From Escherichia phage vB_VIPECOOM01: a stretch of 64,000 nucleotides of DNA. The stretch lies in sequence record OQ721909. One strand, 5' to 3'. Shown piece after piece: positions 1-64,000 of the stretch. The notes beneath the pieces are model-generated. The model had not been told where the DNA came from. It saw nothing but the letters and a program-made list of their open reading frames with translations, and did not search any database. Numbering within the stretch: the first letter of the stretch is position 1; each line of letters starts with the position of its first letter. Position numbers and translations under genes: made by a program.

Positions 1-931
1 CAGAAACTTTATCTTTAATTTTAGAAACAACTTTATCACCGGAACTTAATTGTGACAAACAGGTTGGACATAATCCACCTTCGTGATACATATTAATGAC
101 TTTATTATACGAGTCAATTTTTGATTTAATTAAAAATGCTTCTTGACCGATTTTATTAAATGCATCAGTCGGGTCTTCATCCAAAACAATATTAACTAAT
201 CTTTCATTAGCTTCTTCTATTTCCGATTTTAGCGTTCTAGCTTCTTTTGCCAAATCATCGTACATATTCTGCAGACGAGTAAGGTTATCACCAGACAATT
301 TTTTCTGGCGTTCAACATTATCATTATATATTTTAATTTGTTGGATAATACTATCTTTTTTAACATCAAGCACTTGGTTTTGTGAATTTAATTCACGTAT
401 TAGTGCTTTATTAAGCTTATCCATTTCAGCTAATGTTCCTACCTCGAGCAGGTCTTCGACGAGTTTTCTTCTTGCAGGAGTGGATAGGCCCATAAAAGGG
501 GTATATCCAGCCGTGCCGAGTACGACAATCTGTTTGAAACTGGCATATGACATTCCGATAAGCTGTTCAAATTCTGCTTGGAAATCTTTACTGCTGGCAG
601 ATTCATTAAGACGTGTACCGTTAACGGTGATTTCGAAAACGTTCGGTTTTTGTCCTCTTTTGATATAGTACTTTTTCTCATCATATTCCATCCACAGTTC
701 AACTAAAAGTTCTTTCTTATTTGTGCTGTTTATTAATTGACCTTTTTTTACATCACGGAATGGCTTGCCAAAAAGCCCAAATGTGATGGCTTCTAACATA
801 GTAGACTTACCACCGCCATTTCGTCCAGTAATAAGAGTTTTTTGAACCTTATCTAATTGAATGTCAATAGGATTTCCACCTACTGACATTATATTTTGAT
901 ACCTAACTCGGTTTAGTTTAAAATTCTTCAC
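1..931 (-). CDS. 46: Recombination endonuclease subunit gp46 (Rad50/SbcC-like ATPase), N-terminal ~310 aa; gene continues beyond window start
   Basis: Walker A GRNGGGKST near N-terminus; probable GTG start at 931 overlapping upstream stop (GTGA) with AAGGAA RBS; alternative ATG at 889. Confidence 0.85.
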   Translation of the reverse strand, partial: MKNFKLNRVRYQNIMSVGGNPIDIQLDKVQKTLITGRNGGGKSTMLEAITFGLFGKPFRDVKKGQLINSTNKKELLVELWMEYDEKKYYIKRGQKPNVFEITVNGTRLNESASSKDFQAEFEQLIGMSYASFKQIVVLGTAGYTPFMGLSTPARRKLVEDLLEVGTLAEMDKLNKALIRELNSQNQVLDVKKDSIIQQIKIYNDNVERQKKLSGDNLTRLQNMYDDLAKEARTLKSEIEEANERLVNIVLDEDPTDAFNKIGQEAFLIKSKIDSYNKVINMYHEGGLCPTCLSQLSSGDKVVSKIKDKVS

Positions 932-1191
932 AAAAGATTCCTTTTAATGTATCTTTTAGACCATTCTATCATATCATCATAATCTAAAAAGTATTCATCA
1001 AATTCAGCCATGCAAACAACACCTTGTGCTGCTTTTGATGTGATATAAATTATTCCAACATATCTAGAATCTTCTTCGGTGTAATCAATATTTGCTATGA
1101 ATTCATCGTTAATGTCAAATGTCGAAAACTTCACAGTATGCATCCTTAATACAAGATACAGCCATATCTTGTAATGATTTAGGTGTGTCAT
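928..1191 (-). CDS. hypothetical protein (46.1-like small ORF)
   Basis: ORF between genes 47 and 46; stop overlaps gp46 start; own start uncertain (1191 or 1143). Confidence 0.5.
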   Translation of the reverse strand: MTHLNHYKIWLYLVLRMHTVKFSTFDINDEFIANIDYTEEDSRYVGIIYITSKAAQGVVCMAEFDEYFLDYDDMIEWSKRYIKRNLL

Positions 1192-1378
1192 TATCTAAAA
1201 TGTTGAAGTTAAAAGATACAGCCCAGTCAGTGCAGACCGTGACCTTTTTAATACAATTATCTTCAACCTCTAGTGGTTCAAACCAGTATTCAATAATTTC
1301 TTTATGCCCAATATCATCTTTTACTTCGCATTCAAAATGCTGACACATTATAACATTTTTAAATTCATCAAAAGTCAT
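1115..1378 (-). CDS. hypothetical protein (46.2-like small ORF)
   Basis: 87 aa ORF; ATGA start/stop overlap with gene 47. Confidence 0.55.
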   Translation of the reverse strand: MTFDEFKNVIMCQHFECEVKDDIGHKEIIEYWFEPLEVEDNCIKKVTVCTDWAVSFNFNILDNDTPKSLQDMAVSCIKDAYCEVFDI

Positions 1379-2394
1379 TGTGTTGCCTCTACATATAACT
1401 GATTTGCATATTGAATAAGTGCTTCGCGATCAGAATCAGTGATGTCTGGAATTGCATTAATGTATTCTTCCATCAACGTCTGAAGAGATTGAACTTCAAC
1501 TTCTTCATTATCATCTGACTCGACAGAGTTATCAATCTTTGACACAACTCGTAATGAATGCACAACTTTTTCTAGTTCAGATTCGAACTTTGTCAGATTT
1601 TTGTCTACCTCAGTTACTATAACACGTACTGATAGATTTGTAAAATCTTTATAGTCAATTTTTCCCTTAAATGGGTATTGAATTCGACGATGCCAGGTAG
1701 TGTTGTTTGGAATAAATTCCATTCGTTCTGTTTCTGTATCAAACATCCAGAACCCGCGAGGGTCATTCTCGTCACCTGCAGTTAGTGTCCATGGTGTCCC
1801 AATATATCTGACGTTAGCAGCCTCAGAGATAGTATGGAAGTGACCAGACCACACCTCTTTATAAGTCTTAAGGAAATCAGGTTCAAGACCATGAGATTTC
1901 ATTCCTTTATAAAAATAAAATCCATTCAGCTCCCAGTGACCGACACAAAAAGAAGCAGATGAAGTTTTGATATGTTCAAGAATTTCGCCAGTATTTTCTT
2001 CACACATCCAAGGAATTAAATCAATCAAACATCCGTCAAAATCTACTGTAGTAGGCTTATCATATACTTTAACATTAGGATATTTAGCCAAAAGCTCAGT
2101 AGAAGCATTTGGAGTTAAAGTATTTTTAAAGTGCATATCATGGTTTCCTACAACGGTATGTAGTGTAATACCAGCATCATCAAGCATCTGAACTATTTCA
2201 CGAGCGAACTCCATAGTTTTATGCGTGATTGCTTTTCGCACATCAAAAATATCGCCGTATTGAATCCATGTAGTAATTCCATTTTTCTTAGAATATTCTA
2301 TTGCTTGTTTAATTCCATCCAGTTGAATGGATTGAACCCACTCATCATCGGCTTTAACGCCTAAATGCCAATCACCTAAATTTAAAATTTTCAT
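1375..2394 (-). CDS. 47: Recombination endonuclease subunit gp47 (Mre11/SbcD-like nuclease)
   Basis: 339 aa; N-terminal GDWHLG, GDIFD and GNHD calcineurin-like phosphoesterase motifs. Confidence 0.92.
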   Translation of the reverse strand: MKILNLGDWHLGVKADDEWVQSIQLDGIKQAIEYSKKNGITTWIQYGDIFDVRKAITHKTMEFAREIVQMLDDAGITLHTVVGNHDMHFKNTLTPNASTELLAKYPNVKVYDKPTTVDFDGCLIDLIPWMCEENTGEILEHIKTSSASFCVGHWELNGFYFYKGMKSHGLEPDFLKTYKEVWSGHFHTISEAANVRYIGTPWTLTAGDENDPRGFWMFDTETERMEFIPNNTTWHRRIQYPFKGKIDYKDFTNLSVRVIVTEVDKNLTKFESELEKVVHSLRVVSKIDNSVESDDNEEVEVQSLQTLMEEYINAIPDITDSDREALIQYANQLYVEATQ

Positions 2395-2554
2395 ATATCA
2401 AGAACCGTCATTGAAATGCAAAATAAAATTATTGAAATAAATCCATCTGGAGTGCTAAAGAATCCAATCCAACATGCTCTCGTGAATAGATAAAACGCTA
2501 GAAAAAGTATCACATATCCAAGAAATATCATTATATCAAACTCCGTATAAAGCT

Positions 2555-2573
2555 AAAGGGCCGAAGCCCTTTA
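2555..2573 (-). terminator. hairpin terminator-like element at 3' end of a-gt
   Basis: AAAGGGCCGAAGCCCTTTA hairpin. Confidence 0.5.
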
Positions 2574-3773
2574 TTTTGTAATAATGTCAAACTGTTCTTT
2601 AAAGCAGAAGCTTGAATCTTGATGCTGATACAAAAATTCATAAGCTTTTTCACGTTCACGGTCATAAAGAGCTCGGTCAGATGACAGTTCTTTAATACGT
2701 TCAAATGTTGATTCCATGTCATTTTCATCAAACCAAACGATACCGCTATCATGAGAAATTAATGGAGTATTATCAACACGGAATTTTAAATTTTCGCCAG
2801 TAGATTTCCAAAATACCGGAATTGTTCCACATGCACCAAGCTCGAGATGAGTATATTCTAAAGAACGCTGTAGATATTTTTTGTCCAACTTACTCAGCTG
2901 ATAACCAAATCCTGATTTACTCATGCGTTCAAGCATTTCGCTATTTACATAACGATCAAGAATTTGCGTTGGCAAATTAGGAGCAATTTTAATTTGGTCT
3001 ACTTGATGAAGACGATAATACTCGTATGGAATTCCTTTTTCTTTAATAGGAATGAACGCTGGAGAACGTTCCAGACCTTCCATAATAGTACTTAGTCCTG
3101 CAGGTTTAAGATGTTTTTCGTGAAAATCAAACATCTGATAAAAGCCTTTCCATGTAGTAGTACGACCAATCCAACGGTTGATATTCATGTTAATTTCAGA
3201 AACATCTTTCCAGTAAGTTGATCGAACCTTCGCAATATCCATAGGAGGCTGAAAGTTATATACGGTCGGTGCTTCTTCAATATCATCAAACAGAGAAACT
3301 GTTTCTGGATACCATTCTTTCATCAAAACTTTATTAAAGTCACCATTATCAGAATGGCTAAAAATAACATCAGCTCGACGAACAGTTTCTTCTAATCCCA
3401 AATTTCGGCGCAAAGAAAGAGAAGAATGGTCATGCTGATAAACTACAACACGAACCGAAGGTTTAATGTTATCAATAATTTTTTTATAGTTATTAATGGT
3501 GTCTTCTTCTACTGAAGTAGCAGGAACTGAATTGATAATTAGAATATCACAATCATTTACCAACTTAAGTGTTTTATCGTATTCTTTTGCCAATAAAACC
3601 GGAATTGAAAATGATTTATAATCATGCGCGCAATTACGGGTAAATGATTTATCTTTAGCATAAACCAAAGTTACTTCATGACCATTTTTAATAAACCAAT
3701 CACGCTGCTCAAGAGAAAATTTAGTTACACCGCAACCTTCAAGACCTCGAGCCATAAAAATACATACTTTCAT
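2571..3773 (-). CDS. a-gt: DNA alpha-glucosyltransferase (glucosylation of hydroxymethylcytosine)
   Basis: 400 aa; matches recalled T4 alpha-gt in length, position and sequence. Confidence 0.85.
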   Translation of the reverse strand: MKVCIFMARGLEGCGVTKFSLEQRDWFIKNGHEVTLVYAKDKSFTRNCAHDYKSFSIPVLLAKEYDKTLKLVNDCDILIINSVPATSVEEDTINNYKKIIDNIKPSVRVVVYQHDHSSLSLRRNLGLEETVRRADVIFSHSDNGDFNKVLMKEWYPETVSLFDDIEEAPTVYNFQPPMDIAKVRSTYWKDVSEINMNINRWIGRTTTWKGFYQMFDFHEKHLKPAGLSTIMEGLERSPAFIPIKEKGIPYEYYRLHQVDQIKIAPNLPTQILDRYVNSEMLERMSKSGFGYQLSKLDKKYLQRSLEYTHLELGACGTIPVFWKSTGENLKFRVDNTPLISHDSGIVWFDENDMESTFERIKELSSDRALYDREREKAYEFLYQHQDSSFCFKEQFDIITK

Positions 3774-3823
3774 TTAATATCCTCATTGTTTTGGTTTATT
3801 TTACCAAAAATTTATAAAGCAAT

Positions 3824-3843
3824 ATAGGAGCCTCGGCTCCTAT
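3824..3843 (-). terminator. hairpin terminator-like element
   Basis: ATAGGAGCC-TCG-GCTCCTAT hairpin followed by T-rich tract on minus strand. Confidence 0.45.
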
Positions 3844-4016
3844 CCGCATAATACGCCATACAGAGGCTCATTAGAGCTTCTAAATTTTATGCGCTTATAT
3901 GTTATAGTTCCTTCTGCTTTAGCTTTATCATGAGACGCTTTAAAGAGTCTCATCATTTCTACTTTAGAGGAACGAATTTTATTATAATCTGTTTCAGAAG
4001 TCTGGGTGTTCATCTT

Positions 4017-4223
4017 TCACAGTTGCCACCATTTTTTGACTTGATAAGAATCAACCCACACTTTCATATTAGGGTCTGCTCTTACAATAGGAGGATTAAC
4101 TTCTTTAATTGAACTATCATGGTATTCTTTTTCAGAAATTTTCACACAAAGATGACCATTCAAAGATTCAGTAAATCCTGCATTAATTTTAAGACGCTTG
4201 AATTTTACGCGTGTAAGCATCAA
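4017..4223 (-). CDS. hypothetical protein
   Basis: 68 aa ORF; overlaps next ORF. Confidence 0.4.
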   Translation of the reverse strand: MMLTRVKFKRLKINAGFTESLNGHLCVKISEKEYHDSSIKEVNPPIVRADPNMKVWVDSYQVKKWWQL

Positions 4224-4506
4224 TCATATCCTCAATCTGCGATCTAGTAGTCTTCCAAAGAATATTAATAAGTTCATCGTTATATGGCTGTTTTAGAATA
4301 TCCCGACTTTTCTTGATAGCATATTCGTATTGAGCAAAATTATTGTTTTCAGCTGCAATCTGAGCGTGCTTGTAAAGACGGTTCAGTTCGCGTTTGTTTT
4401 TAGACAATAACTTATTTGCTTTTCTTTCTGCTTCAAGACGGTTCTTTTCTTCAATAGAAGAAATAAGCTTTTCCACTTCATCATTAATTTCGGGTTTATC
4501 AGTCAT
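4189..4506 (-). CDS. hypothetical protein, predicted coiled coil
   Basis: 105 aa ORF downstream of gene 55. Confidence 0.5.
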   Translation of the reverse strand: MTDKPEINDEVEKLISSIEEKNRLEAERKANKLLSKNKRELNRLYKHAQIAAENNNFAQYEYAIKKSRDILKQPYNDELINILWKTTRSQIEDMIDAYTRKIQAS

Positions 4507-4507
4507 A

Positions 4508-4726
4508 TTATTTCTCTAATATAAAATAAAAATCATCATCTGTTAAATGATACCGATAGTTTAATTCTACACCATTAGATTTAAAAGCGGTATCATACGG
4601 ATTTTCTGGATCAATATCAATGTCAAGAGCTAAAACTTCCCTGAGATACATTTTAAGTAAATAGGGAATAGCTTCAACTTCAGGTATTTCTTCCAAGAAT
4701 CCGGAGAGGTTAATCGTTAGCCTCAT
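4508..4726 (-). CDS. hypothetical protein
   Basis: 72 aa acidic ORF, start overlaps end of gene 55. Confidence 0.45.
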
Positions 4727-5273
4727 ATAAAAAATCCAAACTAGGAGAATCGTCTACAACACTTTTCTTTTCAGCCCCTGGTGTTCTATAGGTTGATTCT
4801 TCGTAATGCGTCATTTTATCGTAGATGTCTTGAATAAAAGTTTCATCTACTAACGCAACCATATCGTCGTCACGACTGTCATAGACATTGTGAACGAAGT
4901 AACTGTATTTCTTTGCAACTTCCTTACGTTCTTTTTTAATACGTTGGACGAATGCATTAAAACAAGCTTGAGTTATATATGCATGTGGGTTTTTATATTT
5001 CGTTTCATCAAAATTATGAAGCCCCTTAATAGAAGCTTCTATACCATCTGCAATCATTTCTTGTTTCCAGGATTGGGTGTATCCTGAAAAGTTGAAACGT
5101 TTAGATAAGCCTTCTGCAATAAGCATAATGGCTAATCCGATAGTATCATTCTGACGAACTACTTTATTTGGGTCTTTATTATTTGCTAATTCTGTTTTCC
5201 AATCAATAATAGCTTGTAAAAGCTCTTTATTGTTTACGTAATTATATTTAGGCTTAGTTTCTGACATTTTCAC
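4710..5273 (-). CDS. 55: Late-promoter sigma factor gp55
   Basis: 187 aa; N-terminus [24 protein letters not shown] matches recalled T4 gp55. Confidence 0.93.
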
Positions 5274-5347
5274 CTCTTAGCTCAATTCATAGATCTATTA
5301 TATCATAATATTTGAAGATCTATCTTAAAGCATAGAGGATGAATCAG

Positions 5348-5617
5348 TTATCTAAGTAAACAGTATGCTTGGAATACTTTCTCCATCATCTTTTTAAATT
5401 CATGAATATCTATATAATGACTGGTTAAATCAGCATGATATAAAAAGTCTAAAAACTTTTCATGTGTGCTAACATATTCACTTTCATTTAATTCAGAAAC
5501 ATGGCTTTCCCAATATCCAACACCAGTCTTATTTGGGAAAAATGAAATTTTCATATATTGGTCAACATAGAAAATTCCATAATTTTCAATAGTAATAGAA
5601 ATATTAATAAATTTCAT
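5348..5617 (-). CDS. hypothetical protein
   Basis: 89 aa ORF in 55-nrdH accessory block. Confidence 0.5.
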   Translation of the reverse strand: MKFINISITIENYGIFYVDQYMKISFFPNKTGVGYWESHVSELNESEYVSTHEKFLDFLYHADLTSHYIDIHEFKKMMEKVFQAYCLLR

Positions 5618-5829
5618 ACATTCATCAACTTAGCCGCTTCAAGAGCTGCATCTAGTGAATCAAATTGGTCAACATATTCAATCAATTCGCCGTAATTGGC
5701 ATATAACCACCATTGGCTAAATTCATACTCAAGGATGAATCCGTTTCCTTCAATTTGAGTTAAACCAATGCCATTTGTATTTACTTCATATCCAGCAAGA
5801 CGCAAATCGTTAATAAGAGCTTCGTTCAT
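5614..5829 (-). CDS. hypothetical protein
   Basis: 71 aa acidic ORF, ATGA-coupled to neighbour. Confidence 0.5.
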   Translation of the reverse strand: MNEALINDLRLAGYEVNTNGIGLTQIEGNGFILEYEFSQWWLYANYGELIEYVDQFDSLDAALEAAKLMNV

Positions 5830-5831
5830 AA

Positions 5832-6158
5832 TTATGCCTTAGTAATTTTCAGGTCAGCAAATTTTTTCTTGCGTTGATTTTTCATACGACGAATAGTTTT
5901 ATCAGAAATTTCATGTTTTTGATAAGCTTTAGATTCTACACCAAAAGCTTTAACATCAAATTCTGACAAAATATATTGAACCAACAATTCACGGACAGTA
6001 TTGCGTCCAATTTTCTGATCATTCTGTTTCATCGTCTGATGAAGCTCTTTTTCCCATTTATCCAAAATTTGAGGAGTTACAATATCGCCTTTTTCTAGCA
6101 AAGAAACTACTTTATCATATGCATAAGAATTGATGGCGTTTTTAATTTGAATAGTCAT
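5832..6158 (-). CDS. hypothetical protein with basic C-terminus
   Basis: 108 aa ORF. Confidence 0.55.
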   Translation of the reverse strand: MTIQIKNAINSYAYDKVVSLLEKGDIVTPQILDKWEKELHQTMKQNDQKIGRNTVRELLVQYILSEFDVKAFGVESKAYQKHEISDKTIRRMKNQRKKKFADLKITKA

Positions 6159-6193
6159 ACATTATCCTCAATTACGTTAAAATTTTATTATCC

Positions 6194-6213
6194 AAAAAGG
6201 GCCGAAGCCCTTA
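6194..6213 (-). terminator. rho-independent terminator
   Basis: AGGGCCGAAGCCCT hairpin with T-run on minus strand. Confidence 0.6.
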
Positions 6214-6411
6214 GCTAAACTGTTTGGCGCCCTTCCAGCCTTCGTACATCATTGCAGCTGATATTAATATTGCTCCTGCGCATTTTGAATATTTGTGATT
6301 CCAAAACCAGTTCAGAAAAACTTCGTCATCAATACCTTGGGCTATCATATTTTCAAAGAACTGACGACGAGCTTCGGCAATTCGTTGTGATAATTTAGAT
6401 TCAGGATTCAT
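6211..6411 (-). CDS. hypothetical protein
   Basis: 66 aa ORF followed by terminator hairpin. Confidence 0.5.
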   Translation of the reverse strand: MNPESKLSQRIAEARRQFFENMIAQGIDDEVFLNWFWNHKYSKCAGAILISAAMMYEGWKGAKQFS

Positions 6412-6627
6412 TTAAATTTTCCAGTTACCGTTTTCATCAATAAATTTAATCCAGTCATTTACTGACCACTTAGTCGTATCGCCTTTTGGAGCAACATTTA
6501 AAGTGTATAATCCTTGTTTAAAAAGCATGCGTTTGATATTCATATTTTCCTCAGCTATAACGATAGCACTCGTTTGATTTACGCTTAGCAACTCGTTGAG
6601 AAGTATTGTAATCAAAATCATCGTCAA
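6412..6627 (-). CDS. hypothetical protein
   Basis: 71 aa ORF. Confidence 0.45.
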   Translation of the reverse strand: MTMILITILLNELLSVNQTSAIVIAEENMNIKRMLFKQGLYTLNVAPKGDTTKWSVNDWIKFIDENGNWKI

Positions 6628-6844
6628 TGTAAACTGATTTTTTCAACTTTCTTACTTCACCACGTAATTGACGATTTAGCTCATCTTTAACTTCTGAATC
6701 AATACCTTTCATTCTACGCCATTTATCTGAGCGAAAAATGTTTTCAACCATATCTTTATGACTTACACCATCAGGAGCTTTACGCTTTCCGAAATAGTCA
6801 TAATCACGAACTTTCAAGTCTTTACGACGATACGTTTTACCCAT
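6551..6844 (-). CDS. hypothetical basic protein
   Basis: ORF-track ORF 6551..6889 trimmed to internal Met (MGKTYRRKD) to avoid overlap. Confidence 0.45.
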   Translation of the reverse strand: MGKTYRRKDLKVRDYDYFGKRKAPDGVSHKDMVENIFRSDKWRRMKGIDSEVKDELNRQLRGEVRKLKKSVYIDDDFDYNTSQRVAKRKSNECYRYS

Positions 6845-7043
6845 GGAGTTTAATTTCCTTAGCAACTGAACTAAATACAGCACGATCACAAATCATCTGT
6901 TTATGTAACTTGAGTATAAGATAATAAACTTCAAAACCGTTTACATAAGTAACGCGAACAACATTACCATTAATAAAATAATATTGTCCCTTTTTAATTT
7001 CTTTATCAACCACAACCATATCAATTCCTCGAAGGCAATTCAT
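6837..7043 (-). CDS. hypothetical protein
   Basis: 68 aa ORF directly downstream of an early promoter. Confidence 0.5.
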   Translation of the reverse strand: MNCLRGIDMVVVDKEIKKGQYYFINGNVVRVTYVNGFEVYYLILKLHKQMICDRAVFSSVAKEIKLHG

Positions 7044-7047
7044 ATGT

Positions 7048-7100
7048 TAATAATACCACAGTTTAAACTTCTTGTAAACAACTTTGTGAAAATTATTTTA
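7048..7100 (-). promoter_or_regulatory. early promoter (sigma70-type, T4 early class)
   Basis: On minus strand: AT-rich UP element, GTTTAC -35, TGGTATTAT extended -10. Confidence 0.6.
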
Positions 7101-7151
7101 GGGAATGATAAGAAGTGAATGATAGTTAGAATGGTAATATACAGAATGTGA

Positions 7152-7176
7152 GAAAGAAAGGCCCAGAGGGCCCGTC
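7152..7176 (-). terminator. rho-independent terminator downstream of nrdH
   Basis: GGGCCCTCTGGGCC hairpin followed by TTTCTTTCT on minus strand. Confidence 0.55.
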
Positions 7177-7485
7177 TTAGTCTTCTATGATATCTCTATC
7201 ATATCCAAGTGAAATGAGAGTTTCTTTGAAGTGTTTGATGTTCTTTTGTCTAGAATCATTGATGAAAATGACTGGATAACGAATGTTAAGAGATGTGAAT
7301 CCAGCTCGTTTAGCAAGAGATACAATCAGTGGACGATCATACTCAATCTTACCATTATTTGTAAGAACTTTATAGAAAGTAAAAGGAGCATTGAGCTCCT
7401 TTAGAAGTTTTGTAACTGATTGACATCCAGGACAACGACCTACTTCATCTGGAATTCCATAGACTTCAATCTTGTTTTGTTTCAC
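7177..7485 (-). CDS. nrdH: Glutaredoxin-like protein NrdH
   Basis: 102 aa thioredoxin-fold protein with CPGC redox motif, adjacent to nrdG/nrdD. Confidence 0.8.
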   Translation of the reverse strand: MKQNKIEVYGIPDEVGRCPGCQSVTKLLKELNAPFTFYKVLTNNGKIEYDRPLIVSLAKRAGFTSLNIRYPVIFINDSRQKNIKHFKETLISLGYDRDIIED

Positions 7486-7487
7486 AA

Positions 7488-7724
7488 CTATTCCTTACTA
7501 AGAGCAGCATTCAGCTTGTTAGTAATTTTATCCAGACGCTCATTGAACTCGCTAGAAGACAGTCCTTTTTCTGGAGAAATCAAACTAATCACGAAAAATA
7601 TAGCAATAAAAGGAATAAGAAAAATAGCTCCAACTGCCATAAACAAAAAGAATGTTACGGTTGTAAGAAAATCAGCTAAACCTTTACGAAATTTATACAT
7701 ATTTACCCTTAATTGATTAACCAA
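7488..7724 (-). CDS. hypothetical membrane protein
   Basis: 78 aa, one long hydrophobic segment. Confidence 0.55.
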   Translation of the reverse strand: MVNQLRVNMYKFRKGLADFLTTVTFFLFMAVGAIFLIPFIAIFFVISLISPEKGLSSSEFNERLDKITNKLNAALSKE

Positions 7725-7814
7725 GCATTGATAAGCACTAAACTATACTGCGAATAAAATTCTGGACCAAAATGAAAAATCATATCATTTATAGTATCAA
7801 TAATATAATTCAGT

Positions 7815-8285
7815 TTAATCATGTTTCCACACCCCATCGGTATTTGACCAAAGCCGTTGATTATCTGATCCTCGCCACAGCTTTTTGGTCGGAAGATTTT
7901 TCTCATACTTCCCATCAATAATAACATCAACATATTTAAGCATTTCTAGTTGTTTAATATCTTCAAACTTATATCCTGTCCACAACCAAATGCTTTTATT
8001 CGGATAAAGATTTTTTACCGTTTGAACAATGCAATGAACAACATCTCGGTTATCAGGATAAAGAGGGTCTCCTCCAGTTATAGTTAATCCTTCTATATAA
8101 TCATTATTCAAACATTCAATTAATTGTTCTAGTGTTTCACCAGTGAATGGAACGCCATTTCTAGCATTCCATGTTGATTTATTATAACACCCTTCGCATT
8201 TATGCAAACAACCTGTAACGAAAAGAACGACCCTGCATCCAGGGCCATTCACAAAATCGCAGGGATAAAATCTATCGTAATTCAT
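7815..8285 (-). CDS. nrdG: Anaerobic ribonucleotide reductase activating protein (radical SAM)
   Basis: 156 aa; Cys-rich CLHKCEGC cluster; ATGA overlap with nrdD. Confidence 0.9.
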   Translation of the reverse strand: MNYDRFYPCDFVNGPGCRVVLFVTGCLHKCEGCYNKSTWNARNGVPFTGETLEQLIECLNNDYIEGLTITGGDPLYPDNRDVVHCIVQTVKNLYPNKSIWLWTGYKFEDIKQLEMLKYVDVIIDGKYEKNLPTKKLWRGSDNQRLWSNTDGVWKHD

Positions 8286-10099
8286 TGGTGTTTAACCCTA
8301 TGCATGATTTCTTTATTTTTGCCGAGATTAAATCCGCGTTCATTCGGATTTCCCAAATAACCACAAGTTCTTCTTATTGTGTTCATCTTTTTAGGATCAG
8401 TTTCTCCACAAATAGAACAAACAAATCCGTTTTCAGTAGGAGTCATTTCATGGGTACTTCCACATGTAAAACATTTATCTACTGGCATGTTAACGCCAAA
8501 ATAATCTAAATGTTGTGCAGCATAATCCCATACAGCCTCAAGACCTTTTAGGTTATTTTTCATATCAGGAAGTTCAACATAAGAAATGTGACCACCTGTC
8601 GCAATGAAATGATACGGGGCTTCGCGAGAAATCTTTTCAAACGGAGTGATATTTTCTTCTACTGAAACGTGGAAACTGTTAGTGTACCAGCCTTTATCAG
8701 TAACGTCTTTTACACTTCCATATTTTTCGGTATCAAGTTTGCAGAAGCGATAGCACAGGTTTTCAGCAGGAGTAGAATACAAGCTAAAAGCAAAACCGGT
8801 TCTTTCAGTCCACTGCTTAAGACGAGCATTCATTTTAGTTAAAATTTCTTGCCCAATATCACGACCGACAAGGATATTCAATTCGTGAATACCAATGTAT
8901 CCTAAAGACACTGAACTTCTACCGTTTTTAAATAACTCAATTATATCATCATCAGGTTTAAGACGAACCCCGAATGCACCTTCTTGGTAAAGAATAGGAG
9001 CAACAGTCGCTTTAACTCCTTTTAAGGAACTAATTCTACACATCAAAGCTTCAAAACACAAATCCATTCGTTCATTGAACAATTCGGCAAATTTCTGTTC
9101 ATTGAACTGTGTTCCAATATAAGAATCTAACGCAATACGAGGAAGATTCAGTGTTACAACGCCAAGATTATTACGTCCATCAAGAATTTCATTACCAGTC
9201 GAATCTTTCCATACACTTAAGAAACTGCGGCAACCCATTGGAGAAACAGGAATAGATGAACCGGTGATGGCTTTATTGTTCTTAGCCGAAATGATGTCAG
9301 GATACATTCTTTTGCTTGCACACTCTAGAGCAAGCTGCTTAATATCATAGTTCGGATCGTCTTTATAAAGATTAACACCTTCTTCAACGAACATAACAAG
9401 TTTAGGGAAAATAGGAGTTATCCCGTCACGACCAAGACCTTTAATACGATTTTTCAGAATTGCTTTCTGAATCATTCGTTCAGTCCAGTCAGTTCCCGTG
9501 CCAAATGTAATTGTTACAAAAGGCGTTTGTCCATTTGAACTAAAGAGAGTATTTACTTCATATTCATAAGCTTGGAACGCATCATATACGTCTTTTTCTG
9601 TTTTAGACTGGGCGTAATTCAACGCATCAGCGATTTGCCATTTTTCTGCATCCTCAATATGTTTTGCATAGGTGCGTTTAACATAAGGAGAAAGTACTTT
9701 GTCTACATTCGCAAAAGTCGTTCCGCCGTATTGATGGGAAGCAACCTGTGCAGTAATTTGTGCCATAATTGCAGTAGCAACGCCGATTGATTTAGGAGTT
9801 TCAATCTGTGCATTACCGAGCTTAAATCCGTTCTCAAGCATTCCTTTTAAATCTACTAAACAGCAATTAGTAAATGGAAGAGCAGGAGAATAATCAATAT
9901 CATGGAAATGAATAATTCCGCTTTCATGCGCTTTCATAATAAAAGACGGGACCATATTTTTGGCAATGTGTTTAGACACAATACCAGCCATAAGGTCCCG
10001 TTGAGTTGGAAAAACACGAGAATCTTTATTAGCATTCTCGTTTAAAAGGTCTTTATTAGTTTTATGAATCAATCCTTCAATTTCTTTTTCAATTGTCAT
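8282..10099 (-). CDS. nrdD: Anaerobic ribonucleoside-triphosphate reductase (class III, glycyl radical)
   Basis: 605 aa uninterrupted ORF; C-terminal Zn-ribbon cysteines and glycyl-radical region; no intron. Confidence 0.95.
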   Translation of the reverse strand: MTIEKEIEGLIHKTNKDLLNENANKDSRVFPTQRDLMAGIVSKHIAKNMVPSFIMKAHESGIIHFHDIDYSPALPFTNCCLVDLKGMLENGFKLGNAQIETPKSIGVATAIMAQITAQVASHQYGGTTFANVDKVLSPYVKRTYAKHIEDAEKWQIADALNYAQSKTEKDVYDAFQAYEYEVNTLFSSNGQTPFVTITFGTGTDWTERMIQKAILKNRIKGLGRDGITPIFPKLVMFVEEGVNLYKDDPNYDIKQLALECASKRMYPDIISAKNNKAITGSSIPVSPMGCRSFLSVWKDSTGNEILDGRNNLGVVTLNLPRIALDSYIGTQFNEQKFAELFNERMDLCFEALMCRISSLKGVKATVAPILYQEGAFGVRLKPDDDIIELFKNGRSSVSLGYIGIHELNILVGRDIGQEILTKMNARLKQWTERTGFAFSLYSTPAENLCYRFCKLDTEKYGSVKDVTDKGWYTNSFHVSVEENITPFEKISREAPYHFIATGGHISYVELPDMKNNLKGLEAVWDYAAQHLDYFGVNMPVDKCFTCGSTHEMTPTENGFVCSICGETDPKKMNTIRRTCGYLGNPNERGFNLGKNKEIMHRVKHQ

Positions 10100-10569
10100 T
10101 TTAAACTCTTTCTAAGCTGCTTCTTAAATGAAGCTATTAATTGTGTTTTGGTGTCAGATTCATTATATTCAAATCCTCTTTGAAGCATCTCAGCCATCAT
10201 TTCCTCTTTTCCTAAACGAGAAAATTCCTTTGATTTATCTCCAACAAAGTTAGGGTGAATATTATTTTGGGTGTAATCGGATTTTAAATAAGTAAGTAAA
10301 TTTTCTAACCATTCAAGATAATCAACACCTTGTCCCTTTAAGCCAGAACGATTAAATTTATGCTTCATTTGACCTTCTGCAGCATTACAGAGATTACATA
10401 GCAACCCACGTACCTTTCCTGCTTTTGGTCCATTTAATTCATGGTCATGGTCAAGGTGATTAGCTTGAACATCAGGATTTAGTTCTCGTTGGCAAATTAA
10501 GCATTTACCGTTTTGTGCATCATAAAATTTCTGTTTTTCTTCTTTATATAATTTGCCAGTCAATAACAT
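10096..10569 (-). CDS. 49: Recombination endonuclease VII (Holliday junction resolvase)
   Basis: 157 aa; N-terminal sequence and Cys/His zinc site match recalled T4 endo VII. Confidence 0.93.
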   Translation of the reverse strand: MLLTGKLYKEEKQKFYDAQNGKCLICQRELNPDVQANHLDHDHELNGPKAGKVRGLLCNLCNAAEGQMKHKFNRSGLKGQGVDYLEWLENLLTYLKSDYTQNNIHPNFVGDKSKEFSRLGKEEMMAEMLQRGFEYNESDTKTQLIASFKKQLRKSLK

Positions 10570-10571
10570 AA

Positions 10572-10605
10572 TAAAACCCTTACCTTAAATAGATAAGGGT
10601 ATTTA
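10572..10605 (-). terminator. hairpin terminator-like element
   Basis: CCCTTATC ... GATAAGGG inverted repeat followed by T-run on minus strand. Confidence 0.45.
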
Positions 10606-10611
10606 TTATTT

Positions 10612-10833
10612 TCAAGTATTGTAAAACATTCGATGCAATCGCTTATATTGTCGAATCATCTTTTTAGTAGGACGAGAATAAGTTCCTATACAAGTGGTCA
10701 TATTAGGGTCAGTAGGACTTCCTTTAATAAAAAGTTTCCAAACCTTACCACCATTTAACTTTTCAGTATAAATTAATTCGGTTTTCATTAAAACGCTCGT
10801 TAGAAAAAGAAATTTGAGTTTCAAGCCATTCAA
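10612..10833 (-). CDS. hypothetical protein (weak ORF)
   Basis: 73 aa ORF overlapping 3' end of pin; start uncertain. Confidence 0.3.
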   Translation of the reverse strand: MNGLKLKFLFLTSVLMKTELIYTEKLNGGKVWKLFIKGSPTDPNMTTCIGTYSRPTKKMIRQYKRLHRMFYNT

Positions 10834-11251
10834 TATATTCTGCAGCAGCTTGCATCAAATTTCCTTCATAGCCATCGTTATTTTCTTGTGCAGCTAATTT
10901 AGCTAATGCATATGAAATGCGTTCACCTTGAAAAGCGGCTTTAGGTTTATGAATAGCTTGATCAACTCGTTCTACAACTTCTTCAATTTCGCCATTTTCT
11001 GCGGATTCAGTATTCCACAAGCACCAATACGTAATTGGCTTATCGTAGATGTTAATAATCTTTCCATCAGAAAGTTCAATTTCAATAATTCCAGTATCAG
11101 GTTCTATATCATCTTCGCATTCTTTTGCAAGTTCACGAACTTTAAAGACAGTACCTGCACTAAGTTCCGGCCAGTAATTACACAGCCCTTTATCAGCACG
11201 ATTAATTCTAAACCACTTATCTACTGCAATCATATCCCATCTCCATATCAA
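10763..11251 (-). CDS. pin: Protease inhibitor Pin-like protein
   Basis: 162 aa; position after gene 49 and length fit T4 pin; no motif-level confirmation. Confidence 0.65.
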   Translation of the reverse strand: MIWRWDMIAVDKWFRINRADKGLCNYWPELSAGTVFKVRELAKECEDDIEPDTGIIEIELSDGKIINIYDKPITYWCLWNTESAENGEIEEVVERVDQAIHKPKAAFQGERISYALAKLAAQENNDGYEGNLMQAAAEYIEWLETQISFSNERFNENRINLY

Positions 11252-11356
11252 TTAAGTCATTTATCGTTGGTTCATTATATACTGTTTCTTCATCAGTGTA
11301 AACCGGTTCTTCCGGCTCTGGCTCTACTGTTTCCCATCTAGCCGCCCACCAAGGTT

Positions 11357-11677
11357 TTATAGCGTAATCCATTCTCGTATTGTCTGAGTTACTACACGTT
11401 CACGGAGCTCGACTAGTTCAACAGTCGGAACTGCATAATACCAGTCAGAATGGTAAGAACCTGAACGGCATTCATTTACGGAAACATGTACATTATGTTT
11501 TGGACTAAAATAAACACACTGCCGATATTGGCATTTGCCATCTTGTACCCAATCTTCTATTTCGATAGGTTTAAGATAATCCGAAAAATCGAAATCATAA
11601 TTTTCTGAAAATGCATCATGGTCTTCGATGATTTCACTCAGAACTGCATCAACATCTAATTTATTTTCAATATTCAT
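11357..11677 (-). CDS. hypothetical protein
   Basis: 106 aa ORF. Confidence 0.5.
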   Translation of the reverse strand: MNIENKLDVDAVLSEIIEDHDAFSENYDFDFSDYLKPIEIEDWVQDGKCQYRQCVYFSPKHNVHVSVNECRSGSYHSDWYYAVPTVELVELRERVVTQTIREWITL

Positions 11678-11687
11678 TTTTCACCAC

Positions 11688-11897
11688 TTAATTTCGCAAT
11701 TTATTAAGTTCTTCATAATCAATCCAGGATTCTAGTCCTGATGGCAAATCAGATTCAATTTCCCAAAGAAGCTCTTCAATTTTCTGAAGACGATCTAATT
11801 CTTCGGCTGGAATAGTAACCATTGACGGAGTTCTTGATACACTAATATCGTAAATCATATTTACCCCAGTTTGACCATGCAATCGCCATATTTCCAT
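11688..11897 (-). CDS. hypothetical protein
   Basis: 69 aa ORF. Confidence 0.5.
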   Translation of the reverse strand: MEIWRLHGQTGVNMIYDISVSRTPSMVTIPAEELDRLQKIEELLWEIESDLPSGLESWIDYEELNKLRN

Positions 11898-12076
11898 TTA
11901 GAAATAGACTTTTCACCGTTAGAATAATAAACTTCGAGTTTAGCACGATTATTTTTAATTTGAATAACCTTTGCTGTCATCAAAGTTCCATACCCGTAAT
12001 AAACTGCAACCTCATCACCTACATATACCGCGCTTCCGCGGTAGTCATGGATATAATCAGTTCCTTCGAGCATCAT
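11861..12076 (-). CDS. hypothetical protein
   Basis: 71 aa ORF. Confidence 0.5.
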   Translation of the reverse strand: MMLEGTDYIHDYRGSAVYVGDEVAVYYGYGTLMTAKVIQIKNNRAKLEVYYSNGEKSISKWKYGDCMVKLG

Positions 12077-12336
12077 TTAAAGTATTCCCGCAATTGGTCA
12101 AATCCACCAACATGACTTCCATCAGGAGCAAATACCTGAGGCATCGTCAGTCCAATTTGAGTATCACGACCCAGTTTAGTTAGAAGCTCAGCGATTTTCT
12201 CATCATCAAAAACACCTTTTTCCGGCATAATGTTGATAAATTCAAACGGCTGTTTCTTCACAGTCAAAAGACGTTTTGCATTATCGCAATACACACATTT
12301 ATGGATGCTGCTATCATAACCATATACTTTAAACAT
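12073..12336 (-). CDS. nrdC: Glutaredoxin (phage thioredoxin)
   Basis: 87 aa; CVYC active site; near-identical to recalled T4 NrdC. Confidence 0.93.
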   Translation of the reverse strand: MFKVYGYDSSIHKCVYCDNAKRLLTVKKQPFEFINIMPEKGVFDDEKIAELLTKLGRDTQIGLTMPQVFAPDGSHVGGFDQLREYFK

Positions 12337-12337
12337 A

Positions 12338-12580
12338 TTATTCCTTAATTCCTAGTACTTGTTTAAAAGTCTCGTCGTAATCAAGACTTTGACCTGTTTG
12401 TTCTTTATGTTTGTATATAATATCACTTACTTCTGATAGCATATTTTTATATGAACGAGTTAAAGCAGATTTAAGCACGCTATATCTATCAGGAAATTTA
12501 CCATGTTCATTATAATACGCTATTGCTAATTCACGGACTGCCTTTTCAGCAGTCTCCATATATTCTTTACGCTTTGTCAT
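12338..12580 (-). CDS. hypothetical protein (nrdC.1-like)
   Basis: 80 aa ORF. Confidence 0.55.
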
Positions 12581-12884
12581 TTTCTTCTCGGTTAAATCGG
12601 TGTTTGCAATGACGGCATTTATAACGAAGATTACTAGTCTGCCAATGGACTAATTGAACCTGTTCAGTACCACATTTTGGGCAGTTCGGAACATTCTTAG
12701 AAGCCCTTTCGCGGCGTTCAACCATAACCATAATGGCATCCCAGGCTGGAGGTTTAAAGTCTAGATCGTCACAACCATGAATCTTTCCACGCATTTCTAG
12801 ATCGTCTTCTTCACCTGCCATAATAATTTTAATTAGACTGGAATTACTTGAAGCTGCAATGTCTTCTAATAGACGCTTTTTCAT
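12567..12884 (-). CDS. hypothetical zinc-ribbon protein
   Basis: 105 aa; CPKC...CRHC four-cysteine ribbon. Confidence 0.55.
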
Positions 12885-13810
12885 TTCAATACCTCAATAG
12901 CATTACGTAAACCATTTGCTTTTGCATTAAGAGATTTTAACAATTTGGTGTGTTCGGCAATCTGGGCTTCAACTTCAATCAAACGAGCATTGAGATATTC
13001 ACGTTCTTCGCTCAGGTTATCAACCTTTTCTACTTTAGGCTCTTTTACAACTGTCTTATATGTATTAGGGTTCTTCAGTTTAATTAGAATGCGTGAACTG
13101 TATAACATTGAACCATTATTTTCGATTTCGTCATACATTTCTACTACGTCCATGATTTTTAACATCATGCGGAGTTTATAAGATAACGAACGAATAGTTT
13201 TGTTGTGCTTATTAATTTCTCTAGAGTTCATGGTACCGAGATTACGTGAGTAGTAATAAGGAACCTGGATATCAATTGATAATGATGCGTTACCATTACC
13301 GGTTGGTTTGAATACTGCAGTAACCCAATCCTTAACATGAACTGTATTTGTACGGTCATCGCCCGCGGTAAATAGTTTACGAGCATGCTTAAAAAGCATA
13401 TTCACTTGGTCATTGAATTGACAAGCGAATTTATCAGCAAATTTAGTTTCAGGAATGGTAGATAACCAATCAGCCAAATGGGTCTTTTTAACATCGTTAA
13501 CAATAGTAAATTCAACCAAATCAGTTATAGATGTCTCAGATTTAATAAAGCTCGGCTTCATAAAGTTTTTAATGTTATCGCGAGCTACAGTAGAAGATAA
13601 CATACGAGAACGTTTAAACCATTGAAGCAAATTGCCCAACGAATGAGAATAAGCGTTCTGTGTATCTTTACAGATATGATTTTCCTGGCCAACATACTGA
13701 AGGAAATCACGAAGAATATTATTGATTACTGCTCTGTGTCCGATCTGATAATTACGGTGTTTAGTAATAAGACTGTCAAAATAATCAATATAATGTTTAC
13801 GAGTTTTCAT
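12881..13810 (-). CDS. hypothetical protein with C-terminal coiled coil (paralog family member)
   Basis: 309 aa; heptad-rich C-terminus; shared internal motifs with next two ORFs. Confidence 0.6.
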   Translation of the reverse strand: MKTRKHYIDYFDSLITKHRNYQIGHRAVINNILRDFLQYVGQENHICKDTQNAYSHSLGNLLQWFKRSRMLSSTVARDNIKNFMKPSFIKSETSITDLVEFTIVNDVKKTHLADWLSTIPETKFADKFACQFNDQVNMLFKHARKLFTAGDDRTNTVHVKDWVTAVFKPTGNGNASLSIDIQVPYYYSRNLGTMNSREINKHNKTIRSLSYKLRMMLKIMDVVEMYDEIENNGSMLYSSRILIKLKNPNTYKTVVKEPKVEKVDNLSEEREYLNARLIEVEAQIAEHTKLLKSLNAKANGLRNAIEVLK

Positions 13811-13862
13811 GTTCTTCTCACTTGGTTAATGATTTATACTCCGAGCCATCCTTGGCTTTAAA

Positions 13863-14864
13863 TTACTTAATTAACTGTAAAGCTTGTTCAAGACGATCCA
13901 GGCGATTAACAGATTCTTCCCAAATCCTTTTAGCCTGCTCATATTCTTTCTGCGCTTTATTAGAAATTTCTAGAACTTCTTTATAAGCCTTTTCTAGTGC
14001 AATAACTTCTGGACGAATTTCTACAGGTTCAGGCGAATCATCAAGATTATCCATTAGTTCCTCAAGTGTAATTTCTTCTTTAGGAGTATTCACAATTTCA
14101 TCACATTTTTGTTGGTAAATTTCTTTATCAGTCGGTGAGTACGCACATTTCACTTCACGAAGACTAACTACAATTTTATATCCTTCCCAACCGCATATAT
14201 TCTTAAAAGGATACGTATGAATATTTTCTACTGTTTCCATACAAAGTAATGCGGTTTCTAATTGACGAGTTATAGTGCTAGCAATTGAGAAAAATTTATT
14301 AATATTCCTTTGGTTAGTTTCTGGTGTAAAAAATCCATAATTCACAAAAATAGATACTTTATTTTTATCAAGTTCATATTCTTTTACGATAATCATATCA
14401 GAAGCCAAAGGATGAATTTGACGATAATCGCCATAACATAATTTAGAAGCTGATTTTAAAATTTGCTTTTTGAAAAGCCTGAAATTACTAATCCAACGAC
14501 GAGTAAAAATATTCTCAGGGTCTTCTTTATTATTAAGATGATAAGAATTAACATCACCGAACCAATTATATCCTACTACATCTTTGGTTCGTTTAATTTC
14601 TTTCCCAAAATTACCAAGAATATCTCGATTAACCAAATATGAAAGAAGACGAGACTCTTTAAAGGTTTTCTTGATAACATCTTTATCTACACGACTAGAA
14701 ATTTTACGAATTTCATGAATAAATTTAACAGAAGAAACAAGACTTGCGTCAACACTATTGAGCCATTGATTGATAATAGAAATAACGCTATTTTGGCCAA
14801 ACAATGGTATAGCTTTATCATCAATAACGCTATTGAATGATTTGATATATTCGTTACGAGTCAT
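13863..14864 (-). CDS. hypothetical protein with C-terminal coiled coil (paralog family member)
   Basis: ORF-track ORF trimmed to Met with GAGGAG RBS (MTRNEY...) because an early promoter lies inside the longer ORF. Confidence 0.6.
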   Translation of the reverse strand: MTRNEYIKSFNSVIDDKAIPLFGQNSVISIINQWLNSVDASLVSSVKFIHEIRKISSRVDKDVIKKTFKESRLLSYLVNRDILGNFGKEIKRTKDVVGYNWFGDVNSYHLNNKEDPENIFTRRWISNFRLFKKQILKSASKLCYGDYRQIHPLASDMIIVKEYELDKNKVSIFVNYGFFTPETNQRNINKFFSIASTITRQLETALLCMETVENIHTYPFKNICGWEGYKIVVSLREVKCAYSPTDKEIYQQKCDEIVNTPKEEITLEELMDNLDDSPEPVEIRPEVIALEKAYKEVLEISNKAQKEYEQAKRIWEESVNRLDRLEQALQLIK

Positions 14865-14892
14865 ATTAATCTCCTCAGTAGAAAGTAAGAAC

Positions 14893-14922
14893 ATTATACC
14901 ACATCCTTGTGGCAAAGTAAAC
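14893..14922 (-). promoter_or_regulatory. early promoter
   Basis: GTTTAC -35 and GGTATAAT -10 on minus strand. Confidence 0.55.
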
Positions 14923-15950
14923 TAGTTTAGTGCATTTAGTGCATTGTTCAGTTTAGAACGTTGCTTCGTGAGATTTTTGACTTTTTCTTGAGCTTTTTCT
15001 AGCATCTTTTCAGCTTCTAACACTTCATTAGTTGCTTTAACGAGTTCATCATCTACTGCCTTGATAGACTTCTCAATCGCATCTGCATGCCATTTTTCAA
15101 CAGGTTTAAGACTCGGATTTTCAACAGGAAGAAAATTCACTTTATTGAATTTCCATGCATCCTTATTACCTGAACTATACATCCAAAATTTAGGATCGTT
15201 TGATGAGTAATTGGATAAATTTAAATTTAAGTTATCTTGCACTTCCTGCTTTTTCTCTTGCGTGACTTCGTCCTTTCTCAAAAAATCGTATTTAAATGAA
15301 ACGATCATATCAAGTTCATATGTTGTTGTGTCTAATTTAAATCGTTCGAAATGTTGTGAAATCTTAGACTGAACAGCGGCAACAACATCCATATACTTAA
15401 ATGCTTCTGTCAACTGCGATTTAAGGCATTCGCAAATTGAAAGAGAATTTTTTGTATTAGGTTTAAAGCTAATTCGTGCAGTTCTATTATTTTCTTTTAA
15501 TGGTCTTACTTCCATCTGAAGAGTATAACCATCAAATTTCAGGTTCTTTAAGTTAATATCAGAACCTTTCAATCGACTCGCAGTTGATAAAATTTGCTTT
15601 AATTGTCTACGGAACAGAGCAATAAATCTCCATTCAATACGATAATGATTTGGATTGAAAAATCCAGATGATAAATCGACCTTACTTTGACCAACGCCTT
15701 GAACAAATAAAGGATTTTTATAATCAATAGTTTTACAGAAATCGGTGAGTTGCTCACGAGCAGTCATTTGTGTAATATATCCCGCTTTACTAAAATTACG
15801 CACCCATTCACTGCTATTCGTATACTTAAAGTGATGAATAACACGATTAACTTTATCAGGGTCTAAATTATTTTCACACAAAAATGTCATAACATCACGA
15901 GTATAACTGGCATTACGAACCATATCTTCAATTTGAGAACGAGTTTTCAT
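14922..15950 (-). CDS. hypothetical protein with C-terminal coiled coil (paralog family member)
   Basis: 342 aa; MKTR N-terminus like 12881..13810. Confidence 0.6.
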   Translation of the reverse strand: MKTRSQIEDMVRNASYTRDVMTFLCENNLDPDKVNRVIHHFKYTNSSEWVRNFSKAGYITQMTAREQLTDFCKTIDYKNPLFVQGVGQSKVDLSSGFFNPNHYRIEWRFIALFRRQLKQILSTASRLKGSDINLKNLKFDGYTLQMEVRPLKENNRTARISFKPNTKNSLSICECLKSQLTEAFKYMDVVAAVQSKISQHFERFKLDTTTYELDMIVSFKYDFLRKDEVTQEKKQEVQDNLNLNLSNYSSNDPKFWMYSSGNKDAWKFNKVNFLPVENPSLKPVEKWHADAIEKSIKAVDDELVKATNEVLEAEKMLEKAQEKVKNLTKQRSKLNNALNALN

Positions 15951-15958
15951 AGTGTTCC

Positions 15959-16885
15959 TTAAGATTTAAGTAAATCAACAATTTTAATTAACTTTTCACG
16001 CTCAGATTTAGCTTTACTACTCAATCCAGATAGTCTGAAAATTTCATCATCATATTGTTGAATAGAAATATTCAGCTCTTCAATCTGTTTATTAAAATAA
16101 TCAATTTGTTCAGAATGTTTTTCGTTACTACGAACTGGTACAGGTTTCGTAGGCAATTTAGTTGAACTGGATTCATTCGGGCGATAAATTAAAATACAAC
16201 TTGAACCAATAGGGCATTTTGCACCAGATGAATATTCTAATGTTCCAGCTTCTTTTAAAACTTCAAAAGCTAAACAGAGATGATGCCCCATATTAACATA
16301 ATCTGTAGAGTGAGCTCTGATGTAATAATCATCTCCACGAATACTAAATTTAAAGCATTTAAGGTCTTCTGTATTATTGGTCTTAAAAATCATTTGTTTA
16401 TCTAGACCTTTAGCTAATCGAGCACCCAATGCTAATAATCGTCGTTGATTTTCCCACAAATCCGCAATCATTTGGTCGAATGATAATTTCGGCATTAGTC
16501 GACCATAAAGGTCATATCCTTTATTATAATTACGAAGGATTTCACTCGCATTAATGCGAGACAATGCTCCAATTTTATTAAGGGCTTTCATAATGCGATT
16601 AGATAAACTCATTCCAGACCCGTTTGTTCGCTGTAAATGTTTTTCTAATCCAAATCCAATATCAACTTTAAACTTATCTAAAATTTCTGCATGAACATCT
16701 TTGTCGATAACATTCAAATCCAAAGTTGGGTTAAATCTATGAAAAAATTTATCTGGCTCTCCACGGCGAAGTACAGTCCATTCATTCATCATTTTTTTAT
16801 TAACTAATGATTTAATTACTGCATTGACATTATTAATTACTACTGACATATTTTCCTCACTCAATTTCAATTTTACTAAATACAC
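15959..16885 (-). CDS. hypothetical protein with C-terminal coiled coil
   Basis: 308 aa ORF; start may be the internal MSVVINN. Confidence 0.55.
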   Translation of the reverse strand: MYLVKLKLSEENMSVVINNVNAVIKSLVNKKMMNEWTVLRRGEPDKFFHRFNPTLDLNVIDKDVHAEILDKFKVDIGFGLEKHLQRTNGSGMSLSNRIMKALNKIGALSRINASEILRNYNKGYDLYGRLMPKLSFDQMIADLWENQRRLLALGARLAKGLDKQMIFKTNNTEDLKCFKFSIRGDDYYIRAHSTDYVNMGHHLCLAFEVLKEAGTLEYSSGAKCPIGSSCILIYRPNESSSTKLPTKPVPVRSNEKHSEQIDYFNKQIEELNISIQQYDDEIFRLSGLSSKAKSEREKLIKIVDLLKS

Positions 16886-17264
16886 AGAATATGATTGAAC
16901 AGACTATATAAGCGCCACACACGGATTGAACTAATACCATCCCAAAGAACCAAACAATATTATCAAACAGTGTTTGTTTTACGTCGAAAGGACGTAAACT
17001 TACAGTAATATTATCACCTTTTTCTATTGAAGAATACATCTCTGGGGAAATATATTCACTAAATCTATAACCGTCTTTGAGTTCATATACGGCAATAAAC
17101 GATAAACTAGACCCTTTTCCTTGTGTTCCTGTAATGGTATTAACTACAGTAACATCATAATCTTTATAGTGCATATAATCATTAATTGCGTAATAACCAT
17201 ATGCAACTACTACACATAAACAACATATCAATAAATTCAATCTTTTAATTATCAACTGTTTCAT
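16857..17264 (-). CDS. hypothetical membrane protein
   Basis: 135 aa; N-terminal and C-terminal hydrophobic segments. Confidence 0.5.
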   Translation of the reverse strand: MKQLIIKRLNLLICCLCVVVAYGYYAINDYMHYKDYDVTVVNTITGTQGKGSSLSFIAVYELKDGYRFSEYISPEMYSSIEKGDNITVSLRPFDVKQTLFDNIVWFFGMVLVQSVCGAYIVCSIIFCVFSKIEIE

Positions 17265-17294
17265 AATAATCTCAATTAAAAGGGCTTAGAACCA

Positions 17295-17320
17295 TTATAC
17301 CATCCTTGGTATAAAGCGGT
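17295..17320 (-). promoter_or_regulatory. candidate middle promoter (MotA-box-like)
   Basis: GGTATAATGG -10 with CGCTTTA about -30 on minus strand. Confidence 0.4.
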
Positions 17321-17847
17321 TATGCGAGTACCGTCTTTAACCGTTCTTCAAACTTCCGAAGAGTATTTTGGCGTTCAGCTCTTTGCTTTTTGTAAGTTTC
17401 AATACGCTCTGAAATGAGAGAGTATCGTTCATTTACTGATTCTTTCATAAAATCAGGAATTTCACGAGAAGCTTTAATCTCGTCAAATTTATCAATAACA
17501 GCTTGCTCTTCAGCAATTAAGTTATCATACATCAAAATATCTTTCTTGATGAACTCAATATCTTCTTGAGTTACACGAGATAATTTAGATGCTTTATCCT
17601 TTTTGTACTGTTCGTTAGTATCACGAGACCAGTGTAATGTACGATTTTTATTCGTATTTTTGTAAATTTCGACAATACCAATCTCATCAATAATAACGAT
17701 CCAATTCCAACGGGATTTGTAAATTTGTCCTCCATCAACAGTGATTTCACCTCCGATTGAGATGTCGTTAAAGAACTTACTCTGTGCTTCAGATTTAAAT
17801 TTACCATCGTTGTAATTTACCAAGTTGAAAATATCTTTAGCGTTCAT
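17320..17847 (-). CDS. hypothetical protein
   Basis: 175 aa ORF downstream of early promoter. Confidence 0.55.
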   Translation of the reverse strand: MNAKDIFNLVNYNDGKFKSEAQSKFFNDISIGGEITVDGGQIYKSRWNWIVIIDEIGIVEIYKNTNKNRTLHWSRDTNEQYKKDKASKLSRVTQEDIEFIKKDILMYDNLIAEEQAVIDKFDEIKASREIPDFMKESVNERYSLISERIETYKKQRAERQNTLRKFEERLKTVLA

Positions 17848-17871
17848 TTTCTGTTCCTCCGTAGTTGATAG

Positions 17872-17905
17872 GGTAATAATACCACAGAGGAACAGTCTTG
17901 TAAAC
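17872..17905 (-). promoter_or_regulatory. early promoter
   Basis: GTTTAC -35 and TGGTATTATTACC -10 on minus strand. Confidence 0.6.
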
Positions 17906-17907
17906 CA

Positions 17908-18213
17908 CTAAAAGAAACTTCTTTCACAATTTTTTCCACTGAACCATGCGCTTACCGCTTTCTTAGTCTCGGGAGCAGTGTGGTCCATAAACCATTCAAA
18001 GGCAGCCTTTTTATGATTCTGAAGGGCTTCTCGGGCTTTAATCTGCTCACGGTCTATTAACACTAACATATGAGCCTTTCTTGTCACCATGGGCTTCTTA
18101 TGATTTTTTGAATACTCCCAGTCATTTGTCCATCGCATTGTCGTTGCGAATTGAAATACTGCTTCTTTAATTTTAGTTTCGTAAATTTCACGAGCCTTTG
18201 AGTATAACATCAC
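17908..18213 (-). CDS. hypothetical protein
   Basis: 101 aa ORF. Confidence 0.5.
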   Translation of the reverse strand: MMLYSKAREIYETKIKEAVFQFATTMRWTNDWEYSKNHKKPMVTRKAHMLVLIDREQIKAREALQNHKKAAFEWFMDHTAPETKKAVSAWFSGKNCERSFF

Positions 18214-18292
18214 TACCTCCGTTTACCAGTTTAATTCTAGTCATCTTTTTAATGGCAGTCCATATAATCTATTTCTGAACTGCCTTTTTGTC

Positions 18293-19012
18293 TTAGGATT
18301 CTTCTAAATGTCTTTTCTGAAAAGTTGATACCATACTACGATACGGTTCATTTGGATATCCGTGTTTTATAGCTTCCTTTGTAAATTTTCTCCATCCATA
18401 TTTAGTTTCTTTCCAAAGCTCGAATAATTCATCTTCATATTGCCATATAGTTAAATGAGAACGCTTTGCAGCTTTAATTCCATTAATATGCTTTTCTTTT
18501 ACTACAGGATTGCTTAGTTTCTTTTTAATAATATTACTAACTTTTCTAACAAAAGCTGGGTCCTTATATCGTTGTGAAGTTTTTATTGAAGTGTTTAATT
18601 TAGCTTCCGGCGTGGATGTGACCTCTTTCATCTTTTTCTTCATATGCTGTATATGATTAGGATTTTTCCATAAATTTATAGAATGCTTTTTGCATTTTAT
18701 CCTAGTTTCATCTGCAACCTTTCCTCCTTCACCCCCGTATGACAGGTTAACACAGTTTTTTCCATATTTCAATTTACCTGCCATGATATATAATATTTCA
18801 GCTTGTACCATTTTATCATAATTATCAAAAACTTCTAAAACCGTTTTTGATAATATGTGGTCATTTGACACTTTTACACGTTCTATATAATTTCCACTAC
18901 CAACATACGAATCATTGATGTTATTAGTTATATGTCGACCATAATAGTATTTCTTAATACCTGTCTTTAAATTTAATATTTCAGTTTTATAGATAGTAAA
19001 ATATTTTTTCAT
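18293..19012 (-). CDS. putative mobile (GIY-YIG-like / MobD-like) endonuclease
   Basis: 239 aa; degenerate N-terminal IY...YYG...YVGSG; basic lysine-rich C-terminal repeats like homing-endonuclease DNA-binding modules. Confidence 0.4.
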   Translation of the reverse strand: MKKYFTIYKTEILNLKTGIKKYYYGRHITNNINDSYVGSGNYIERVKVSNDHILSKTVLEVFDNYDKMVQAEILYIMAGKLKYGKNCVNLSYGGEGGKVADETRIKCKKHSINLWKNPNHIQHMKKKMKEVTSTPEAKLNTSIKTSQRYKDPAFVRKVSNIIKKKLSNPVVKEKHINGIKAAKRSHLTIWQYEDELFELWKETKYGWRKFTKEAIKHGYPNEPYRSMVSTFQKRHLEES

Positions 19013-19977
19013 TTTAATAATACCGTTTCAGCAATTTCTTCCCAACCGTTTTTGTCGGTCATAATAAAGTCAGCAAGATAAAGAGCAGTACGCAGTGAAA
19101 CATTGCGTAAACGATTAACATTAACTTTCATCCATGATAATGCTTTATAAGTTTCTTCATCAGAAAGACCGCGCTTTTGCATCATGTCAGTTGAAAGAAT
19201 AACATCTTCAACCCTGACCATAATTTCTTCATTAGTGTGAACACCCAAATCCAAATAAACTGAGCGGGACACTAATGCTTGTAAGTGTGGAGCAAGTTTA
19301 GTACCACGGTCTAATTCGCGGTCAATGTCAACGTTTGTGATAAAAACAATCGTTCCTTTAAATTCAAACTCACGCTCAATGCCTTTTTCTTCTAAGTAAG
19401 AAGACGCAGTGCTCCAGCAGACTTTACGGGTCTCTCCGGTGTCCAGAGCGGCTTTTAGAAGATTAAGAATATCCATATCAGAGAAAACATCCACATCATC
19501 AATCAAAAGGACAGAATTCTCTTCACGATTATTCCAAAGCTGCTCATAAAGACCAATACCAGAGATTTTACCATTAATGCTTTTATATTCAATGTATCCA
19601 ATATCATTTGCTTTATTTAAAGCTTTATCTAAAGAATACGTTTTACCAATACCTGCTGCGCCAGAGATAATTAATGAACGAATATTTCCATTAATAATAC
19701 CGTTCGTCATCATTCCCATAACATTAAATCTTTTATTAATGCGGGTTTTCATATCTTCATACGATTCTTTAACTTCTTCAACTTTTACACCATCATATGA
19801 AATATCTGATTTGTAAACCCAAACACCGCGACGTTTACCGTCAATTTCAACAAAAACTTTACCATCTCCTTGTGCATCTACCGGAGCATTATCTGGGAAC
19901 CATTCGCCTAAGAGCTCAAAAGTTCCAGAGATTTCTTTACCGAAGTAGATACCCTTATTGATAGTTACAGTTTTCAT
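19009..19977 (-). CDS. AAA-type ATPase (nrdC.10-like)
   Basis: Walker A GAAGIGKT and Walker B VLLIDDVD; trimmed to Met with GGAG RBS (MKTVTINKG) because early promoter lies inside the longer ORF. Confidence 0.6.
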   Translation of the reverse strand: MKTVTINKGIYFGKEISGTFELLGEWFPDNAPVDAQGDGKVFVEIDGKRRGVWVYKSDISYDGVKVEEVKESYEDMKTRINKRFNVMGMMTNGIINGNIRSLIISGAAGIGKTYSLDKALNKANDIGYIEYKSINGKISGIGLYEQLWNNREENSVLLIDDVDVFSDMDILNLLKAALDTGETRKVCWSTASSYLEEKGIEREFEFKGTIVFITNVDIDRELDRGTKLAPHLQALVSRSVYLDLGVHTNEEIMVRVEDVILSTDMMQKRGLSDEETYKALSWMKVNVNRLRNVSLRTALYLADFIMTDKNGWEEIAETVLLK

Positions 19978-20009
19978 TTTATTCTCCAAATCCGTATCAG
20001 TTGATAGTT

Positions 20010-20060
20010 GTATAGTACCATAAAGCTTTATGCTTGTAAACTGTTTTGTGAAAAAATTTT
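20010..20060 (-). promoter_or_regulatory. early promoter
   Basis: UP element, GTTTAC -35, TGGTACTATAC -10 on minus strand. Confidence 0.6.
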
Positions 20061-20065
20061 GAAAT

Positions 20066-20090
20066 AAAAAGGGAGCCCGAAGGCTCCCTA
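20066..20090 (-). terminator. rho-independent terminator
   Basis: GGGAGCC-TTCG-GGCTCCC hairpin followed by TTTTT on minus strand. Confidence 0.7.
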
Positions 20091-21104
20091 TCATTTATAA
20101 TAACTTCGGTGGTTTTCAAGATAAACCTTCTCAAGGAAGTCATCCCAGAAACCCATGTCTACTTTTTGCTGCATACCGTTCTTAGAAGCTTCAATTGATG
20201 CTGCTTCTACTTGATCGACCACATCTTCCAAAAACTCTTGAACAGTTTTAAATGGATGCTTGCCCAGCTTCACGTCGAGAATAAATGGGGCATCTTGTAG
20301 TGGATAAACCAAGTCACCAGTTTTGTAAATTTCCAATAGTTGGAGTCCACCACGACAAGCATGACTCAGAGCTTTCCAGTCAATGCCCTCATTCGCTTCA
20401 GCCTTACGAGCACGTTCACCATATTCAGCATCAAGTTTATTCAGAGATTGCTTAAGCTCAATAAGAGAAAGTGTAGTCTGATATTTACGACCCAACACAG
20501 TATAGAACGTTTGCGGTCCCGTTTTCTCATGATTATGGAACACCCATTCACAGAATTCATTTTCTGGAAGACGATGCTTAATATCTTCAACTTTAGTGCG
20601 ACGTTGCTTAATGGAACCGTCTTCTTGATAATCAACCCACTGATCGGGGATTTGATTAACTACTTTCAATACATCACGCAATGCGGCCAAACGAGAACCC
20701 TTAACACCATATTTAGAAGCTTGCTTGCGGACATATCCTAAATAGGATTTCATGTTAGTTGTATAAAATCGTGAACGATTGTCTTGAATAAACTTCCATA
20801 CATCAGGCAAATCAGATTTAACTACTAGTTCAGGTGGAGTGTGAAGCATATCCAATGCTACAGTTTCACCATCTGCTGCTAATTTAAAGAAATACTTAAG
20901 ACTGTATAGTTCATGGTCAATATCATCTTTAGTGTTTTTAGATGATGTGTTGTTAGTGTTTTTACTCATATGCTCTTTAACATTTCCGATAAGAATATCG
21001 CGAGCAGGAGGAACAAAGATTTCTTTAAAATCTACATCAGATTCTGGAGTAGAAGTTCCATAAAGATGACTACCAAAATAGCTTTTCATTACTGTTTTCA
21101 TCAT
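20091..21104 (-). CDS. Pol-beta-superfamily nucleotidyltransferase-like protein (nrdC.11-like)
   Basis: 337 aa; N-terminal GS-x11-DVD motif; followed by terminator hairpin. Confidence 0.55.
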   Translation of the reverse strand: MMKTVMKSYFGSHLYGTSTPESDVDFKEIFVPPARDILIGNVKEHMSKNTNNTSSKNTKDDIDHELYSLKYFFKLAADGETVALDMLHTPPELVVKSDLPDVWKFIQDNRSRFYTTNMKSYLGYVRKQASKYGVKGSRLAALRDVLKVVNQIPDQWVDYQEDGSIKQRRTKVEDIKHRLPENEFCEWVFHNHEKTGPQTFYTVLGRKYQTTLSLIELKQSLNKLDAEYGERARKAEANEGIDWKALSHACRGGLQLLEIYKTGDLVYPLQDAPFILDVKLGKHPFKTVQEFLEDVVDQVEAASIEASKNGMQQKVDMGFWDDFLEKVYLENHRSYYK

Positions 21105-21562
21105 TCAGCCTTATATTCAATAACAGGACACACTTTAGCTTTACGGGCTTTTAAAAATTCGACGATAATAGATTTCTTTGGTTGAATAGGAGGTAAACCT
21201 TTATACGCCCTATCAATATTTTCTACATGTAAAGCATAATCCTTTTTCCATTTATAATCTTTATATTTTTCATGCAGTTGTGCAGGAATAACAAATGAAC
21301 CAATAATAAGTAAAACAAGCAAAATGGCAAGTATAAATGCTGATGGAATAAGAGTCCATAAACTACCAAAAATAAGCCATTTCTGCATGATTTCTGCGCA
21401 GATGATAGTTAGACCTGCGAGTATAGTACATCCGAAAAAAGAAACGAAAAATGTAGGAATGGCAATAGACCAAAAATACGCGCATAGTGTCTTAGGTCGT
21501 TTCCATTCATCATTAAACATTTTGAATAATTTATAGTGCCAAGAGCTTTCATTAATAATCAT
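21101..21562 (-). CDS. hypothetical membrane protein
   Basis: 153 aa; three predicted transmembrane segments. Confidence 0.55.
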   Translation of the reverse strand: MIINESSWHYKLFKMFNDEWKRPKTLCAYFWSIAIPTFFVSFFGCTILAGLTIICAEIMQKWLIFGSLWTLIPSAFILAILLVLLIIGSFVIPAQLHEKYKDYKWKKDYALHVENIDRAYKGLPPIQPKKSIIVEFLKARKAKVCPVIEYKAE

Positions 21563-21564
21563 AA

Positions 21565-22086
21565 TTATCCTTTCATTGAAGGTGTAACAGTTGTTAAATA
21601 CTTAATCATAGCCTCAGCTTCTGATTTTGATAATGAAATTTCTCCATTGTTTTGACGAATAGAAATAAAATCCGGATGACGGTCACCACCAGCTTTTAAA
21701 ACACACATATAAGTATCAGTTTCATCTTCAATATTTGAAATGATTGAAGCAGTTCCACATGAATGTGGTTTTTGATAAATCAATGCAGCTTTTCTTCCAC
21801 CGTTTGATTGTTCATAAACTTTTAACACATCAAACAAATCGCTTCTTTTATCAATAGCTAAGATGTTGTTTTCATCTTCAATGTTAAATCCTTCGGATAC
21901 TTCATAAAGTGTCACCCACAAATCACCTATATCGATAGTAGCATTTCCTTTTCCACGACTTTCAAGAATATGACAAATTTTCTTGATTTCGTCATAACTC
22001 ATTTTAATAATATCATCTCCTTGAATAAGGAAGATGTCATTTTTAAATTCAACACGAATTAAACCACTTTCACTTGAAATAAACAT
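21565..22086 (-). CDS. hypothetical protein (tandem paralog A)
   Basis: 173 aa; C-terminal SKSEAEAMIKYLTTVTPSM shared with next ORF. Confidence 0.55.
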   Translation of the reverse strand: MFISSESGLIRVEFKNDIFLIQGDDIIKMSYDEIKKICHILESRGKGNATIDIGDLWVTLYEVSEGFNIEDENNILAIDKRSDLFDVLKVYEQSNGGRKAALIYQKPHSCGTASIISNIEDETDTYMCVLKAGGDRHPDFISIRQNNGEISLSKSEAEAMIKYLTTVTPSMKG

Positions 22087-22092
22087 ATTTCC

Positions 22093-22647
22093 TCACTTTG
22101 AAATCATAGTTGGAATGACAGAATCAAGATAAGTCTTTAGCGCAATAGCTTCGTCTTTGGTAAATGTGACAATATGTGATCGAAAATCGTCAATTTGGCG
22201 AATAGTTAAGACATCTCCCTCTTCATAACATTTTGATACATTTAAAAGAGTTTCATCATTCTGATTGCAAGCGTTAGTAATAATAGCATTGCAATTTTTG
22301 AGCCATTTTAAACTATGTTTTCTTTCATTAGAATAATAAAAATATTTAATCTTAGCTATAAAACTATCCCAATGGATAACTGATAAACACATTGACTCAC
22401 TGTTAATATTAAATCCTGGGCATGAAGAATAAAAATGAATTTTGTGCTCATCATTGATGCTTACTATTTTATCAGTATAAGGATATTCAATTTGGGTTAA
22501 ACGAATGATTTCACTGGGCGTAAAATATAGCATATCGTCTTCTTGCGTCAAACGATACATATTATTTACTTTTTCTATAGCCAATTCACCAAAAAGCGGA
22601 CTAACTTCTAATACTAATCGTTTCATATTAATCCTTTTTATTAGCAT
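22093..22647 (-). CDS. hypothetical protein (tandem paralog B)
   Basis: 184 aa; C-terminal TKDEAIALKTYLDSVIPTM. Confidence 0.55.
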   Translation of the reverse strand: MLIKRINMKRLVLEVSPLFGELAIEKVNNMYRLTQEDDMLYFTPSEIIRLTQIEYPYTDKIVSINDEHKIHFYSSCPGFNINSESMCLSVIHWDSFIAKIKYFYYSNERKHSLKWLKNCNAIITNACNQNDETLLNVSKCYEEGDVLTIRQIDDFRSHIVTFTKDEAIALKTYLDSVIPTMISK

Positions 22648-22906
22648 GAATTTGTTCTAAAATTTTAGAGTATTCCTTCGTATCAGATTTACGTACAATC
22701 GATACACTATAAGGCATACTATCAGTATCTTTTATAAAGCGTTCCAAATGACACTCTAACAAAATTTCTGGATTATAAATCGTGTACATCAAATTACCTG
22801 TTGCTCCACGATATTGGCAGATTTCTACTGATTGAGTATCATTCCATAATTTTGTTAAGACTAAATCACCTACTTCTAATTTCGGAAAGCTCACATTATT
22901 CACCAA
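22628..22906 (-). CDS. hypothetical protein
   Basis: 92 aa ORF. Confidence 0.5.
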   Translation of the reverse strand: MVNNVSFPKLEVGDLVLTKLWNDTQSVEICQYRGATGNLMYTIYNPEILLECHLERFIKDTDSMPYSVSIVRKSDTKEYSKILEQIHANKKD

Positions 22907-23081
22907 TTAAAGTTTCAATATAAGAATCAAGATTTACTTTAGCTTCTTCCATAAGAGTTTTGTATTTAATCTTGTTAGCATATCCAGAGAAAGCTGATTC
23001 ATCAATAACTGTTGATGTATGAACAGCTTTACTATACATCTCAATTAATTCTCTTAATTTAAAAGCCTGCTCACTTGTCAT
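22896..23081 (-). CDS. hypothetical protein
   Basis: 61 aa ORF. Confidence 0.5.
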   Translation of the reverse strand: MTSEQAFKLRELIEMYSKAVHTSTVIDESAFSGYANKIKYKTLMEEAKVNLDSYIETLIGE

Positions 23082-23185
23082 TACATGCTCCTTTGAATAA
23101 TATCAATAATATTGTTCACCAAATTATAAGTAAACATTGGGTAATTATATTGAATCATCACATACACAACAAACAAAATTTTCAT
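23081..23185 (-). CDS. candidate small hydrophobic peptide (34 aa)
   Basis: Not in ORF track (below 60 aa); AAGGAGAAGAGA-ATG RBS right after an early promoter; stop overlaps next start. Confidence 0.3.
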   Translation of the reverse strand: MKILFVVYVMIQYNYPMFTYNLVNNIIDIIQRSM

Positions 23186-23208
23186 TCTCTTCTCCTTGGC
23201 AGTTGACA

Positions 23209-23243
23209 AGATTACTATACCATAACCTTGCCAACTTGTAAAC
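23209..23243 (-). promoter_or_regulatory. early promoter
   Basis: GTTTAC -35, TGGTATAGTAAT -10 on minus strand. Confidence 0.55.
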
Positions 23244-23419
23244 CATTAAATGACGTTTTCAATAAAATTCTGAAGCTTTGTGTGAGCATCAACCATGATT
23301 TTCATTTCTTCCTTTGCGAAAGCTGTGCCTCTTTCCCGAGAAGAACACTCATAGTCAGAAACTGCATTAGCATATTCTTCAATTAGCTTCATTAAAAACA
23401 TCTGCTTTTCAGTTTTCAT
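23243..23419 (-). CDS. hypothetical protein (58 aa)
   Basis: Not in ORF track; fills an otherwise uncoded gap; start overlaps stop of upstream ORF. Confidence 0.35.
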
Positions 23420-23603
23420 TATTCCACCTAATCATTTCAAGATATTGAACTAACTTAGCTTTGGATTTATCCAAATCTCTTTTAGCTGCTTCTATACCGT
23501 CGTATGAATATCCTTCACAATGCTCAACTGCCAATTGGTATGAATCTATTTCAACATCACGTGCTAATTTAATGATTTTTTCAAACTGTTCACGTGTTAG
23601 CAT
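23409..23603 (-). CDS. hypothetical protein
   Basis: 64 aa ORF. Confidence 0.5.
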   Translation of the reverse strand: MLTREQFEKIIKLARDVEIDSYQLAVEHCEGYSYDGIEAAKRDLDKSKAKLVQYLEMIRWNNEN

Positions 23604-23605
23604 AC

Positions 23606-23845
23606 TTAAACTCTCGTATTATGATCGATAATTTCATCAAGAAACATATCTAAAGCTTCTACAGCATTATCAACTTTAGCTTCAAGTTCTTCAGCGCCTT
23701 TATTTGCAATGCCTGCCGAAAACCAAGCAAAGTCACTAAGTTCCTCGTCTGCTTTGCGAATTAAAGCTACCAATTCTTTAATTTTATCTGCTTGTTCAAT
23801 ACTAATCATTATTCCACCACATATGAAAGAGAGAATATTGCACAC
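23606..23845 (-). CDS. hypothetical protein
   Basis: 79 aa ORF. Confidence 0.5.
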
Positions 23846-23997
23846 GCCATATGAGTTGCAGCTTCATCACACATATCATAACGTTTCTTAAGAAGTTCTA
23901 CAAGTTCTTCACTAGTAACATCATCCATGTTGACGAAAAAATCACCATTAATGATGACGTAGATATTTCCTTCTTGATTAAGTGCTTCAATTTTCAT
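23809..23997 (-). CDS. hypothetical protein
   Basis: ORF-track ORF trimmed to Met with GAGGAG RBS (MKIEALNQ) downstream of early promoter. Confidence 0.45.
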
Positions 23998-24021
23998 GAT
24001 GTTCTCCTCTTTATCCGATGG

Positions 24022-24055
24022 TTGTATAGTATCACAGCTCAAATGGAAAGTAAAC
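24022..24055 (-). promoter_or_regulatory. early promoter
   Basis: GTTTAC -35, TGTGATACTATAC -10 on minus strand. Confidence 0.55.
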
Positions 24056-24065
24056 TGGTAAAATG

Positions 24066-24089
24066 AAAAAAGTCTCCCGAAGGAGACTA
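24066..24089 (-). terminator. rho-independent terminator
   Basis: GTCTCC-TTCG-GGAGAC hairpin followed by TTTTTT on minus strand. Confidence 0.7.
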
Positions 24090-24092
24090 ATG

Positions 24093-24479
24093 TTATTCGA
24101 GGGAAAGAAGATACTTACTCTGGTAAAACATTCCAGTAATATCATCTATCGTGCTTTGAATGGCTGGAGGCATTTCTTTGTAAATGCTGTTAGATTGGTC
24201 TAGTATACGATCAATCATTTTAATTGTGTCGGTCGGAAGTTTACTAGCATCTGGAATTGAAGGTGTGTATTTTCTACCAGAATACCCCAAATATTGCTCA
24301 CCAAATTTATCAATCAAATCTGGCAACTCAGAGAAAATAAAATCGTATGCTTTGTGTCTAGCATAACTTTTAGTTTCAAAATGTGCAGAATGAAAATAAG
24401 CTTGTGCAGCCATTAATAAACCTAAGTATTCATCTGCCTTTGAAGGTTTTCCACTTTGTGAAAAGTCGCTGAATTTCAT
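24093..24479 (-). CDS. hypothetical protein
   Basis: 128 aa ORF, followed by terminator. Confidence 0.55.
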
Positions 24480-24769
24480 TCAGTCTCCAATTTAATGTTC
24501 ATAATTCTAGCGTATGATTGTGCCATCTCCGCGCCTCGCTCTATACATTCAAAATCGGAAGAGCACGGGTCATTTTTATAAGTCGTTCGCATAAAACTAT
24601 AGAACTGTTCAGATGATTCTACGCTTTTATTCTCAAAAAGCATATAAACGTGTCTAATACCAGATTCCATAAATTTATCAAAATGAGGATCGACATTCGC
24701 TTCAATCGGTGGAGATAAAGCAAACGCTAATCCTAGCATGGCAAATAGTGCCGTTGCTTTTAAGGCCAT
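24476..24769 (-). CDS. hypothetical secreted protein
   Basis: 97 aa; N-terminal signal-peptide-like hydrophobic stretch. Confidence 0.55.
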   Translation of the reverse strand: MALKATALFAMLGLAFALSPPIEANVDPHFDKFMESGIRHVYMLFENKSVESSEQFYSFMRTTYKNDPCSSDFECIERGAEMAQSYARIMNIKLETE

Positions 24770-24781
24770 AAAGGCCTCCTA

Positions 24782-24994
24782 TCATTTTTGTCCTGTATTT
24801 ACTTTATGCCGATGCACGGCCTTAACTTTATCAAGGTATTTTTCAAAATTTCGCAATCTAGTATAGTCTGCCGGAGATTGGTTGAGTGATACTTCTCGAC
24901 GCAAAGCTGAAATGATATTTCCAACTTCCCTACGAATTTCATCTAATTGAAGAACAGTAAGATTGCGAAGTTGCTTTTCAGTTAATTGTAGCAT
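24782..24994 (-). CDS. hypothetical protein
   Basis: 70 aa basic ORF. Confidence 0.5.
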
Positions 24995-25036
24995 ATATAC
25001 CCCTTTAGTTAGATAAACCTATTTATAACTTTTGCA

Positions 25037-25618
25037 CTAACCGAGCTTTTTAGTTAATTCATTCCAATGTTTTCTACACAAAGAAACATAAATTTCATCA
25101 CCAATACAGATTTGATTACCTTCTTTAACTGGTGTTCCATCTTCCATTAATCGAGCTGTCATAATAGCTTTTTTACCACAATGACAAACTGCTTTTAGTT
25201 CAATAAGTTTATCTGCAATCGCCAAAAGTTCTTTAGAACCTTCAAATAATTTTCCAGCGAAATCAGTCCTTAGTCCATAAGCCATAACAGGAACATTATA
25301 TGTATCAACAATTCGGCTTAATTGATGCACCTGTTCAGTTTTTAAAAACTGAGCTTCATCTACAAATACGCAATGAATATCTTTTTGTGCTTCAGCCCAT
25401 TTATAGAACTCAAAAATATCCATATCATCCGTAATAATATTCGCTTCCTGTTTAATTCCAATGCGAGAAACGACTTCACAGACAGAATCGCGAGTATCAA
25501 TAGCAGGCTTAAGAACTAATACACTCATTCCACGTTCTTTATAATTATGTGCAGCAGTCAAAAGAGAAGCAGATTTTCCAGCATTCATTGCTGCATAAGT
25601 AAAAATTAAACTCGCCAT
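25037..25618 (-). CDS. tk: Thymidine kinase
   Basis: 193 aa; P-loop NAGKSASLL; C-terminal zinc cysteines. Confidence 0.93.
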   Translation of the reverse strand: MASLIFTYAAMNAGKSASLLTAAHNYKERGMSVLVLKPAIDTRDSVCEVVSRIGIKQEANIITDDMDIFEFYKWAEAQKDIHCVFVDEAQFLKTEQVHQLSRIVDTYNVPVMAYGLRTDFAGKLFEGSKELLAIADKLIELKAVCHCGKKAIMTARLMEDGTPVKEGNQICIGDEIYVSLCRKHWNELTKKLG

Positions 25619-25627
25619 ATCACCTTC

Positions 25628-25813
25628 TTAAAGCGTATTCACATAAGCTATTAATTCGTTTTCTTTCTTATCAAACCGGTCAGCAAATTCTTCTTGCTGT
25701 TCGGGAGATAGCGGGCCGTATTCATCATAAAAGGTGTTTGCTTCTGCATGCTCATCTAGAAGTTCATGGATAAGCTCAAACAATTTATCTTTTTGTTCTT
25801 TACTCAGACTCAT
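25628..25813 (-). CDS. hypothetical acidic protein
   Basis: 61 aa ORF. Confidence 0.5.
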   Translation of the reverse strand: MSLSKEQKDKLFELIHELLDEHAEANTFYDEYGPLSPEQQEEFADRFDKKENELIAYVNTL

Positions 25814-25983
25814 ATATTAATTTCCAGGAGTTTTAAAATAATTCGCTTTTGCTTAAATATTTCCGTAGTTAAATGGTCAGTATCTTTTTGACCGATTCCA
25901 ATGGCAAAACCTTTATTAACAGCGAGTTCAATTAAATTATCAAGCTCACGTAACACTTCATATTGTAACTCAAAATTATTCAT
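25811..25983 (-). CDS. hypothetical protein (57 aa)
   Basis: Not in ORF track; stop overlaps next start; fills gap. Confidence 0.3.
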
Positions 25984-26207
25984 TTTGGTTTACCTTCTTT
26001 AACGAAATCAGGATAAGGATAAAATCCCGAATAAAATCCTTCGCCTTTATGATTGATGCATCCTTTATTAGAACAATAGCACCAATAATCGAAATCACAA
26101 GCCATTTCATCATTGCATAAAGCAAAAACAACTGGCCATTTACACTTTTCACAATGTGCATTTTTAAGAATACTAGTTTGGCTCATAACCATGTAACCTT
26201 TAAGCAA
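25980..26207 (-). CDS. hypothetical Cys-rich protein
   Basis: 75 aa with about 10 cysteines. Confidence 0.45.
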   Translation of the reverse strand: MLKGYMVMSQTSILKNAHCEKCKWPVVFALCNDEMACDFDYWCYCSNKGCINHKGEGFYSGFYPYPDFVKEGKPK

Positions 26208-26395
26208 TATTCTTCTACATGTTGTTTACGACCTTTCTTATCAATAAAGGTATATTCAACGAATGTTCCAATATAGTCTTTATCTACATCATGTGGACTA
26301 TTAATTGGGCATTTAGTACGGCAAATGCGTTCCCATTGACGAATAATTTCTGCTTTGTTTTTAGGGTCAAACGGATGCGGGTAATGTGCTTTCAT
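26183..26395 (-). CDS. hypothetical protein
   Basis: 70 aa ORF. Confidence 0.5.
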   Translation of the reverse strand: MKAHYPHPFDPKNKAEIIRQWERICRTKCPINSPHDVDKDYIGTFVEYTFIDKKGRKQHVEEYCLKVTWL

Positions 26396-26846
26396 AATCC
26401 ACCACTATTAAATCAATATCAGGAGTAAACATGTCGATTAATTTAGAAACCTTATCCCAATCACCGCCAGCAATACCACAACCTATGCGTGGAATGTAAA
26501 TTACTGGTTTAAACAAAAGGGTCTCTGCCTGTAGATTTAATTCTATCATGCAGTTTACTAAAGCACCATAATCAAGATTAGGACCTGGTTCGTATTGTGT
26601 ATACAGATTATAGCATATACCAAATCCCGCAGGACTATGTTTAAAAACAATAGACATATCGCCTAATTTATCACGAGAACCATATTCAGTAGTGGTTTTA
26701 TCTATTTCTAAAATTTTAGGATAGGCCCTTGCTAATTGACCTGCTACACCTGAACCCATAGTATGAAAACAATTGCACCCGTGCGCAATAATATTACCTT
26801 GAAGAAATAGGGCGACAATATCGCCCTTGATATATTTTACAATCAT
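26367..26846 (-). CDS. Macro-domain protein (putative ADP-ribose binding / hydrolase)
   Basis: 159 aa; GDIV...HGCNC...GSGVAGQ pattern typical of macro domains. Confidence 0.65.
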   Translation of the reverse strand: MIVKYIKGDIVALFLQGNIIAHGCNCFHTMGSGVAGQLARAYPKILEIDKTTTEYGSRDKLGDMSIVFKHSPAGFGICYNLYTQYEPGPNLDYGALVNCMIELNLQAETLLFKPVIYIPRIGCGIAGGDWDKVSKLIDMFTPDIDLIVVDYESTLPASV

Positions 26847-27184
26847 CTAGTACTCAATCCTCGATTATAAGAATCTACCAAACGGTCAACCATTGAATGA
26901 CAAGCGGCTTTATCTTTCTCCTCCGCAACTGAACATTCTAAGGTATTCCACTTTTTAGCATATCGTTTTAATAAAGTATCATTTTTGTATCTGCTTGATT
27001 TATCTCTTTCTCCGTCTTTATATGCATATATTAATTTCTGCGCAAATTCAGCTTGGCATGCTTTATTTTTCCCGCAATAATCCGCGGCAGTACGGTTTAC
27101 ATACTCTCTAATTTCAGTATATGATGTATTTGCTAACGCAGAAAATGAAATTAATCCTATACATAAAACCAAAATTTTAGTCAT
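26843..27184 (-). CDS. hypothetical secreted protein
   Basis: 113 aa; N-terminal signal peptide MTKILVLCIGLISFSALA. Confidence 0.55.
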   Translation of the reverse strand: MTKILVLCIGLISFSALANTSYTEIREYVNRTAADYCGKNKACQAEFAQKLIYAYKDGERDKSSRYKNDTLLKRYAKKWNTLECSVAEEKDKAACHSMVDRLVDSYNRGLSTR

Positions 27185-27722
27185 TTACTATTTCCAAAAG
27201 TTTATTATTTTTAAGGTAGTTAGCCTTTTCTAGGACTTCAGAAGCATATTTAGAACCTGCTTTAACATTCCATCCCGAATTATAAGAGGATATCGCCTTT
27301 CTTATATCGCCCTTATGTATATTTAACCAATAAGAAAGTTCAATGTACGCCCATGAAGCTGAATTGGACCGTTTATTCAACATTCTTTTTATTTCAGCAT
27401 CAGTCATATTATAACCAAGTTCCTTAACTCTTGCTCGCATAGTAGGCAAATAATTTTGGAACATTCCGTAGGCATGATGCTTTGGTTTAGATTTTAAATT
27501 AACTCCGGCAGAGCTTTCTTGCCATAAAATAGCAGCCATTATATGACCTAATCCGCTCTTGTGGATATTTTTATGTGTTTTATATTTTCCATCCTTAGAA
27601 AATTGTTCCCCGAATTGATACGCGTAACGCATGTTATCGAGTTGGACATTACTGAAAGTATGCTCGGAGCTATGTGCCATCATAGAAATGGCCAATAGAC
27701 CAGCGAGTAGTGCTTTTCTCAT
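27177..27722 (-). CDS. Periplasmic lytic-transglycosylase-like (SLT domain) protein
   Basis: 181 aa; signal peptide; WQESS, GMFQ and SYNSGW motifs resembling SLT E-S / GLMQ / AYNAG. Confidence 0.7.
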   Translation of the reverse strand: MRKALLAGLLAISMMAHSSEHTFSNVQLDNMRYAYQFGEQFSKDGKYKTHKNIHKSGLGHIMAAILWQESSAGVNLKSKPKHHAYGMFQNYLPTMRARVKELGYNMTDAEIKRMLNKRSNSASWAYIELSYWLNIHKGDIRKAISSYNSGWNVKAGSKYASEVLEKANYLKNNKLLEIVND

Positions 27723-27729
27723 GCTTACC

Positions 27730-28191
27730 TCATTGAGTTTTAATTACTGCTTTAGAAGCCTTTCCCGGTAAACGACGACTGTTGATAATTGCCATCCTGC
27801 ACTGAAGTGACGGGTCTTTGAACTTCGCATTAGGTTTACAAACTGTAAATCCAAGCCAAAGATTTCCATCAGTGATTTCTAAACGCCCAGGACGATATTC
27901 AACCCCATCAATAAAATCCTCGTCAATGTCAGGACGCGGAGGCATATTCAGGAATTCATTAACTTCTAAAACATGGTCTTTTATTTTATGGAATAATTCA
28001 AAAACATATGTCTCATCAATCTCCCGTTGAATTGCACGATCAAGAAGATGCTGAGAATATTTTAGATGAAACGATGAGACTCCTGCTGCTTTTGATGCCT
28101 CACGAATCTCATTGTTAATTTGACGAAACTCCGACTCAAAGTGACGACGGAGTTTATTTCGACGGATAAAAACTTCTGTGTTGATAGTCAT
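27730..28191 (-). CDS. regB: Endoribonuclease RegB
   Basis: 153 aa; near-identical to recalled T4 RegB. Confidence 0.93.
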   Translation of the reverse strand: MTINTEVFIRRNKLRRHFESEFRQINNEIREASKAAGVSSFHLKYSQHLLDRAIQREIDETYVFELFHKIKDHVLEVNEFLNMPPRPDIDEDFIDGVEYRPGRLEITDGNLWLGFTVCKPNAKFKDPSLQCRMAIINSRRLPGKASKAVIKTQ

Positions 28192-28217
28192 GTTATTCTC
28201 CTCTTAACTGATAGAAA

Positions 28218-28248
28218 AATTATACCACAGTCAAGAGGAAAAGTAAAC
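28218..28248 (-). promoter_or_regulatory. early promoter upstream of regB
   Basis: GTTTAC -35, TGGTATAAT -10 on minus strand. Confidence 0.6.
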
Positions 28249-28251
28249 AAG

Positions 28252-28572
28252 TTATTCTTTAAATCTAATCAATTTATTCATAGACTTTGTAACTTCTGCA
28301 CGAACCTCATGCAGGTTTTTAAGCTGTTCAAGACGCTGCTCATAGTAAGCAATTTCATCTTCTTCGAGACAGTCCTGTGAATCTTCTTTAAGATAACGCG
28401 CATAGTCCTGGAAAGCTTTACGGACTACTTCCTGGAAGTCATCAAGACTTTGAATTTTCTTAGGAGCAACAGATACACGACGAGGGGCAGTATAATACTC
28501 ATAACCAAACCCTGCGCTTAATTGAGCCATTAATATTTTTCCTCTGGTTGGAATACCGCGCGACAAGCCCAC
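28252..28572 (-). CDS. hypothetical protein
   Basis: 106 aa ORF; start may be internal Met at 28530. Confidence 0.5.
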
Positions 28573-28796
28573 ATACTAGCTTCTTTGAGTTTCGTTTTAG
28601 CAATAGTTAGCTGATCGAGGCTTTCAGCATAATTCTTTGCGAATTCGTAGTCTTCGCAATTATCTAGTGCTTCCCAGAATTCATCGTATAAAGCGTCAAA
28701 GATAAGTCCTAAACGAACTTCAGCATCTTTGATAGCATTCACTTTACCGATTTTCTCTTCAGTATGTGGCTTATAACCCTTAATATCTTCAATCAT
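28530..28796 (-). CDS. hypothetical protein
   Basis: 88 aa ORF. Confidence 0.5.
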
Positions 28797-29010
28797 ATTT
28801 TACTTCCTCACCAGTACCCAAATCATATTCAACTAAACGAATAGGTTCATGAATGCCATATCCCTGAACAGAAATTTCTGTCGTAGGATAAATTCCACTA
28901 ATATCACCCATGTTCCATGCTTCATTAAATTGCTGTTCGCCTGAATTACTAAACCACTCGGCGAAAGCATTTAGCACATCTTTAGAACCTTCAATAATTA
29001 TCTTTGCCAT
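28789..29010 (-). CDS. hypothetical protein
   Basis: 73 aa ORF. Confidence 0.5.
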   Translation of the reverse strand: MAKIIIEGSKDVLNAFAEWFSNSGEQQFNEAWNMGDISGIYPTTEISVQGYGIHEPIRLVEYDLGTGEEVKYD

Positions 29011-29378
29011 TACAAACTCTCAGTAAAGGTACGAGCGATAACGTCGCGCTGCTGTTCCGGAGTCAGAGAGTTAAAGCGAACTGCATAACCGGATACACGG
29101 ATGGTCAGCTGCGGATATTTTTCCGGATGCTTAACTGCATCTTTCAGAGTTTCACGACGCAGAACGTTAACGTTCAGGTGTTGACCACCTTCAATTTTAA
29201 CTGTAGGTTGTGTTTCAATTTCAATTTCAATTTCACGAGCATGCAAACCATAGAAAATTTCTGGGTCTACAAAAGAGTCCTCTTTAAAAGTTTTAGAGAC
29301 AATAATTCGTACTTGAATACCATCTTCAAAATAAATAGTACCTTTATGTGTGCCTTCAAGAATTTGATATGCTTTCAT
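29010..29378 (-). CDS. Autonomous glycyl-radical cofactor (GrcA/YfiD-like)
   Basis: 122 aa; C-terminus [15 protein letters not shown]...[29 protein letters not shown] is the glycyl-radical domain of GrcA/PFL; host-like GC-rich codon usage. Confidence 0.88.
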
Positions 29379-29384
29379 ATAACC

Positions 29385-29714
29385 TCAATTAGAAAATAAA
29401 TTTATCCAAGACTGTTCTTTAATTAAAAATGGCTCAGAATCATATGCCATTAAACTTTGGGTGATTAGTCCTTTAAAAGGCCCATCAATAAATTCCATGG
29501 TAAAATATGGAATTTTATTCATTAATCTTGCATTAGGAGCAGTACACAAAACTCTGCATCCTTTGAATACGCCTTTTTGTAATTTGTATTGCTTAGGATA
29601 AAATTCGCTCAAGACGTTGTTATTTGCCAAAATTTCAAAATGATTCACCAATTTATTTTTAATAGTTTTTGGCGAAAAATAAAGATATTCGAAAAGTTGC
29701 GTATCTGTCATCAT
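29385..29714 (-). CDS. hypothetical protein
   Basis: ORF trimmed to ATG that forms ATGA overlap with upstream stop. Confidence 0.5.
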   Translation of the reverse strand: MMTDTQLFEYLYFSPKTIKNKLVNHFEILANNNVLSEFYPKQYKLQKGVFKGCRVLCTAPNARLMNKIPYFTMEFIDGPFKGLITQSLMAYDSEPFLIKEQSWINLFSN

Positions 29715-30253
29715 TGCATTCCAATTACGAAAAACTGTGGACGAGTAATACCACCAATGCAACATTTACTATTGCAGCAGTGTTGCACAGTTTCAATATG
29801 AATATCGTAAATTTTATCCATATCAGGAGATTTAACAGGCTCATCGATTATATACAAAATCCGCGAAAGCGATAAACCTCTGAACTTGCTACCTCTATTA
29901 CCAACAAAACTACGGACAGAATCAGTAAATAAACGGAATCGAATATCATCATTAGAATAGCGTGAAAATTCTTTTTTAATGTGGCCCGCAGAAATTTTAG
30001 CGTAAGCTGAAGTATTAGAAAGAACAATAACTGTTCCACCGTCATACAACCAATTAGCGGCAAAATTAGTTACTGCAGTTGATTTACCGGATTGACGTCC
30101 ACCATCTAGTCGAAGTGTGCAGTATTCTTTAAATAAATGTGGCGAATCAGGTACATAAAATCCACTATTACAAATTTCTTCTACTCTAGCATCAGAATGG
30201 TGTGTAAAAGCATTCATCAGGGATAGATAAGGACCAGTTAAAAATGTTCTCAT
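29711..30253 (-). CDS. hypothetical P-loop NTPase
   Basis: Walker A GGRQSGKST and Walker-B-like ILYIIDE; trimmed to MRTFLTG Met with GAGAGAAT RBS. Confidence 0.55.
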   Translation of the reverse strand: MRTFLTGPYLSLMNAFTHHSDARVEEICNSGFYVPDSPHLFKEYCTLRLDGGRQSGKSTAVTNFAANWLYDGGTVIVLSNTSAYAKISAGHIKKEFSRYSNDDIRFRLFTDSVRSFVGNRGSKFRGLSLSRILYIIDEPVKSPDMDKIYDIHIETVQHCCNSKCCIGGITRPQFFVIGMQ

Positions 30254-30330
30254 TTTATTCTCTCTAAATTTGGGCCATTCCATGGCGCATGAATTGTCCA
30301 TTTCTGTATTTACCCATTACCGCACTTGGG
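30254..30330. repeat. repeated structured intergenic element, copy A
   Basis: ~75% identical to 31205-31283 over ~70 bp. Confidence 0.5.
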
Positions 30331-30398
30331 CTCGACCTTATTACAGGTTGGCGGGAATCCCTCATAGAATCATGAGGTCCAGGTTATTCCCATGTTAT

Positions 30399-30815
30399 TT
30401 AAATGTAAATATTTTTGCCGTAATACTTATACCAGTGCGGCTTCATTAAAATTTTTTCATCGAGTCGTTGTTGACTCAACCTAATAGCTGATTTGCATGG
30501 ATTATAATCATTTTTCCATTCTGCTGGAATATCGCTGATGTCAGGAACTTCAGTATCTTTTATACTAAACCCACGTTTTAAGCATTCCATTATAATGTCT
30601 GATTGACGCTTTCGCAAAAATTCTAACTTGTCGTAAAAGAACGTAACATGACCAGAACCTAAAATAAACTCGGAAGATATTTTAAAATCTTTAACCCGCT
30701 TACCATTTGCCACATGTTTACGAACTATACCAAAAACACGTGGCAATTCACGGTATTCTGCGATTAAATGCTGATCAGCAAGTTCAGATACTAAAGTCAA
30801 ATTAATACGAGTCAT
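30399..30815 (-). CDS. denV: Endonuclease V (pyrimidine-dimer DNA glycosylase)
   Basis: 138 aa; N-terminal [17 protein letters not shown] matches recalled T4 endo V. Confidence 0.93.
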
Positions 30816-30837
30816 TTTACCTCTCCAAGTAATTATG

Positions 30838-30870
30838 AATATACTATCACAATTCTAGGAGAAAGTAAAC
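30838..30870 (-). promoter_or_regulatory. early promoter upstream of denV
   Basis: GTTTAC -35, TGTGATAGTATAT -10 on minus strand. Confidence 0.6.
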
Positions 30871-30872
30871 TG

Positions 30873-31175
30873 TTATTTACCTTTAATTACTTTAGCTGCT
30901 TCGATAGCCGCTTGCTGAAGGTCATCCATAGACATACCGAATTTAGAAGCAAAGTTATCAATTTTCTTTTCGACAGCATTCAAAGGCTTGGCCTGTTTAC
31001 CTTCATTAGCGCCAGGAAGAGCGAGAATACGCTCTTTGTCAATATAAAGGCTTACAAGTTTCTTACGGTCTTTATCGGACAAATCATGAAATGAATGGGC
31101 CTTTTTATTTATAGCGGCTTCTAATTTACCTGCACTCACTCGCGCTTCAGCAATAAATTCTTGATATGTTTTCAT
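30873..31175 (-). CDS. ipII: Internal protein II (capsid-packaged)
   Basis: 100 aa; N-terminal MKTYQEFIAEA capsid-targeting leader. Confidence 0.85.
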   Translation of the reverse strand: MKTYQEFIAEARVSAGKLEAAINKKAHSFHDLSDKDRKKLVSLYIDKERILALPGANEGKQAKPLNAVEKKIDNFASKFGMSMDDLQQAAIEAAKVIKGK

Positions 31176-31204
31176 ATGTTTCCTTTAAATGTAAATAGTT
31201 TTAT

Positions 31205-31283
31205 TCTTTAAGTTTGGGACAATTCGCACGCATGAATTGTCCGTTTCTATATTTATCTATTACCGGGTTCGAACTCGGCTTTA
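31205..31283. repeat. repeated structured intergenic element, copy B
   Basis: Contains 9-bp perfect stem GGACAATTC/GAATTGTCC; paralogous to 30254-30330. Confidence 0.5.
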
Positions 31284-31862
31284 TTAAGAATTACCACGAG
31301 CTGCATTAGCAACGGCGTAAGCGTACTGAACATTAGCGTCTTTAAACGTACCTTTAGAGGTATCTAGTTCTGCCTTAAAGCCGCCTTTAGTCATAACATC
31401 GGCAAATTCTTTACGGAAAGCCATTGCATCAAGGCTTCTCCATGACGATTTGTGCTTGGCGAATTCAAGACCAGCGTAGTTGACAGCCTTAGCTAATTTA
31501 TTATCAATAACCCATTTACCTGCTTTAGGCACAAATACCGGGCCTTTCTGTTTAGAGAATAGTTTTAAATTCCAGCGACGAAGGTCACCGTCAGCTTTAA
31601 CAAAAGCTGCGTCCAAGTTACTAGCAACAACATCTTGAATATGGCCAAATTTAAGCCCATCAACTTCAATATTTAGATCGGTACGCCAGCGAAGTCCTTC
31701 CCAAGCGAAAGCTTTAAAGTCAGAAGCCTTTGTAGCTAAATACCGTTCAATAGTAGCTGTTTTAGGGTCAAAGCCGTTTCCTCGATAAGTCCACTCATCT
31801 TTATTAATTCCTTTGGCCTTTTCCACAGAAGCTTCAGCGATAAATTCTTTATACGTTTTCAT
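31284..31862 (-). CDS. ipIII: Internal protein III (capsid-packaged)
   Basis: 192 aa; N-terminal MKTYKEFIAEA leader. Confidence 0.85.
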   Translation of the reverse strand: MKTYKEFIAEASVEKAKGINKDEWTYRGNGFDPKTATIERYLATKASDFKAFAWEGLRWRTDLNIEVDGLKFGHIQDVVASNLDAAFVKADGDLRRWNLKLFSKQKGPVFVPKAGKWVIDNKLAKAVNYAGLEFAKHKSSWRSLDAMAFRKEFADVMTKGGFKAELDTSKGTFKDANVQYAYAVANAARGNS

Positions 31863-31895
31863 GTGTTTCCTTTAAATATTTTAATTAGTAACTGT

Positions 31896-31930
31896 GAATA
31901 TACTATCACAGTTCTAGAAGAAAGTAAACA
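31896..31930 (-). promoter_or_regulatory. early promoter upstream of ipIII
   Basis: GTTTAC -35, TGTGATAGTATAT -10; near-duplicate of denV promoter. Confidence 0.6.
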
Positions 31931-31943
31931 ACTTTATAGATTT

Positions 31944-32474
<531 letters not shown>

Positions 32475-32930
32475 TTAAAAGAGGCTGTTCATTATTCGGT
32501 AAAGTGAAGGACCCATCACATATTGCCACTGAGTGCGAGGAATAAGAGCAAAAGCATCCATCTCTGGAATCATAACACCATCTTTATTTTCAAAATAAGA
32601 CTCGCAATGGCAATTTCTAAACATCTCATGCTCTACTGGAATCGTATAATAAAACAGCTGTAAGTCTTTATTACTAGAATATTTAAATACACCTAGGTCT
32701 TCTAGAAGGTCTGGATTATAATTGCTAAAACCGGTCTCTTCTAAGCATTCTCTTCGTGCTGCATCTAGTGCGTTTAAATCAGAATTTTCTACACGGCCTT
32801 TTGGAATATCCCAGCGATGTGCCATCATTCCAGGCTTACGAGAACCAGTAACCCGTCCCATGAATAAATCTTTATCTTCTGTCATAAAGATAATACCAGC
32901 TGATAATGTTTTCATTTTAATTTCCTGCAT
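32475..32930 (-). CDS. nudE: Nudix hydrolase
   Basis: 151 aa; Nudix box GRVENSDLNALDAARRECLEETGF. Confidence 0.85.
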   Translation of the reverse strand: MQEIKMKTLSAGIIFMTEDKDLFMGRVTGSRKPGMMAHRWDIPKGRVENSDLNALDAARRECLEETGFSNYNPDLLEDLGVFKYSSNKDLQLFYYTIPVEHEMFRNCHCESYFENKDGVMIPEMDAFALIPRTQWQYVMGPSLYRIMNSLF

Positions 32931-33400
32931 TCGGTGATAAAATTATTTAAATTTTGAGTATATTTCTTTTCATCAAAAATCTTTTGCTGCCTACGTAACC
33001 GCCATGGCATTTCAATGAACACGCACCATATTCCTGATAGTACTGCTGCTGTAAAAATATTAACAAGTATAATTAAAAGAATCCAATCTTCCGTTCTGCC
33101 TACTGGACTTTCTCCAAAGAAGCAAAATACAAATGATGTCACAGGAAAACTAATAATATACCACAGAATAACCTTCTTATCTGTGAACCAATCAGCGTTC
33201 GTTAACTTAGCGCGACCATTTCGAATACACACGAATTTATCATCTGTTACAGTAGATGGCTTAACTGCTTGATATCCCATTCTAAACTCCCTAATCAGCA
33301 AATTTTTCATATCTTCGGAACAGCCATTCCAGTCAACTCTATCGACTGAAATGCCATCGTCCCCATCATCTAAATCATACCAGCGAGTTTTTAAAATCAT
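32912..33400 (-). CDS. hypothetical membrane protein (CRK-tail family)
   Basis: 162 aa; two TM segments; C-terminal FITECRKLK. Confidence 0.55.
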   Translation of the reverse strand: MILKTRWYDLDDGDDGISVDRVDWNGCSEDMKNLLIREFRMGYQAVKPSTVTDDKFVCIRNGRAKLTNADWFTDKKVILWYIISFPVTSFVFCFFGESPVGRTEDWILLIILVNIFTAAVLSGIWCVFIEMPWRLRRQQKIFDEKKYTQNLNNFITECRKLK

Positions 33401-33759
33401 TTAATTTTCCTACAATCACTCACAAACTCTTCCATTGATTCTTTTTCAATATAAGACATGTAGTTATTATATTCCTTTAATTGTATTTTGTAATCCTTTT
33501 TTCTTTGCCAATTTATTTTAAAATTATCATAATGAAAATATAACATGGTACCAAAGAATGAAAATAATGAAATCGCTATAGTATAACGAAGTTCACTCCA
33601 AACCTCTGTTATAATTACTGTGCCGTCGATGTTTAAAATAATACAGTCAATTAACAATCCAATAAGACTACCAGCAAGAGCTGCAAATACTGACACGGCA
33701 AGAATTAATAGTGCCTCAGGAAACGAATATTTGACTTTATTTAGTTTTGGCTTTTGCAT
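33397..33759 (-). CDS. hypothetical membrane protein (CRK-tail family)
   Basis: 120 aa; two TM segments; C-terminal FVSDCRKIK. Confidence 0.55.
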   Translation of the reverse strand: MQKPKLNKVKYSFPEALLILAVSVFAALAGSLIGLLIDCIILNIDGTVIITEVWSELRYTIAISLFSFFGTMLYFHYDNFKINWQRKKDYKIQLKEYNNYMSYIEKESMEEFVSDCRKIK

Positions 33760-34154
33760 CGTGATTCCTTAACAAATTTCATAATTTCATTAAATTCATG
33801 CATATCAAGTTTAAGCTGGTGTTCCTTTTTAATCTTTTTACACTGAGCTTTCCATTCGCGTACGCGTTTACGATAATGTCTTCCTTGATACCAGTATCCT
33901 ACCCAATTTACAGGTACTAATAAAAGTGGAACTATTAATGGAAGAATTAGCATTAACACAAGTATTTCGCCAGAATCAATATCAGTCATAACATCTAAAA
34001 CACCTCCAATAATCAATAGAATCACAAATGATACAGCTACCACAGGACCTATTAATATATCAGTAGGAATTAGCCGGCGCTTTAATTCATACTTCACAGG
34101 TTTACTTGGAAGGTATAGTGATGGCTTTGACATATTCTCTACATTCCTTAACAA
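33741..34154 (-). CDS. hypothetical membrane protein (CRK-tail family)
   Basis: 137 aa; two TM segments; C-terminal FVKESRCK. Confidence 0.55.
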   Translation of the reverse strand: MLRNVENMSKPSLYLPSKPVKYELKRRLIPTDILIGPVVAVSFVILLIIGGVLDVMTDIDSGEILVLMLILPLIVPLLLVPVNWVGYWYQGRHYRKRVREWKAQCKKIKKEHQLKLDMHEFNEIMKFVKESRCKSQN

Positions 34155-34710
34155 ATTTTTCTAATAATAAATCGCTTTCAAAATTGGGATTTTCCACGAA
34201 TTTATCAAAAAGATCATCAACAATAGTCAAGATATTCTTTTTACTAAGAATACGCTTATTTTCATATTTTGTTTCAGAGTCAACTATAAGAGTAAAGAAA
34301 TATTTCTTTCCCTGAAATTTTACCGTAGTATCAATATAAAATAAATTTGACTTTTGTAAATTACGTCTAAACCCCGAGTCACTTAAACTATAAACGCCAA
34401 GATAATCATAATCGTCGTTTAAATAACAAACTGTCCATTCAGGAGAAATGAAATCAGTAAATTCAACATCAAAATCGCACGTCAATGAATGAATTGATTC
34501 AATACTGCTAATAAGTATTCCAGGACGTATTAAAGACTTTTTACCTCTATAAAATCTTCCAGAAAGACTTTCGTCAGTTTCATACGAAGACCCCCAATAG
34601 TAATTACGTCCTTCTGCCATACGTTTAAGAGCATTCAGTAATTGGTCTGGAACATCAACCTGTCTTTGGAACTCTTCAAACATTGAATTGAAATCATTTT
34701 GCATTCTCAT
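34102..34710 (-). CDS. hypothetical protein (CRK-tail family, soluble)
   Basis: 202 aa; C-terminal FVKECREYVK; followed by terminator. Confidence 0.55.
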   Translation of the reverse strand: MRMQNDFNSMFEEFQRQVDVPDQLLNALKRMAEGRNYYWGSSYETDESLSGRFYRGKKSLIRPGILISSIESIHSLTCDFDVEFTDFISPEWTVCYLNDDYDYLGVYSLSDSGFRRNLQKSNLFYIDTTVKFQGKKYFFTLIVDSETKYENKRILSKKNILTIVDDLFDKFVENPNFESDLLLEKFVKECREYVKAITIPSK

Positions 34711-34724
34711 TCCTATTTACTCCA

Positions 34725-34748
34725 AGTAATAGGGGCCGAAGCCCCTTA
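34725..34748 (-). terminator. rho-independent terminator
   Basis: AGGGGC-TTCG-GCCCCT hairpin on minus strand. Confidence 0.6.
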
Positions 34749-34751
34749 TCA

Positions 34752-35345
34752 TTATTTCAGAGAATTAATATATTCCTGGACATCAGCAGAAGTGGTTTCA
34801 ACCCCAGAAATATTACCGTTAAAGGTTTCAACTCGAGCAAGAGTATCTTCAATATCAACCTTAGTTAGCGCTGCGATTTCAACTACATCATCGGCAGTAC
34901 TAATTCCAAGGGCATTTGCCGCACGAGTTTCACGAATATATTCCAATTTAACTGCAAGTTCTTGGCGAGCATCATCTAACTCAACTACTTTCTTGGCGAT
35001 TTCAATTCGCATTTCAGCATAACCGTCAGCTTTAGTAGTCAACTGCTCAGCTGTTCGACGATATAGCAAACCGAGTTTAGCGTGCATTGTTACATCTTGA
35101 CCTTCGGAAAGAAGTTTACGAATTTCACGCTCTTTTGATTCGGCCTGTCGATTCTTTTCGACAATAAGTTCACGAATACGTTTTTCTTCATTAATAGATT
35201 TAACAGAAGCAGTTTTTAGATCTTTAATTTTATCAAGCAGTTTTGCTGCCGCAGCAGTATACTGTTCTTCAACAGATAGATTTTTAGCCATAGCAGAACC
35301 AAGTTTAGTGCGAATAAACTCAACAATTTTCTTCAGTGTGTTCAT
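34752..35345 (-). CDS. hypothetical coiled-coil protein
   Basis: 197 aa, highly helical/charged. Confidence 0.55.
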
Positions 35346-35388
35346 AGTATTTCCTTAGGTTAATTGAGATTTAAAATCTGTGGAAGAA

Positions 35389-35919
35389 TTATATCCCATT
35401 ATTTGAGAGATGTAAACTATTTTTAATTTTACAAATTCGTTCAGCTTCATCGATAGCAGCATTAATAATGCTTTTAGCTATAGGAGTACTAATACTAGTA
35501 GCTTTTACACTTAACACGATTTCTTTATCTTTACCAGGCCAACCCCATGATTTTTCACCGTGAGTGCCTTTAATTACAGCAGACACCTCAAGTGAGCGTC
35601 CATTATCATATGTTTTTACATTAACAACCCAAGGGTCACTTTTCTCAATCGGTTTCTCAACCGGTTTATCCCAGTAAATATTAAGAATGCGTGGGACATC
35701 AAATTTGGCAGGACAAATCTTAACCGTAAGACCTTCGCTTTCTAGCCAATTAATAAGAGGGCGTTCATACAGGCGACGATGTGGGCTTGGGATTCGACAA
35801 GCCTTATGTCCGTTGCTTGCGGCTTCACTAAGCTGTTCTAATACCTGCTTTTGCATTATTGATAAGATACCATCAAAAGATTTTTCGGAAATTTCATTCA
35901 GTTCGGTATAAAGAGACAT
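35389..35919 (-). CDS. hypothetical protein
   Basis: 176 aa ORF. Confidence 0.55.
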   Translation of the reverse strand: MSLYTELNEISEKSFDGILSIMQKQVLEQLSEAASNGHKACRIPSPHRRLYERPLINWLESEGLTVKICPAKFDVPRILNIYWDKPVEKPIEKSDPWVVNVKTYDNGRSLEVSAVIKGTHGEKSWGWPGKDKEIVLSVKATSISTPIAKSIINAAIDEAERICKIKNSLHLSNNGI

Positions 35920-35974
35920 AACAGTTTCCTCAAATTATAGGCTCATAATATCTCAATCATGAGCCTATGTAAAC

Positions 35975-36292
35975 TTATTTCATATTATTGAAATATTCTT
36001 CTGCGATTTCGTCGTTATCATGGTAAACTTTAGAAGACAGTTTAACATAACCTTCTGCTGTGAACATGTTAATCACAACTTTTACAGTATACCATTGACC
36101 ATCTTCATTACCCATTACTGCGTAAGTTTCAAACATCGGATGGTCAGGACCGATAACTTTAATATCATTCACTGTACGACCGAAATCTTCTGAAACGCAT
36201 TTCATAAAGAAGTTGAACAGTTCGCCGTAATTATCCATTTTATTCTCCAAGTTGTTTTTCTGTATCAGTAGTTGATAGTTGTATAGTACCAT
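35975..36292 (-). CDS. hypothetical protein
   Basis: 105 aa ORF directly downstream of early promoter. Confidence 0.55.
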   Translation of the reverse strand: MVLYNYQLLIQKNNLENKMDNYGELFNFFMKCVSEDFGRTVNDIKVIGPDHPMFETYAVMGNEDGQWYTVKVVINMFTAEGYVKLSSKVYHDNDEIAEEYFNNMK

Positions 36293-36330
36293 GGAAGAAC
36301 TGGGATGTAAACAGTTTTGTGAAAAAATTT
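36280..36330 (-). promoter_or_regulatory. early promoter
   Basis: UP element, GTTTAC -35, TGGTACTATAC -10 on minus strand. Confidence 0.6.
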
Positions 36331-36444
36331 TTAAAAAGTTTTAGGGAATTCTAGGGAGGGAAGGGGCAATTAAAGGATAGGATAATATATTATAAAGGGT
36401 AGAAACTAAATGATGCCTAGAGAGGTCCAGAAAGGCCTAGATGC

Positions 36445-36470
36445 CAAAAAGCCCTATCATTTAGATAGGG
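36445..36470 (-). terminator. rho-independent terminator
   Basis: CCCTATC-TAAAT-GATAGGG hairpin followed by CTTTTTGG on minus strand. Confidence 0.6.
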
Positions 36471-36478
36471 ATTTAAAA

Positions 36479-37042
36479 TTATTTATCTAGTTTAGTTATT
36501 ATAGCTTCTGCGGCAGCTTTTAGCTTAGATGCGGTGTTAATACGATTTTTAATTTCAGTATACGCATCGCCAAGAACATCAAGGCTATCAGAATAAACAC
36601 TTACACTATTGCGTTCGCTATTTGAAATAGAACCTTTAGTTTTACGATCAAAATCGGTGTACACGTCTTGAAGATCACGGGCTGCCTTCTTTGCATCATC
36701 CAATGCGTCAAGAGCTTTATTCAAAGCATTAACGTATTTTTTAGTGTCGAACATATTCTTAGAAATTTTAACAGGTGCGCGTTCAGGAGTAGCTAATGCA
36801 GATTTAGGAACCTGAGCGCCAGATGCCAATTTCTTAGAAATTTTGAAAAACGCTTTATTGAATTTATTTTCTTGACTCATCGTAAAAGAACTATTATCGA
36901 TGTTGTACATTTCAATAGCTTTAGCTTTCCACTTAAGAAAATCGCCGCGGTCTTTTGGGTCCAAGTGGAAGAATACTTTAGTAAGATCTGCTTCAGATGG
37001 TAATTTTGCTGCTTCGGTTAAAAATTCGGCATAGGTTTTCAT
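36479..37042 (-). CDS. putative capsid-targeted internal protein (CTS leader, 187 aa)
   Basis: N-terminal MKTYAEFLTEA matches internal-protein leader with L-x-E cleavage site; flanked by terminator hairpins. Confidence 0.6.
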   Translation of the reverse strand: MKTYAEFLTEAAKLPSEADLTKVFFHLDPKDRGDFLKWKAKAIEMYNIDNSSFTMSQENKFNKAFFKISKKLASGAQVPKSALATPERAPVKISKNMFDTKKYVNALNKALDALDDAKKAARDLQDVYTDFDRKTKGSISNSERNSVSVYSDSLDVLGDAYTEIKNRINTASKLKAAAEAIITKLDK

Positions 37043-37131
37043 TTAAAATCCTTGAAATGATTTATCAGTTGGTTATTAATTATTTATTACTTTGCTATTA
37101 TCTGCAGCAGCATTCTCTATGTGATTCAAAC

Positions 37132-37160
37132 TAAAAAGCCCCGACCGAAAGGTCGGGGCT
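37132..37160 (-). terminator. rho-independent terminator
   Basis: AGCCCCGACC-TTTC-GGTCGGGGCT hairpin followed by TTTTT on minus strand. Confidence 0.75.
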
Positions 37161-37167
37161 AAGAATG

Positions 37168-37641
37168 TTATTTGATTTGTTTAGCAGACCAAATGCGGTC
37201 TTTAATAATTTTTTGGATGTCTTCAACATACTCTAGGTCATGAGCATGTGGGTTATCTTTGAAACTATAAGCACGAGCTAGTTTTTGGCCTTCAGTTTTG
37301 ATTACTAAAAGCTCTTTAAGGATAGCTTCATATTTAGCGATAATTCCTTTAACAATATTTTTTTCTTGTGCAACTTTAGGATCTGCTTTAGGAGCAGGTT
37401 TACCCGAAGCCTTTGCAAAAGCAGCGCCAGTAGCAACTAAACTTTTCCAGGCCATACTAACTGCATTTCCTGTAAATCCTTCTGCTTTCATGTCGCGGGC
37501 AAATTGGAATCGTGATTCGTCAGAAGCATCTTTATAGGAATATTTACCCGCTGCAATGGCTGCTTTTGCGACAGCTTGAATTTCGGTGCTAGATGCTTCA
37601 TTTAACACCGCTTCATTTAAAAATTGAGCATATGATTTCAT
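37168..37641 (-). CDS. putative capsid-targeted internal protein (CTS leader, 157 aa)
   Basis: N-terminal MKSYAQFLNEA; TATAAATA late promoter upstream and terminator downstream. Confidence 0.6.
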   Translation of the reverse strand: MKSYAQFLNEAVLNEASSTEIQAVAKAAIAAGKYSYKDASDESRFQFARDMKAEGFTGNAVSMAWKSLVATGAAFAKASGKPAPKADPKVAQEKNIVKGIIAKYEAILKELLVIKTEGQKLARAYSFKDNPHAHDLEYVEDIQKIIKDRIWSAKQIK

Positions 37642-37680
37642 CTTATTTCCTGTTTTAATTCGTGATTTAATATACTACTA

Positions 37681-37688
37681 TATTTATA
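37681..37688 (-). promoter_or_regulatory. late promoter (TATAAATA) upstream of CTS-protein gene
   Basis: Plus-strand TATTTATA; gene start at 37641. Confidence 0.6.
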
Positions 37689-37689
37689 C

Positions 37690-37718
37690 TAAAAAGCCCC
37701 AACCTTTCGGTCGGGGCT
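37690..37718 (-). terminator. rho-independent terminator ending the tRNA / small-RNA transcript
   Basis: Near-duplicate of the 37132-37160 hairpin followed by TTTTT on minus strand. Confidence 0.7.
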
Positions 37719-37719
37719 A

Positions 37720-38029
37720 AGCCTTGCGGCAACCTTGTCGGGGTTCCACCTGCTAAGGCAAGTGTTTGTACGAAACGCCGGGATTCGAACCCGGTTATTA
37801 AGCAGTTGACGCTACTCAATATTTTTAAAAGGCCATATCTCGACCATATCCGAACGTTCCGTCAAAAACGCTACTCGGCTTACGGCAAAGATATTTCCTC
37901 GAATCGATAATTCGGTGCGCCGTTTCTGCTGTGATGTAAGGGGATATTAACAAATCGTAAAGATTTATTAAGACCAGTCCTTACGCAGGGAACATCAGTC
38001 CGACGACTTACCGGTAGCGACCCGGTTTC
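37720..38029 (-). ncRNA. candidate small stable RNA(s) downstream of tRNA cluster (T4 RNA C/D equivalent)
   Basis: ~310 nt non-coding stretch between 116-aa ORF and terminator; contains tRNA-like T-arm ACCGGGTTCGAATCCCGG. Confidence 0.3.
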
Positions 38030-38380
38030 TTAATATTCTTTTAAAGCATCAATTTGTTCACGGCGTTTACGCCATAAATCAATTGCTTCATACGCAGATT
38101 CAGCATTTCGAATTGGACGGCATTTATATAAAGACTTATGATTTTGATATTGTGTAGATAACGGAATTTTATCTAAAAGGTCTTTACGTTCAAAATATTC
38201 GTAACCATCTAAACCAAATGAACGATTTTTGAGAAATTGCCAATGACCGTATTCGTTTTCGACATAAACATAATCCGCGTGTTGATAAAGCAAATTAATT
38301 ACACGTTCAGAAATAACAGTGTCATTGTGATTAAAATAAAATGTTAAATCATGAACTACTAAATAAACATTACCTTTCAT
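38030..38380 (-). CDS. hypothetical protein
   Basis: 116 aa ORF with GAGGAA RBS immediately downstream of tRNA-Arg. Confidence 0.5.
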   Translation of the reverse strand: MKGNVYLVVHDLTFYFNHNDTVISERVINLLYQHADYVYVENEYGHWQFLKNRSFGLDGYEYFERKDLLDKIPLSTQYQNHKSLYKCRPIRNAESAYEAIDLWRKRREQIDALKEY

Positions 38381-38396
38381 ATTTTCCTCACTTAAT

Positions 38397-38472
38397 TGGT
38401 CGAGGCAGTAGGGATCGAACCTACGACCTAGGACTTAGAAGGTCCTTGCTCTTCCTTCTGAGCTATGCCCCG
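38397..38472 (-). tRNA. tRNA-Arg (anticodon TCT)
   Basis: Cloverleaf read by hand: anticodon loop CTTCTAA, T-arm GGTTCGATCC, CCA encoded. Confidence 0.85.
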
Positions 38473-38476
38473 TAAT

Positions 38477-38552
38477 TGGGGTGACCGATGGGAGTCGAAC
38501 CCATGACTACGAGAATCACAATCTCGAGTTCTACCAACTGAACTACGGCCAC
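38477..38552 (-). tRNA. tRNA-His (anticodon GTG), no encoded G-1
   Basis: Anticodon loop TTGTGAT; discriminator C then CCA; closely resembles E. coli tRNA-His body. Confidence 0.75.
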
Positions 38553-38636
38553 ATTAATACCTACTCCAACAATCAAGATGTCTTCACACGAAATTAAGAG
38601 AAGAGTGATCAGTTCAACCCCGATAATCGCGTCAAG

Positions 38637-38652
38637 TAGATATTAATGTGAC
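38637..38652. repeat. perfect 16-bp palindrome TGTGACAATTGTCACA in tRNA spacer
   Basis: Self-complementary; matches CRP-type TGTGA-N6-TCACA half-site arrangement. Confidence 0.5.
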
Positions 38653-38656
38653 AATT

Positions 38657-38731
38657 GTCACAAATTTGGCGGACGTGATAGGATTCGAACCTATAACCAA
38701 TCGCTTAACAGGCGATCGCTCTGCCATTGAG
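38657..38731 (-). tRNA. tRNA-Asn (anticodon GTT)
   Basis: Anticodon loop CTGTTAA; T-arm GGTTCGAATCC; CCA encoded. Confidence 0.8.
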
Positions 38732-38735
38732 CTAC

Positions 38736-38822
38736 ACATCCAAATTGGTGGGGAGTGATGGAGTCGAACCACCCGAGTCGCAATGACAATGGATTTACAG
38801 TCCACACCGCTACCTCTACGGG
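38736..38822 (-). tRNA. tRNA-Tyr (anticodon GTA), long variable arm
   Basis: 87 nt; anticodon loop CTGTAAA; perfect 7-bp acceptor stem; CCA encoded. Confidence 0.8.
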
Positions 38823-38835
38823 ATAACTCCCCTTA

Positions 38836-38910
38836 ATTCTTAATTTGGTGGCCCTGGGTGGAATTGAACCACCATCTGGCGATTATGAGTCGCTTGCTTG
38901 AACCTTCCAG
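38836..38910 (-). tRNA. tRNA-Ile2 or Met (anticodon CAT)
   Basis: Anticodon arm GCGACTCATAATCGC as in E. coli tRNA-Ile2; CCA encoded. Confidence 0.75.
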
Positions 38911-38929
38911 CTACAGGGCCAAATTTTTC

Positions 38930-39412
38930 TTATTTTATGTAATATTTATTTAAAAACTTTCTAGCTTGAGTATGGCTAACATTTATAGCGTTTGCATAAT
39001 TTTTAATAAAACCTCGTTCATCCATATTAAAATTTTCTAATATTTTTAATCGTCTAATTATCTCATCTTGGCTTAAGGTACTTGCATTATTTTTAGAAAT
39101 TTTTTCTAAAGACTGCACTGAGTGTTTTCGACCATTAAAATTAAAATTTTTAGGTTTTGGAGGAAATCTATCATTTAGTCTCGCATCTTTTGTATTTTGA
39201 TTATTAGTTGCGCAATATATGTTATTTAATGAGTATGGTCCTTTATCACCAAAACGACACATACAGTATTCATGACCCTTTCTTCCACGCTTATCATAAT
39301 TTCCCGTTGATTTCCACCAATTCAACCACTCATCAAAAGTTAAATTCCATTCAATGTTTCTACGTATAGCAGAATTCCGCTGAGAAATATATTTTGCATA
39401 ATCTTCTTTCAT
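38930..39412 (-). CDS. putative HNH-like (His-Me finger) endonuclease inserted between tRNA subclusters
   Basis: 160 aa basic protein; HEYCMC ... NNIYCATNNQN spacing suggestive of HNH; position equivalent to T4 segB. Confidence 0.4.
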   Translation of the reverse strand: MKEDYAKYISQRNSAIRRNIEWNLTFDEWLNWWKSTGNYDKRGRKGHEYCMCRFGDKGPYSLNNIYCATNNQNTKDARLNDRFPPKPKNFNFNGRKHSVQSLEKISKNNASTLSQDEIIRRLKILENFNMDERGFIKNYANAINVSHTQARKFLNKYYIK

Positions 39413-39459
39413 CGCAAATTTCTCTACTTATTGCATACACTAAGCTAAATCAGCAAAAC

Positions 39460-39549
39460 TGGCGGAGGCGATAGGATTTGAACCTATGAGTCGCCGGAGC
39501 GACTGCCGGTTTTCAAGACCGGTGCATTAAACCACTCTGCCACGCCTCC
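39460..39549 (-). tRNA. tRNA-Ser (anticodon TGA), long variable arm
   Basis: 90 nt; anticodon loop CTTGAAA; CCA encoded. Confidence 0.85.
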
Positions 39550-39551
39550 AG

Positions 39552-39625
39552 TCTCCGCGGCAGGATTTGAACCTGCGACATTCTGCTCCCAAAGCAGACG
39601 CTCTACCAAACTGAGCTACACGGAG
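39552..39625 (-). tRNA. tRNA-Pro (anticodon TGG), CCA not encoded
   Basis: Anticodon loop TTTGGGA; 3' end abuts tRNA-Ser (dimeric precursor arrangement). Confidence 0.8.
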
Positions 39626-39635
39626 TAAATTAAAT

Positions 39636-39709
<74 letters not shown>

Positions 39710-39714
39710 AAATT

Positions 39715-39801
39715 TGGTGCGAGAAGTGGGACTCGAACCCACAAGGAAATCATTCCGCAGCATTTTAAGTGCTGTGCCTTTACCAATTTGACCATTCTCG
39801 C
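39715..39801 (-). tRNA. tRNA-Leu (anticodon TAA), long variable arm
   Basis: 87 nt; anticodon loop CTTAAAA; CCA encoded. Confidence 0.85.
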
Positions 39802-39802
39802 G

Positions 39803-39875
39803 CTGGGAATAAAGGACTCGAACCTTTGCATCTAGCAGTCAAAGTGCTATGCCTTACCAACTTGGCTAATTCCCA
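39803..39875 (-). tRNA. tRNA-Gln (anticodon TTG), CCA not encoded
   Basis: Anticodon loop CTTTGAC; 3' end one nt from tRNA-Leu 5' end (dimeric precursor). Confidence 0.85.
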
Positions 39876-39961
39876 ATTATTAACAAAGGCTCTTAAGCAA
39901 GAACCCTTGATGATAGAGGGTATTAATCAGTGCGATATGAGTTAATAATAACAAATAATTC

Positions 39962-40486
39962 TTAAAGCAAATTAAACATTTTAACGGTCGGCAAAACAAT
40001 TTCTTCTTCTATATAAGAGTATTTAACACTCTCAACTACACGCAAAAAATCATAATCATAATACTCAGAAGCATTACCTAAAATATTAATAAGTCCTTCA
40101 AGCACTTTATTACCATTCACAAAAAATAAGTCAAATACACGTTCTTCATCTTCTTCAGATTTATTACCAAGATCAACTTCTATGCGAAAGACCTTTTTAA
40201 TGAATTCTGGATAAAGCTGGTCTGAGAACAGTCCTTCAACCAAGTATTCATAAATAAAAAGAGATTGCTCGCTGAACAAACCATTACCGCAATAGCGCTC
40301 AATTTTAGTACTAGAATATCTGCTTTTAAATTTCTTTAAAAGATACTGAAATTGTAAGATTTCATGCTCTTCTACGCCAAACAGTGTTTTAGTTTTATAG
40401 TTGTCACCATCATTTTCCCAGGTAGTGACATCAATTACGTAACCCTGCGGAATTGTAGTACCCAAACAAATATTCATTTTCACCAC
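39962..40486 (-). CDS. hypothetical protein
   Basis: 174 aa ORF. Confidence 0.55.
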   Translation of the reverse strand: MVKMNICLGTTIPQGYVIDVTTWENDGDNYKTKTLFGVEEHEILQFQYLLKKFKSRYSSTKIERYCGNGLFSEQSLFIYEYLVEGLFSDQLYPEFIKKVFRIEVDLGNKSEEDEERVFDLFFVNGNKVLEGLINILGNASEYYDYDFLRVVESVKYSYIEEEIVLPTVKMFNLL

Positions 40487-40770
40487 GCTACATTAATGTA
40501 AGTATATTTAATACATTCAAGACCCAAAGGATTCTTGAAAATATCATATTCAAGAGGACCTTTTTCTGTTTCAATAAAGAAATCAAAATTTACTGTATTA
40601 AATTTACGGTCTTCCTTTACTAATTTAACTTGAGAAGATGAACGGTCAATGTAAACATTTTCAACTTCAAAACATGTTAAAATGCCATAATCATCAATCA
40701 AGGCTTTAGCCGCGTCTTGATCATATTTATATCCATTTTCAATGGATGATACTTTCGCATAAAGAATCAT
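40480..40770 (-). CDS. hypothetical protein
   Basis: 96 aa ORF. Confidence 0.5.
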   Translation of the reverse strand: MILYAKVSSIENGYKYDQDAAKALIDDYGILTCFEVENVYIDRSSSQVKLVKEDRKFNTVNFDFFIETEKGPLEYDIFKNPLGLECIKYTYINVAW

Positions 40771-40772
40771 TA

Positions 40773-41171
40773 TCAGCCTTCATCAACAATAGTGTGAGTA
40801 TTAGCATTTACAATTTGCCACCAATCAAAGCGATTAGAATCCATCGGTTTGTTTTCATTTTCTTTGATAATGTCACGGAGTTCATCTTCAGAGAATGCTT
40901 TAGCAATTAAATCGGTATACCCACCACGGGGATAATAATTATCACCTGCAAACAAAAGGAAATTTACCTTCCCGGAAGGAACATACGCTTCCTTAGGATA
41001 CTTGTTTCCTGTGTGGTCAACCACTTCAATATAACGGTAAGGAATATCGGTTCTTTCAACCCATTGCCATGCCGCTGCAGGGGAATCGAAAGCATCTACA
41101 CCTAAACGATTATCTTCATCTTTAGACGGATTATTTTCGTAATCCGCATATACATAATATTCAACGTTCAT
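40773..41171 (-). CDS. hypothetical protein
   Basis: 132 aa ORF. Confidence 0.55.
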   Translation of the reverse strand: MNVEYYVYADYENNPSKDEDNRLGVDAFDSPAAAWQWVERTDIPYRYIEVVDHTGNKYPKEAYVPSGKVNFLLFAGDNYYPRGGYTDLIAKAFSEDELRDIIKENENKPMDSNRFDWWQIVNANTHTIVDEG

Positions 41172-41356
41172 TATTCACCTTTAGAAATTTTATCCATAAC
41201 GATAGCAATTAAACCAATTAAAAATGCTACTACAAGTGAAAAAACATTTTCTGCCGTAGTCAATAATCCGCATATAAATCCAACAAACATTGAAAAACTG
41301 AAAGCGGAAGCAGAAATTGCAATAGCAACATTTCGAATTAATTCACAACGTTTCAT
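41171..41356 (-). CDS. hypothetical small membrane protein
   Basis: 61 aa from Met with GAGGAGAAT RBS (MKRCELIRN); longer ORF-track ORF would contain its own promoter. Confidence 0.4.
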   Translation of the reverse strand: MKRCELIRNVAIAISASAFSFSMFVGFICGLLTTAENVFSLVVAFLIGLIAIVMDKISKGE

Positions 41357-41380
41357 TTTATTCTCCTCAGTAGTTGATAG

Positions 41381-41414
41381 GGTAATAATATCACTACCCC
41401 ATCTAAAAGTAAAC
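41381..41414 (-). promoter_or_regulatory. early promoter
   Basis: GTTTAC -35, GTGATATTATTACC -10 on minus strand. Confidence 0.55.
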
Positions 41415-41648
41415 TTATTTTTTACGAAAAATTGATTTATTTTCTGCTGCCCATTTTTCAATAACTGCAGCAGGACCAGTAACAACAATTTTATCACCGT
41501 AATCTTCTGCGGCGAGTTGACCGAAATTATCTAATGCATCACGAAGAACTCCATGAGGCATTTCACCCATTTTATCTTTCTTGCCGGTGTAAATAAACTC
41601 AACTTTTACATCAGAAGATTCAGCGATAAACTCTTTGAAAGTTTTCAT
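41415..41648 (-). CDS. ipI: Internal protein I-like capsid-targeted protein
   Basis: 77 aa from MKTFKEFIAES leader; early promoter upstream; position matches T4 ipI. Confidence 0.6.
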   Translation of the reverse strand: MKTFKEFIAESSDVKVEFIYTGKKDKMGEMPHGVLRDALDNFGQLAAEDYGDKIVVTGPAAVIEKWAAENKSIFRKK

Positions 41649-41680
41649 TTTAGTTTCCATTCGATTGTTTTGTTTTGATA

Positions 41681-41735
41681 GGGTAATAATATCACAACTA
41701 AAACCCTATGTAAACAACTTTGTGAAATTATTTTA
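41681..41735 (-). promoter_or_regulatory. early promoter upstream of ipI-like gene
   Basis: UP element, GTTTAC -35, TGTGATATTATTACC -10. Confidence 0.6.
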
Positions 41736-41985
41736 AATCTTCTAATCGTTTCTTCATCTTAGAACCATTTTTAGCAATTTCTCCTGCATCGGAGCATAAT
41801 GCTAAAAGTGCTTTAACTTTCGTTTGGTCTCCTTTAAAAGATGAAGGATCTACTGCAGCAGCAAGTTCTTTAATACGAGAGAAAAGACGCTCAGCTTCAG
41901 CTAAAGCCATTCCAAGCTTTACTTCCATACCGTGGGAAGATTCAGTGATAGTAGTTTTTGTAGCAAACTCTTTGAAAGTTTTCAT
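41728..41985 (-). CDS. hypothetical protein with partial CTS-like leader
   Basis: 85 aa; N-terminal MKTFKEFATKTTITESS; own early promoter. Confidence 0.5.
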   Translation of the reverse strand: MKTFKEFATKTTITESSHGMEVKLGMALAEAERLFSRIKELAAAVDPSSFKGDQTKVKALLALCSDAGEIAKNGSKMKKRLEDLK

Positions 41986-42011
41986 TTTATTTTCCTAATT
42001 AATTTTGATGA

Positions 42012-42742
<731 letters not shown>

Positions 42743-42743
<1 letters not shown>

Positions 42744-43468
42744 TATAGTACCTTTAGTGTATTTTTAATTTTAGAAAAAAGTTCTTCAAGAGAACCATCG
42801 TTTGTAATTACTAAATCGCCATTACGAATTGGCAATCCAGCTTCTGTAATATGTGTATCATTGGATTTTTGACCAGGACGAACTACATGAATTACTGTAG
42901 CACCCATCGCCCTAGCCGCATCCATTTCATGATCTTGACGAGTATCAGGAACGATATAATAATCATAACCTGAGTTAAATTTATCAAGATAATCTAAAGC
43001 AAATAATTTTACCCAATACATGCGGTCGAAGTTATTAACAATCAAATCCGTACCTAGGGCTTGCATCAGACGACGGACTGACCATTGATCTTCAATATTA
43101 TTTATAACGTCAATAATCTTGTTACATGCTACGGAATCAACTGATTCTTGTCCTTCGTCCTCAAAAACACACACACCTTTAATTGGGCTTTTACTATTAA
43201 GATAGCAAAATGCTTGTTCCATAATCGTGATTACTTCTGATTTAGTCAGATTTAAATTAGTCTCACGATCATAGTCAATTCCTTCAAACTCTTTACGAGT
43301 TAAGCAAGGATAGTCAGTGTTTGCTGCGAATACGCCCCATGCATAAGCCAATGCATCCTTAATAGGACCAGCAAGTTGATATTTAACTGCAGAATAATTA
43401 TTCATGATAAAATCTGCAGTAGTATCTTTTCCACTACGCTTTACACCGCTTAAAAAGATTAGTTTCAT
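42743..43468 (-). CDS. 1: Deoxynucleoside monophosphate kinase gp1
   Basis: 241 aa; P-loop GVKRSGKDT. Confidence 0.93.
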
Positions 43469-43517
43469 ATGTTTCTCCTCAAATTTAGTTAAGATTATAA
43501 CACATGAAACTGAAGCA

Positions 43518-44048
43518 TTAAACTTCTGCTATAATTTTGCCATCTTTTTCTACTTGAAAATACGTATAAGGAATCGTTGCTGTGCATACTAAGGCTGGGT
43601 CTGAATCTTCTGTGTAGCTAAATTCTACTTCAGACAGGTCAGAAACCCAAGGCTTATAAAAATTTATTGACATCACGATTTCAGTTTTACTATTATCTAA
43701 AATGTAAAGCGTAATGTATTCAGGACCTGTTTTTTGGGCAGTATTTTCGCCTGTAAGATAGTTACTAGTTCCTAGCATCCATTCATACATTCCTATCCAC
43801 GACTTAAGCTCTTCATCAACTATAAATCTCACGATGAGTGGGTCGTACTCAAATGTAACTCCTGGACGCTGTGCTCGGCCTAGTCCAAATGGCCCAGTCA
43901 CGGTATCAGTAACAGGTATCCTAATTCCTGGAATAGGAACTGACTGAGCATTTAAAGTAAAAGCAGATGTAGTATTACTATGCGGTATTGATACTACAAA
44001 GTTAGTTGTATTTGCTTGGTTAAAAATTTGTTGCAGTGCTTGCGACAT
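43518..44048 (-). CDS. 3: Tail completion / sheath stabiliser gp3
   Basis: 176 aa from Met with GAGGA RBS; length and position match T4 gp3. Confidence 0.8.
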   Translation of the reverse strand: MSQALQQIFNQANTTNFVVSIPHSNTTSAFTLNAQSVPIPGIRIPVTDTVTGPFGLGRAQRPGVTFEYDPLIVRFIVDEELKSWIGMYEWMLGTSNYLTGENTAQKTGPEYITLYILDNSKTEIVMSINFYKPWVSDLSEVEFSYTEDSDPALVCTATIPYTYFQVEKDGKIIAEV

Positions 44049-44154
44049 ATATTCCTCATAATGCTTTATAAATGTTGGTGGTATAATGAGTCTAAGTCCC
44101 TTCCATTCAATTCCAATTAGAACAAACAATAGAAAAGAATGGAAGATAATAGAA

Positions 44155-44979
44155 TTAGATATTTGACCAGACTTTGTTTGCAGAGAAACGTTTTCCTTTT
44201 GAAACGAACTGCTGAAGTGGCATTAACACAACGTTCGCCCAATCTTTCGGGGCGATTTCAACAAGGCTACCCATAATATTACCAGGTATATATGCCTTAA
44301 TCATTTGGTCTGCACCCCTAAATCCTTTCACTTGACTCCAATCAATTTTTAATTTCGTTTTATTAGTAATAGTAGGTGTATTTGAATATTGCTTTAAAAG
44401 CTCTTCTAGAAACTGTTGACGAGCTTTAGGTGGAATATAGTGCAAGTTCAATCCGTACATTAAATTATGTTTACCTAAACCAAGGTAAATTATCAAAGGA
44501 AATTTATCCCAATAAGGAAGAGTTTCTTTGTGTTTAGCATCGTAAGCAAAAGCATATATTCGTCCCGGCTGCGGGCGAACAACTTTATGTCCTTTTACCT
44601 GTTTAATAGTTTCAGCAAACCACTTTCTGGTTTTATTATTAATTGCTGCGCCTTCATTACGAATTTTATCACGCAATGTTTGTCTGAATGAATTTATCAT
44701 AAGCAGTTGTCTTTCTTGCTTATTGAGCTTATTCATTGGTTTTGATTCAAGCTTTTGAATCTTTTCAGCCGTTTTAATTCCTGAAGCATATTTTGACATT
44801 GCCGAAGTAAACGTAGAATATTTAATTCCTCTTTCTTCAGCAAATTGCTTTCCTGTCATTCCTTTTGCTTTGGCCTTTCTGTATTCAAGACCTATCTGAA
44901 TCCATTTCTTTTCGTTTAATGATTGCTTAACCTTTGGAACTTGGGGAGTGCTTTCATTAATTATTTGAAAAATAGCCAT
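44155..44979 (-). CDS. 2: DNA end protector protein gp2
   Basis: 274 aa; position and length match T4 gp2. Confidence 0.85.
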
Positions 44980-45431
44980 TATGCCCCCTTAAAGCCAAGA
45001 GCTCGTAATCCATCTTCTGTTAAAATTCTAAATTTTATTCCACGCTTTTCAGCTAAAGCTTGCGCTGCTTTCCATTTGTCAGTATTAACGGAATATGTAT
45101 AAATTTCATTCATAAATCTTTTCTTCGCTGCGGTTGTTAGATGTGCTGGTTTAACTGGTGGTTGTGTTTCTTTTTTAGGTTTTATTTCAATAAAAAATTC
45201 TTGTCCAGAAGAATCTTTCATCCAAATATCCATGAAGTATCTACGTTTTTTCCCTTCTGCATTACAAAAATAAGGAATTACTGCTGTTTCACTACCCCAT
45301 GCAATAATTTCTGGATTTTTATCTAACCATTCAAAAAAGAATTTTTCCCAATTTGATCTATACGTAATTTTTTTAGGGTCACCTCTATATTTTGATATAT
45401 TTTTAGGAACCCATTTTCCAGAATATGCCAT
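44979..45431 (-). CDS. 4: Head completion protein gp4
   Basis: 150 aa; late promoter immediately upstream. Confidence 0.85.
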
Positions 45432-45442
45432 TGGATTCTCCT

Positions 45443-45450
45443 TATAAATA
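45443..45450 (+). promoter_or_regulatory. late promoter (TATAAATA) for gene 53
   Basis: Exact TATAAATA about 30 nt upstream of gene 53 ATG. Confidence 0.8.
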
Positions 45451-45457
45451 GATAATA

Positions 45458-45465
45458 TATTTATA
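45458..45465 (-). promoter_or_regulatory. late promoter (TATAAATA) for gene 4, divergent from gene 53 promoter
   Basis: Plus-strand TATTTATA about 27 nt upstream of gene 4 start. Confidence 0.75.
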
Positions 45466-45478
45466 AACAGGAGGGCCC

Positions 45479-46069
45479 ATGCTCTTTACATTTTTTGATC
45501 CGATTGAATATGCGGCCAAAACGGTGAATAAAAACGCGCCGACTATTCCTATGACAGATATTTTTAGAAACTATAAAGACTATTTCAAACGCGCTCTTGC
45601 GGGATACCGTTTACGCACTTATTATATTAAAGGTTCACCACGCCCGGAAGAATTAGCAAATGCTATATATGGAAATCCACAGTTGTATTGGGTTTTATTG
45701 ATGTGTAATGATAATTATGATCCGTATTATGGATGGATTACTTCGCAAGAAGCTGCTTATCAAGCATCTATACAAAAATACAAAAATGTAGGTGGAGACC
45801 AAATAGTATATCATGTGAATGAGAATGGTGAAAAATTTTATAATTTAATATCATACGATGATAATCCATATATTTGGTATGACAAAGGCGATAAAGCTAG
45901 AAAATATCCTCAATATGAAGGAGCACTTGCTGCAGTCGATACGTATGAAGCTGCTGTTCTTGAAAATGAAAAACTTCGTCAAATAAAAATAATAGCAAAA
46001 TCAGACATCAATTCATTTATGAACGACCTTATACGTATAATGGAGAAATCTTATGGAAATGATAAGTAA
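45479..46069 (+). CDS. 53: Baseplate wedge protein gp53
   Basis: 196 aa; TATAAATA late promoter and GGAGGG RBS upstream. Confidence 0.85.
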   Translation: MLFTFFDPIEYAAKTVNKNAPTIPMTDIFRNYKDYFKRALAGYRLRTYYIKGSPRPEELANAIYGNPQLYWVLLMCNDNYDPYYGWITSQEAAYQASIQKYKNVGGDQIVYHVNENGEKFYNLISYDDNPYIWYDKGDKARKYPQYEGALAAVDTYEAAVLENEKLRQIKIIAKSDINSFMNDLIRIMEKSYGNDK

Positions 46070-47780
46070 TAACCTTAATTGGTTTGTTGGTGTTGTTGAA
46101 GATAGAATGGACCCATTAAAATTAGGTCGTGTTCGTGTTCGTGTAGTTGGTCTGCATCCACCTCAAAGAGCGCAAGGCGATGTAATGGGTATTCCAACTG
46201 ATAAATTACCATGGATGTCAGTTATTCAACCTATAACTTCTGCAGCAATGTCTGGAATTGGAGGCTCCGTTACTGGTCCGGTAGAAGGAACTAGAGTTTA
46301 TGGTCATTTTTTAGACAAATGGAAAACTAACGGAATTGTCCTTGGCACGTATGGTGGGATAGTTCGCGAAAAACCTAATAGACTTGAAGGATTTTCTGAC
46401 CCAACTGGACAGTATCCTAGACGTCTAGGAAATGATACTAACGTATTAAACCAAGGCGGAGAAGTAGGATATGATTCGTCTTCTAATATTATCCAAGATA
46501 GTAATCTAGACACTGCGATAAATCCTGATGATAGACCACTATCAGAAATTCCAACTGATGATAATCCAAATATGTCAATGGCTGAAATGCTTCGCCGTGA
46601 TGAAGGATTAAGACTAAAAGTTTATTGGGATACAGAAGGATATCCGACAATTGGTATTGGTCATCTTATCATGAAGCAGCCAGTTCGTGATATGACCCAA
46701 ATTAATAAAGTTTTATCAAAACAAGTTGGTCGTGAAATTACCGGAAATCCAGGTTCTATTACAATGGAAGAAGCGGTAACTTTATTTGAACGTGATTTAG
46801 CTGATATGCAACGTGATATTAAATCACATTCTAAAGTTGGCCCAGTTTGGAAAGCAGTTAATCGTTCTCGTCAAATGGCATTAGAAAATATGGCATTCCA
46901 AATGGGCGTTGGCGGCGTAGCTAAATTTAACACAATGTTAACTGCTATGTTAGCCGGAGATTGGGAAAAAGCATATAAAGCTGGTCGTGATTCATTGTGG
47001 TATCAACAAACAAAAGGCCGTGCATCCCGTGTTACCATGATTATTCTTACAGGGAATTTGGAATCATACGGTATTGAAGTGAAAACACCAGCTAGGTCTT
47101 TGTCTGCAATGGCTGCTACTGTAGCAAAGTCTTCTGACCCGGCTGACCCTCCTATTCCGAATGATTCAAGAATTTTATTCAAAGAACCTGTTTCTTCATA
47201 TAAAGGTGAATATCCGTATGTTCACACAATGGAAACTGAAAGCGGTCATATTCAGGAATTTGATGATACCCCTGGGCAAGAACGATACAGATTAGTTCAT
47301 CCGACTGGAACATATGAGGAAGTATCACCATCAGGAAGAAGAACAAGAAAAACTGTTGATAATTTGTATGATATAACAAATGCTGATGGTAATTTTTTGG
47401 TAGCCGGCGATAAAAAGACTAACGTCGGTGGATCAGAAATTTATTACAACATGGATAATCGTCTTCACCAAATAGATGGAAGCAACACAATATTTGTGCG
47501 CGGCGATGAAACTAAGACAGTTGAAGGTAATGGAACTATCCTAGTAAAAGGTAATGTTACTATTGTAGTTGAAGGTAATGCTGACATTACAGTTAAAGGG
47601 GATGCTACTACTTTAGTTGAAGGAAATCAAACTAATACAGTAAATGGAAATCTTTCTTGGAAAGTTGCTGGGACAGTTGATTGGGACGTTGGTGGTGATT
47701 GGACAGAAAAAATGGCATCTATGAGTTCTATTTCATCTGGTCAATACACAATTGATGGATCGAGGATTGACATTGGCTAA
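46053..47780 (+). CDS. 5: Baseplate central spike / tail lysozyme gp5
   Basis: 575 aa; N-terminal OB domain, central T4L-like lysozyme domain, C-terminal VxGxxxxx beta-helix repeats. Confidence 0.97.
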   Translation: MEMISNNLNWFVGVVEDRMDPLKLGRVRVRVVGLHPPQRAQGDVMGIPTDKLPWMSVIQPITSAAMSGIGGSVTGPVEGTRVYGHFLDKWKTNGIVLGTYGGIVREKPNRLEGFSDPTGQYPRRLGNDTNVLNQGGEVGYDSSSNIIQDSNLDTAINPDDRPLSEIPTDDNPNMSMAEMLRRDEGLRLKVYWDTEGYPTIGIGHLIMKQPVRDMTQINKVLSKQVGREITGNPGSITMEEAVTLFERDLADMQRDIKSHSKVGPVWKAVNRSRQMALENMAFQMGVGGVAKFNTMLTAMLAGDWEKAYKAGRDSLWYQQTKGRASRVTMIILTGNLESYGIEVKTPARSLSAMAATVAKSSDPADPPIPNDSRILFKEPVSSYKGEYPYVHTMETESGHIQEFDDTPGQERYRLVHPTGTYEEVSPSGRRTRKTVDNLYDITNADGNFLVAGDKKTNVGGSEIYYNMDNRLHQIDGSNTIFVRGDETKTVEGNGTILVKGNVTIVVEGNADITVKGDATTLVEGNQTNTVNGNLSWKVAGTVDWDVGGDWTEKMASMSSISSGQYTIDGSRIDIG

Positions 47781-47814
47781 TATACTTCCAATGAGCGCTG
47801 ATTTAGGAGAATCC

Positions 47815-48309
47815 ATGGAAGGTTCTTCTATCGACGTCACCTTTACCGCTCAATTAGAAACAGGTGAAACGTTAGTATCTATAAATATAACTAGTTACGA
47901 AGAAACTCCTGGGGTTTTAGTAGAAGAAAATCGTTTATATGGAACGTATGAATCTGTGTTTGGATTTGGAAATGACGCATTGAAATATCGTTTAGATGAT
48001 GAATTTAAAACTGCTGCTTCGTGGGAAGACCTTCCAACTGATTCTAATACTCAGTTATATCTATGGAAAGCTCCTCAAAACCTCCAGAAGACATTCACTT
48101 ACGAAGTAACATTAATATATGACTATCAAGAACAAAGTGAATCTGGAGGTTCTGGTAGTAATTCTAGGTCAACATCTGATACTACTGAACCAACGGATCC
48201 TCCTGCTCCAATAAGAAAAACTCTTGTTAAAAATTACACAAAAACTATAGTTGGAAATTGGAGTCGTTGGGCTAATAAATTAAGAAGCTACGTATATGAG
48301 AGGCAATAA
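47815..48309 (+). CDS. 5.1: gp5.1-like hypothetical protein
   Basis: ORF 47752..48309 trimmed to ATG with AGGAGA RBS outside gene 5. Confidence 0.5.
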
Positions 48310-48602
48310 TGTCAGGATTAAGTTATGATAAGTGTGTTACTGCTGGTCATGAAGCGTGGCCTCCAACAGTTGTGAATGCTACACAAAGTAAAGTATTCAC
48401 TGGAGGAATTGCTGTTCTCGTGGCAGGTGATCCAATTACAGAACATACAGAAATTAAAAAGCCATATGAAACACATGGCGGAGTGGCACAACCTAGAACT
48501 TCTAAGGTATATGTCACTGGAAAGAAAGCTGTTCAAATGGCTGATCCAGTATCATGTGGTGATACTGTGGCTCAGGCATCATCTAAAGTATTCATTAAAT
48601 AG
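48309..48602 (+). CDS. 5.4: Spike tip protein gp5.4 (PAAR-repeat)
   Basis: 97 aa; PAAR-like fold signature; between 5 and 6. Confidence 0.8.
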
Positions 48603-48610
48603 GATTTAAA

Positions 48611-50593
48611 ATGGCAAAGACCCCTGTAAATTATCAATTAACAAGAACAGCAAATGCTATTCCCGAGATATTCGTCGGGGGTACATTTGCTGAAATAAAA
48701 CAAAACCTCATTGAATGGCTTAATGGCCAAAATGAATTTTTGGATTATGATTTTGAAGGCTCAAGATTAAACGTTCTGTGTGACCTTTTGGCTTATAATA
48801 CATTGTACATTCAGCAGTTTGGTAATGCTGCCTTGTATGAAAGCTTTATGCGTACTGCTAACTTACGTAGTTCAGTAGTTCAAGCGGCACAAGATAATGG
48901 ATATTTACCTACTTCAAAATCAGCTGCTCAAACTGAAATTATGCTAACTTGCACAGACGCATTGAATAGAAATTACATTACTATTCCTCGCGGTACTCGC
49001 TTTTTAGCATATGCAAAAGATACTTCCGTTAATCCTTATAACTTTGTATCTACCGAAGATGTTATTGCTATTCGCGATAAAAATAACCAATATTTTCCGC
49101 GTTTAAAATTAGCCCAGGGACGTATAGTAAGAACTGAAATCATTTATGATAAATTAACACCTATTATCATTTATGACAAAAATATAGATAGAAACCAAGT
49201 TAAACTATACGTTGATGGAGCAGAATGGATTAACTGGACAAGAAAGTCAATGGTTCATGCTGGTTCTACATCAACAATTTACTACATGCGTGAAACTATT
49301 GATGGAAATACTGAATTTTATTTTGGTGAAGGTGAGATTTCCGTTAATGCGGCAGAAGGAGCATTGACCGCTAATTATATTGGAGGTCTTAAACCTACCC
49401 AGAACTCTACGATTGTTATTGAGTACATCAGTACTAACGGTGCAGATGCGAACGGCGCAGTCGGATTTTCATATGCAGATACATTAACAAATATAACTGT
49501 CATCAATATTAATGAAAATCCAAACGACGACCCAGATTTTGTTGGAGCAGACGGCGGCGGTGACCCAGAAGATATTGAGCGTATTCGCGAATTGGGTACT
49601 ATTAAACGCGAAACCCAACAACGCTGCGTAACTGCGACTGATTATGATACATTCGTTTCAGAGAGATTTGGTTCTATTATTCAAGCAGTTCAAACTTTCA
49701 CCGATTCTACAAAACCCGGTTATGCATTTATTGCTGCTAAACCTAAATCAGGTCTGTATTTAACTACTGTACAGCGTGAAGATATTAAAAATTATCTCAA
49801 AGACTATAATTTAGCTCCTATTACACCATCAATTATTTCTCCTAATTACCTTTTTATTAAGACTAATTTAAAAGTCACATATGCTTTAAATAAGCTACAA
49901 GAATCCGAACAGTGGCTCGAAGGTCAAATAATTGATAAAATTGATCGTTATTATACCGAAGATGTAGAAATTTTTAACTCATCTTTCGCTAAATCTAAGA
50001 TGTTGACATATGTAGATGATGCAGATCATTCTATCATTGGCTCATCAGCGACAATTCAAATTGTTCGTGAAGTACAAAACTTCTATAAAACGCCTGAAGC
50101 AGGTATTAAATACAATAATCAAATAAAAGACCGTTCTATGGAATCTAATACGTTTTCATTTAATTCTGGACGAAAGGTTGTAAATCCTGATACTGGTTTA
50201 GAAGAAGATGTATTATATGACGTTCGCATAGTATCAACAGACCGAAATTCTAAAGGAATTGGTAAAGTTATTATTGGTCCATTTGCTTCTGGCGATGTTA
50301 CAGAAAATAAAAACATTCGTCCATATACAGGCAACGATTTTAATAAATTAGCAAATTCTAGTGGACGCGACAAATACTATGTTATCGGTGAAATAAATTA
50401 TCCAGCTGATATGATTTATTGGAATATCGCTAAAATTAATTTAACATCCGATAAATTTGAGGTTCAGACTATTGAACTATATTCTGATCCAATAGACGAT
50501 GTTATTTTCACACGTGATGGTTCACTAATTGTATTTGAAAATGATTTACGCCCGCAATACTTAACTATCGATTTGGAGCCTATATCACAATGA
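48611..50593 (+). CDS. 6: Baseplate wedge protein gp6
   Basis: 660 aa; synteny and length. Confidence 0.9.
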   Translation: MAKTPVNYQLTRTANAIPEIFVGGTFAEIKQNLIEWLNGQNEFLDYDFEGSRLNVLCDLLAYNTLYIQQFGNAALYESFMRTANLRSSVVQAAQDNGYLPTSKSAAQTEIMLTCTDALNRNYITIPRGTRFLAYAKDTSVNPYNFVSTEDVIAIRDKNNQYFPRLKLAQGRIVRTEIIYDKLTPIIIYDKNIDRNQVKLYVDGAEWINWTRKSMVHAGSTSTIYYMRETIDGNTEFYFGEGEISVNAAEGALTANYIGGLKPTQNSTIVIEYISTNGADANGAVGFSYADTLTNITVININENPNDDPDFVGADGGGDPEDIERIRELGTIKRETQQRCVTATDYDTFVSERFGSIIQAVQTFTDSTKPGYAFIAAKPKSGLYLTTVQREDIKNYLKDYNLAPITPSIISPNYLFIKTNLKVTYALNKLQESEQWLEGQIIDKIDRYYTEDVEIFNSSFAKSKMLTYVDDADHSIIGSSATIQIVREVQNFYKTPEAGIKYNNQIKDRSMESNTFSFNSGRKVVNPDTGLEEDVLYDVRIVSTDRNSKGIGKVIIGPFASGDVTENKNIRPYTGNDFNKLANSSGRDKYYVIGEINYPADMIYWNIAKINLTSDKFEVQTIELYSDPIDDVIFTRDGSLIVFENDLRPQYLTIDLEPISQ

Positions 50594-53500
50594 CAGTAAA
50601 AGCACCTTCAGTCACTAGTCTCAGAATTTCCAAGTTATCCGCAAATCAGGTGCAAGTACGCTGGGATGACGTTGGTGCTAATTTCTACTATTTTGTAGAA
50701 ATCGCTGAGACAAAAACAAACTCGGGGGAAAATCTCCCGAGCAATCAATACAGATGGATTAACTTAGGATATACTGCAAATAACAGCTTCTTTTTTGATA
50801 ATGCTGACCCATTGACATCATACATTATTAGAGTAGCCACAGCTGCGCAAGATTTTGAGCAGTCTGATTGGATTTATACTGAAGAGTTTGAAACTTTTGC
50901 TACAAATGCTTATACATTTCAAAACATGATTGAAATGCAATTAGCTAATAAATTCATTCAAGAAAAATTTACTCTTAATAATTCTGACTATGTTAATTTT
51001 AACAATGACACTATAATGGCTGCATTGATGAATGAATCGTTTCAATTCAGCCCATCATATGCTGATGTTTCATCAATAAGTAATTTTATTATTGGTGAAA
51101 ATGAGTATCATGAAATACAAGGTTCTATTCAGCAAGTATGTAAGGATATTAACAGAGTTTATTTGATGGAATCAGAAGGGATTCTATATCTTTTTGAGCG
51201 TTATCAACCTGTAGTTAAAGTATCTAATGATAAAGGACAAACCTGGAAAGCCGTAAAGCTCTTCAATGATCGTGTAGGATATCCTTTATCTAAGACTGTA
51301 TATTACCAATCTGCGAACACAACATACGTTCTAGGATACGACAAGATTTTCTATGGCCGCAAATCTACTGATGTTAGATGGTCAGCTGATGATGTCAGAT
51401 TTAGTTCGCAGGATATAACATTTGCTAAACTTGGCGATCAACTTCATTTGGGATTTGATGTTGAAATATTTGGTACTTATGCTACATTACCTGCAAATGT
51501 GTATCGTATAGCTGAAGCTATTACTTGCACCGATGATTACATTTACGTTGTCGCCAGAGACAAAGTTAGATACATAAAAACGAGTAATGCACCTATAGAT
51601 TCTGATCCATTATCTCCAACATATTCGGAAAGGCTATTTGAACCTGATACGATGACTATAACCGGAAATCCTAAAGCAGTATGTTATAAAATGGATTCTA
51701 TTGGTGATAAAGTTTTTGCTCTTATTATTGGTGAAGTTGAAACATTAAATGCTAATCCTAGAACATCAAAAATAATTGATTCTGATGATAAAGGAATATA
51801 CGTTTTAGATCATGATACAAAAACGTGGAAAAGAGTTTTTGGCAACACTGAAGAAGAAAGAAGACGTATTCAACCTGGATATGCGAATATGTCAACTGAT
51901 GGTAAATTAGTTTCTCTGTCTTCGAGTAATTTTAAATTTTTAAGTGATAGCATTGTTAATGACCCTGAAACTGCAGCGAAATATCAGTTAATCGGTGCTG
52001 TTAAATATGAATTTCCTCGTGAATGGCTAGCCGATAAGCATTATCATATGATGGCATTTATAGCAGATGAAAAATCTGATTGGGAAACTTTTACACCTCA
52101 ACCGATGAAATATTATGCAGAACCATTCTTTAACTGGTCTAAAAAATCTAACACCCGCTGTTGGATAAACAACTCTGATAGAGCTGTAGTAGTTTATGCT
52201 GATTTAAAATACACCAAAGTTATAGAAAATATTCCGGAAACATCGCCAGATAGATTAGTTCATGAATACTGGGATGATGGTGATTGTACGATAGTAATGC
52301 CAAATGTTAAATTCACGGGATTTAAAAAATATGCGTCTGGGATGCTTTTTTATAAATCTTCTGGTGAAATAATTTCTTACTATGATTTTAACTATCGAGT
52401 GAGAGACACGGTTGAAATAATTTGGAAGCCAACTGGAATATTTTTAAAAGCATTTTTACAAAACCAAGAGCGTGAAACTCCTTGGTCACCAGAAGAAGAG
52501 CATGGATTAGCTGACCCTGATTTAAGACCATTGATTGGCACAATGATGCCTGATTCTTATTTACTACAAGATTCGAATTTTGAGGCATTTTGCGAAGCAT
52601 ATATTCAATATCTTTCTGATGGATATGGAACTCAGTATAACAATTTACGAAATTTAATTCGTAACAAATATCCACGAGAAGAGCATGCATGGGAATATTT
52701 GTGGTCAGAGATATATAAAAGAAACATTTATTTAAATGCTGACAAACGTGATGCTGTTGCAAGATTTTTTGAATCACGTAGCTATGATTTTTATTCTACT
52801 AAAGGAATTGAAGCATCATACAAATTTCTTTTTAAAGTTCTTTATAATGAAGAAGTTGAAATTGAAATTGAATCTGGGGCTGGTACTGAATATGATATAA
52901 TCATTCAATCTGATTCTTTGACTGAAGACTTAGTAGGACAAACGATTTATACAGCTACAGGAAGATGTAATGTTACTTATATAGAAAGAAGTTATTCTAA
53001 CGGTAAATTGCAATGGACTGTAACTATTCATAATCTTTTGGGAAGATTAATTGCCGGTCAAGAAGTTAAAGCAGAAAGACTCCCTAGTTTTGAAGGCGAA
53101 ATTATTCGTGGTGTTAAAGGAAAGGATTTGCTTCAAAATAATATAGACTATATTAATAGAAGCCGATCATATTATGTAATGAAAATTAAATCCAATTTAC
53201 CTTCTTCTCGCTGGAAATCTGACGTTATTCGCTTTGTTCATCCAGTAGGATTTGGATTTATAGCAATTACTCTTTTAACAATGTTTATTAATGTCGGTTT
53301 AACTCTTAAACATACAGAGACTATAATTAATAAATACAAAAACTACAAGTGGGATTCTGGATTGCCTACTGAATATGCTGATAAAGTAGCTAAATTAACT
53401 CCAACCGGTGAAATTGAACATGATTCAGTAACAGGAGAAGCAATTTATGAACCTGGCCCAATGGCTGGTGTAAAATATCCTCTTCCTAATGACTATAATG

Positions 53501-53688
53501 CTGAAAATAATAATTCAATATTTCAAGGTCAATTGCCGTCTGAACGACGTAAATTAATGAGTCCTCTATTTGATGCATCTGGAACAACATTTGCACAATT
53601 TAGGGATTTAGTTAATAAACGTCTAAAAGATAATATAGGAAATCCAAGAGACCCTGAAAATCCAACACAGGTTAAAATAGATGAATGA
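50590..53688 (+). CDS. 7: Baseplate wedge initiator gp7
   Basis: 1032 aa; synteny and length. Confidence 0.9.
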   Translation: MTVKAPSVTSLRISKLSANQVQVRWDDVGANFYYFVEIAETKTNSGENLPSNQYRWINLGYTANNSFFFDNADPLTSYIIRVATAAQDFEQSDWIYTEEFETFATNAYTFQNMIEMQLANKFIQEKFTLNNSDYVNFNNDTIMAALMNESFQFSPSYADVSSISNFIIGENEYHEIQGSIQQVCKDINRVYLMESEGILYLFERYQPVVKVSNDKGQTWKAVKLFNDRVGYPLSKTVYYQSANTTYVLGYDKIFYGRKSTDVRWSADDVRFSSQDITFAKLGDQLHLGFDVEIFGTYATLPANVYRIAEAITCTDDYIYVVARDKVRYIKTSNAPIDSDPLSPTYSERLFEPDTMTITGNPKAVCYKMDSIGDKVFALIIGEVETLNANPRTSKIIDSDDKGIYVLDHDTKTWKRVFGNTEEERRRIQPGYANMSTDGKLVSLSSSNFKFLSDSIVNDPETAAKYQLIGAVKYEFPREWLADKHYHMMAFIADEKSDWETFTPQPMKYYAEPFFNWSKKSNTRCWINNSDRAVVVYADLKYTKVIENIPETSPDRLVHEYWDDGDCTIVMPNVKFTGFKKYASGMLFYKSSGEIISYYDFNYRVRDTVEIIWKPTGIFLKAFLQNQERETPWSPEEEHGLADPDLRPLIGTMMPDSYLLQDSNFEAFCEAYIQYLSDGYGTQYNNLRNLIRNKYPREEHAWEYLWSEIYKRNIYLNADKRDAVARFFESRSYDFYSTKGIEASYKFLFKVLYNEEVEIEIESGAGTEYDIIIQSDSLTEDLVGQTIYTATGRCNVTYIERSYSNGKLQWTVTIHNLLGRLIAGQEVKAERLPSFEGEIIRGVKGKDLLQNNIDYINRSRSYYVMKIKSNLPSSRWKSDVIRFVHPVGFGFIAITLLTMFINVGLTLKHTETIINKYKNYKWDSGLPTEYADKVAKLTPTGEIEHDSVTGEAIYEPGPMAGVKYPLPNDYNAENNNSIFQGQLPSERRKLMSPLFDASGTTFAQFRDLVNKRLKDNIGNPRDPENPTQVKIDE

Positions 53689-54685
53689 TTCAAGTGTTAT
53701 CTATCGTGCGATAGTTACTTCAAAATTTAGAACAGAAAAAATGTTGAATTTTTATAATTCAATTGGAAGTGGTCCGGATAAAAACACTATCTTTATTACA
53801 TTTGGAAGATCAGAACCGTGGTCATCAAACGAAAATGAGGTGGGATTTGCCCCACCTTATCCCACCGATTCTGTGTTAGGTGTAACTGACATGTGGACTC
53901 ATATGATGGGAACCGTGAAGGTTCTTCCATCTATGCTTGATGCAGTTATTCCTCGTCGAGATTGGGGAGATACTAGATATCCGGATCCATACACATTTAG
54001 AATTAACGATATTGTAGTGTGTAACTCAGCTCCTTACAACGCTACCGAATCAGGCGCAGGCTGGTTAGTATATCGTTGTTTAGATGTTCCTGATACTGGA
54101 ATGTGCTCAATTGAGTCTTTAATTAATAAGGATGAATGCCTTAAGCTAGGTGGAAAATGGACTCCTTCTGTTAGGTCAATGACTCCTCCTGAAGGTCGAG
54201 GAGACGCGGAAGGAACAATCGAACCTGGAGACGGGTATGTATGGGAATATCTTTTTGAGATTCCGCCTGATGTATCTATAAACAGATGCACGAATGAATA
54301 TATCGTGGTTCCTTGGCCCGAGGAATTAAAAGAAGACCCGACTAGATGGGGGTATGAAGATAACCTCACTTGGCAGCAAGATGATTTTGGATTAATTTAC
54401 CGGGTTAAGGCAAATACTATTCGTTTTAAAGCATACTTAGATTCAGTTTATTTTCCTGAAGCTGCATTGCCAGGAAATAAAGGATTTAGACAAATATCGA
54501 TAATCACGAATCCTCTTGAAGCTAAAGTTCATCCAAATGACCCAAACGTTAAAGCTGAAAAGGATTACTATGATCCGGAAGATTTAATGAGGCATTCGGG
54601 CGAAATGATTTATATGGAAAATAGGCCACCTATTATTATGGCAATGGATCAAACAGAAGAAATCAATATTCTGTTTACATTTTAA
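53681..54685 (+). CDS. 8: Baseplate wedge protein gp8
   Basis: 334 aa; followed by terminator hairpin. Confidence 0.88.
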   Translation: MNDSSVIYRAIVTSKFRTEKMLNFYNSIGSGPDKNTIFITFGRSEPWSSNENEVGFAPPYPTDSVLGVTDMWTHMMGTVKVLPSMLDAVIPRRDWGDTRYPDPYTFRINDIVVCNSAPYNATESGAGWLVYRCLDVPDTGMCSIESLINKDECLKLGGKWTPSVRSMTPPEGRGDAEGTIEPGDGYVWEYLFEIPPDVSINRCTNEYIVVPWPEELKEDPTRWGYEDNLTWQQDDFGLIYRVKANTIRFKAYLDSVYFPEAALPGNKGFRQISIITNPLEAKVHPNDPNVKAEKDYYDPEDLMRHSGEMIYMENRPPIIMAMDQTEEINILFTF

Positions 54686-54690
54686 ATTAA

Positions 54691-54716
54691 GGGAGCCCAT
54701 GGGCTCCCTTTTTCTT
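54691..54716 (+). terminator. rho-independent terminator after gene 8
   Basis: GGGAGCCC-ATG-GGCTCCC hairpin followed by TTTTTC. Confidence 0.75.
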
Positions 54717-54724
54717 TATAAATA
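54717..54724 (+). promoter_or_regulatory. late promoter (TATAAATA) for gene 9
   Basis: Exact TATAAATA between gp8 terminator and gene 9 ATG. Confidence 0.8.
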
Positions 54725-54748
54725 CTATAAACTCATAAGGAAACCGCT

Positions 54749-55615
54749 ATGTTCATTCAAGAACCAAAGAAATTGATTGATACCGGCGAAATTGGTAACG
54801 CTTCTACTGGTGATATCTTATTCGACGGTGGTAATAAAATTAATAGTGATTTTAACGCAATTTATAACGCGTTTGGCGATCAGCGTAAAATGGCAGTAGC
54901 AAATGGCACTGGTGCTAACGGCCAAATTATCCATGCTACTGGATATTATCAAAAGCATTCTATCACAGAGTACGCAACTCCGGTGAAAGTTGGTACTAGA
55001 CATGATATTGATACCTCTACTGTTGGTGTTAAAGTTATCATTGAAAGAGGCGAACTTGGCGACTGCGTTGAATTTATTAACTCAAATGGATCAATATCAG
55101 TTACTAATCCTTTAACGATTCAAGCTATTGATTCAATTAAAGGTGTTTCGGGTAATTTGGTAGTAACTAGCCCATATAGTAAAGTTACTTTACGTTGTAT
55201 TTCATCTGATAATTCTACGTCAGTTTGGAATTATTCTATTGAAAGTATGTTTGGCCAAAAGGAATCACCTGCCGAAGGTACATGGAATATTTCTACATCT
55301 GGGTCAGTTGACATTCCATTGTTTCATCGTACTGAATATAACATGGCTAAATTGTTAGTTACATGCCAATCAGTAGATGGAAGAAAAATTAAAACGGCAG
55401 AAATAAATATTCTTGTAGATACTGTTAATTCAGCGGTCATTTCTTCTGAATATGCTGTCATGCGAGTTGGGAATGAAACCGAAGAAGACGAAATCGCTAA
55501 TATTGCATTTAGTATTAAAGAAAATTATGTAACGGCGACTATAAGTTCTTCAACTGTCGGTATGAGAGCAGCAGTTAAAGTTATCGCTACGCAGAAAATC
55601 GGGGTGGCTCAATAA
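54749..55615 (+). CDS. 9: Baseplate protein gp9 (long tail fibre socket)
   Basis: 288 aa; own TATAAATA late promoter. Confidence 0.88.
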   Translation: MFIQEPKKLIDTGEIGNASTGDILFDGGNKINSDFNAIYNAFGDQRKMAVANGTGANGQIIHATGYYQKHSITEYATPVKVGTRHDIDTSTVGVKVIIERGELGDCVEFINSNGSISVTNPLTIQAIDSIKGVSGNLVVTSPYSKVTLRCISSDNSTSVWNYSIESMFGQKESPAEGTWNISTSGSVDIPLFHRTEYNMAKLLVTCQSVDGRKIKTAEINILVDTVNSAVISSEYAVMRVGNETEEDEIANIAFSIKENYVTATISSSTVGMRAAVKVIATQKIGVAQ

Positions 55616-57420
55616 TGAAACAAAATATTAATATCGGTAATGTTGTTGATGATGGTACCGGTGACTACCTGCGTAAAGGTGGTATAAAAATAAATGAAAA
55701 CTTTGATGAACTTTATTATGAACTTGGTGATGGAGATGTTCCATATTCAGCCGGTGCCTGGAAAACTTATAATGCTTCATCTGGACAAACACTAACGGCA
55801 GAATGGGGAAAATCATATGCCATTAATACTTCGTCTGGAAGAGTAACTCTACAACTTCCTAAAGGAACTGTTAATGATTACAACAAGGTAATTAGAGCTA
55901 GAGACGTATTCGCTACATGGAACATCAACCCAGTTACATTAGTAGCTGCTTCCGGCGATACGATTAAAGGGTCTGCAGTACCAGTTGAAATTAATGTTCA
56001 ATTCAGCGATTTGGAATTAGTGTATTGCGCCCCAGGACGTTGGGAATATGTCAAAAATAAGCAAATTGACAAAATTACCAGTTCAGACATTAGTAATGTA
56101 GCTCGTAAAGAATTTTTAGTCGAAGTCCAAGGACAAACAGACTTTTTAGATGTTTTCCGTGGAACTAGTTATAATGTAAATAACATCAGAGTAAAACATC
56201 GTGGTAACGAATTGTATTACGGCGATGTATTTAGCGAAAACAGTGACTTTGGCTCTCCGGGCGAAAATGAAGGCGAATTAGTTCCTCTTGATGGATTTAA
56301 TATTAGGCTAAGACAGCCATGTAATATTGGTGACACCGTTCAAATTGAAACATTTATGGATGGTGTATCACAATGGAGAAGTTCATATACAAGACGCCAA
56401 ATAAAAGTACTAGATTCAAAACTAACATCAAAGACTTCATTAGAAGGAAGTATTTACGTTACTGATTTATCGACGATGAAATCAATTCCATTTTCCGCTT
56501 TTGGATTAATTCCTGGTGAACCTATTAATCCTAACTCTCTTGAGGTTCGTTTTAATGGAATTTTACAGCAACAAGCTGGAACAGCTGGATATCCTCTGTT
56601 TTTGTGTGAAGGCGCTAGTTCAGATACACAAGAAGGATGTATATCTCTTGGTGGTGAATGGAAAGAATCAAACACAGATTATTCTATAGAATATGAAGAT
56701 GGAAAACCTATCAGTCTTTTATTTGATAGAAAATTTGAATCCGGCGACATTATCGTTATAACATGGTTCAATAATGATTTAGGAACTCTTTTAGAAAAAG
56801 ATGACATTATTGAATTAACGGATGACCGTTATGTTAGCAAAGGATCATCTACCGAAGTTACTGGTGATGTGGCCTTAACAGATTTTGATAAAATCGGCTG
56901 GCCAAATGTTGAAAAAGTTGATTCTTATACTAGAACGTATAATTCAATATCATCTATTTTCGACAGCATTTATCCTGTTGGTTCAATTTATGAAAATGCT
57001 ATAAACCCAAATAATCCGGCGACTTATATGGGATTTGGTTCATGGAAATTATTTGGTAAAGGACGAGTTTTAGTAGGATGGAATGATGATGTTACGGATC
57101 CAAACTTTGCTTTAAACAATAATGATTTAGATTCTAGCGGAAATCCTTCACATACTGCTGGTGGAACAGTTGGAACAACAACAGTGACACTTGAGAATGC
57201 AAATCTTCCTGCGACTAAAACTGATGAAAGGGTTTTAATTGAAGACGAAAATGGATCGGTTATTATTGGAGGTTGCCAATATGACCCAGATGAAACTGGT
57301 CCTATATATACAAAATATCGTGAAGACTACGCAACAACAAACTCTTCACATACTCCTCCTGCTAATATTAGTAATATTCAACCGTCTATTACTGTATACC
57401 GTTGGATAAGGATTGCATAA
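55615..57420 (+). CDS. 10: Baseplate wedge protein gp10
   Basis: 601 aa; ATGA overlap with gp9. Confidence 0.88.
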
Positions 57421-58079
57421 TGAGTTTACTTAATAATAAAGCGGGAGTTATTTCCCGCTTAGCAGATTTTCTTGGTTTTAGAACTAAGAAAAATGATATT
57501 TCGGTTATGAATAATCAGCCAGTAGGCGCTGTAACAATTTCACAAATAGCAAAAGGTTTTTATGACCCAAATGTAGAATCTGCTATCAATGATGTTAGAA
57601 ATATGGCAGAGCAACAGGTTGGAGCTGTATTAGTTAATATAAGCGGCGTATCTCCTACTGGCGTGCAACAAACAGACTATTGGTCATTTGAAGGAACCGT
57701 TACTGATACTTCAGCCAAACCAGGTGATCCAGTTATTGTTAACATGTTTGGTATTCCAGTTAAAGCTACTAATGGAATGACTTCAATCGAATTTACTAGT
57801 GCCGTTAGAGTAGCTCTACAGGAAATGGTTGTAAAATTTATTGCAATTGATTCATTTGAAGACCATCCTACAATAGGAAATAAAATACAAGTTAAGTATT
57901 TAGATAACCAAGAACATATCTTAGAACAATACTCTGATAAAGGAATTACTTTCAAACAGGAAATAATTTCTCCTTCTAAACCTGGGTACGGAACTTGGCA
58001 ATTATTAGGTGCGCAAACTGTTACGCTAGATAGTCACACACAACCTACAGTATTTTATTATTTTGAGAGAGTAGCATGA
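57420..58079 (+). CDS. 11: Baseplate wedge protein gp11 (short tail fibre attachment)
   Basis: 219 aa from ATG in TAATG overlap with gp10 stop. Confidence 0.85.
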
Positions 58080-59626
58080 GTAACAATACATATCAGCACG
58101 TATCAAATGAATCAAAATATGTTAAATTCGATCCTACTGGATCGAATTTTCCTAACACTGTTACGACAGTGCAGTCTGCATTATCAAAAATAAGTAATAT
58201 CGGCGTAAATGGTATTCCTGATGCAACTATGGAAGTTAAAGGAATAGCAATGATTGCGTCAGAACAAGAGGTTTTAGATGGAACTAATAATTCTAAAATC
58301 GTTACGCCAGCTACATTAGCAACAAGGCTATTATACCCAAATGCTACTGAAACTAAATATGGTTTAACGCGTTATTCAACAAATGAAGAAACGTTAGAAG
58401 GCTCAGATAATAATTCATCAATAACGCCGCAAAAACTGAAATACCATACTGACGATGTGTTCCAAAATAGATATTCGTCTGAGTCATCAAACGGGGTTAT
58501 TAAAATATCATCTACACCTGCAGCTTTGGCCGGTGTAGATGATACTACGGCAATGACTCCATTAAAAACCCAAAAACTTGCAATAAAATTAATTTCACAA
58601 ATAGCTCCGTCAGAAGACACTGCATCAGAATCTGTGAGAGGTGTAGTTCAATTATCTACTGTTGCGCAAACTCGTCAAGGAACTCTCCGCGAAGGATATG
58701 CAATTTCTCCGTATACCTTTATGAATTCTGTTGCAACACAAGAATATAAGGGTGTTATACGTTTAGGAACACAATCGGAAATTAACAGTAATTTGGGAGA
58801 TGTTGCAGTAACGGGTGAAACACTAAATGGTCGAGGAGCTACTGGTTCTATGCGTGGAGTAGTTAAATTAACGACGCAAGCCGGTATTGCCCCTGAAGGT
58901 GATAGTTCTGGAGCATTAGCATGGAACGCAGATGTAATTAATACTCGTGGTGGACAAACTATTAATGGTTCTTTAAATTTAGACCATCTTACAGCAAACG
59001 GAATTTGGTCGCGCGGTGGAATGTGGAAAAATGGCGATCAGCCAGTTGCGACAGAACGTTATGCATCAGAAAGAGTTCCGGTTGGGACTATTATGATGTT
59101 TGCAGGTGATTCAGCACCTCCAGGTTGGTCTATGTGTCATGGTGGAACCGTGTCAGGTGACCAATTTCCTGATTATAGAAACGTAGTTGGAACAAGATTT
59201 GGTGGTGATTGGAATAATCCTGGTATTCCTGATATGCGAGGTCTTTTCGTCAGAGGAGCCGGCACAGGCGGTCATATTTTAAATCAACGAGGACAAGATG
59301 GTTATGGAAAGGATAGACTGGGCGTAGGATGTGACGGAATGCATGTTGGTGGTGTTCAGGCACAACAAATGTCATACCATAAACATGCTGGTGGTTGGGG
59401 TGAATATAACAGAAGTGAAGGCCCATTTGGCGCGTCAGTTTATCAAGGATATCTTGGAACTAGAAAATATTCCGACTGGGATAATGCTTCATACTTCACT
59501 AATGATGGATTTGAATTAGGTGGACCAAGAGATGCTCATGGTACACTTAATCGTGAAGGATTAATTGGTTATGAAACTAGACCATGGAATATATCATTAA
59601 ACTATATTATTAAAGTTCATTACTAA
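58076..59626 (+). CDS. 12: Short tail fibre gp12
   Basis: 516 aa; conserved N-terminus [13 protein letters not shown] and C-terminal [13 protein letters not shown]. Confidence 0.9.
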
Positions 59627-59635
59627 GGATTACAA

Positions 59636-61093
59636 ATGATTGAATTAAAAGAGTTACCTTTTGTTGATAGCGTTCCTGACGAAGGTCAGGAACGTATTGC
59701 ATGGATTAAAAATGGTGAAGAAATATTAGGAGCTAGTACTAAGTATGGAAATGATGGATCAATGAATAGACCAATTGTTTCCGTGTTTAAAAACGTCGAG
59801 GTTCTTGATGAAAATGTGGGAATTCTTAAAACTGCAATTGAAACATCACAGAAAGATATTAAAACAATTCAAGGAGTTTTAGATGTATCAGGAGATATAG
59901 AAGCACTATCGCAGATCGGTGTTAATAAAAATGACATATCGAATTTAAAGACACTTACTAGTGAACACACTGATATATTAACTGGAACTAATAATACAGT
60001 TGACAAAATTATTGCTGATATAGGTCCATTTAATGATGAAGAAAACTCTGTTTATAGAACAATTAGAAATGATTTACTGTGGATTAAACAGGAATTAGGA
60101 CAATATTCTGGCCAAGACATTAACGGTCTTCCTGTTGTTGGTAATGCTAGCACAGGAATGAAACACAGAATAATAACAAATAGTACATTATTATCTTCAC
60201 AAGGCATTCGTTTAAGCGAATTAGAAAATAAATTTACTGAATCTGACGTAGGATCATTGACTGTTGAAGTTGGTAAATTACGTGATGAACTTGGTAATAA
60301 ACCGGTAGATTTTGGGCCAAATATTTATAATAGATTAAACACCATAGATGATAAACAAACTTTAATAAATTCTGATATAGCAGAAATTAAATCTTCTATT
60401 GGATACCCAGAAAATGTTTCTATAATAACAGAAATTAATAATAACAAAAGTAGCATTGAAGCTATTAATAATGAATTAAATCAGAGTGAAGGTGTTAAAC
60501 AACGCTTAACGGCTATTGAAACTTCTATTGGTTCAGATGATATTCCTTCTAGTATTAAAGGAAAAATTAAAAATCACACAACTTCTATTGAGTCTTTAAA
60601 CGGAATTGTTGGTGAAAACACTTCGTCTGGTTTAAGAGCGAATGTTTCGTGGTTAAATCAAATTGTTGGAACTGACTCCAGCGGAGGACAACCGTCTCCT
60701 TCTGGATCTCTATTAAATAAAGTTTCAGTGCTTGAAGGAGAAGTTTCAGTTTTAAACAATAATGTTCAAAATATACAAGTTGAAATAGGAAATAATAGAA
60801 CAGGAATTAAAGGTCAAGTTATTGAACTTACTTCACTTATAAATGGAAATAATCCTGACGGATCAACTGTTGAAGAACGAGGATTAACTAATTCTGTAAA
60901 AACGAATGAAACCAACATTGCGGCAGTCACACATGAAGTAAATACAGCTAAAGACAATATATCCTCTTTACAGAGCAGCGTTCAAGCTCTACAAGAAGCA
61001 GGTTATATTCCTGAAGCTCCAAAAGATGGCCAAGCTTACGTTCGTAAAGACGGCGAATGGGTACTACTTTCTACCTTTTTATCACCAGCATAA
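59636..61093 (+). CDS. wac: Fibritin (whisker) Wac
   Basis: 485 aa coiled coil; C-terminal foldon [27 protein letters not shown]. Confidence 0.92.
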
Positions 61094-61096
61094 CAT

Positions 61097-61123
61097 GGGG
61101 CCGCAAGGCCCCAAAGGATTTTT
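61097..61123 (+). terminator. hairpin terminator after wac
   Basis: GGGGCC-GCAA-GGCCCC hairpin followed by AAAGGATTTTT. Confidence 0.6.
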
Positions 61124-61125
61124 AA

Positions 61126-62827
<1,702 letters not shown>

Positions 62828-62868
62828 TAAATATTATAAACTAATTAAAGCCCAGATTAGGAGAAATC

Positions 62869-64000
<1,132 letters not shown>

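What the first reader, a model, noticed from the sequence alone, without database searches (positions are those of the whole stretch)
26367..26846. Macro-domain protein in the tk-regB accessory block
The 159 aa ORF has the N-terminal pattern GDIV...HGCNC...GSGVAGQ typical of macro domains, which bind or hydrolyse ADP-ribose, O-acetyl-ADP-ribose or ADP-ribosylated targets. In a phage this could reverse host ADP-ribosylation-based defence or degrade NAD-derived signals. It sits beside a secreted protein gene and a periplasmic lytic transglycosylase gene.
Basis: partly seen in the sequence, partly recalled or inferred. Interest (0 to 1): 0.5.

Follow-up and report, generated by a model that had tools for sequence, protein, structure and literature searches.

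The report
T4 tk.4-type anti-DarT macrodomain gene

Summary

Two details go beyond that. First, this allele is only 57% identical to T4/T2/T6 Tk.4, while every neighbouring gene with a full-length T4 match is 94-100% identical, so it is a recombinant patch. All 14 family-invariant residues are kept. Second, the family lacks the catalytic Lys of DarG and TARG1. It carries an invariant Gln, with His, Asn and Gly partners, exactly as in Streptomyces SCO6735, a proven thymidine-ADP-ribose DNA hydrolase.

The most likely function is removal of DarT2-made ADP-ribose from phage DNA. This is shown genetically for T4 only, and I found no biochemistry for any Tk.4. Verdict: already known, low interest.

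The parts
26367..26846 (-). tk.4 / adfM orthologue: a 159-aa stand-alone macrodomain of the TARG1/DarG/SCO6735 class
26742..26783 (-). Catalytic/phosphate-binding loop 1, H22-GCNCFHTMGSGV-A35
   Evidence: H22, G23, N25, C26, G33 and A35 are invariant in 63 homologues. In the profile alignment H22 matches SCO6735 His24, G23 matches Val25 and N25 matches Asn27. SCO6735 N27S is nearly inactive. Coordinates were checked by translation.
26595..26609 (-). N80-L-Y-T-Q84 strand; Q84 occupies the position of the catalytic Lys of TARG1 (K84) and DarG (K80)
   Evidence: N80, Y82 and Q84 are invariant. Q84 aligns to TARG1 K84, to the K of DarG 'FPTK' and to SCO6735 Gln85. SCO6735 Q85A/E is inactive.
26457..26492 (-). 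Phosphate-binding loop 2, P119-RIGCGIAGGD-W130
   Evidence: P119, G122, G124 and W130 are invariant. G122 and G124 align to SCO6735 Gly126 and Gly128, and SCO6735 G128E has reduced activity. A126 sits where TARG1 has the catalytic Asp125.
26390..26740 (-). Divergent allelic patch inside tk.4 relative to T4
   Evidence: Nucleotide identity to T4 in 60-nt windows falls to 35-73% across this patch (65-87% at its right-hand edge, near 26740). The flanks are 97-100% identical in most 60-nt bins, with a few at 82-93%. Protein identity is 57%, against 94-100% for the neighbouring genes with a full-length T4 match.
26843..27184 (-). vs (valyl-tRNA synthetase modifier), immediately upstream; its stop codon overlaps the tk.4 start (ATGA)
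   Evidence: PHROG 1256 scores 6.5e-40. It is 96.5% identical to T4 Vs. The ATGA overlap was read directly.
27177..27722 (-). vs.1, an SLT-domain protein in the same leftward gene string
   Evidence: Pfam SLT scores 23.4 bits, above the gathering score of 21.3. It is 99.4% identical to T4 Vs.1.
27730..28191 (-). regB endoribonuclease, first gene of the string
   Evidence: Pfam REGB_T4 scores 1.3e-68. It is 98.7% identical to T4 RegB.
28219..28247 (-). Sigma-70-like promoter upstream of regB (TTTACT-17-TATAAT with an extended TG), a candidate early promoter for regB-vs.1-vs-tk.4
   Evidence: Found by the consensus scan. The evidence is weak, because the total number of promoter-like sites in the region is not above the shuffled expectation.
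26183..26395 (-). tk.3 (DUF7202), downstream; its start lies 29 nt inside the 3' end of tk.4
   Evidence: Pfam DUF7202 scores 1.9e-38. It is 94% identical to T4 Tk.3. The overlap was computed.

Best explanation
The ORF is this phage's copy of T4 gene tk.4 (adfM). It is a stand-alone macrodomain, probably co-transcribed with regB, vs.1 and vs, and translationally coupled to vs. Its most likely job is counter-defence against the host DarTG2 toxin-antitoxin system. DarT2 ADP-ribosylates thymidines in single-stranded phage DNA and blocks replication. Tk.4 binds the ADP-ribose moiety in its Gly-rich pocket and hydrolyses the ribose-thymine bond, releasing ADP-ribose and restoring the base. The active site is not the Lys type of DarG and TARG1. 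It is the Gln type of Streptomyces SCO6735. By analogy with the mechanism proposed for SCO6735, Gln84, held by Asn25, would position the distal ribose, and a water held by backbone atoms near His22/Gly23 would start the reaction.

Three things are shown here: the fold, the class and the active-site residue pattern. Shown elsewhere for T4 only: loss of tk.4 sensitises the phage to DarTG2. Three things are inferred: that this 57%-identical allele does the same job, that it acts catalytically on thymidine-ADP-ribose, and that it is expressed early.
For: Identity and synteny. The window is 100% identical to Escherichia phage vB_VIPECOOM03 over the 3.3 kb compared. The ORF lies between vs and tk.3 exactly as T4 tk.4 does and is 57% identical to T4 Tk.4 over its full length, E=5e-70.

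Genetics in T4. tk.4 was the single significant hit in a transposon screen on DarTG2, and a clean knockout is sensitised. The authors named it AdfM. T2, T4, T6 and RB69 were all reported DarTG2-resistant with no known factor, and all four carry tk.4.

Active site. H22, N25, Q84, G122 and G124 are invariant in 63 homologues and identical in the T4 allele. They align to SCO6735 H24, N27, Q85, G126 and G128. SCO6735 cleaves thymidine-linked ADP-ribose on DNA, protects against DarT, and is killed by Q85A and nearly killed by N27S. The family profile scores BT1257 (69.5 bits) and SCO6735 (58.1 bits) above the DarG macrodomains (48 and 43 bits).

Precedent. Another phage macrodomain, PhiKZ gp104, was shown in vitro to remove DarT2-made ADP-ribose from DNA.
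Against: I found no biochemistry for any Tk.4 protein in the paper library, so hydrolysis is inferred even for T4. The tested T4 allele and this one differ at 43% of positions, and no phage with the window-type allele was found to have been tested: T2, T4, T6 and RB69 all carry the T4 type. The two lysines that position DNA in SCO6735 (K34, K89) are not conserved here; they align to S32 and G88. The protein is acidic overall, with pI 5.0, which does not obviously fit a DNA-binding groove. SCO6735 also inhibits DarT without catalysis, so a binding mechanism could contribute. Early co-transcription rests only on gene overlaps and a consensus promoter match that is not above chance.
Confidence: 0.7

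Rival explanations
1. It is an ADP-ribose-1''-phosphate phosphatase or another small-molecule ADP-ribose-derivative hydrolase (Poa1p-like). This is what the database label 'phosphatase / A1pp' implies: clearing NAD-derived by-products of RNA repair or toxic metabolites.
Against: The sequence similarity to Poa1p is essentially confined to the N-terminal 80 residues. In the T4 screen tk.4 was the single significant hit on DarTG2. No Tpt1/KptA-type source of Appr-1''-p lies in the part of the window where I read the ORF list or the GenBank annotation (about 22-44 kb). The label comes from domain naming, not from an assay.
Confidence: 0.08
2. It neutralises DarT2 mainly without catalysis, either by binding DarT2 ('interaction-inhibition') or by capping ADP-ribosylated sites. 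The macrodomain pocket would serve for recognition rather than hydrolysis.
For: Catalytically dead SCO6735 Q85A, DarG K80A and TARG1 K84A all inhibit DarT in vitro, SCO6735 most strongly. The strong allelic divergence on an otherwise conserved backbone is what one would expect of a surface that co-evolves with a partner protein. The catalytic Lys is absent.
Against: All residues needed for SCO6735 catalysis are invariant across 63 homologues down to 38% identity, which argues for selection on chemistry. The protein lacks the C-terminal DarT-binding domain of DarG: it is 159 aa and matches only positions 2-142 of the 338-position DarG model.
Confidence: 0.1
3. It removes ADP-ribose from proteins (Glu/Asp-linked, as TARG1 does). 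For example, it might reverse a host protein-ADP-ribosylating defence or tune the phage's own Alt/ModA/ModB modifications.
For: TARG1 is the top Foldseek hit. SCO6735 also de-modifies auto-ADP-ribosylated PARP1 E988Q. T4-like phages encode ADP-ribosyltransferases.
Against: The TARG1 catalytic dyad is missing: Lys84 is replaced by Gln and Asp125 by Ala. Alt and Mod enzymes modify arginine, which macrodomains of this class are not known to reverse (my own knowledge, not tested here). I found no genetic evidence.
Confidence: 0.05
4. It degrades NAD-derived immune signals such as the Thoeris cyclic ADP-ribose isomers.
Against: The closest structural and sequence relatives are all base- or protein-linked ADP-ribose hydrolases, not signal-binding macro domains. 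I found no report of such an activity.
Confidence: 0.03

Closest known systems
T4 Tk.4 = AdfM (anti-DarT factor Macrodomain), bioRxiv 10.1101/2025.11.20.689424
   Same: It occupies the same locus between vs and tk.3 and the same leftward tk-regB gene string. It has the same length class, 155 vs 159 aa. It belongs to the same PHROG. All 14 family-invariant residues are identical.
   Different: It is only 57% identical in protein, and the gene body is a divergent patch in a 97-100% identical backbone. It has four extra C-terminal residues and a 29-nt overlap with tk.3, where T4 has a 4-nt overlap. The anti-DarTG2 phenotype was shown only for the T4 allele.
Streptomyces coelicolor SCO6735 (PDB 5e3b) and its Bacteroides relative BT1257 (2afc/2fg1)
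   Different: Identity is about 25-29%. The DNA-positioning Lys34 and Lys89 of SCO6735 are not conserved. SCO6735 has a longer loop after the Gln. It is a cellular DNA-damage-inducible gene, not a phage counter-defence gene.
DarG antitoxin macrodomain (T. aquaticus 5m31, M. tuberculosis 5m3i)
   Different: DarG uses Lys80 where this protein has Gln84. DarG has a C-terminal DarT-binding domain and is encoded next to darT, and neither is present here. The score of 27.6 bits is far below the 250-bit equivalog cut-off.
PhiKZ gp104 'AdfM' of chimalliviruses (Cell Rep 2026, PMC13309987)
   Same: It is a phage-encoded stand-alone macrodomain that counters DarTG2. Removal of DarT2-made ADP-ribose from DNA was shown in vitro, and its conserved Asn (N23) is equivalent to N25 here.
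   Different: It belongs to a different sub-type. PhiKZ gp104 is DarG-like with the FPTK lysine (E 9.4e-25 to MtbDarG) and scores only 34 bits against the Tk.4 family profile. It is imported into the phage nucleus, which T4-like phages lack. The same name was given independently to two non-orthologous proteins.
Human TARG1 (C6orf130/OARD1)
   Same: It is the top Foldseek hit (E 7.7e-10, TM about 0.73-0.84). It shares the same class. TARG1 also reverses thymine- and uracil-linked ADP-ribosylation.
   Different: Its Lys84/Asp125 catalytic dyad is replaced here by Gln84/Ala126. Identity is about 20%.
T4 AdfN (gp30.3, NADAR) and AdfA (gp61.2)
   Same: They are orphan antitoxin-like counter-defence genes of T-even phages against DarTG systems.
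   Different: They have an unrelated fold. They act on DarT1, which modifies guanosine, and not on DarT2, which modifies thymidine. I did not locate them in this window.

Membership tests
Macro domain superfamily (Pfam PF01661) | Profile match above the curated gathering score | tested here: met
   The score is 32.2 bits against a cut-off of 22, E=1.1e-7, covering profile positions 2-117 of 118.
Macro domain superfamily (Pfam PF01661) | Three-layer alpha/beta/alpha macro fold | tested here: met
Macro domain superfamily (Pfam PF01661) | Two Gly-rich phosphate-binding loops | tested here: met
   MGSGVA (residues 30-35) and GCGIAGG (122-128) are present, and G33, A35, G122 and G124 are invariant.
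Macro domain superfamily (Pfam PF01661) | Binds ADP-ribose | not testable with these tools
   This needs ITC, a co-crystal structure or an equivalent binding assay.
ALC1-like / TARG1-like macrodomain class (TARG1, DarG, SCO6735, Poa1p) | Closest structural and sequence neighbours are members of this class rather than MacroD, PARG or viral Mac1 types | tested here: met
TARG1/DarG Lys-type hydrolases | Catalytic Lys (TARG1 K84, DarG K80) | tested here: not met
   An invariant Gln84 occupies that column.
TARG1/DarG Lys-type hydrolases | TARG1 Asp125 partner of the dyad | tested here: not met
   Ala126 aligns to Asp125.
SCO6735-type (Gln-type) thymidine-ADP-ribose DNA hydrolases | Gln at the Lys position, held by a conserved Asn (SCO6735 Q85 and N27) | tested here: met
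   Q84 aligns to Q85 and N25 to N27. Both are invariant in 63 homologues. Their functional importance in SCO6735 is documented.
SCO6735-type (Gln-type) thymidine-ADP-ribose DNA hydrolases | His24 and Gly126/Gly128 equivalents | tested here: met
   H22, G122 and G124 are invariant and aligned.
SCO6735-type (Gln-type) thymidine-ADP-ribose DNA hydrolases | DNA-positioning Lys34 and Lys89 | tested here: not met
   They align to S32 and G88.
SCO6735-type (Gln-type) thymidine-ADP-ribose DNA hydrolases | Hydrolyses ADP-ribose from thymidine in ssDNA | not testable with these tools
   This needs an in vitro assay on DarT2-modified oligonucleotides.
DarG antitoxin (NCBIfam NF048014 equivalog) | Full-length match above the 250-bit cut-off, including the C-terminal DarT-binding domain | tested here: not met
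   The score is 27.6 bits, and only model positions 2-142 of 338 are matched.
DarG antitoxin (NCBIfam NF048014 equivalog) | Encoded next to a darT toxin gene | tested here: not met
   The neighbours are vs and tk.3. No ART-like gene lies beside it.
T4 Tk.4 / AdfM orthologous group | Syntenic position between vs and tk.3 in a Tevenvirinae genome | tested here: met
   Searches show this.
T4 Tk.4 / AdfM orthologous group | Full-length homology and shared conserved residues | tested here: met
   It is 57% identical over 155 aa, E=5e-70. 14 of 14 invariant and 12 of 14 near-invariant residues are identical. It falls in the same PHROG 335.
T4 Tk.4 / AdfM orthologous group | Protects the phage from DarTG2 | not testable with these tools
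   This was shown for T4 only. The window-type allele is untested as far as the library shows.
Poa1p-type ADP-ribose-1''-phosphate phosphatase | Homology across the whole domain and Appr-1''-p phosphatase activity | tested here: inconclusive

The most novel reading that the evidence does not exclude
The two deeply divergent tk.4 allele classes circulate on near-identical Tequatrovirus backbones. The window type is found at 90% identity or more in 311 phage records, and the T4 type in 224. They may not be functionally equivalent. They could be specificity variants shaped by an arms race, tuned to different DarT2 homologues through a direct DarT2-binding surface, or to a different base-linked ADP-ribose substrate such as uracil-ADP-ribose on RNA, which SCO6735-type enzymes also cleave. 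The conserved Gln-type chemistry would stay the same.
Probability: 0.15. Interest if true: 0.5.

Novelty: already known. Interest (0 to 1): 0.2.

Why it matters
DarTG systems are widespread bacterial defences, and T-even phages devote several genes to them: AdfA, AdfN and now Tk.4/AdfM. Recognising this ORF as the tk.4/adfM orthologue explains why such phages would resist DarTG2, which matters for phage-therapy host-range prediction.

Two points remain open and are cheaply testable. First, Tk.4-type proteins have the SCO6735-like Gln active site rather than the DarG Lys site to which the preprint compared them. Second, there is a sharply divergent, untested allele class. Neither point changes the overall picture.

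Tried and rejected
- **Single-sequence AlphaFold run.** It gave pLDDT 34 and was useless, and it cost one of the two structure jobs. The run with the alignment worked.
- **MAFFT alignment of the family with PDB macrodomains.** It mis-registered BT1257 around the NLYTQ strand. I relied instead on HMM-to-sequence alignments, which agree with each other.
- **PDB search with the C-terminal 100 residues, to force an SCO6735 alignment.** It aligned only phosphate-binding loop 2. I recovered the SCO6735 sequence by searching with BT1257.
- **Promoter and terminator scan.** Promoter-like sites are not above the shuffled expectation, so only the site upstream of regB is mentioned, and as weak evidence. 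A 'terminator-like' hairpin at 26809-26827 lies inside the coding region and is identical in T4. It coincides with the conserved KGDIVAL codons, and I do not interpret it.
- **Mapping allele differences onto the model.** Model coordinates are not exposed to scripts, so I could not do this.
- **Biochemistry of Tk.4.** I searched the paper library and found none.
- **Rejected readings.** It is not a DarG antitoxin: there is no DarT-binding domain and no darT neighbour. It is not a MacroD/YmdB-type O-acetyl-ADP-ribose deacetylase, the 'RNase III regulator' label used in some metagenome annotations, because it falls in a different structural class with a lower Z.

Full report
**Observation**

An ATG-initiated ORF of 159 codons occupies 26367-26846 on the minus strand. 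Its start codon overlaps the stop of the upstream gene (ATGA), and its last 29 nt overlap the start of the downstream gene.

Several independent searches identify it as a macrodomain.
- Pfam Macro (PF01661) matches at E=1.1e-7, 32.2 bits against a gathering score of 22, over nearly the whole profile.
- PHROG 335 matches at 1.3e-71.
- A direct sequence search of the PDB finds BT1257, yeast Poa1p, SCO6735, the M. tuberculosis DarG macrodomain and TARG1.

**Where the window comes from**

A 3.3-kb stretch around the ORF (window 25000-28300) is 100% identical to Escherichia phage vB_VIPECOOM03 (OQ721911, genus Tequatrovirus) and about 98% identical to hundreds of other T4-like phages. In that record the ORF is CDS VIPECOOM03_00109, labelled 'phosphatase'. 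The gene order is regB, vs.1, vs, this ORF, tk.3 ... tk, all leftward. This is the order in T4, where the gene in that slot is tk.4, annotated 'phosphatase; contains A1pp phosphatase motif'. A 2006 comparative paper already reported the A1pp (macro) match for tk.4 orthologues (PMC1524935). The macrodomain assignment is therefore old knowledge.

**Known function of the orthologue**

A 2025 preprint used transposon-insertion sequencing of T4 (HIDEN-SEQ, bioRxiv 10.1101/2025.11.20.689424). It found tk.4 to be the single significant gene required on a host expressing DarTG2. A clean knockout was sensitised, and the authors renamed the gene adfM (anti-DarT factor Macrodomain). They proposed, but did not show, that it removes ADP-ribose from DNA.

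This filled a gap left by the AdfN study. That work noted that T2, T4, T6 and RB69 all resist DarTG2 by an unknown factor (PMC11257639). Independently, a chimallivirus macrodomain, PhiKZ gp104, was given the same name and was shown in vitro to remove DarT2-made ADP-ribose from DNA (PMC13309987). I found no biochemical work on any Tk.4 protein.

**Fold and class**

There is then a clear step down to 13.7 for coronavirus, alphavirus, PARP and MacroD macrodomains. The protein therefore belongs to the ALC1-like (TARG1/DarG) class. The only NCBIfam model it touches is the DarG antitoxin. The score is 27.6 bits against a cut-off of 250, and only the macro half of the model is matched. It is an orphan macrodomain, not a DarG.

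**Active site**

Across 63 homologues down to 38% identity, the invariant residues are H22, G23, N25, C26, G33, A35, D49, N80, Y82, Q84, P119, G122, G124 and W130. There is no invariant lysine.

Aligning the family profile to TARG1 puts Q84 on the catalytic Lys84 and A126 on Asp125. Aligning it to the DarG macrodomains puts Q84 on the Lys of 'FPTK', which is Lys80. This is the situation described for Streptomyces coelicolor SCO6735. That enzyme lacks both TARG1 residues and has Gln85 at the Lys position. Q85A/E kills it, N27S nearly kills it and G128E weakens it. It nevertheless cleaves thymidine-linked ADP-ribose from DNA efficiently and protects cells from DarT (PMC9411070).

I recovered the SCO6735 sequence through its close relative BT1257 (E=1e-53). 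Its numbering reproduces the paper's residues. In the profile alignment the following pairs match:
- H22 = His24
- G23 = Val25
- N25 = Asn27
- N80 = Asn81
- Q84 = Gln85
- G122 = Gly126
- G124 = Gly128

The family profile also scores BT1257 (69.5 bits) and SCO6735 (58.1) above the DarG macrodomains (48.2 and 43.2) and PhiKZ gp104 (34.2). PhiKZ gp104 is a Lys-type, DarG-like protein (E=9.4e-25 to MtbDarG). So Tk.4-type proteins are best described as SCO6735-like, Gln-type members of the class. The two phage proteins called 'AdfM' are different sub-types.

Two points count against a simple transfer of the SCO6735 mechanism. Its DNA-positioning lysines K34 and K89 align here to S32 and G88. The protein is also acidic overall, with pI 5.0.

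**A divergent allele**

The protein is only 57% identical to T4 Tk.4. Every neighbouring gene that matches its T4 counterpart over its full length is 94-100% identical: rI.-1, rI, rI.1, tk, tk.3, vs, vs.1, regB, vs.3, vs.4 and vs.6. The exceptions are the small ORFs between tk and tk.3, where the gene content itself differs from T4, and vs.5, which matches over only 17 residues.

At the nucleotide level, identity to T4 is 97-100% in most flanking 60-nt bins and falls to 35-73% between about 26390 and 26740. This is a recombinant patch whose right edge lies in the conserved N-terminal motif region. T2, T4 and T6 share one allele (99-100% identical to each other). RB69, from a different genus, is 83% identical to that allele. 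The window protein is 56-57% identical to all four.

Among 50,697 phage records, 311 carry the window type at 90% identity or more. 224 carry the T4 type at 90% or more, and a further 159 at 80-90%. About 2,750 records have some homologue. All 14 invariant and 12 of 14 near-invariant residues are identical between the two alleles, so the chemistry is probably the same. But the allele seen here has, as far as I could find, never been tested.

**Mechanism and confidence**

The best-supported reading is this. The gene is expressed with regB, vs.1 and vs; the evidence is the overlapping reading frames and a consensus promoter upstream of regB, which is weak. Its product removes DarT2-made ADP-ribose from thymidines in phage ssDNA, using the Gln-type site.

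The fold, the class, the residue pattern and the orthology are shown here. The DarTG2 phenotype is shown elsewhere, and for T4 only. Catalysis on thymidine-ADP-ribose, equivalence of this allele and the timing of expression are inferred. I put 0.7 on this.

The rivals are as follows.
- Stoichiometric DarT2 inhibition (0.1), which could also act alongside catalysis. Dead SCO6735, DarG and TARG1 all inhibit DarT.
- Appr-1''-p phosphatase or small-molecule processing, as the database label implies (0.08).
- Protein de-ADP-ribosylation (0.05).
- Degradation of Thoeris-type signals (0.03).

**Verdict**

However, this is the T4 tk.4/adfM orthologue, annotated as a macro protein for some two decades and functionally assigned in 2025, so it is already known. 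Two things were not stated in the sources I read: the Gln-type (SCO6735-like) active site, and the presence of a sharply divergent, untested allele class on an otherwise T4-identical backbone. Both are modest and testable points.

Noticed in passing
window 26390-26740 (inside tk.4): tk.4 is a sharp outlier in divergence from T4. It is 57% identical in protein, against 94-100% for the 11 neighbouring genes with a full-length T4 match, and nucleotide identity drops to 35-73% within an otherwise 97-100% identical region. Two allele classes circulate among T4-like phages: 311 records carry the window type and 224 the T4 type, each at 90% identity or more.
   Followed up: yes
window 25619-26181: The small-ORF content between tk and tk.3 differs from T4. 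T4 tk.1 has no counterpart, the tk.2-like ORF (25628-25813) is only 54% identical, and there are two extra ORFs: a 57-aa ORF at 25810-25983 and a Pfam 'Phage_zn_bind' ORF at 25980-26207. In T6 the same interval additionally holds two extra small ORFs annotated RB32ORF110c and RB32ORF111c; I did not compare them with the window ORFs. This is a plastic region next to the divergent tk.4.
   Followed up: partly
L003 (phage T6) 5138-5605: T6 Tk.4 reads HTMKAGVAGQ where T4, T2 and this phage read HTMGSGVAGQ. It changes the near-invariant Gly31 of the first phosphate-binding loop to Lys. Whether T6 Tk.4 is still active is unknown.
   Followed up: no
window 26843-27184 (vs) and 27177-27722 (vs.1): Vs, annotated as a modifier of the cytoplasmic valyl-tRNA synthetase, begins with a signal-peptide-like sequence (MTKILVLCIGLISFSALA), as does the SLT-domain protein Vs.1. 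The HIDEN-SEQ preprint reports vs as the gene most depleted in minimal medium. A secreted form seems at odds with the textbook function.
   Followed up: no
window 28530-28796: The vs.4 orthologue is 99% identical to T4 Vs.4. Vs.4 is discussed in the literature together with the anti-CBASS cyclic-nucleotide sponge Acb2. If so, a second counter-defence gene sits 1.7 kb from tk.4.
   Followed up: partly
window 32475-32915 and 42058-42513: From the GenBank annotation at an offset of 32000, a Nudix hydrolase lies at 32475-32915. In T6 and RB69 the annotated nudE sits in the same place, just after the lysozyme gene e, and is noted as active on ADP-ribose. The gene next to the tail-fibre chaperone and dNMP kinase lies at 42058-42513, which is the position of T4 57B/Acb1. 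NudE could dispose of ADP-ribose released by Tk.4; this is speculation.
   Followed up: no
window 26809-26827: A near-perfect hairpin (AGGGCGATATTGTCGCCCT) lies 20 nt into the tk.4 coding sequence and was flagged as terminator-like on both strands. It is identical in T4. It may just reflect the conserved KGDIVAL codons.
   Followed up: partly
window 21565-22647: Two adjacent paralogous ORFs (173 and 184 aa, both PHROG 1502, mobD.1-like) stand where T4 has the mobD homing endonuclease plus mobD.1. T6 annotation notes a similar 'replaces mobD' arrangement.
   Followed up: no

Follow-up and report, generated by a model that had tools for sequence, protein, structure and literature searches.

How a gene of a T4-type phage came to carry a 3' half that is nearly identical to a chromosomal gene of its host, and what the encoded protein contributes to infection, are questions raised by the open reading frame (ORF) between vs.7 and vs.5 of Escherichia phage vB_VIPECOOM01 (OQ721909). 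The stretch of 64,000 nucleotides analyzed herein is referred to as the window. In the original prediction, this ORF was described as a GrcA/YfiD-like spare-part protein, the C-terminal half of which had been captured from a host relatively recently and the N-terminal half of which was phage-specific. Based on the present results, we consider it probable that the ORF is a Tequatrovirus vs.6 gene encoding a cofactor that rescues pyruvate formate-lyase (PFL), and that this gene is an old homologue of grcA, the structured domain of which was converted by the host gene.

The ORF begins with ATG and encodes a protein of 122 amino acids, the C-terminus of which matches that quoted in the original prediction (Table 1). 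A direct reading of the sequence revealed the ribosome-binding sequence GAGG a few bases 5' of the ATG, and the TAA stop codon and the ATG of vs.5 have one base in common. The protein matched the Pfam family Gly_radical (PF01228) at residues 62-103 (E=2.3e-18; score 67.1, cut-off 22.2) and PHROG 1209 over its full length (E=3.8e-62; residues 1-122 on profile positions 1-121 of 121). The best PDB match was E. coli GrcA (6owr_A; E=7.7e-40), with residues 22-122 corresponding to GrcA 28-127, and residues 60-122 aligned with the C-terminus of PFL (697-759; E=4.2e-26). The C-terminal 60 residues had been predicted to be essentially those of E. coli GrcA; 59 of the 60 are identical, and the sole difference, E79K, was found in this phage alone among the phages sampled (T4T has GAA at this codon). 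The radical glycine, Gly97, is present in the motif RVSGYAV. The score against the NCBIfam equivalog TIGR04365 was 146.3 bits, which is under the 170-bit cut-off (E. coli GrcA, 233.9), because the N-terminal half is diverged; the alignment to this model begins only at residue 22.

The gene order denV-vs.8-vs.7-vs.6-vs.5-vs.4-vs.3-regB is the same as in the T4T record, in which this gene is named vs.6. We concluded that the window belongs to a Tequatrovirus and that the ORF is the previously known T4 gene vs.6 (Y06I). In T4, the same gene (PHROG 1209) occupies the same position and carries the same host-identical 3' tract over the first 171 nt of the domain, and the present protein is distinguished from its product only by A23V, E79K, and the insertion of two residues (EI). 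Escherichia phage vB_VIPECOOM03 has an identical gene (100%), and those of many T4-type phages are approximately 96% identical. The EI insertion results from an additional GAAATT unit, which is common to this phage and OQ721911 and probably arose by replication slippage. The public labels of vs.6 vary and include "hypothetical protein", "pyruvate formate-lyase", "formate acetyltransferase", "2-ketobutyrate formate-lyase", and "autonomous glycyl radical cofactor". PHROG 1209 is annotated as "unknown function" although the function was published in 2001, and many GenBank records list the protein as hypothetical.

Table 1. Positions in the window of vs.6, its parts, and other genes discussed in the text.
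Feature	Position	Strand	Description	Basis or remark
vs.6 / Y06I	29010..29378	-	Autonomous glycyl-radical cofactor of 122 aa (14 kDa), resembling GrcA	Pfam, PHROG, and PDB matches; T4 gene order
Phage-type AT-rich 5' half of vs.6	29195..29378	-	30% GC	No E. coli nucleotide match (blastn)
(GAAATT)x3	29217..29234	-	Encodes EIEIEI	One 6-nt unit more than T4 and other sampled relatives
Proposed conversion tract	29020..29194	-	175 nt, codons 62-120; structured glycyl-radical domain	174/175 nt identical to E. coli grcA
Lys79 codon	29142..29144	-	AAA; GAA to AAA, E to K	Only mismatch to E. coli grcA inside the tract
Gly97 codon	29088..29090	-	Predicted radical-bearing glycine (RVSG*YAV, asterisk after the glycine)	Aligned with the RVSGYAV glycine of E. 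coli GrcA and PFL
Phage-type 3' end of vs.6	29010..29019	-	Last three codons GAG AGT TTG and stop	E. coli has GAA AGC CTG, same residues
regB	27730-28191			
acb2-like ORF (vs.4)	28530-28796	-		Pfam Acb2_Tad1_hairpin (PF24729), E=9.2e-20; position of T4T vs.4
vs.7, mechanical ORF	29385-29765	-	126 aa	55-nt overlap with vs.8
vs.8	29711-30301			
denV	30399-30815			Pfam Pyr_excise
nrdG	7815..8285	-	Radical-SAM activase of NrdD	Pfam Fer4_12 (1.4e-48) and Radical_SAM
nrdD	8282..10099	-	Anaerobic ribonucleotide reductase; other glycyl-radical protein of the phage	Pfam NRDD (1.8e-171) and Gly_radical

Several observations were made on the surrounding genes. Judging from its Pfam match and position, the second gene downstream of vs.6 appears to encode the anti-CBASS sponge Acb2. 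Since the PHROG profile aligned with the vs.7 ORF only from residue 18, the true start of vs.7 is probably an internal ATG. A scan of 28000-31200 for promoters and terminators detected sites no more numerous than in shuffled sequence. NrdD and NrdG, which the original prediction had also attributed to this phage, were both found in the window by Pfam.

The composition of vs.6 changes abruptly within the gene. The GC content of the tract is 48.6%, that of the 5' half is 30.4%, and that of the window is 35.1% (sd 4.5 in 175-nt windows). This places the tract in the top 0.5% of 175-nt windows; the other windows in this class fall in tRNA genes or in a single large ORF. GC3 rises from 0.13 in the 5' half to 0.42 in the tract. 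The phage-codon-usage score of the tract (0.538; mean 0.694, sd 0.061) is in the lowest 0.5% of 59-codon segments, and all five of its Leu codons are CTG, which accounts for 5% of the Leu codons of the phage. Therefore, the elevated GC content and host-like codon usage that had been predicted for this region were both observed, and were stronger than claimed.

The similarity to the host extends to the nucleotide level, with one mismatch to E. coli grcA in 175 nt. A blastn search of 5426 complete E. coli genomes matched grcA in every one, at 97.8% over gene nt 185-369. The junction between vs.6-type and E. coli grcA-type sequence is sharp and located at gene nt 184/185, at TTGAAGG; the DNA upstream of it is barely alignable. 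When the full 64-kb window was compared with the same 5426 genomes by megablast, the tract was the only E. coli-identical stretch, and the matches besides it were those of tRNA genes to some plasmid-like records. Over the first 171 nt of the domain, no difference from E. coli grcA is present in T4T, phage 107, Yersinia phage fPS-90, or a Mosigvirus-type contig. At the 3' end, the last three codons of vs.6 specify the host residues with other codons, which fits an older conversion that has since drifted. The GAG codon among them sits at the annotated ribosome-binding site of vs.5 in phage 107. E. coli grcA itself is evenly composed (GC content of 0.47 in the N-half and 0.49-0.50 in the C-half) and is approximately 88% identical to its Klebsiella orthologue; therefore, the direction of transfer was from the host to the phage.

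Other GC-rich spots are present in the window. Most of them belong to a cluster of 10 tRNA genes (Arg, His, Asn, Tyr, Met, Ser, Pro, Gly, Leu, and Gln) at 38397-39875 on the minus strand. Positions 38717-38838 (tRNA-Asn/Tyr) matched approximately 260 plasmid-like records of roughly 100 kb each in the E. coli collection, with 80-90% identity. Another GC-rich stretch (58980-59402, plus strand) lies inside an ORF of 516 amino acids (58076-59626). A megablast search of the E. coli genomes yielded no match to this stretch, and, thus, it is not host-identical DNA.

The 5' half of vs.6 is 85-95% identical among approximately 650 T-even phages. We compared the N-halves of 15 phage proteins from diverse lineages with those of 10 bacterial GrcA proteins using hhalign, and obtained a probability of 98.2% (P=5e-14) over 60 columns; identity between the phage and GrcA N-halves was 18% in the profile alignment. 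Therefore, the entire phage gene is a homologue of grcA, and its N-terminal half, which had been regarded as phage-specific, is a diverged GrcA N-half. Relatives in other phages have similar features. Karamvirus (T4-like phages of Enterobacter) has the same kind of N-half and a complete, AT-rich C-domain with 76-78% DNA identity to E. coli grcA, and the C-domain DNA of Krischvirus, T5-like, Aeromonas, and Vibrio phages is 66-78% identical to E. coli grcA. Judging from these alignments, the versions in Karamvirus, Krischvirus, and T5-like, Aeromonas, and Vibrio phages represent the unconverted phage gene, and demonstrate that the protein may be conserved without nucleotide identity being forced. 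Both ends of the tract in vs.6 are intragenic and lie within homologous sequence, which is a signature of gene conversion and not of the capture of a fragment. Accordingly, the recent origin of the 3' half from the host, as proposed in the original prediction, was retained, whereas its capture was better described as gene conversion inside an existing grcA homologue.

The limits of the tract coincide with a structural division of the protein. YfiD residues 1-60 are disordered and aid binding to cleaved PFL and its activation, and residues 61-127 are structured and insert into PFL (PMC8683613). The tract spans GrcA-aligned residues 67 to 125, inside the structured half, and the unconverted part of vs.6 corresponds to the disordered half.

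On the authority of Wagner et al. 2001, PMC8683613 recognizes just two proteins as validated "spare parts", namely T4 Y06I and E. coli YfiD (GrcA). It describes, from the same source, that PFL activase installs a glycyl radical on these proteins and that activity is restored to PFL cut by oxygen at Gly734. The identification of the ORF product as a spare-part protein of the GrcA/YfiD type is supported by its Gly_radical domain, Gly97, and match to 6owr_A, and by the rescue of cleaved PFL by its T4 orthologue Y06I (PMC8683613), for which the function suggested in the original prediction has already been established. By analogy with T4 Y06I, the host activase PflA would place the radical on Gly97 of Vs.6, and the C-terminal domain of Vs.6 would replace the C-terminal piece of PFL lost at Gly734, thereby returning activity. 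The production of acetyl-CoA/ATP and formate would then be maintained in infected cells under microaerobic conditions, and the phage would benefit from PFL remaining active in oxygen-exposed, fermenting cells. Class III ribonucleotide reductases, to which NrdD belongs, use formate as their reductant. If formate serves in this manner, vs.6 would also support the NrdD/NrdG system of the phage, which would be a closer tie than the support of anaerobic metabolism at two points envisaged in the original prediction.

Phages of another host genus carry a corresponding tract. In six Jiaodavirus (Klebsiella) phages, the GC content is 0.35-0.36 in the N-half and 0.55-0.58 in the tract. When a single genome of each bacterial species was screened with a 23-mer specific to the Jiaodavirus tract, 16 loci were found, including grcA of K. 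pneumoniae ATCC 13883. With this K. pneumoniae gene, the first 158 nt of the domain in these six phages showed an identity of 93.7-99.4%, the closest phage sharing 157/158 nt, and with E. coli grcA an identity of 85-88%. For the Tequatrovirus tract, the identity was 87.7% with K. pneumoniae and 99.4-100% with E. coli grcA. Jiaodavirus and Tequatrovirus have their 5' junction in common, while the 3' junction is at approximately nt 158 in the former and nt 173-176 in the latter of the 183-nt domain. Since the Jiaodavirus tract is Klebsiella-like, the Tequatrovirus tract is E. coli-like, and their 3' junctions differ, we concluded from these comparisons that at least two separate host-to-phage conversions of the same gene occurred, each from the phage's own host. 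The Jiaodavirus phages KP01 and AM_K3 have N-halves without a difference in 180 nt and tracts that are 96.8% identical over 158 nt. Thus, the tract diverges more between Jiaodavirus phages than the N-half, which is the reverse of the pattern in Tequatrovirus and Mosigvirus and is expected if the donors were different Klebsiella alleles.

Some sequences from other phages were also noted. An IMG/VR Jiaodavirus contig, the copy closest to Klebsiella, differs by one base in a T-run approximately 50 nt upstream of the tract, and the N-half is thereby put out of frame; either a sequencing error or a pseudogene may be the cause. The tracts of Slopekvirus and Pseudotevenvirus are 80-85% identical to E. 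coli and 77-82% identical to K. pneumoniae, and no donor was found among the few host genes compared. Aeromonas phage BUCT695, a non-T4 phage of Grimontviridae, has a grcA-like gene directly downstream of nrdD (409-783 of the locus analyzed), with a GC content of 0.34 in the N-half and 0.49 in the C-domain, the latter of which may be a similar host patch.

The next question is whether conversion recurs. Approximately 640 genomes in the phage collection carry the tract at an identity of at least 95%, and the identity of the 5' half spreads down to 85%. A comparison of eight Tequatrovirus and five Mosigvirus genes revealed fixed differences at 10 of 177 N-half sites and at 0 of 174 tract sites (Fisher p=0.0017), and third-position divergence was 22% in the N-half versus 6% in the tract. 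Differences in the tract are mostly singletons around the E. coli sequence. Sites specific to each genus are retained 11-19 nt upstream of the tract and within approximately 10 nt downstream of it. Since these sites survive, the spread of the tract between phages needs crossovers in those few bases each time, whereas conversion by the host must stop at the tract edges because homology stops there. Moreover, 5 of 23 distinct phage tract variants coincide with SNPs of just three variant E. coli grcA alleles, a count that mutational hot spots at third codon positions could inflate. The sample for recurrence comprised 13 genes of E. coli phages, six Jiaodavirus genes, one K. pneumoniae genome, and three variant E. 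coli alleles.

T4 destroys host DNA early in infection, which should limit the host DNA available as a template and counts against frequent conversion. Despite this destruction, we are inclined to favor recurrent conversion, and not a few single events, as the process that would keep the structured domain of vs.6 matched to host grcA. With a similar, moderate degree of confidence, we attribute to recurrent conversion the distribution in which the tract is of the E. coli type in Tequatrovirus and Mosigvirus, of the Klebsiella type in Jiaodavirus, and absent from Karamvirus. The first conversion would create approximately 175 nt of perfect homology, which itself would favor more conversions.

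The tract of Escherichia phage vB_EcoM_Nami (421-783 of the locus analyzed) is only 94% identical to grcA of the E. coli reference, and three of the four SNPs that characterize the divergent E. coli VE-T9 allele are also found in it. It has two unusual substitutions, N69H and I93S. A donor of this tract was sought among the E. coli genomes, and the best match was only 95.9%. Either a donor belonging to another Escherichia lineage or errors in the sequence record may account for this.

A rival to recurrent conversion is that each phage group received the host sequence once, before its genera separated, and that inheritance or recombination between phages then accounts for the present distribution without a further part for the host gene. 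T-even phages recombine readily in mixed infections, the sampled Tequatrovirus and Mosigvirus tracts all center on one sequence, and the 3' junction is common to all six Jiaodavirus phages, all of which agree with a single transfer. However, plain inheritance predicts similar synonymous divergence in both halves of the gene, which is at odds with the fixed and third-position differences described above, and spread between phages requires the narrowly placed crossovers on both sides of the tract every time. Furthermore, tract variants in phages match host SNP alleles, and pairs of Jiaodavirus phages with identical N-halves bear different Klebsiella-like tracts. Therefore, we regard a single transfer per phage group as unlikely.

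The capture of a host grcA fragment and its fusion to an unrelated, phage-specific N-terminus, as originally envisaged, is compatible with the abrupt change in composition and identity at gene nt 184/185 and with the lack of a nucleotide match between the 5' half and E. coli. We find it very improbable because the N-half is homologous to GrcA N-halves, because Karamvirus, Krischvirus, and T5-like relatives with the same N-half already own a complete, diverged glycyl-radical domain, and because the tract stops short of the stop codon, inside homologous sequence. A different role of the protein has also been proposed. The conservation of vs.6 in six of six T4-like genomes with nrdD, for which a role in nucleotide metabolism was suggested (PMC1524935), and the position of the BUCT695 homologue directly after nrdD would suit a spare part for phage NrdD, or a function in nucleotide metabolism, rather than for host PFL. 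We rejected Vs.6 as a spare part of NrdD because no significant BLASTP similarity was found between Vs.6 and the NrdD of the window (E>8). On the other hand, Vs.6 matches the C-terminus of PFL at 4e-26 and the GrcA domain at 59/60 residues, T4 Y06I rescues PFL in vitro according to PMC8683613, and the domain tracks host grcA and not nrdD; we give little credence to a role centered on NrdD or nucleotide metabolism. The high expression and strong codon bias of grcA, together with the high conservation of the domain protein in all phage lineages, might instead evoke a convergence of codon usage. Convergence was rejected because the nucleotide identity is only 71-78% in other phage lineages with an almost unchanged domain at the protein level, and because the identity of 174/175 nt includes every synonymous site. 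An artefact of assembly or contamination is countered by the presence of the tract in more than 600 independently sequenced phage genomes, T4 and T2 included. We attach a negligible probability to convergence or an artefact as the source of the host likeness.

Under the preferred reading of gene conversion by host grcA, the phage would have possessed an old grcA homologue over its whole length, the 3' 175 nt of which were overwritten by homologous recombination with the chromosomal grcA of the host. Presumably, the T4 recombination machinery copies from host DNA or its fragments. These conversions would have been independent in different T4-like genera, each with the gene of its own host, and are probably recurring. 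Their effect would be to keep the phage domain identical to that of the host.

The vs.6 gene and its biochemical function are already known, at textbook level for T4. Similar to Vs.6, E. coli GrcA/YfiD (TIGR04365, IPR011140, PDB 6OWR) is a small standalone protein with a disordered N-half followed by a glycyl-radical domain containing RVSGYAV; however, the phage N-half is strongly diverged and shorter. The genomic settings also differ: vs.6 is in an early-gene cluster of a virulent phage, whereas E. coli grcA adjoins ung and eamB. A host-like patch flanked intragenically by diverged phage-type homologous sequence, by which a mosaic gene is recognized, was found in vs.6 for both Tequatrovirus/E. 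coli and Jiaodavirus/K. pneumoniae. The psbA and psbD genes of cyanophages (Sullivan et al. 2006, PMC1484495) are likewise copies of host metabolic genes with host-derived patches, that is, mosaic auxiliary metabolic genes, and psbA offers the nearest published parallel to the vs.6 mosaic. In contrast to these genes, the vs.6 patch is essentially host-identical (99-100%) and corresponds to a single defined structural domain. It recurs with an unchanged 5' junction in phages that infect two host genera, and the phages concerned are T-even, a group known for degrading host DNA. Our literature search found no description of the vs.6-grcA nucleotide mosaic or its host specificity, and a mention in the older T4 literature is possible.

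The present results have practical implications. A 2026 typing study selected grcA as a PCR/qPCR marker for Straboviridae (PMC12845203). Such assays could amplify host DNA if the primers fall in the 3' half of the gene. Similarly, filters for host decontamination could clip the vs.6 tract from phage assemblies.

The value added by the present study is the description of a clean, probably recurring host-to-phage gene conversion that is confined to one structural domain. The tract offers a natural reporter of host-to-phage recombination that is simple to sequence and may also reflect the recent hosts of a phage. If recurrent conversion is correct, the tract would record recent host use. In this strictly lytic phage, 175 nt are those of a host chromosomal gene, and they appear to be renewed from whichever host is used.

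Follow-up and report, generated by a model that had tools for sequence, protein, structure and literature searches.

Two related spacers in the ipIII–vs.8 region

The window, by which we mean the whole 64,000-nucleotide stretch of Escherichia phage vB_VIPECOOM01 (OQ721909) analysed here, contains a T4-like locus in which e, ipIII, ipII, denV and vs.8 all lie on the minus strand. Two of the spacers hold related sequences: copy B lies between the ipIII stop (31284–31286) and the ipII ATG (31173–31175), and copy A between the denV stop (30399) and the vs.8 ATG (30251–30253), so that the two flank ipII–denV as direct repeats. The genes and the copy that fills the first spacer are as follows.

31284–31862, minus strand: ipIII (internal head protein III), whose stop region, TAATAAAGC, is the left junction of copy B
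31199–31286, minus strand: copy B, truncated at the 5' end of the element and diverged in sequence, filling the ipIII–ipII spacer (alignments)
30873–31175, minus strand: ipII, which with denV forms the segment bracketed by copies B and A
30399–30815, minus strand: denV (endonuclease V), within the same bracketed segment
29711–30253, minus strand: homologue of vs.8, a P-loop protein (PHROG 1488), starting at the ATG at 30251–30253

A sequence-only reading of this DNA had pointed out the two look-alike sequences, and both they and the features described around them were found where it had placed them, each copy directly upstream of a start codon (that of the P-loop gene vs.8 and that of ipII). 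Aligning positions 30286–30343 with 31229–31286 gave 79% identity over 58 bases without gaps (family D13). A gapped local alignment of the two copies covered ~90 nt with a score of 71, compared to a mean of 15.7, a standard deviation of 2.3 and a maximum of 31 in 2,000 dinucleotide-preserving shuffles, which places the similarity far beyond chance. The low complexity of the neighbouring RBS-proximal sequence is all that speaks for a resemblance at the level expected of AT-rich intergenic DNA, an explanation that the shuffles refute and to which we assign next to no probability, given also that a homologous element is kept in hundreds of phages.

The window holds these two copies only: an alignment scan, a repeat finder and a covariance model found no third copy in the 64 kb. 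One candidate near the tRNA cluster (40274–40316) scored 8 bits and lies within a 174-codon ORF, and was set aside as a chance match. The sequence-only reading was also right that both copies fall outside the early (GTTTAC) and late (TATAAATA) promoter classes of T4. Where a late promoter would have its −10 motif, the sequence reads GGTAAATA in copy A and GATAAATA in copy B; the block at this position is not conserved, and other T4-like phages have GGTTTACA there.

A covarying three-way junction upstream of vs.8

Covariance model R1 matched copy A with 67 bits (E 8e-21), its sole significant match in the window. The matched core and the elements on either side of it are listed below in the order of the transcribed strand, with the coordinates of the stems, loops and linkers read from the sequence.

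30353–30391, minus strand: upstream nested hairpin H0, abutting P1 (MFE and centroid fold)
30308–30355, minus strand: copy A core, a three-way-junction RNA motif (covariance model R1)
30351–30349, minus strand: 5' strand of P1, CCA
30348–30335, minus strand: Ha, with stem ACCU (30348–30345), loop GUAAUA (30344–30339) and stem AGGU (30338–30335)
30334–30332, minus strand: linker CGA
30331–30322, minus strand: Hb, GCC-CAA-G(U)GC
30321–30317, minus strand: linker GGUAA
30316–30313, minus strand: 3' strand of P1, U(g)GG
30272–30311, minus strand: 3' module specific to T4-like phages (alignments)

Across the family, the core is ~45 nt long and consists of a stem, P1, with a bulged G and, inside it, two hairpins, Ha (consensus [A/G]CCU-GNRANA-AGG[U/C]) and Hb (a 3-bp stem with a small loop), together with the near-invariant linkers C-N-A and GGUAA. 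Copy A has all of these features. Covariation shows the predicted three-way junction, on the minus strand, to be the core fold of the family. The pairing cells of the alignment were paired in 89% of cases, compared to 28–43% with the partners slid, although many of the aligned sequences are related and the cell counts therefore overstate how many events were independent. None of the three inner P1 pairs was ever open, and each occurred as three to five pair types; pair 8–21 of Ha switches from A-U to G-C and pair 26–33 of Hb from C-G to U-A, with GGC/GCC and GAC/GUC as further Hb variants. The observed covariation score was reached by none of 500 shuffles. We place the fold on the gene (minus) strand because G·U pairs were confined to it. 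Ha pairs 9–20, 10–19 and 11–18 and Hb pair 25–34 were invariant and, since they never vary, rest on one covarying neighbour each.

RNAalifold by itself returned only Ha, Hb and Hd (a hairpin of the 3' module), and a consensus fold of the whole element in T4-like phages was rejected for this reason. Folding supported structure in the ipIII–ipII spacer as a whole (z = −2.2) but not in the denV–vs.8 spacer as a whole, which was no more stable than its shuffles (z = +0.5), so that the structure of copy A is visible only by covariation across phages. The nested hairpin reported beside copy A is present (H0, GGGAAU..CCUCAU-GAUUCU-AUGAGG..AUUCCC); because all genes here are on the minus strand, however, it lies 5' of copy A on the transcribed strand and does not follow it, as had been stated. 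Other phage groups have a hairpin at the position of H0 as well, with varying sequence and different apical parts. Hand-drawn pairings for H0 and the variable hairpin across T4-like phages were not convincingly supported and are not claimed here. A pseudoknot between the Ha loop and a downstream UUUAC was likewise rejected, as it was seen in few T4-like phages (GUGA with UCAC in L121) and was absent in other groups.

The 3' module comprises a variable hairpin region with a conserved AUGGAC, followed by Hd and then CC, and ends ~20 nt before the vs.8 start codon. Hd is predicted by RNAalifold as GCCA-UGGAA-UGGC (30286–30274), with one compensatory change, from GCCA/UGGC to GGCA/UGCC, in L113. 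The module stays beside vs.8 even where an IP gene is inserted upstream of it. Much of the shared core quoted by the sequence-only reading falls in the variable region, whose sequence and length differ between phages; the ~45-nt three-way junction, which is the important feature, lies mostly outside the quoted stretch.

In T4 records, the annotated vs.8 ORF (219 aa) is extended upstream across the RNA element, which lies around 64.80–64.95 kb in AF158101, and the conserved sequence could accordingly be read as coding, either for the N-terminus of Vs.8, as the T4 annotation calls it, or for a small Cys peptide (..TCNKVEPKCGKG.. / MDxxCAxEWP). Some phages do have open frames of 33–64 codons here, such as a 40-codon ORF in L010. 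Nevertheless, across 19 T4-like loci there was no consistent reading frame over the element: stops break the frame in the window, where an in-frame TAG precedes the vs.8 start, and in many other phages, the stops and frame-breaking indels differ between phages, and the indels of the variable region have lengths that do not divide by three. Whichever frame is open, it is the same nucleotides that are kept, the core occurs beside tRNA genes in unrelated phages with no common ORF, and compensatory base-pair changes are not expected from coding constraint. We regard a coding role as very improbable, and a small Cys-rich ORF or pseudogene remnant was dismissed on account of the inconsistent frames. 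The true start of vs.8 is the ATG at 30251–30253.

Copy B and the proposed shuffling of internal-protein genes

In copy B, the core is partial and starts only at the Ha loop; the variable region and a 3' module in remodelled form follow. Its 5' strands of P1 and Ha are replaced by 3' coding sequence of ipIII, Hb is rewritten and Hd is lost. The two copies had been presented as equivalent structured elements, but only copy A keeps the conserved fold; with filters off, R1 gave nothing on copy B at E ≤ 10. B-type copies (at least 90% identity) were present in 14 of 470 matching phage records. The features needed to follow the history of this spacer are given here.

31887–31929, minus strand: second PeSL-type cassette, upstream of ipIII (families D4 and D8)
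31263–31278, minus strand: imperfect palindrome CCGAGTTCGAACCCGG, at the position of Hb and its flanks in copy B
31217–31242, minus strand: within copy B, an inverted repeat of 9 bp without mismatches, GGACAATTC / GAATTGTCC, around an 8-nt loop (fold)
30828–30870, minus strand: PeSL-type cassette (GTTTAC ... stem-loop ... TATATT), upstream of denV (family D8)

The 9-bp stem of copy B exists as described by the sequence-only reading, but it is lineage-specific and not the key feature of the element. Its loop, ATGCGTGC, is turned into the reverse complement, GCACGCAT, in Shigella phage TB004, and the counterpart arms in copy A pair at 7 of 9 positions. We take the perfect hairpin to be a DNA palindrome. 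Quasipalindrome correction and loop inversion by intrastrand template switching are a general mutational mechanism, which would explain both the imperfect arms of copy A beside the perfect ones of copy B and the occurrence of the loop in both orientations in sister phages; it bears on the history of copy B only.

On the plus strand, the imperfect palindrome CCGAGTTCGAACCCGG is followed by a T-rich tail. Terminator-like sites were confined to the plus (antisense) strand of copy B, in numbers not above those of shuffles, and a scan for intrinsic terminators on the gene strand (GC-rich hairpin and U run) found none at the copies. Copy B could be functional in its own right, for instance by stabilising an mRNA 3' end or by terminating antisense transcription. 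A tRNA-like remnant, to which GAGTTCGAACCC in copy B and the GCCA behind the nested hairpin had seemed to point, was rejected: neither copy matched a tRNA or tmRNA in ARAGORN or Rfam, the TTCGAA of copy B is the rewritten Hb region and the CCA is the 5' strand of P1.

Short intergenic cassettes called PeSLs (promoter-early stem-loops) are known from T4-type phages (Arbiol et al. 2010, PMC2839356; Comeau et al. 2014, PMC4122927), with the T4/PST-type early promoter consensus TTTACW-N17-TAYWAT (PMC4122927). This consensus was absent from both copies and present in the neighbouring spacers at 30828–30870 and 31887–31929. As for the PeSL-type stem-loop, copy B has a perfect 9-bp version without a promoter and copy A imperfect arms only. 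T4 has a GTTTAC promoter and stem-loop, that is, a PeSL, where the window has copy B, and the junctions of copy B coincide with sequence common to the T4 spacer. In three other T4-like contigs, duplicated 3' modules flank an IP gene. Because copy B stands at the position of the T4 PeSL and partial copies flank IP genes, elements of the A/B type appear to serve, like PeSLs, as recombination joints. The two have in common that they are short and conserved, lie between genes of hyperplastic regions and flank small accessory genes, here the IP genes. Unlike PeSLs, the copies in the window have no promoter, the conserved part is a covarying three-way junction instead of a single stem-loop, and the motif core also occurs beside tRNA genes in phages other than T4-like ones.

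Copy A is probably a working member of an unannotated structured phage RNA family, and copy B a truncated relic of cassette shuffling. A fragment of the element may have replaced a T4-type PeSL between ipIII and ipII to give copy B, through crossovers at the microhomologies TAATAA(A/G)G and AGAATAAAA that would have cost the element its P1 and Ha 5' strands; template switching could later have made the imperfect inverted repeat perfect. An RNA element and a recombination target were both among the meanings proposed by the sequence-only reading, and both are relevant, but the copies are not two working paralogues.

Two other accounts of the pair have to be weighed against this one. The elements might be DNA-level, PeSL-like promoter or terminator cassettes, conserved for transcription and recombination and not for an RNA fold. 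The PeSL position fits such a reading (the T4 promoter and stem-loop at the site of copy B), as do the duplicated partial copies around IP gene cassettes, the P1 3' strands that in many T4-like phages run into GTTTAC, a hexamer like the T4 early −35, and the TTGACA promoter that follows the core by ~20–110 nt in ~44-kb phages and rV5. We nevertheless find it unlikely, as it leaves the covariation of P1, Ha and Hb and the strand-specific G·U pairs unexplained. Moreover, the window and T4 copies are without TTTACW-N17-TAYWAT and were negative in a promoter scan, conservation does not extend to the −10 position even in phages that have GTTTAC, and there is no terminator tail on the sense strand. 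Part of the element may still act as a promoter in the DNA where the P1 3' strand runs into GTTTAC. The other account takes both copies for functional paralogous regulatory RNAs, translational operators or stability elements that control vs.8 and ipII, which would suit their placement directly upstream of start codons, the good preservation of GGTAAT.G.TAAATA.AGAAA.GGACAATTCATGCG between A and B and the intact elements found upstream of IP genes in T4-like contigs L183 and L194. This is quite unlikely in our judgement: the part in which A and B agree best differs in sequence and length from one family member to another, and copy B, besides its rarity among phage records and the inverted hairpin loop in TB004, is without the 5' strands of P1 and Ha and without Hd, has a rewritten Hb and gives no R1 match.

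Distribution beside tRNA genes and candidate roles

The element is confined neither to these two genes nor to T4-like phages; the motif is widespread and associated with phage tRNA arrays. A 48-nt core matched 1,083 phage records, nearly always over unannotated DNA, with carriers among T4-like, rV5-like, N4-like, ~44-kb and jumbo phages of enterobacteria and vibrios. The carriers are restricted to virulent phages, where the element often sits in accessory regions, for instance beside the IP genes of T4. Metagenome loci, first taken by a degenerate pattern and mostly chance matches, were filtered with R1, which separated members (34–71 bits) from pattern-only matches (24 bits or less). In T4-like phages, the element always precedes vs.8 or an IP gene; its core is almost unchanged upstream of vs.8 and the block CCTGTAATAAGGTCGAGCCCAAGTGCGGTAA is invariant or nearly so, while the Vs.8 proteins are just 38–44% identical. 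The near-identity of the core in unrelated phage families could partly reflect recent horizontal transfer and not constraint. No core match was found in 5,426 complete E. coli genomes that would indicate a host origin.

The usual place of the motif is inside or beside a tRNA array, on the same strand. Co-oriented tRNA genes were found at 19 of 29 non-T4 loci, mostly within ~1 kb and at the nearest 38–45 nt away. In rV5, the core lies within an unannotated 290-nt gap upstream of the tRNA cluster; L323 has the order tRNA-Ser, motif, terminator; and tandem copies occur in L160/L306, L301 and L091. In rV5 and the ~44-kb phages, the motif is separated from the next gene by a promoter. No alternative terminator/anti-terminator pairing, of the kind that would serve a riboswitch or cis-regulatory 5' leader as expression platform, was found at the motif. 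In this window, where ARAGORN finds tRNAs at 38397–39875 only, the distance between motif and tRNA cluster is ~8 kb, as it is in other T4-like phages. Proximity to tRNA genes is thus a tendency of the family and not a requirement.

Searches of Rfam 15 with permissive filters matched no family to the window, T4-like, rV5-like or N4-like copies; overlaps with the motif were at chance level (E about 1–2) and far below gathering scores. The sequence string of the motif was absent from the searchable papers, which cover few subscription journals. By comparison with Rfam 15 and these papers, the structured RNA family is apparently undescribed.

Our leading guess for the motif is a factor-binding or RNA-processing module. 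Its invariant loops and linkers would be where a conserved factor, from host or phage, binds, and the motif would act in cis on polycistronic tRNA and mRNA transcripts as a processing, stability or read-through signal at transcription-unit boundaries, thereby also becoming the leader of vs.8 in T4-like phages. We put forward the specific mechanism, a cis signal for processing, stability or read-through on tRNA and mRNA transcripts, only tentatively and as doubtful in its details. Rather unlikely, though worth setting beside it, is that the core is a catalytic or decoy RNA and not a passive binding or processing signal, either a small self-cleaving ribozyme that separates tRNA-array transcripts or an anticodon-loop, tRNA or rRNA mimic that titrates a host defence nuclease or tRNA-modifying enzyme. 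Some 20 near-invariant unpaired nucleotides in a small junction, the tandem copies, the placement on the tRNA gene strand and the restriction to virulent phages, often in accessory regions, are compatible with both versions, and the start of the Ha loop (CU-GUA/GUG/GCA-A) resembles, in our own reading, anticodon loop positions 32–37. However, the Ha loop has 6 nt and not 7, no known ribozyme class in Rfam was matched and the topology is unlike that of HDV-like theta ribozymes.

Theta ribozymes, which are found beside phage tRNA genes (Kienbeck et al. 2024, PMC10879173), abut the tRNA, with a cleavage site within ~5 nt of its end; their fold is a nested double pseudoknot, in which J4/2 supplies the catalytic C (PMC10879173). 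The motif resembles them as a small conserved structured RNA in phage tRNA arrays, on the tRNA strand, but is a simple three-way junction with a GGUAA linker, at least 38 nt from the nearest tRNA. A theta ribozyme topology does not fit: only 3 nt separate Ha and Hb, leaving no room for a 6–7-bp P1 strand, and the last linker, GGUAA, has no C. The tRNA region of T4 encodes small stable RNAs, species 1 and 2 (rnaD and rnaC), which are likewise non-tRNA RNAs and are transcribed together with phage tRNA genes, as the motif would be. Unlike these, the motif of T4-like phages lies ~8 kb away, upstream of vs.8, and R1 finds no second copy in the tRNA region of the window (38.4–39.9 kb). The boxB hairpins of lambda and P22 nut sites, such as CCCU-GAAAA-AGGG, have a five-base loop. 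Ha is similar in its short stem, U-A closure and purine-rich loop whose first four bases are always of the GNRA type, but has a six-base loop, no boxA and a position inside a junction. In rV5, the gene after the motif encodes a protein with an arginine-rich N-terminus; to our knowledge, the motif carriers are virulent phages with no known N-like system. Parts of the motif presumably recall J11/12 of RNase P (GCGGUAA), the GTPase-centre loop of 23S rRNA (GUAAUA) and the U-turn of SRP Alu.

A broader reading, possible but short of an even chance, is that the motif represents a new functional class of RNA, which has its targets in the tRNA biology of the infected cell, was spread horizontally and was reused as a leader of the vs.8 operon. 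Variants of this reading include a self-cleaving or RNase-P-directing element for phage tRNA arrays and a decoy or aptamer that binds a conserved host protein, for which a tRNA-targeting defence nuclease, an enzyme that modifies tRNAs and a factor of translation or transcription are candidates; the horizontal spread would have been among unrelated virulent gamma-proteobacterial phages.

T4 is among the most closely studied genomes, yet its copy of the element is annotated as the N-terminus of a hypothetical protein, and ~1,000 other phage records carry the same bases without annotation. In practical terms, the covariance model can be used to annotate more than 1,000 genomes and the start codon of Vs.8 is corrected. 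For the shuffling of internal-protein genes, the element would provide a second kind of recombination joint, beside PeSLs. With a junction that stays near-invariant while neighbouring proteins drift to 40% identity, the RNA must, as far as such comparisons can tell, touch something important and conserved; its near-invariant core and its recurrence in tRNA arrays of unrelated phages point to a conserved partner. The identity of that partner could reveal a new step in the expression or protection of tRNAs by virulent phages, or an RNA-based counter-defence.

The repeat pair and the proposed vs.8 leader

The genes around the repeat pair are all encoded on the minus strand and follow the T4 order, and this stretch is 100% identical to Escherichia phage vB_VIPECOOM03 and ~85% identical to T4.

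Genes around the repeat pair
31944-32438, minus strand, e
31284-31862, minus strand, ipIII
30873-31175, minus strand, ipII
30399-30815, minus strand, denV
30251-30253, minus strand, start codon of the vs.8 homologue

Copy A is located in the spacer between denV and vs.8, preceded on the transcribed strand by a nested hairpin, and its look-alike, copy B, occupies the ipIII-ipII spacer on the transcribed strand; as direct repeats, they now flank ipII-denV. The copies can be aligned across ~90 nt (58 ungapped bases, 79% identity) with a local score of 71, compared to a mean of 15.7 (sd 2.3) and a maximum of 31 in 2,000 dinucleotide-preserving shuffles. The paired ~70-bp structured elements proposed in the sequence-only reading are thus borne out as similar far beyond chance, and folding confirmed both the 9-bp stem described in copy B and the nested hairpin beside copy A. 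Searching for further copies, including with the covariance model introduced below, revealed no third one within the 64-kb window. The earlier interpretation held only in part: the object of interest is a conserved core within copy A rather than the repeat pair.

According to the T4 annotation, the copy A sequence constitutes the first 39 codons of the 219-codon Vs.8, with the annotated start falling inside the RNA element (AF158101.6, 64808-64912; window 30254-30365). In the window, this extension frame stops at a TAG eight bases ahead of the real start codon. Comparison of ~40 homologues, together with this in-frame stop, indicates that the true vs.8 start is the ATG of MRTFLTGPYL, giving a protein of ~180 aa, and the annotated N-terminal extension of T4 Vs.8 is probably untranslated. 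Among denV and vs.8 loci taken from IMG/VR, the element was directly 5' of vs.8 in ~35 of 41 T4-like contigs. No reading frame was common to the T4-like elements, in which stops and non-multiple-of-three indels vary between phages. Judged by these comparisons, copy A is non-coding and not confined to the window phage. Between denV and the element are zero to three internal protein (IP) genes, recognized by their MKTYQEF... capsid-targeting sequence, so the element moves together with vs.8 and the IP cluster and not with denV. The block CCTGTAATAAGGTCGAGCCCAAGTGCGGTAA is invariant or almost so, compared to 38-44% identity among Vs.8 proteins. A 3' module peculiar to T4-like phages consists of a variable hairpin with AUGGAC, then GCCA-AGGAA-UGGC and CCC, with one compensatory change in support of its last hairpin. 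Sequences peripheral to the core vary by phage group, and the core alone is universal.

A three-way junction in the element core

We aligned 36 distinct cores and read the fold from the alignment: a stem, P1, with one bulged base encloses hairpins Ha ([A/G]CCU-GNRANA-AGG[U/C]) and Hb (a 3-bp stem), connected by linkers C-N-A and GGUAA. Across the 36 cores, 89% of pairing cells were paired versus 28-43% when partners were slid by 1-3 columns. The inner three P1 pairs were unpaired in no core and occurred as three to five pair types each (for example, CCA/UgGG, CCCU/AgGG, CUGGU/AgCCAG, CUGGA/UgCCAG, ACACU/AgGUGU, ACUA/UgAGU, CGCA/UgGC and GCAA/UgUGU). Ha pair 8-21 switches between A-U and G-C and Hb pair 26-33 between C-G and U-A; in later-found sequences Hb also occurs as GGC/GCC and GAC/GUC. 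The covariation score was matched by 0 of 500 shuffles, with several Ha and Hb pairs never varying and many of the sequences being related; RNAalifold alone recovered Ha and Hb only. G·U pairs are present on the strand that was aligned, that of the genes, which assigns the fold to the transcript or, at minimum, to this strand. As read from the alignment, these results show a strand-specific, covarying and conserved junction in the element core.

We used the alignment to build a covariance model, which had a single significant match in the window, copy A (30308-30355, minus strand; 67 bits, E = 8e-21), and did not match copy B even when unfiltered hits of E ≤ 10 were allowed. Across fetched loci it cleanly split members (34-71 bits) from pattern-only sequences (≤24 bits).

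Copy B and internal protein cassettes

In a four-way alignment, the outer flanks of copy B corresponded to the T4 ipIII-ipII spacer (left, AATTCTTAATAAAGC; right, AATAAAA.TATTTACATTTAAAGGAAACATATG) and its interior to copy A. The left junction is within TAATAA(A/G)G, which is the ipIII stop region and also the Ha loop and 3' strand, and the right within AGAATAAAA, the vs.8 ribosome-binding region and also the ipII leader, which leaves copy B without the P1 and Ha 5' strands. It has also lost the final 3'-module hairpin, and its rewritten Hb region now reads CCGAGTTCGAACCCGG. T4 has at this position a GTTTAC promoter and stem-loop, that is, a promoter-early stem-loop (PeSL) cassette (PMC4122927). 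Of 470 matching records, only 14 contain a B-type copy (≥90% identity). The perfect 9-bp stem has imperfect counterpart arms in copy A, where just 7 of the 9 positions pair. Shigella phage TB004 (MW822011.1, ~1548-1574; window 31217-31242) has the loop GCACGCAT instead of its reverse complement, ATGCGTGC: between sister phages, the 8-nt loop is flipped and the arms are unchanged. Loop flips of this kind are typical of palindrome-mediated template switching; the copy B stem behaves as a DNA palindrome, unlike a selected RNA loop. On this evidence, copy B is a relic recording shuffling of the IP region. Separately, TB004 denV is seemingly split into two short ORFs.

In three other T4-like contigs, an IP gene separates the core and its 3' module from another, diverged 3' module, which is followed by vs.8; this is a smaller-scale version of the bracketing of ipII-denV by copies B and A. 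Both arrangements argue that element pieces recur as joints of IP-gene cassettes, a role much like that of PeSLs. The window is rich in PeSL-type cassettes (families D1, D2, D4, D6 and D8), with GTTTAC and a TATAAT-like box in or adjoining a stem-loop.

PeSL-type early promoter/stem-loop cassettes in the window
7032-7107
17858-17933
19994-20064
30828-30870
31887-31929
36265-36335
41367-41442
41668-41743
42003-42073

An IP leader and capsid-targeting N terminus (MKTYxEF...) is repeated at 31132-31190, 31819-31877, 37011-37057, 41605-41648 and 41965-41995, pointing to more IP-like genes at ~37.0 kb and 41.6-42.0 kb. Two strong hairpins of almost the same sequence (AAAAAGCCCCGACC....GGTCGGGGCT; family D15), at 37124-37163 and 37682-37721 and thus 558 bp apart, look like a duplicated bidirectional terminator. 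At the T4 vs.6 position, 29010-29378 (minus strand) encodes a 122-aa protein with a C-terminal glycine-radical domain (PF01228, E = 2e-18); it is a small, free-standing GrcA/YfiD-type glycyl-radical module.

Distribution, tRNA arrays and possible roles

Scanning metagenome contigs with a degenerate pattern yielded mostly chance matches, plus true copies in rV5-like phages (in rV5, within an unannotated 290-nt gap from ORF75 to promoter P74, before the tRNA cluster), N4-like phages, a ~44-kb group (between the endolysin gene and a promoter), one Vibrio phage and phages of unknown type. Further members, on contigs of 44-48, 70, 82-92, 137 and 360 kb, came from a second IMG/VR scan, and blastn with the 48-nt core matched 1,083 phage records, nearly always in unannotated DNA. 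These searches show that the motif is widespread among virulent phages; it matched 0 of 5,426 complete E. coli genomes. Only chance-level Rfam 15 matches (4,227 families; permissive filters, small inputs) overlapped the motif, tRNA/tmRNA prediction called nothing at either copy and the core sequence string was absent from the literature searched. The conserved core of copy A appears to be an undescribed RNA family.

Co-oriented tRNA genes were near the motif in 19 of 29 non-T4 loci, mostly within ~1 kb and at minimum 38-45 nt away. One locus (L323) runs from tRNA-Ser through a 38-nt spacer to the motif and an intrinsic terminator, and a sigma-70 promoter lies 3' of the motif in rV5 and the ~44-kb phages, showing that the motif is associated with tRNA arrays and transcription-unit boundaries. 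The window's own cluster of ten tRNA genes (38397-39875, minus strand; Arg, His, Asn, Tyr, Met / Ser, Pro, Gly, Leu, Gln), which is interrupted by a gap of 540 nt (38921-39459), contained no match to the junction model. Conserved positions in the tRNA arrays of rV5-like (L177 2501-2599, L314 1714-1812, L319 270-367) and N4-like (L216 4505-4594) loci hold genes that ARAGORN reports as tRNA-like, with anticodons of four bases (atcc, gtac). The rV5-like gene after the motif and P74 (L177 from ~1470; rV5 ORF74, L264 2828-3166) has an arginine-rich start, MADTTKKRRRRGRPLKEE..., reminiscent of RNA-binding arginine-rich motifs. On the N4-like metagenome contig L216 (relatives KpCHEMY26 and Pylas), a ~840-nt non-coding stretch beside a 12-tRNA array (6682-7525) holds the motif together with a pair of long, related hairpins; it also contains, at ~7306-7339, a tag frame (ANDDVVLMAA*) resembling that of a tmRNA. 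This stretch, which may be a phage tmRNA-like gene, scored 33.7 bits against Rfam tmRNA_permuted (gathering score 47) and received no ARAGORN tmRNA call. The HDV-like theta ribozyme, the known tRNA-adjacent phage ribozyme, misfits the motif in topology, linker sequence and spacing.

The invariant unpaired bases (GNRANA, C-N-A and GGUAA) probably make up a surface for binding or catalysis. The most likely reading, which we hold only tentatively, is that the module marks polycistronic transcripts for a conserved factor, which would process, protect or read through them, and that T4-like phages would have co-opted it as the leader of vs.8. As alternatives to this reading, the core could act as a ribozyme of a new type, lure away a host enzyme directed at tRNA or serve partly as a promoter cassette at the DNA level.

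What the first reader, a model, noticed from the sequence alone, without database searches (positions are those of the whole stretch)
32912..34710. Four consecutive genes sharing a conserved C-terminal F-[VI]-x-[ED]-C-R-K tail, three on membrane proteins
The C-termini are FITECRKLK, FVSDCRKIK, FVKESRCK and FVKECREYVK. Three proteins (162, 120, 137 aa) each have two predicted transmembrane helices; the fourth (202 aa) is soluble. A shared short cytoplasmic tail on otherwise diverged proteins suggests a common partner or targeting signal.
Basis: seen in the sequence. Interest (0 to 1): 0.5.

Follow-up and report, generated by a model that had tools for sequence, protein, structure and literature searches.

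The report
Shared tail on T4 early proteins
Four neighbouring early genes of a T4-type phage (e.2, e.3, e.4, e.5) end in the same short peptide, conserved at the amino-acid level across many phage genera on otherwise unrelated proteins; it probably docks them to one shared partner, possibly the PspA/Vipp1-like protein e.6 encoded just upstream.

Summary
The window is a Tequatrovirus, and the genes are T4 e.2, e.3, e.4 and e.5. All four are transcribed early and detected as proteins in T4.

The conserved core is Φ-x-x-F-[IV]-x-x-C-[RK].

- **Not chance.** In the 168.5 kb genome the tail occurs only in this block (3 strict hits versus 0.06 expected).
- **Widely conserved.** It appears in 11 Straboviridae genera on at least four unrelated scaffolds. 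In the e.5 family, F and C are the only invariant columns.
- **Protein-level selection.** Synonymous codon use (Phe TTT/TTC, Cys TGT/TGC, all six Arg codons) rules out an artefact of the overlapping ribosome-binding site.
- **Cassette junctions.** The tail codons also carry the next gene's start site. One Dhakavirus lost e.4 exactly at this repeated junction.

The block sits downstream of e.6, whose predicted fold best matches Vipp1/PspA (ESCRT-III), although no sequence model confirms this.

Best reading (about 45%): the tail is a portable cytoplasmic docking helix that ties e.5 and a variable set of small inner-membrane proteins to one partner, most plausibly e.6. The partner is inferred, not shown. 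This is a good lead for experiments.

The parts
32912..33400 (-). e.2: 162-aa protein with an N-terminal soluble domain, two TM helices and the basic cytoplasmic tail ...NLNNFITECRKLK
   Evidence: ORF. PHROG 2203 'membrane protein', E = 5e-78. TM segments at 77-95 and 106-124. Charge distribution.
32924..32950 (-). e.2 tail motif L-N-N-F-I-T-E-C-R. AGGAAA (the Arg-Lys codons) is the Shine-Dalgarno sequence for nudE.
   Evidence: Sequence read; motif position; codons.
33397..33759 (-). e.3: 120-aa protein with two TM helices, tail ...SMEEFVSDCRKIK. Its stop overlaps the e.2 start (ATGA).
   Evidence: PHROG 2330, E = 5e-59. Orthologues at 39% identity in Mosigvirus.
33409..33435 (-). e.3 tail motif M-E-E-F-V-S-D-C-R. 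AGGAAA (Arg-Lys) is the Shine-Dalgarno sequence for e.2.
33741..34133 (-). e.4: 130-aa protein with two TM helices, tail ...EIMKFVKESRCKSQN (Ser replaces Cys). The e.3 ATG lies inside its Arg-Cys codons.
   Evidence: PHROG 2604, E = 4.5e-70. RB69 orthologue at 56% identity. T4 annotates the same ATG start.
33759..33785 (-). e.4 tail motif I-M-K-F-V-K-E-S-R. AAGGAA (Lys-Glu) is the Shine-Dalgarno sequence for e.3.
34102..34710 (-). e.5: 202-aa soluble alpha/beta protein. The tail motif sits in its C-terminal helix (residues 181-196), and the last 11 residues overlap the start of e.4.
   Evidence: PHROG 2607. Family alignment invariant only at F186 and C190. AF2 model with pLDDT 56.5.
34138..34164 (-). 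e.5 tail motif L-E-K-F-V-K-E-C-R
33764..33779 (.). Copy 1 (in the e.4 tail) of the only exact DNA repeat shared by any two tails: AAATTTGTTAAGGAAT, 16 nt
   Evidence: the repeat finder family D4.
34143..34158 (.). Copy 2 (in the e.5 tail) of the same 16-nt repeat
   Evidence: the repeat finder family D4.
34752..35345 (-). e.6: 197-aa helical protein directly upstream, with a predicted PspA/Vipp1/ESCRT-III-like fold. It is the candidate partner of the tails.
   Evidence: AF2 model with pLDDT 73 and the hairpin near 90. The top 8 Foldseek PDB hits are Vipp1, best E = 9e-4. Weak colinear profile hits to Vipp1. No Pfam PspA_IM30 hit.
35388..35416 (-). Near-consensus sigma-70-type early promoter upstream of e.6 (TTTACA, 17 nt, TATAAT)
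   Evidence: Promoter scan, 11 of 12 matches. The T4 record L13089 annotates -35 and -10 signals at the equivalent place.
34731..34746 (-). Small GC-rich hairpin between e.6 and e.5. It lacks a strong U tract, so it is not an obvious terminator.
   Evidence: Annotated as a putative stem_loop in L13089.
32475..32930 (-). nudE (Nudix hydrolase), the gene whose start site lies in the e.2 tail codons. It has no tail itself.
   Evidence: Pfam NUDIX, E = 1.9e-13; sequence.

Best explanation
The four genes are T4 e.2, e.3, e.4 and e.5, which are early, expressed genes. Their common ending is a short C-terminal helix with the pattern hydrophobic-x-x-F-[I/V]-x-x-C-[R/K].

It behaves as a portable module. 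The same peptide sits on:
- the soluble e.5 protein family;
- several unrelated families of small inner-membrane proteins with two TM helices;
- e.2, which has an extra N-terminal domain;
- small soluble proteins in other genera.

All of these are encoded in the block downstream of e.6.

Most likely mechanism (inferred): the tail is a cytoplasmic docking helix. Through it, e.5 and a variable set of membrane anchors bind one shared partner. The best candidate is e.6, a polymer-forming PspA/Vipp1/ESCRT-III-like protein. The membrane proteins would then act as its adaptors at the inner membrane, in the way PspB/PspC serve PspA and LiaI serves LiaH.

Second layer (shown): the tail codons also contain the Shine-Dalgarno sequence and start codon of the next gene. 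Each gene is therefore a translationally coupled cassette ending in a similar junction, and recombination between two such junctions cleanly removed e.4 in one Dhakavirus.

Shown: the motif is real, is under amino-acid-level selection, is portable, is predicted to be cytoplasmic, is linked to e.6, and marks a cassette junction. Inferred: the docking function and the identity of the partner.
For: Identity and expression:
- The window is 100% identical to a Tequatrovirus genome.
- PHROG matches and the T4 record place the genes as e.2-e.5.
- T4 omics class e.2-e.6 as early RNA and detect all five as protein (PMC9697503 supplements).

Conservation of the tail:
- RB69 has five bearers, including the new ORF133c.
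- It is present in TH15 and in Dhaka-, Jiaoda-, Kanagawa- and Moonvirus.
- It is present in Aeromonas 44RR, RB43, Karamvirus PG7 (five or six bearers) and CC2.
- A metagenomic contig shows the order e.6, e.5, e.4-like.
- In the e.5 family, F186 and C190 are the only invariant columns at 12-49% identity.
- All 14 cluster representatives that include the C-terminus carry F[IV]xxC.

Protein-level selection:
- Phe is TTT x23 and TTC x12; Cys is TGC x14 and TGT x15; Arg uses all six codons.
- The motif persists where no downstream gene overlaps (44RR) and where it lies 17-30 residues from the stop (KLB31, RB43).

Portability: with tails removed, only e.3 and e.4 show homology (76%, E = 2e-5); the other pairs do no better than reversed controls.

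Uniqueness in the genome.

Cytoplasmic location.

e.6 fold. The role of small membrane proteins in recruiting PspA and LiaH is taken from PMC7619361.

Operon layout: a promoter upstream of e.6, overlapping starts and stops, and no structured RNA at the junctions.

Cassette loss at the junction.
Against: - No interaction evidence of any kind exists. I could not run a complex prediction.
- The PspA assignment for e.6 rests on a predicted fold (best E = 9e-4) and profile hits at E = 2-4. No e.6 family member reaches Pfam PspA_IM30, and long helical hairpins can match by architecture alone.
- None of the membrane proteins resembles PspB, PspC or LiaI.
- Amphipathicity of the tails is only moderate (8-28% of shuffles do as well).
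- The near-invariant Cys is not explained by simple helix docking. Conversely, e.4-family tails replace it with S, I, V, M or L.
- The e.5 model is too poor (pLDDT 56) to tell whether the tail helix is free or packed into the domain.
- T4's own e.2 is truncated before the tail, so at least one bearer is dispensable in the laboratory.
Confidence: 0.45

Rival explanations
1. Homotypic assembly. The tails bind each other rather than a third protein, forming a mixed helical bundle that joins e.5 to the membrane proteins. The single Cys of each chain could contribute to a shared metal site, a disulfide or a redox-sensitive clasp.
For: - Every bearer has exactly one conserved Cys, followed by a basic residue. 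F and C are the only invariant residues of the e.5 family.
- Several bearers are always co-encoded.
- The hydrophobic positions (-3, 0, +1, +4) follow heptad spacing.
Against: - The e.4 family lacks the Cys at the aligned position, with S, I, V, M or L instead.
- Aeromonas 44RR and RB43 have only one bearer, e.5, so a hetero-bundle cannot be the ancestral role.
- Cytoplasmic disulfides are unfavoured.
- No metal-binding family was hit.
Confidence: 0.2
2. The Cys-Arg dyad is a site of chemistry rather than docking. It could be a target of covalent modification (for example by a T4 ADP-ribosyltransferase, or acylation or persulfidation) or part of an e.5 active site, with the membrane proteins carrying a substrate-like copy.
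For: - The C-[RK] pair is more conserved than anything else in e.5.
- N98 is a second nearly invariant residue that could sit near it.
- Some GenBank annotators label e.3/e.4 orthologues 'sulfurtransferase'. These labels are unverified and probably automatic.
Against: - No enzyme family was hit in Pfam, NCBIfam or PADLOC.
- Cys is dispensable in e.4-type tails.
- A conserved F-[IV] and a hydrophobic residue at -3 fit packing better than a modification site.
Confidence: 0.12
3. The tail is a by-product of gene overlap. The last codons must encode the next gene's Shine-Dalgarno sequence and start codon, and this RNA-level constraint produces similar peptides.
For: - In all four window genes the next start codon lies 0-3 codons after the Arg.
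- The Shine-Dalgarno sequence is AGGAAA (Arg-Lys) or AAGGAA (Lys-Glu).
- The purine-rich residues after C-R (K, E, G, R) fit this constraint.
- The e.3 and e.5 start regions resemble each other (repeat D3).
Against: - The conserved residues are exactly those not needed for a Shine-Dalgarno sequence (F, I/V, C). They use both or all synonymous codons, including all six Arg codons.
- The Shine-Dalgarno sequence sits at different motif positions in different genes.
- The motif persists without any overlapping downstream gene (44RR) or far from the stop (RB43, KLB31).
- Dozens of other overlapping gene pairs in the genome lack the motif.
- The junction RNAs have no unusual structure.
Confidence: 0.04
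4. The tail's primary role is at the DNA level, as a recombination 'linker' that lets gene cassettes be shuffled, gained and lost. Peptide conservation would be secondary.
For: - Dhakavirus CLBP2 lacks e.4. Its e.5 ends in an e.5/e.4 hybrid tail, and the crossover falls in the repeated AARGRGGTYCRMAATG junction.
- The number of bearers varies from 1 to 6 per genome.
- T4-type phages are known to shuffle modules at repeated regulatory cassettes (PMC2839356 and PMC4122927).
Against: - Nucleotide identity between tails within a genome is minimal: one 16-nt repeat in the window.
- Synonymous sites vary freely while the amino acids are fixed.
- The motif is conserved in genomes with a single bearer.
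Confidence: 0.05
5. The tail is a C-terminal degradation or sorting signal recognised by a host protease or insertase, for example basic ClpX-type C-terminal motifs or FtsH.
For: - The tail is at the C-terminus and ends in a strongly basic stretch in most bearers (…CRKLK, …CRK, …CRIKR, …RRK).
- The proteins are made early and may need to be removed later.
Against: - In the e.5 family the motif is followed by 7 to 30 further residues, so it is not a free C-terminal tag.
- Soluble and membrane proteins share it, so it is not a membrane-insertion signal.
- The conserved residues are the internal F, I and C, not the terminal ones.
Confidence: 0.06

Closest known systems
Psp and Lia envelope-stress systems: PspA with PspB/PspC (E. 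coli, Yersinia) and LiaH with LiaI (Bacillus)
   Same: - An ESCRT-III-fold protein is encoded with small inner-membrane proteins that recruit it to the membrane (PMC7619361).
- LiaI, like e.3 and e.4, is a small two-TM protein (from my own knowledge).
- Here a Vipp1-like fold heads an operon of small two-TM proteins with cytoplasmic C-terminal helices.
   Different: - e.6 does not reach the PspA_IM30 sequence model.
- No homology to PspB, PspC or LiaI.
- There are several interchangeable anchors plus soluble bearers, all sharing one peptide, which is not a described feature of Psp or Lia.
- The system is phage-encoded and expressed early in infection.
- No binding has been shown.
Shared terminal targeting peptides: microcompartment encapsulation peptides, encapsulin cargo-loading peptides, and the T4 internal-protein capsid targeting sequence
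   Same: A short terminal peptide, probably helical, is the only thing shared by otherwise unrelated proteins encoded near one another. This implies one common receptor. The T4 capsid targeting sequence (MKTYxEF[IL]xE, seen in ipII, ipIII and a third protein of this window) even contains an F-[IL]-x-E element.
   Different: - No shell or capsid receptor is implicated.
- The tails are C-terminal, whereas the capsid targeting sequence is N-terminal and cleaved by the prohead protease.
- Three of the four bearers are integral membrane proteins.
- The invariant Cys has no counterpart.
ESCRT-III helix alpha-5 and MIM-type C-terminal helices
   Same: - In ESCRT-III/Vipp1 polymers a short C-terminal helix packs on a neighbouring subunit's hairpin (from my own knowledge of the Vipp1 structures found).
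- e.6's own conserved C-terminus (...[VI]-x-x-Y-[IL]-x-S-L-K) has the same hydrophobic spacing as the tails. Such a pattern is rare in this genome: 4 of 152 genes, three of them in this block.
   Different: - The tail HMM does not retrieve e.6, so the resemblance is in spacing only.
- e.6 has Leu where the tails have Cys.
- This remains a lead, not a result.
PeSL mobile regulatory cassettes of T4-type phages (PMC2839356, PMC4122927)
   Same: Short repeated sequences at gene boundaries in plastic regions of T4-type genomes mediate gain and loss of genes. Here one cassette (e.4) was lost at a repeated junction.
   Different: - PeSLs are intergenic units made of an early promoter plus a stem-loop.
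- These junctions lie inside coding sequence. They consist of tail codons, a Shine-Dalgarno sequence and an ATG, with no promoter or hairpin.
- They are conserved as protein.

Membership tests
T4 e.2 / e.3 / e.4 / e.5 orthologous groups (PHROGs 2203, 2330, 2604, 2607) | Full-length sequence match to the family profile | tested here: met
   E = 5e-78, 5e-59, 4.5e-70 and 2.7e-108, each over essentially the whole protein. 81-95% identity to the T4-group orthologues.
T4 e.2 / e.3 / e.4 / e.5 orthologous groups (PHROGs 2203, 2330, 2604, 2607) | Position between e.6 and nudE/e, same strand and same order | tested here: met
   The T4 record L13089 lists msp3-msp8 in the same order.
PspA/IM30/Vipp1 (ESCRT-III superfamily), for the neighbour e.6 | Sequence match to Pfam PspA_IM30 | tested here: not met
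   No hit for the window protein or any of 26 family members, even at E <= 10. The profile against PDB gives only E = 1.8-4 to Vipp1.
PspA/IM30/Vipp1 (ESCRT-III superfamily), for the neighbour e.6 | ESCRT-III fold: N-terminal amphipathic helix, long alpha1-alpha2/3 hairpin, short C-terminal helices | tested here: met
   The AF2 model has helices 3-22, 25-80, 86-145, 165-175 and 186-196, with hairpin pLDDT about 90. The top 8 Foldseek hits are Vipp1 (probability 1.0, best E = 9e-4), then CdvB2. The fold is predicted, not solved.
PspA/IM30/Vipp1 (ESCRT-III superfamily), for the neighbour e.6 | Polymerisation on, and remodelling or protection of, membranes | not testable with these tools
   Needs biochemistry or cryo-EM.
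Psp/Lia-type membrane adaptors (PspB, PspC, LiaI), for e.2, e.3 and e.4 | Sequence homology to PspB, PspC or the LiaI-LiaF TM families | tested here: not met
   No Pfam or NCBIfam family at E <= 0.1 beyond noise.
Psp/Lia-type membrane adaptors (PspB, PspC, LiaI), for e.2, e.3 and e.4 | Small inner-membrane protein encoded next to the PspA-like gene, with a cytoplasmic segment available for binding | tested here: met
   Two TM segments, basic N- and C-termini and an acidic loop. Same transcription unit as e.6. The order e.6, e.5, then membrane proteins recurs in 9 of the 12 contexts read; 44RR, RB43 and CC2 show only e.6 and e.5-type proteins.
Psp/Lia-type membrane adaptors (PspB, PspC, LiaI), for e.2, e.3 and e.4 | Physical binding to the PspA-like protein | not testable with these tools
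T4 capsid targeting sequence (internal proteins) | N-terminal MKTYxEF[IL]xE followed by prohead-protease cleavage | tested here: not met
   The tails are C-terminal and lack the MKTY context. Genuine capsid targeting sequences are present in the same window at ipII, ipIII and 36479-37042.
PeSL mobile regulatory cassette | Intergenic early promoter plus stem-loop repeated at module borders | tested here: not met
   The junctions lie inside coding sequence, with no promoter or terminator match at the tails and no RNA structure (z-scores -1.1 to +1.3).
Translationally coupled overlapping genes | The downstream start codon overlaps or abuts the upstream stop, with the Shine-Dalgarno sequence inside the upstream coding sequence | tested here: met
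   ATGA overlaps for e.3/e.2 and e.2/nudE. The e.3 ATG lies 19 nt and the e.4 ATG 32 nt inside the preceding gene. AGGAAA or AAGGAA lies 5-10 nt upstream of each start.

The most novel reading that the evidence does not exclude
T4-type phages encode their own ESCRT-III/PspA-like membrane system. It would consist of e.6 as the polymer, e.5 as a universal soluble co-factor, and a rapidly evolving, cassette-exchangeable set of two-TM inner-membrane adaptors. All would plug into e.6 through one conserved C-terminal peptide, Φ-x-x-F-[IV]-x-x-C-[RK], which may mimic e.6's own C-terminal helix. The system would act early in infection to stabilise or remodel the host inner membrane, for example against membrane-depolarising abortive-infection defences or damage from superinfection.
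Probability: 0.25. Interest if true: 0.8.

Novelty: new variant of a known kind. Interest (0 to 1): 0.6.

Why it matters
- **Function for uncharacterised T4 genes.** e.2-e.6 belong to the large fraction of T4 genes with no assigned function after decades of study, although they are expressed early and conserved across Straboviridae. A nine-residue peptide that is the only invariant feature of one family (e.5), and is copied onto several unrelated membrane proteins, gives a concrete and cheap experimental handle: point mutants, peptide pull-downs and complex prediction.
- **A possible viral ESCRT-III/PspA system.** If the partner is the Vipp1/PspA-like e.6, this would be, as far as my searches show, an undescribed virus-encoded ESCRT-III-type system with modular adaptors. 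It would be relevant to how phages protect or exploit the host inner membrane.
- **A caveat for annotation pipelines.** A genuine protein motif and the next gene's translation start can occupy the same codons.
- **A route of gene turnover.** Such junctions serve as break-points for cassette loss.

Tried and rejected
- **Family scans.** Pfam, NCBIfam and PADLOC scans of e.2-e.8 found nothing beyond NUDIX for nudE.
- **Pairwise BLAST of the four proteins.** No similarity beyond the tail and a short shared e.3/e.4 N-terminus.
- **RBS-artefact hypothesis.** Rejected on codon usage and on cases with no overlapping downstream gene.
- **RNA-element hypothesis.** The junction RNAs are not unusually structured.
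- **DNA-repeat hypothesis.** Only one 16-nt repeat is shared between tails.
- **e.6 by sequence.** phmmer against PDB found nothing, the profile gave only E = 2-4 to Vipp1, and there was no Pfam PspA_IM30 hit. Only the fold search supported the link.
- **Do the tails mimic the e.6 C-terminus?** The loose heptad pattern is shared and rare, but the tail HMM does not retrieve e.6, so I kept this only as a lead.
- **Similarity to the internal-protein capsid targeting sequence.** Rejected: wrong terminus and wrong context.
- **Literature.** Two searches on T4 e.x genes returned nothing useful. Searches for phage PspA or ESCRT-III found no description of e.6.
- **Technical note.** Only the first locus of each parallel batch reached the Python sandbox, so many tails were read through the ORF listing and one DNA alignment (A1).


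Full report
**What the window is**

The 3 kb around the finding is 100% identical to Escherichia phage vB_VIPECOOM03 and 93-95% identical to hundreds of Tequatrovirus genomes. The minus-strand gene order is e.8, e.7, e.6, e.5, e.4, e.3, e.2, nudE, e (lysozyme), ipIII, ipII. The four ORFs of the finding are T4 e.2, e.3, e.4 and e.5. An old T4 GenBank entry lists them as msp7-msp4. In published T4 omics data all of e.2-e.6 are classed as early transcripts and all five were detected as proteins (supplements of PMC9697503).

**Checking the observation**

- e.4 starts at an ATG and is 130 aa.
- e.4 has Ser at the Cys position.
- The e.5 motif lies 11 residues before the stop.

Hydropathy supports two TM segments in e.2 and e.4. 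In e.3 there is one strong and one weaker segment, and e.5 has none. The N- and C-terminal segments are basic and the inter-TM loops acidic, so the tails are predicted to be cytoplasmic.

The motif is far from chance:
- Four of the five occurrences of F[VI]x[ED][CS]R in all six frames of the 64 kb window are these tails.
- Over record 1-96000, 3 ORFs carry strict F[IV]xxC[RK] in their last 21 residues, against 0.06 expected from shuffled ORFs.
- The other 72 kb of the genome has no in-frame case.
- An HMM built only from tails of other phages ranks window e.2, e.5 and e.3 first, second and third among 531 ORFs, with e.4 tenth.

**Conservation elsewhere**

| Phage (genus) | Tail-bearing proteins |
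|---|---|
| RB69 (Mosigvirus) | e.5 QFIMECREY, e.4 EFVKEIRCK, e.3 NFIKECRK, e.2 RFITECRNLR, and a further two-TM protein, ORF133c, NFIKECRGK. e.2 is not adjacent to e.3 and has a different downstream gene. |
| TH15 (Gaprivervirus) | e.5, e.4 and e.3 types |
| CLBP2 (Dhakavirus) | e.5, e.3 and e.2 types; e.4 is absent |
| pKp20 (Jiaodavirus) | four bearers |
| KLB31 (Kanagawavirus) | four, including a small soluble 96-aa protein |
| CF1 (Moonvirus) | five |
| PG7 (Karamvirus) | five or six |
| Aeromonas 44RR | only the protein just downstream of e.6: LFVDYCRR |
| RB43 | only the protein just downstream of e.6: KFIHSCKK |
| CC2 | two copies downstream of e.6: SFVNYC and SFVDYC |
| Unrelated metagenomic contig | order e.6, e.5 (MFIESCRAS), e.4-like (MFVKQLK) |

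Further points:
- Aligning e.5-position proteins across these genera (12-49% identity) leaves F186 and C190 as the only invariant columns.
- An exhaustive HMM search of 1.84 billion representatives finds only 17 family members. All 14 that include a C-terminus carry F[IV]xxC, and 13 carry C-R.
- The general pattern is hydrophobic(-3)-x-x-F-[IV]-x-x-C-[RK].
- The e.4 family tolerates S, I, V, M or L in place of Cys.

**Protein or RNA constraint?**

In every window gene the tail codons contain the next gene's Shine-Dalgarno sequence, either AGGAAA (Arg-Lys) or AAGGAA (Lys-Glu). The next start codon follows within 0-3 codons of the Arg. An RNA-level origin therefore had to be excluded. Across 37 tails:

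| Residue | Codons used |
|---|---|
| Phe | TTT x23, TTC x12 |
| Cys | TGC x14, TGT x15 |
| Arg | AGG 5, AGA 11, CGA 4, CGT 6, CGC 3, CGG 2 |

Other evidence points the same way:
- The conserved residues are the ones a Shine-Dalgarno sequence does not need.
- The motif persists where no downstream gene overlaps (44RR) and where it lies 17-30 residues from the stop (KLB31, RB43).
- The junction RNAs are not unusually structured.
- Only one 16-nt exact repeat links any two tails (e.4 and e.5).

Selection is therefore on the peptide. The Shine-Dalgarno sequence probably shapes only the purine-rich residues after C-R.

**Are the bearers paralogues?**

Pairwise BLAST finds nothing beyond the tail. 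With tails removed, profile-profile comparison gives modest support for common ancestry of e.3 and e.4 (probability 76%, E = 2e-5, against 0.9% for a reversed control). No other pair scores above controls. The tail thus sits on at least four scaffolds:
- the e.5 alpha/beta domain;
- two-TM hairpins;
- e.2, with its N-terminal domain;
- small soluble proteins.

It behaves as a portable module.

**The neighbourhood**

e.6 lies directly upstream behind a near-consensus early promoter and is followed only by a small hairpin. The five genes downstream of e.6 are linked by overlapping stops and starts. e.6 is the best-conserved gene of the block, found in 1,105 phage records.

Sequence methods do not classify e.6. 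A profile gives weak but colinear hits to Vipp1 (E = 1.8-4). Its AF2 model has an N-terminal helix, a confident long hairpin and short C-terminal helices (pLDDT 73). That model finds Vipp1 as its top eight PDB matches (probability 1.0, best E = 9e-4), followed by archaeal CdvB2. I take e.6 to be a PspA/Vipp1/ESCRT-III-like protein with moderate confidence. One GenBank annotator had already noted 'shock protein A'.

In bacteria, small inner-membrane proteins recruit these polymers: PspB/PspC for PspA and LiaI for LiaH (PMC7619361).

**Mechanism**

The best-supported reading is that the tail is a cytoplasmic docking helix shared by e.5 and a variable set of membrane anchors, aimed at one partner. 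e.6 is the obvious candidate, from its invariant linkage and by analogy with Psp and Lia.

One lead is worth noting. e.6's own conserved C-terminus ([VI]-x-x-Y-[IL]-x-S-L-K) has the same hydrophobic spacing. Such a pattern is found at the C-terminus of only 4 of 152 genes, three of them in this block, and is kept in 22 of 26 e.6 relatives. However, the tail HMM does not retrieve e.6, so this is a spacing resemblance only.

The near-invariant Cys is unexplained by plain docking. It keeps alive the rivals involving a shared metal or redox clasp, or covalent chemistry. None of these could be tested here.

**Cassette behaviour**

Because each gene ends in tail codons plus Shine-Dalgarno sequence plus ATG, the junctions resemble one another. 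Dhakavirus CLBP2 lacks e.4. Its e.5 follows the Gaprivervirus e.5 sequence up to the repeated AARGRGGTYCRMAATG, then continues with the end of e.4 and the start of e.3. That is a clean cassette excision at the junction. Bearer number ranges from 1 to 6 per genome. T4's own e.2 is truncated before TM2 and the tail (102 aa), so individual bearers are dispensable in the laboratory.

**Verdict**

I found no description of the motif or of a phage PspA-like e.6 in the searchable literature. I rate this as a new variant of a known kind, namely shared docking peptides and PspA-type systems with membrane adaptors. It is of above-average interest because it makes a set of long-unassigned T4 genes directly testable.

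Noticed in passing
window 34752-35345 (-): e.6, annotated everywhere as hypothetical or (wrongly) 'host specificity protein', has a predicted PspA/Vipp1/ESCRT-III-like fold. It is conserved in about 1,100 phage records from Escherichia to Aeromonas phages.
   Followed up: yes
L006 (RB69) 4746-5541; L004 (TH15) 4191-5448; L010 6404-7478; L011 6451-7004: A second tandem family with a shared C-terminal tail: three to five small soluble proteins per genome, all ending W-[VY]-[SA]-S-[SP]-x-x-C (WVSSSEMC, WVSSSSEC, WVSSSYEC, WYTSSMSC and others). They lie between e.3 and e.2 in many genera and are absent at that position in this window.
   Followed up: no
window 36479-37042 (-): A 187-aa ORF starts with MKTYAEFLTEA, the capsid targeting sequence of T4 internal proteins. 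This is a third CTS-bearing protein in the window, besides ipII (30873-31175) and ipIII (31284-31862).
   Followed up: no
L001 (T4 L13089) 2927-3235, compared with window 32912-33400: In T4 itself e.2 is annotated as only 102 aa (309 nt) and ends before TM2 and the tail. This phage has an intact 162-aa e.2, so the laboratory T4 allele looks truncated.
   Followed up: partly
L014 (Karamvirus PG7) 7610-8278: The e.5 homologue of PG7 appears split into three overlapping ORFs (frameshifts or sequencing errors). The last fragment still carries the tail (SDFINYCRGQ).
   Followed up: no
window 33752-33769 and 34697-34714: The translation start regions of e.3 and e.5 resemble each other (AGGAAT-N5-ATGCAAAA; repeat D3, 83% identity over 18 nt), although e.5 is not preceded by a tail-bearing gene.
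   Followed up: no
L006 (RB69) 2396-4415; L008 3386-5629; L010 3257-5564; L011 4214-5867: Two well-conserved proteins of unknown function (about 228 aa ending ...YLEFPMEGW, and about 318 aa starting MMLVIGSRALH...) lie between e.3 and e.2 in Mosig-, Dhaka-, Kanagawa-, Moon- and Karamvirus. They are absent from this Tequatrovirus block.
   Followed up: no
(GenBank annotations of orthologues): Orthologues of e.3/e.4 are labelled 'sulfurtransferase' and e.6 'host specificity protein' in many phage records. No family scan here supports either label, so they look like propagated automatic annotations.
   Followed up: partly
(precomputed Pfam tags): Newer Pfam entries seem to exist for these proteins: PF26876 on e.5 relatives, and PF26873 'Phage_T4_Y06O' on an e.4-like protein. 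They were absent from the Pfam copy I could search, and I do not know what, if anything, those entries say about the tail.
   Followed up: no
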